A stretch of DNA of 9,749 nt from Azolla caroliniana (taxonomy: Eukaryota > Plantae > Polypodiophyta): contig JBHGNT010001334.1 of NCBI GenBank assembly GCA_043228905.1, forward strand, positions 1 through 9,749, written 5' to 3'. The translations under genes were made by a program, and so were the position numbers. The notes under the pieces are model-generated. The model made no database searches, was not told the origin of the DNA, and saw only the letters and a list, made by a program, of their open reading frames with translations. This document shows positions 1-9,749 of the stretch, one piece after another; position 1 is the stretch's first letter; every line of letters begins with the position of its first letter.

Positions 1-222
1 ACTTCTAGTATGAAGGGGAATTATGCCATACCTTCTTTTTTATTGCATAGCTTGTAGATTGTGCTCCATTTGTTCCTTATATGATATCATCTGTTTGATC
101 AGATGTTGGTATTAGCTTTTGTATTACAATAGAGGTGAGATGAAATGTCTCCTTCTGTTTTCTATATGTACATTTCTCAAGTAATATACTAAGGTGTATC
201 TTTCTTTAAAAATAAAAAAAAT

Positions 223-720
223 CTTCTACTAAATAATTTCGAGGAATTTATCAAAGAATTTAAGGCTGGCTTCAGAGATACAGATGGGGCAAGAACAACA
301 ATCGACAAGATTCGTACACTATGTCAAGGTAATAAGTTAGCATCGACATATAAAGCCAATTTCCATCTCATCGCAAGCGATATTCCTTGGGATGAACAAG
401 CCCTAATGTAGCAATTTCGTTCCAGCTTTCGTAGTGATGTGAAAGACTTACTTCTTACCTTCCTTGGTGATCCAAAATCACTTAAAGAAGCTGTTAGTTG
501 AGCAATATGGTGTGATAATCACCTTTTTGAGCATCGATGTGAGCGACAACAACAAATAACAAGATTAAGATTCACACCAACTTATGCATCTGTAACAGCG
601 CAATCATCTCCAAGGCAAACATATAGCCCTGCTCCAAGTCCAAGGCAAACACGTAGTCTAGTCCCAATTGATAGTCCTACACCCATGGAGATCGATATGA
701 CCCAACGACGAGGACCGTTA
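223..720 (+). mobile_element. Degenerate Ty3/gypsy (chromovirus, Tcn1-like) gag fragment
   Basis: Frame +1 reads LLNNFEEFIKEFKAGF...LCQG...IPWDEQALM*QFRSSFRSDVKDLLL...PKSLKEAVS*AIWCDNHLFEHR...PTPMEID...RRGPL, the retrotransposon-gag pattern ending in PMEID. Stops at 409-411 and 499-501. Boundaries approximate. Confidence 0.85.
609..668 (+). repeat. Imperfect 30-bp tandem duplication within gag (SPRQTYSPAP / SPRQTRSLVP)
   Basis: tccaaggcaaaca starts at both 609 and 639. Confidence 0.8.
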
Positions 721-914
721 TGGATAATCAATATATTACAAAGTAGCTTTTACCCTCTTATATGACAATAAACTATCTTAATGGTTGGGGTTTTCAATTA
801 TGGATTACAAGGTCCTAGGTTAAAGTGTGGGTGACGCCATAATGGCCATGTGTTCATGACAACTACAGGCTTCTTTGACATTGATTTGTAATGAACAACA
901 AGTCCCCCCAATTC

Positions 915-1990
915 CATTATTATCGTCGAAGGTCAAATATGATCTATGAGACGAAAAATATAACATTTTCACGTACTACATGTAAAACTGAGTAGTGACT
1001 CTTGAGGCTCAAGACCTTTACTAATGAATGTTGCAATTAAGAGCACACACTATGATTGTGAGGCAAATTTGTGCAAGGATTAGATGTGTGGAAAGAATAG
1101 ACGATTGTGATCAAAGGTAGAGTGAAACTGCCAAACTTTTTTAGGGAAAAATGTGCATAATTGACTACTCTCATCTCTTGTTCCTCAACACTCCATCTCA
1201 CATTGTCGTGAGTGTGACCTAAGTCGTATGAAAGAAAATTCGAATGGTAAACAACAAGGTGGGTTCTAACATCTATTTATATGATGTTCCTTGTTTGGTG
1301 AAGAATATGATTTTGTAATTAGGTGCAACATATCTACTTTAATGTGTGAAGGGTGAGCCTCCACATTTTCCCAAATGGCGTTGCATGAACCAAGTGTGTT
1401 GCACCCCATCTTCCAAACAATTTTGTATATATTGCATCCAATTGAAACACAAGTTTGCTTTTTGCGTCTTTTGGAAACCTTTCCATGGCCATGATTTTAA
1501 TGGAAAGTGAACACGTCTCAAGAAGTAGGAGCATGTATGACATTTGTTTCTTGGCTTAGAGAAACTTTGTGAGAAAATCCTTTTGGACATTTTCAAATTG
1601 TTTCCAAGTGGACTTAGGGATACTACAATACTTCCACTCCATAGAGAAGCAGTGTTGAAAATATATTTCTTAAGAACCTAAAATTTAATTTCTTCATCAT
1701 TGCATGTGTTCTCAAATGCGTAATATATAGTCTCTTTCCCCCTCTAAGCAACCTGTAGCAAATTCATTCCATCTATAATATGTGGGAACTCAAGGCCAAG
1801 TTATTTAAAACCTTCTATGTCCAATTTCAAGTAGCTCAATATTGTACATAATGCATGGTTTCCCCTTATTTTGGCTCTTCACAAGCATAATCTTTGCTTT
1901 AGAGCTACTAAGATTCGATGCAATATGCATACAAAACTCTTCCAATTCCCTCATAAGCTTTTGTGCATTTTTTAAAGTATTTGCAAAAAA
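915..1990 (-). mobile_element. 5'-truncated, degenerate non-LTR retrotransposon (RTE/RTEX-like LINE): late RT domains to the ORF end
   Basis: Minus strand reads FANTLKNAQKLMRELEEFCMH...SKAKIMLVK...FK*LGLE...YYAFENTC...LLYGVEV...FENVQKDFLTKFL...LLLETCSL...GRWG...IRLRSHS..CE...QLC, with a stop at 971-969. Many stops and frameshifts. Ends approximate. Confidence 0.82.
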
Positions 1991-2339
1991 GTATTCATAT
2001 TCACCTAGGTATTATATACTTTTCCTTATCCTTGCATGGGTTGTTAGTTTTGTCAAAATGTAGTTGTCCTTATCCTTGGATGGGTGCCTAGTAAACAACC
2101 AAGTAAAGATATTTAAGTGAGAAATGATGGACCCTCTTCCAACTCTGGATGATAATGAAGACGATTGAAAAGTGTGAACACAGGACACATTGAACACAAT
2201 AGATGAGATGAATGACTTCCAATACATATTGGACAATGTGTGGGCTGAACAAGGTAAGTATCATGCCACCATTAGCTTCCATTATGCAACAATCCTATGA
2301 TGCTTTAATAATCAACGACATATGGACAATGGTCGAGGG

Positions 2340-2665
2340 AGATAATACATTATAAATACTAATGTGTATTCACACTTAGGATAAGAACCAGAAAAAGTCA
2401 ACCCATGGACAAATAGCTTGAACATAGTCTATACTCATAAACAAAGTCATAAAATAGTGGAGATATGGTACAATGGCCTGCCATGTTATTGGGTTATATT
2501 GAGCAAGATAAGAATGAGGATGTTATACAACTCTATCCTTGAATGCTTGTGCAAGGTTTCTAACTACTATGATGACATTTTCTGGTATGTTGAAAGCATG
2601 TGGCAACGTGGGAGAATTGGTAGTCATACTGAAATCAAATTAGATGTTGAGATGGATCTTAGTTA
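2340..2665 (+). pseudogene. PLS-class pentatricopeptide repeat (PPR) gene fragment, pseudogenised
   Basis: From 2462: DMVQWPAMLLGYIEQDKNEDVIQLYP*MLVQGF, frameshift, then MTFSGMLKACGNVGEL, frameshift, then HTEIKLDVEMD. This follows the PLS consensus DVVSWNAMI.GY...G..EEAL.LY..M..EG..PD.VTF...LKACG..G......H..I...G.E.D. The upstream NTNVYSHLG resembles an S motif. Confidence 0.75.
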
Positions 2666-3060
2666 AATGAAGGATCCATGGCTAGCTATTGGGAAAGTCC
2701 TTTTTCTCTTCTTTTCCATCTATTTTGTAGTTTGTACCTGATAGGTTTTTTAAAAACTAATGGAAGGATATTTTGTTTTGAGAAAAAAAAATGTCATGAA
2801 TAGTGGAATAGGATGCAAATGTTGATACATGTTGATCTTACTCAAGCTCCCGCAACCACAAGTTTTGTTCATAACATCATGTTACTTCCCTCCCAAGGGA
2901 TCAAATTAGCAAAAGTAAAAGGCAAAATTCAAGGAATCAATAAAGTCAACGAACTTGAATCACCCAATCAAATAGAATAGATTTTTTATTGTCCAATTTC
3001 TAACATTTTAACCTTGTATTGGTGCCAACATTGGGGGTTTACCATTAGCAATGTAATATT

Positions 3061-3196
3061 GCAAATTTGACATTTTAGTATTTTGCCACTTCATCTTTAA
3101 TGCCTCTATTAATCTTCCTCAATTATCAGCAAATTTGACATTTTAGTATTTTGCCACTTCATCTTTAATGCCTCTATTAATCTTCCTCAATTATCA
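3061..3196. repeat. Perfect 68-bp tandem duplication (3061-3128, 3129-3196)
   Basis: gcaaatttgacattttagtattttgccacttcatctttaatgcctctattaatcttcctcaattatca occurs twice, identical. Confidence 0.97.
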
Positions 3197-3280
3197 CGTA
3201 CCTCATAGCATCACCTAGACAGCAACCTATTATGTAGAAGCAGTTAGTAGTACTCAAGTCTAGGAGAAGTGTACTTACTA

Positions 3281-3630
3281 TGTATCCAAAAGTTCAAAAG
3301 CTCAACATTGCAAGGTTGATTATCAAATTCTATACAAAGTGGGGATGGGAACCCACAATTTTTAAAGCTGCCTATGAACCTTTTTTTTTTACCACATATA
3401 TCATACAACTACCATGTTCTCTTTTTTTAATGTATTTTTATAACAAATAGCAGTGCAGATGTAAATGTATTACCAGTGTCCATATGCGTATTGTGTATTC
3501 AGAAGTTTCAAAGCTTATCATTGCAAGGTTGACTATCAAATGATATTATACTTGTGAATAGGGATGGGAACCCACTATTTTTCATACTGCTTATGAAATT
3601 TCACATTCTCCTTTTTCTACATTTTTATAT
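3281..3630. repeat. Old diverged direct duplication, period about 213 bp (about 3281-3440 and 3494-3630)
   Basis: Shared blocks in the same order: aaagct, cattgcaaggttga(t/c)tatcaaat, gggatgggaaccca, ctgc(c/t)tatgaa, ttctc...atttttata. Confidence 0.88.
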
Positions 3631-4135
3631 AGCACCGCATTTAAAAGAATAACATCTAAAAGAATTCCACCCATCCCTTAAATTTGGTTATTCAAAATAC
3701 TCGAACCTGTGCTCATCGTTTGTCCCCTTGATTTAGTTGGAGTCTGCAGAACCAAACCAATTCGTTAATCTCTCAACTTAATTCTCATTATCAAGTAAAG
3801 TCATATAAATAGTTACATACATTTAGACACATACACTAGAGGGCACACTATAATACACCACTCAAGGGCATTATTGTAAGTTAAACATCATCCAATCCTC
3901 CAGCACCAAGTCATCTATGTGTTGGTACATTTGCAAGTAAGGACCCACAAGGTAACCAGAATCTATGTATATTTTCCTGTACTTGTGCATGTGCCCTTGC
4001 CCTGATGTATCAATACATTATATATATAACACGTGTGTGTATATATTACCTTTAACAGCCTAATGGTTCACATGTATTAAGATTGTTCCTACAAATACAT
4101 AGTTTTACTTGAAACAGTTCATGTATATGAATGTA

Positions 4136-4337
4136 CTAAGAAAACTCTATCATACCACTACAATTTCTTGTTACCATTAACAAACATGCATTTTGTTGTA
4201 TTTCATGATACTCCAGCTCTAGTCCTTGAACTTCATCTTCAAGTTGCTTTATAGTGTGTTGGTATTGTAAAACTTCTTTACTGACTTCATCCAACTGGTT
4301 CTGCATATTCCACGATGTACCCACACACTTTTTTTCT
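4136..4337 (-). CDS. Probable terminal exon 4 of the 7TM gene, encoding a coiled-coil cytoplasmic tail
   Basis: Branch CTGAC, T-rich tract TTTTGTTTTTTTGTTTCC, then acceptor AAG|A in the phase needed by exon 3 (AG+A = Arg). Encodes EKKCVGTSWNMQNQLDEVSKEVLQYQHTIKQLEDEVQGLELEYHEIQQNACLLMVTRNCSGMIEFS-stop(TAG). AAG is a less common acceptor and the intron is 2.3 kb, so linkage is less certain. Confidence 0.68.
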
Positions 4338-4489
4338 CTTGGAAACAAAAAAACAAAATTGTCAGTATCAGAGACTAGTTGAAAATGCATCAATTAAATG
4401 CAAAACTTCCATGATTAATTATTGCATGATTCCTAGCAAGATGAAATGCAGGTTTTCGCTTGAGCTTAAACTTAAGATATTGAAAATAT

Positions 4490-5283
4490 ATTCACTTGGT
4501 TCTCACAAATAGACATCAAGCCTCAAGTAAAATTGCTTCATAACTTGCACTTATCTCTCGATTCAGAATTCACCAGAGTAGTGGACTAAACATGAATGTG
4601 GTTAAAACAAAAATGATGATACTGTGAACCATCCAACCACATCGATACCCTATTCTAACATATAAGGGAGAATAATAACAATTTGTGGAAAGCTTTGAAC
4701 CTAGGCTTCAAGCTGGTTGGAAAATTTATTATATGTTGGAGAATCAACGCAACTAAAGTAATATTGATGGATGGGAAGTGAAAAACTATTGTTATTTAAA
4801 ATCCCATGGTAATAATTCAAGTCTTGCTTTACGGAGTAGAAGTGTGGGGAGGTACTATCAATCTTAATGCATTGAAAGAGATTGAGAAGATGCCATGGAT
4901 GTTTTAAGGAGACAATTGGGAGTTAAATCCACCACCTCCTACCAAGTTATGCTCTCGGTAATAAGAGTTCAACCCATATAGACATTGGCACTACACTGTG
5001 TATACAGATACATTCCAAAAGTCAAGAATACACCAAATCATAGATTACCACATCTTGCTTGGAATGTTGGATGTAAACTACAAAGGAATCACAAGAGAAA
5101 TTTTACGCTAATCTAGTTGGGTATTTGACGTCAAAATATGGTTCAAAAAGATGGGGTGTGGAAGATCTCTTAGAGATTTCAAGGGATATTATGCAATATG
5201 TCGTTATTGATGAATGGTTAATGGAAACACTAAGGAACAAGTGGGTAGGTGCAAAAAGGGCAAAATTAAAATATGACATTGAG
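4490..5283 (+). mobile_element. Degenerate RTE/RTEX-like LINE fragment in intron 3, antisense to the host gene
   Basis: Reads GLNMNVVKTKMMI (4583)...RLQAGWKIYYMLENQ...QVLLYGVEVWGG (4818)...LRRQLGVKSTTSYQVML...RLPHLAW...WFKRWG...KLKY. Same motif order as the 915-1990 element. The 5' boundary is approximate. Confidence 0.82.
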
Positions 5284-5490
5284 GTCAGCTTTCTAGGTGT
5301 TCTCTTTAGCATGACACTCATGTCATTATCCCTCAATATGTCATCATTGCTTTCATTAATTGCACTATATGATGAGCATGTAAAAAGATAGTGATATTCA
5401 TCCTCTACTAGCCCTTGCTCGCATATTTTTCATGCCTTTATATTTGACACCTTTGATGCCATAATGCAACTTCAATACCTTGCTTGTGTA
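5284..5490 (-). mobile_element. C-terminal cysteine/histidine (zinc-finger-like) segment of a LINE ORF, opposite in orientation to the adjacent RT fragment
   Basis: Minus strand reads ICEQGLVEDEYHYLFTCSSYSAINESNDDILRD...KRTPRKL, matching the C..C....VEDE.H.L..C..Y..IR motif of LINE ORF C-termini. Confidence 0.78.
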
Positions 5491-5694
5491 ATTGAATGCA
5501 AAGGAGTGTAAGGGCTCTACAAGAGTTAATACTCATTTTAGTAATGAGATAAGGTTGAATACAATCAATAGGCATGCTTTCCTTATATTGAGCCCAACAT
5601 TTAGCGTTTTGCCTTATTCACACATTGAGACTTTGTGCTTTGAAGATGATCAAGAAACCCTGTGTACTCAGGTTCCATGGGTCAATATTGACCT

Positions 5695-6308
5695 TGTTAG
5701 ATATAATCAATGATCTATCCCCATATGTACTCTTAGAGTGCACATTTTGTGATAGCACCCCAAATGAGGAGTAGCTATTGTGCAACTTGACCATGGGTCA
5801 ATAAGGTGTCAATCTAGGAAACCGTAGATGTGTAGGACACAATGTATTTAAGAAAGAGTGAAGTAGGTTAATAGGATTGGCTAATCAAGTCAACTAGAAG
5901 AATATTTTGTGGGCAAGTTACGATGTACTTAGTCTTGAAGTATGTGTCATTGACTTAAGATAAGTACTATCTAGCACTAGCTTGTATCTACGGAGCTGGG
6001 TCATATTAAATGACAAGTCAATTGACAAAAGAGGAATCTCTCCACTACTATCAACCGACATGCACATTTAATGTTACACTCAGACCAAACAGATAATATA
6101 ATCCACTCTCTTACACAGTGGTGTGATGATTATCAGTCCCCACTAATTTTGTAGTGAGCTGGTCCAGATCCCATCTAAGCTCTAGGGTGTGAGCACATGG
6201 GTGAACTACCATTGTGAGCTACTCTCACATGTAATAGAAGTTTGTTTTTATATATCCATCTCTGTGATTGTAACTCTATATACTACTTGATTCTCAATAT
6301 TCCTAACA
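5695..6308. mobile_element. Solo LTR, 614 bp, in intron 3
   Basis: Starts TGTTAG and ends CTAACA (TG...CA with a 6-bp perfect terminal inverted repeat). Flanked by GACCT (5690-5694) and GGCCT (6309-6313), a 4/5 match to a 5-bp target-site duplication. No internal retroelement coding sequence adjacent. Confidence 0.72.
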
Positions 6309-6653
6309 GGCCTCTCTATGGATGCTAAAACATATATATCTATCACCATGCGGTTATTAAGGGATAAACACCAAAAGTATCTTTCACCTGTTTATGTATT
6401 TACGAGAATACTTTTAAGGGCTTTTAAACAGTACCAAAATATCATCTATGGTAGCAATTCTTTTGTTTGCTACTACACAAGGGCTATTCTGGCAAAAGTT
6501 TAAAAACCAATGGGAAATCTAGGATACCCAAAAAAGATTAGGGTACCTTGAGTATTTTTCCCTTTAAATTTTACAGGATCTCCATACTTTGCTTTAAGTG
6601 ATAAATGCGTAAAAAACTAAAGAACAGTTGCAGAAGATAGGTCATCTTGCTAC

Positions 6654-6896
6654 CTTTCATGCTGACTGGATGTTCGTCGAAGAATCAAACGACATCTCTC
6701 CAAATATTCATCAGGATCAACCAAGGAGTGATAAATAACCACACCATTTCTTGCCCAAAAATAGTAAAAAACAGTGCTTGCTACGGCTGCCGATAGAAAG
6801 CATCGACCCACTTCCCCGAAATAGGCTTCAGTCTGAAATGTCACCATTGCCTGCAGAGCTAGAAACAATAACAGTGTACCACCTCTTCGAATCAAC
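6654..6896 (-). CDS. Exon 3 of the 7TM gene (TM6, TM7, juxtamembrane helix)
   Basis: Acceptor TGTCAG|G, donor AG|GTAGCA; 243 nt, phase 2-2. The join reads YDEFR-LIRRGGTLLLFLALQAMVTF...GRCFLSAAVASTVFYYFWARNG...DPDEYLERCRLILRR. Confidence 0.85.
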
Positions 6897-7183
6897 CTGA
6901 CATGATTGCCAACAAGCTTTTATTTTTTATGAAAAATTTCCCAACAAACCATTATAATTAAAAAATCGTGGGAACTATGTTGCTAATCTGGAATCTTGAT
7001 TAGATTTGTAACAAAAGGAATGGCAATTCAGTATTTTTATTTAAATTCCAAATTGTGGATAGCTTGTTTTGGTATTTTTTCCAACATTATGGTGGGATAT
7101 ATTGATAACTTTATCCCTTTTAGGTTTTCAATTTAATATCCTTTATATACAGATTATGGAAGAGAGTATTCCATTAAAACAAC

Positions 7184-7363
7184 CTGAACTCATCGTACTG
7201 AGCAAATTGTTCCTTCATTGCATTTCTGAGCTTAAATGCAAAGCCGAGAAAAATGAGGAAATAAACGACCAGTAGAGTCATTAACCCATATGCTGATATA
7301 GCTCGATTAACAAACTTGCAATGCCCTATATGCTTCTCACCCCTTGATATGTCAATTTCATAA
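7184..7363 (-). CDS. Exon 2 of the 7TM gene (extracellular loop 2 with Cys, TM5, intracellular loop 3)
   Basis: Acceptor GTATCAG|T with branch-like CTGAT about 30 nt upstream; donor AG|GTTGTT; 180 nt, phase 2-2, in frame with exon 1. Encodes YEIDISRGEKHIGHCKFVNRAISAYGLMTLLVVYFLIFLGFAFKLRNAMKEQFAQYDEF. Confidence 0.85.
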
Positions 7364-7633
7364 CTGATACATTTTCCAAATTCAAAGAATACATCAGTCG
7401 TGTTTGCATTCATGGATTCACATTATATAATTCCATTTCTAGCCTTAAACCAAAGAATGAATTCAAACCATGTAAGTTCCATATGAGAGGACAGAAATGG
7501 AGCCAATAGCTATGGTCTCCATTAACTCCTATATGCTTACCCTAAGATACCTTACTCTTATTATGCTTCTTCCACGAGTCTATAAATATACATACACAAG
7601 CATATATACACACACATAAGACACCAATCAAAT

Positions 7634-7659
7634 GAGAGAGAGAGAGAGAGAGAGAGAGA
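7634..7659. repeat. (GA)13 microsatellite in intron 1
   Basis: Direct reading of the sequence. Confidence 0.95.
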
Positions 7660-7948
7660 AGAATATTGTATTTTTTAAATGACCTCTTTCTCTTTCTTGA
7701 ATCTCTAAACTCCAAAATCTATTTTTTAACTTAGTGATATGCTTTTCACAGATATGTATAAAACACTATCAAAAGAGAGAGGGGGAGATTGGCCTTGTTA
7801 TCCGAACTTAAACCTGTGTATGAATGAATTGATGAGTGTACGTACTTATGTATGATTGAGTTTTATATGCACATATGCATGTACATATGTCCCTATGTGT
7901 TTATGTGCAAACACAGACAAACAAAATCAAAATCAGAAGAGTTCTTAC

Positions 7949-8400
7949 CTGATCTCTTTCCTGACTGATCCCACAATGCAGAAGGCGACTGCGGGAAGAA
8001 GAAATGGAAACAAGAGAGCATATCCATGCTTATGGACGCTCCTCTTGCACACAAAGATTCTGTAGAGACGGATGAGGTGAAGAGTGAGGCAATTAAGCCA
8101 CAGAGCAAAGCCAAAACAGGCATCAAGCCAATAGGTCCATAAAGAGCAGAGACTTAAAATAGAGTTTTCTCTTCTCTTGAAGTGCTCGTTCACAATTAGG
8201 GTTGAAAGGATGAAGATGAGGCCACCTGCTGAGCTTAGGAGTGTGATGGGCACGCTCTTGGTTTTGATTGGGGGGAATCTCCTATTGAAGAAGATGGTTA
8301 TGTTGCCTAGTAGCATCAGGAAGGAGCCTATGGCGATGAGGCTTACTGTTGTGTAATCCAAGATTGAAGTCGGGGACGGGGATGGGGATGGAAGAGCCAT
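7949..8400 (-). CDS. Exon 1 of a 7TM membrane protein gene (7TM-RGS1-like / class C GPCR-like membrane domain), TM1-TM4
   Basis: ATG at 8400 preceded by an in-frame TGA (8406-8404). Four hydrophobic segments. CSLWTYWLDACFGFALWLNC...RLYRIFVCKR...YALLFPFLLP matches the pattern I recall for plant RGS1 TM3-TM4 (C.LW..W....GF.L...C......LY.IFV.KR.....Y..L...LLP). Ends at donor AG|GTAAGA, phase 2. Confidence 0.88.
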
Positions 8401-8544
8401 TGATCATGAGAAGGTAATAGCCCACCATCTATTGGGTGGAGAAACAGAGACATACAGAGACAGAGATAGAGACAGGACACAGAGACTCTGTGTGTGGGTG
8501 TATGTGAATGTCATTTAGTCTTGGGCTTTGACCACAGTATGTAC

Positions 8545-8576
8545 ATATGTATATATGTATGTGTGTGTGTGTGTGT

Positions 8577-8644
<68 letters not shown>

Positions 8645-8655
8645 ATGTATGTATG

Positions 8656-8686
<31 letters not shown>

Positions 8687-8692
8687 TGTATG

Positions 8693-8723
<31 letters not shown>

Positions 8724-8815
8724 TGTATGTATGTATGGTATGGTATGTATGTATGTATGTATGTATGTATGTATGTATGTATGTATGTATGTATGTATGT
8801 ATGTATGTGTGTGTG

Positions 8816-8861
<46 letters not shown>
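8545..8861. repeat. Compound microsatellite (TG)n-(TATG)n-(TG)n upstream of the 7TM gene
   Basis: TG tract about 8560-8627, TATG tract about 8628-8806 with few interruptions, TG tract about 8807-8861. It accounts for all the HT/YIHT/VC/MYVC ORFs in the track. Confidence 0.97.
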
Positions 8862-8862
<1 letters not shown>

Positions 8863-8871
8863 GTATAGAAG

Positions 8872-8924
8872 AGTCTTGGTGTTGGACCAAGAGTATGTAT
8901 TACTCTTGGTCCAAGCCCAAGACT
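8872..8924. repeat. Inverted repeat / hairpin: 24-bp arms (22/24 complementary), 5-nt loop
   Basis: agtcttggtgttggaccaagagta-tgtat-tactcttggtccaagcccaagact. A third arm copy lies at 8517-8539. Confidence 0.93.
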
Positions 8925-9749
8925 TTTCCATTCAAACATATGTCTACAAAAAGAGACTAGGGACGAGAGAGATTTCAAACGAGAAAAAGAAGTGCGTGTC
9001 TGGTAAGTATATGTTTGTTGTTTAGTTCGTCTTATTCAACCTTTGTGTGTGCCATTCCACTTAGCCTTTGAATTATCCTCCAATTTTAGGCCCCTTTGAG
9101 GGCCCTATTTAGTTAGCATAGAATGTTTGTAAACATCAATTATTTGACTTTGTGCTATCCTCATCCGGAATAGGCCATGCAAATAGTTTTCAAAGATCTT
9201 TTATATAATTGATACATAATGCCATATTTTGAAAAGAAAAAAAGGAGAGAGAGGAGAGAATGTGTTACGAGTAAGAGGCGAGATGATCATGATGACTAGT
9301 GTGTTATAAAAATGGCCTTGCCTACTAACTAGGCCACAAGGTTATGTCAGATCTATGGTTCATTCTTAAGCTCAAATAGGGAGCAAATATAAGTTCCTAG
9401 AAGGTGTGCACGGCTATTCCTTGATAATGTGATCTCAGGCTTGAAATTTCTTACACAAATATCCCAATGTAAATGGTAGCTTTTGTACCTTTTCAAAAGG
9501 GCTGCCCATACTACTCATTATAATTTATGTACTACATTGAGTATTCTAGAAAACTTTGAACCGCTAGGAGAATGTCAATCATTGAAGAGATAAATGGATT
9601 TCCTCTTTAGTGTGTTAAATGCAAGCCAAAGTTAACAACACTTCATGCTATAAGAGTGGTAAGAAAACATCAAAAACACCTACTAACTTGTTGGGTGTTT
9701 ATCAAAACATCATTTATTAGAATTTATCCCAATGCTTTCAAATGTGTGG

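What the first reader, a model, noticed from the sequence alone, without database searches (positions are those of the whole stretch)
4136..8400. Hidden spliced GPCR-like gene: RGS1/class C-type 7TM domain with a coiled-coil tail in place of an RGS box
Seen in sequence: four short ORFs join through phase-matched GT-AG introns (585, 287 and 2316 nt) into a 358-aa protein. It has seven hydrophobic segments, a very short N-terminus, a Cys at the top of TM3 (C85) and a Cys in extracellular loop 2 (C166). Established knowledge: plant 7TM-RGS1 carries a C-terminal RGS GAP domain, and class C GPCRs show similar loop motifs (R...IK..S after TM1, R.YRIF after TM3, AFK.R...F.E...I between TM5 and TM6) and the TM3-ECL2 disulfide. 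Inference: this is a divergent RGS-less member of the family. Its architecture recalls flytrap-less class C receptors such as GPR156, so it is a candidate uncharacterised plant receptor or modulator of G-protein signalling.
Basis: partly seen in the sequence, partly recalled or inferred. Interest (0 to 1): 0.85.

Follow-up and report, generated by a model that had tools for sequence, protein, structure and literature searches.

The report
GABA-B-like receptor family of non-flowering plants
This spliced fern-type gene encodes a membrane protein predicted to have the seven-helix fold of animal GABA-B-type receptors plus a coiled-coil tail; it belongs to an old family found beside, not inside, the known plant regulator RGS1, and it likely works as one half of a receptor pair that would act on plant G proteins.

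Summary
The gene is real. They add two more, so the main product is 374 aa from six exons, not 358 aa from four; no RGS exon exists. The protein has seven helices, the TM3/ECL2 cysteines and a strict heptad coil. A fern homologue's model matches GPR156 and GABA-B best (Z 23). It is not a clipped RGS1. It belongs to a conserved RGS-less clade (A) found in Klebsormidium, liverworts, lycophytes, ferns and conifers; four of these species also keep a true RGS1. A sister clade (B) has the same 7TM-plus-coil layout, and A+B group together (100/98) apart from plant RGS1, though sisterhood with RGS1 is not rejected (AU p=0.058). B coils carry Lys/Arg at a core position where A carries a hydrophobic residue next to an acid, which hints at a GABA-B-like A:B heterodimer. 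Dimerisation, ligand and G-protein coupling are inferred only. Databases auto-label members as family-3 GPCR domain or 'RGS1'. Eight literature searches found no description; two key surveys were unreadable. The scan's index held no look-alike by sequence.

The parts
7949..8495 (-). Exon 1: 5' UTR (8495-8401, as far as the contig reaches) and coding 8400-7949, aa 1-151, TM1-TM4; C85 at 8148-8146
   Evidence: X1 contig covers 7949-8495 with 0 other letters; Pfam 7tm_3 E=8.6e-6, 26 bits, below the 33.5 cut-off; coordinates
7364..7948 (-). Intron 1, 585 nt, GT-AG, phase 2
   Evidence: joint in 4 of 4 runs; 5 of 5 fragment homologues aligned, of clade A and B type, end within 3 residues of this place
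7184..7363 (-). Exon 2: ECL2 with C166 (7320-7318), TM5, ICL3 with E209 (7191-7189)
6897..7183 (-). Intron 2, 287 nt, GT-AG, phase 2
   Evidence: joint in 4 of 4 runs
6654..6896 (-). Exon 3: TM6, TM7, helix 8
4338..6653 (-). Intron 3, 2316 nt, GT-AG, phase 2, filled with multi-copy repeats
   Evidence: joint in 3 of 4 runs; many divergent contigs lie on it
4175..4337 (-). Exon 4: coiled coil, aa about 300-342 (4315-4187); alternative donor at 4156
   Evidence: heptad period 3.5, 0 of 10000 shuffles as strong
3744..4174 (-).
   Evidence: joints 3743/4175 in X1, X2, X15 and 3743/4156 in X2, X5
3707..3743 (-). Exon 5, 37 nt; read through into a 3' UTR in some runs
3227..3706 (-). Intron 5, 480 nt, GT-AG, phase 1
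   Evidence: joint 3223/3704 (cut +3) in X1 and X2, 2 of 4 runs
3099..3226 (-). Exon 6: last codons, stop at 3179-3177, then 3' UTR inside an exact 68-bp tandem duplication (3' end not defined)
   Evidence: X1 contigs cover 3167-3223 and 3099-3196 with 0 other letters

Best explanation
A spliced gene encodes a 374-aa membrane protein predicted to have the class C GPCR fold, with no ligand-binding ectodomain, no RGS box and a coiled-coil tail; it likely works as one subunit of a dimeric orphan receptor, most likely paired through the coil with its sister paralogue (clade B) as GABA-B1 pairs with GABA-B2, and would act on the plant heterotrimeric G protein as a coupling or scaffolding partner rather than as a GAP. 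Shown here: gene structure, absence of an RGS box, membership of an old separate clade, conserved cysteines and a heptad coil (about 0.95). Predicted from a homologue's model: the class C fold (about 0.95). Inferred: dimerisation by the coil (about 0.75), B as the partner (about 0.4), and G-protein coupling through the intracellular loops (about 0.4). Any ligand would have to bind inside the helix bundle, or the receptor would be ligand-free; neither was tested.
For: Splicing. Fold: AF2 model of the Ceratopteris orthologue (54% identical over the 7TM), pLDDT 81. Foldseek's top 10 hits are all class C (GPR156, GABA-B, CaSR; TM by query 0.51-0.59). VIA-align gives Z 23.0-23.4 for GPR156 and GABA-B, against 18.0 for the best class A chain. 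A profile of 39 relatives hits GABA-B2 at E=1.3e-16 and aligns the TM3 Cys, ECL2 Cys, 3.50 basic residue and 6.35 acid. Both Cys are invariant in 18 of 18 clade A and 6 of 6 clade B proteins; the 6.35 acid is Glu in 17 of 18 A. Pfam 7tm_3 passes its cut-off in 8 of 18 homologues and RGS is found in 0 of 18. Tree: window in A (98/90), A+B 100/98, plant RGS1 a separate clade 100/100. A and B align over 351 columns including the coil (E=1e-79). B occurs by name in 5 of the 13 named species that have A. The core 'a' position of heptad 4 is K/R in 8 of 9 B coils and hydrophobic in 14 of 16 A coils (Asn in 2). The preceding 'g' is E/D in 11 of 16 A and K/R in 5 of 9 B. A simple charge score that counts a-g' pairs favours A:B in 4 of 5 same-species pairs, with 2 of 5000 label permutations as low. 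Class C receptors are dimers, and the GABA-B coil promotes heterodimer assembly and surface trafficking (PMC8163086, passages).
Against: No biochemical or genetic data exist here. With classical g-e' pairs alone the A:B advantage vanishes (mean -0.17; 1232 of 5000 permutations as low), and the permutation ignores relatedness. B was not shown in this organism (no genome held) nor by name in 8 of 13 A-bearing species, including Marchantia and Ceratopteris; the library keeps one protein per 50% cluster, so this is undecided. The TM7 proline of the class C FxPKxY motif is missing in 17 of 18 A proteins. The window has His, not Lys/Arg, at 3.50 (Arg in 10, His in 7, Asn in 1 of 18). Plant G-alpha subunits self-activate and need no GEF (PMC3386157, PMC3718340; passages), so a classical GPCR role is not required. 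The window's own full protein was not folded; the model is of a homologue. B's model matches class C only weakly (best E=8e-4, class A interleaved).
Confidence: 0.4

Rival explanations
1. Homodimeric, ligand-free, constitutively active receptor in the manner of GPR156: the coil pairs A with A, and loss of the 3.50-6.35 salt bridge keeps it active.
For: GPR156 is the top hit by fold and by language-model features (0.92). It is a flytrap-less, constitutively active homodimer lacking the ionic lock (PMC11621567, passages). The window and 6 other A proteins have His at 3.50. A coils have an all-hydrophobic core compatible with self-pairing.
Against: 10 of 18 A proteins keep Arg at 3.50 with Glu at 6.35; the TM3-ECL2 cysteines absent from GPR156 are invariant here. 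It leaves the basic core residue of the B coil unexplained.
Confidence: 0.2
2. G-protein-independent role: a class C-fold scaffold, trafficking factor or lipid/metabolite sensor that uses the coil to bind an unrelated cytoplasmic partner.
For: Plant G-alpha needs no GEF, and earlier plant GPCR candidates lack proof of GEF activity (PMC3718340, passages). The TM7 motif is degenerate. Many protist and fungal-type relatives have neither RGS nor an ectodomain (RGS in 7 of 89 scanned).
Against: Residues tied to activation and coupling in class C (basic ICL1, 6.35 acid, basic end of TM5) are conserved. Close relatives by profile score include 7TM-RGS fusions, which act on G-alpha.
Confidence: 0.25
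3. Partner or decoy of RGS1: it dimerises with 7TM-RGS1, or recruits an RGS protein in trans as GPR158 does with RGS7, and so tunes GAP activity.
For: Plant RGS1 is the first row of the Atlas structure search (TM 0.67). A+B+RGS1 as one clade is not rejected (p-AU 0.058). Four species have both genes. GPR158-RGS7 precedent: PMC8611064, abstract start only.
Against: Marchantia polymorpha has clade A but is reported to lack RGS (PMC3386157, passages). The best tree separates A+B from RGS1.
Confidence: 0.13
4. An ordinary RGS1 whose RGS exons lie downstream, or a decaying RGS1 copy.
For: RefSeq names the Cryptomeria clade A protein 'regulator of G-protein signaling 1'.
Against: The contig reaches a stop in exon 6. 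An RGS-box profile finds nothing in 429 six-frame segments of the window (best E=1.8) nor in any A or B protein. Full-length homologues are mostly 331-427 aa with the same coil. Cryptomeria's true RGS1 is a different gene.
Confidence: 0.02

Closest known systems
GABA-B receptor subunits GB1/GB2 (class C GPCR)
   Same: 7TM fold (Z 23.0-23.4), best sequence-profile hit among solved chains (E=1.3e-16), TM3/ECL2 cysteines, 6.35 acid, C-terminal coil after a linker, two paralogues
   Different: No Venus flytrap (N-terminus about 14 aa); no TM7 FxPKxY proline in clade A; 13-16% identity; ligand, dimer and G-protein coupling untested
GPR156 (flytrap-less orphan class C GPCR)
   Same: Top Foldseek, VIA-align and Atlas-feature hit; short N-terminus; ionic lock possibly broken
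   Different: GPR156 lacks the TM3-ECL2 disulfide and has Ser at 6.35 with Lys at 3.50 (PMC11621567, passages); the window keeps both Cys and Glu at 6.35 but has His at 3.50
Plant 7TM-RGS1 (AtRGS1 type)
   Same: Homologous 7TM (35-96 bits with the family profile); both Cys, the 6.35 Glu and the Arg at the top of TM7 are shared; AtRGS1's 7TM is already reported to resemble class C (PMC11580166, passages)
   Different: No RGS box, a coil instead; 16-23% identity; separate clade; coexists with RGS1 in four named species
Protist 7TM and 7TM-RGS proteins (Palpitomonas, Ancoracysta, Muranothrix, Anaeramoeba)
   Same: Highest-scoring non-plant relatives (168-198 bits); same loop motifs
   Different: They end in an RGS box or in low-complexity tails; the profile match mostly stops before the A/B coil; uncharacterised
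Database entries of the same family (Ceratopteris KP509_19G053100, Marchantia Mp1g05640/MARPO_0005s0043, Selaginella LOC9657419, Klebsormidium KFL_001160190, Cryptomeria SUGI_1162060)
   Same: Orthologues, 33-52% identical over the full length for those aligned
   Different: Only automatic names (hypothetical, 'family 3 profile domain-containing', 'regulator of G-protein signaling 1'); the Marchantia ids appear in 0 papers of the library

Membership tests
Plant 7TM-RGS1 | C-terminal RGS (PF00615) GAP domain | tested here: not met
   Stop reached in the contig; no RGS hit in exons, in 18 homologues, or in six frames with a custom RGS profile
Plant 7TM-RGS1 | 7TM falls inside the plant RGS1 clade | tested here: not met
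   RGS1 100/100 excludes the window; window in A 98/90
Plant 7TM-RGS1 | Sister group to plant RGS1 (common plant origin) | tested here: inconclusive
   Best tree separates them; AU p=0.058
Class C GPCR | 7tm_3 domain and class C helical fold | tested here: met
   Exon 1 alone E=8.6e-6, below the cut-off; 8 of 18 homologues above it; homologue model Z 23 to GPR156/GABA-B
Class C GPCR | TM3-ECL2 cysteine pair | tested here: met
   C85 and C166 invariant in 18 of 18 A and aligned to the GABA-B2 cysteines; the bond itself was not measured
Class C GPCR | Ionic lock K3.50-E/D6.35 | tested here: inconclusive
   E209 present; 3.50 is His108 in the window, Arg in 10 of 18 A; positions by alignment, not by coordinates
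Class C GPCR | FxP(7.50)KxY motif in TM7 | tested here: not met
   Pro absent in the window and 17 of 18 A; present in 6 of 6 B and 11 of 11 RGS1; the register is uncertain by one residue
Class C GPCR | Large extracellular ligand domain (flytrap, Cache); absent in GPR156 and GPRC5 | tested here: not met
   TM1 starts at about residue 15; the contig extends 95 nt upstream without an in-frame ATG
Class C GPCR | Obligate dimer | tested here: inconclusive
   Heptad coil shown; partner preference only from a charge score that depends on the terms counted
Class C GPCR | Activates a heterotrimeric G protein (GEF activity) | not testable with these tools
   Needs nucleotide-exchange or BRET assays

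The most novel reading that the evidence does not exclude
Streptophyte algae and non-flowering land plants keep a true class C GPCR: an A:B heterodimer built like GABA-B but without flytraps, which drives or gates the heterotrimeric G protein. It would be the missing upstream regulator in RGS-less Marchantia and was lost in flowering plants, which would explain why searches in Arabidopsis and rice never found a plant GPCR.
Probability: 0.17. Interest if true: 0.92.

Novelty: new variant of a known kind. Interest (0 to 1): 0.72.

Why it matters
Whether plants have GPCRs is still called controversial (PMC13185490, passages), and how RGS-less lineages such as Marchantia control their G protein was flagged as open (PMC3718340, passages). 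This family gives a concrete candidate with a class C fold. It is conserved from Klebsormidium to conifers and has an orthologue in two transformable models (Marchantia Mp1g05640, Ceratopteris KP509_19G053100; transformability recalled). Knockouts and G-protein assays are therefore direct tests. It also shows that at least one 'RGS1' database label in a conifer is wrong, and it bears on where class C receptors and 7TM-RGS proteins came from.

Tried and rejected
Complex prediction of Psilotum A with Psilotum B gave no verdict (scores 0.10 and 0.06 against a mark of 0.34; alignments were not used, controls not folded); it is evidence neither way, and the homodimer was not tried. phmmer of exon 1 against PDB sequences: 0 hits. 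The family-only profile against PDB hit only generic coiled coils, best E=0.0011. The first tree was a quick tree with RGS1 rows clipped by the profile; I replaced it, which used 37 rows (8 A, 5 B, 8 RGS1, 4 protist RGS, 12 others) of the 67 prepared, long branches and near-duplicates left out; it holds no animal class C outgroup. The acid/base coil idea fails on g-e' pairs alone. P0029 was dropped from the coil counts because its register could not be matched, and fragments or isoforms P0011, P0016, P0018, P0019 were left out of the heptad test. No flowering-plant or moss name appeared among the named A/B hits, but only 30 proteins were looked up by name and many hits are unnamed, so absence is not shown. 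No fern RGS1 appeared, also not evidence of absence. Twelve listed exon differences in related runs (4 silent, 8 not) are a truncated list and say nothing on selection. No genome is held, so copy number and a B gene in this organism were not checked. The Atlas look-up of a B protein was unavailable. Mohanasundaram 2022 and Bradford 2013 could not be read. The eLife 2025 survey (PMC12716839) scanned Cryptomeria with PF00003; only one small supplement was held, with no match, so its lists may include this family. Two earlier scan notes on Naegleria 7TM-RGS genes did not bear on the reading.
Full report
Observation. The window holds a minus-strand gene starting at 8400. Contigs from public runs skip them exactly: the first two in 4 of 4 runs laid, the third in 3 of 4. 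One 1230-nt contig of run X1 shows 0 other letters on the pieces listed. The X1 form is 374 aa with its stop ending at 3177; other forms give 367 or 355 aa. All share the 7TM and coil, and none carries an RGS box. An RGS profile built from 7 boxes found nothing in 429 six-frame segments of the window (best E=1.8) or in the joined models.

Anatomy. Hydropathy gives seven peaks, weak for TM6 and TM7. Exon 1 alone hits Pfam 7tm_3 at E=8.6e-6. Of 18 homologues, 8 pass the Pfam cut-off and none hits RGS. The Ceratopteris orthologue folds with pLDDT 81 into seven helices, a helix 8 and a 43-residue tail helix. Its best structural matches are GPR156 and GABA-B (Z 23.0-23.4), then mGlu and GPR158 (20-21), then class A (18 or less). 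The Atlas gives GPR156 first by features and plant RGS1 first by structure. A profile of 39 relatives aligns to GABA-B2 (E=1.3e-16) and maps C85 to the TM3 cysteine, C166 to the ECL2 cysteine, H108 to 3.50 and E209 to 6.35. The class C meaning of these positions comes from PMC11621567 and PMC8163086 (passages). The TM7 proline is missing in 17 of 18 clade A proteins. The tail has a strict heptad repeat across 16 family members (period 3.5; 0 of 10000 shuffles as strong).

Family. Homologues with the same layout occur in 13 named species: Klebsormidium, four liverworts, two lycophytes, four ferns and two conifers. The window's nearest relatives are fern proteins (52% to Pteridium and Adiantum). 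A profile search of 1.84 billion representatives gave 467 hits at E<=0.001. After clade A came a second plant clade, B, with the same 7TM and a homologous coil, named in Riccia (two species), Psilotum, Diphasiastrum, Selaginella and Adiantum. Then came protist 7TM and 7TM-RGS proteins, and only then plant RGS1. In a 37-row 7TM tree the window lies in A (98/90), A+B is supported at 100/98 and plant RGS1 is a separate clade at 100/100. Forcing A+B+RGS1 together costs 10.9 log-likelihood units and is not rejected (p-AU 0.058). Selaginella, Diphasiastrum, Cryptomeria and Klebsormidium hold both a true 7TM-RGS1 and clade A. So this is an old paralogous lineage and not a broken RGS1.

Mechanism. Class C receptors work as dimers, and the GABA-B coil promotes heterodimer assembly and masks an ER-retention signal (PMC8163086, passages). 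Here two paralogues carry homologous coils with a fixed difference. The core 'a' position of heptad 4 is Lys/Arg in 8 of 9 B coils but hydrophobic in 14 of 16 A coils, and the 'g' position before it is acidic in 11 of 16 A. That a core lysine disfavours self-pairing and is satisfied by a neighbouring acid is recalled from leucine-zipper work, not from a call. A crude charge score supports A:B only when such a-g' pairs are counted (2 of 5000 permutations); on g-e' pairs alone it does not (1232 of 5000), and relatedness is ignored. I therefore take an A:B dimeric orphan receptor acting on the G protein as the most likely mechanism, at 0.4. Rivals are a G-protein-independent scaffold (0.25), a GPR156-like constitutive homodimer (0.2), an RGS1 partner (0.13) and an ordinary RGS1 (0.02). 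Marchantia has clade A but is reported to lack RGS (PMC3386157, passages), which argues against a role that depends on RGS1. Plant G-alpha self-activates, so coupling, if present, may be scaffolding or gating and need not be nucleotide exchange. B was not shown in this organism.

What is known. That the AtRGS1 7TM resembles class C is in print (PMC11580166 and bioRxiv 10.1101/2025.09.10.672744, passages). UniRef labels some members 'family 3 profile domain-containing' and RefSeq calls the Cryptomeria one RGS1. Eight full-text searches and a ninth for structure-based plant GPCR surveys listed no paper describing RGS-less class C-type proteins of non-flowering plants. I read passages only of PMC3386157, PMC3718340, PMC3971589, PMC12017998, PMC13185490 and PMC12716839 and saw no such description. 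Two surveys most likely to mention them (Mohanasundaram 2022, Bradford 2013) and most supplements of PMC12716839 were not available, and the library lacks most subscription papers. The scan's own index had no look-alike by sequence.

Verdict. It is a new variant of a known kind: a class C-fold, ectodomain-less, RGS-less two-paralogue family of streptophytes, apparently undescribed. Interest 0.72, because it offers a direct test of the long-open question of plant GPCRs, while its function remains inferred.

Noticed in passing
window 193-411 (+), with 502-765: Relic of a Ty3/gypsy-type retrotransposon gag (Pfam Retrotrans_gag E=1.2e-7), interrupted by a stop.
   Followed up: partly
window 4560-6400 (intron 3) and about 900-2800: Multi-copy repeat DNA: many divergent contigs lie on it. 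The decayed frames at 4800-5430 look LINE-like by eye (recalled motif); Pfam found nothing.
   Followed up: partly
window 3061-3196: Exact 68-bp tandem duplication; the stop codon of exon 6 lies in it, and it breaks the transcript contigs.
   Followed up: partly
window 3276-3378 and 3489-3597: Older duplication with a spacing of about 215 bp (81-86% identity) inside intron 5, which is a 3' UTR in the read-through form.
   Followed up: no
window 8453, 8428, 8407 (-): Three out-of-frame upstream ATGs in the 95-nt leader; their frames (36, 48, 41 aa) overlap the main start and may damp translation.
   Followed up: no
window 8537-8859 and 7634-7659: Long GT/GTAT microsatellite just upstream of the transcript's 5' end, and a GA run in intron 1.
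   Followed up: no
proteins P0009 and P0180 (Cryptomeria japonica): RefSeq names the RGS-less clade A gene 'regulator of G-protein signaling 1' although a true 7TM-RGS1 exists separately; a likely mislabel.
   Followed up: yes
proteins P0174 and P0082 (Selaginella): Gene models suggest two adjacent clade B copies fused in one annotation.
   Followed up: no
proteins P0041, P0073, P0145, P0055: Non-plant relatives fuse this 7TM to RGS plus leucine-rich repeats, to a CD36 domain, or to degenerate RGS-like tails.
   Followed up: no
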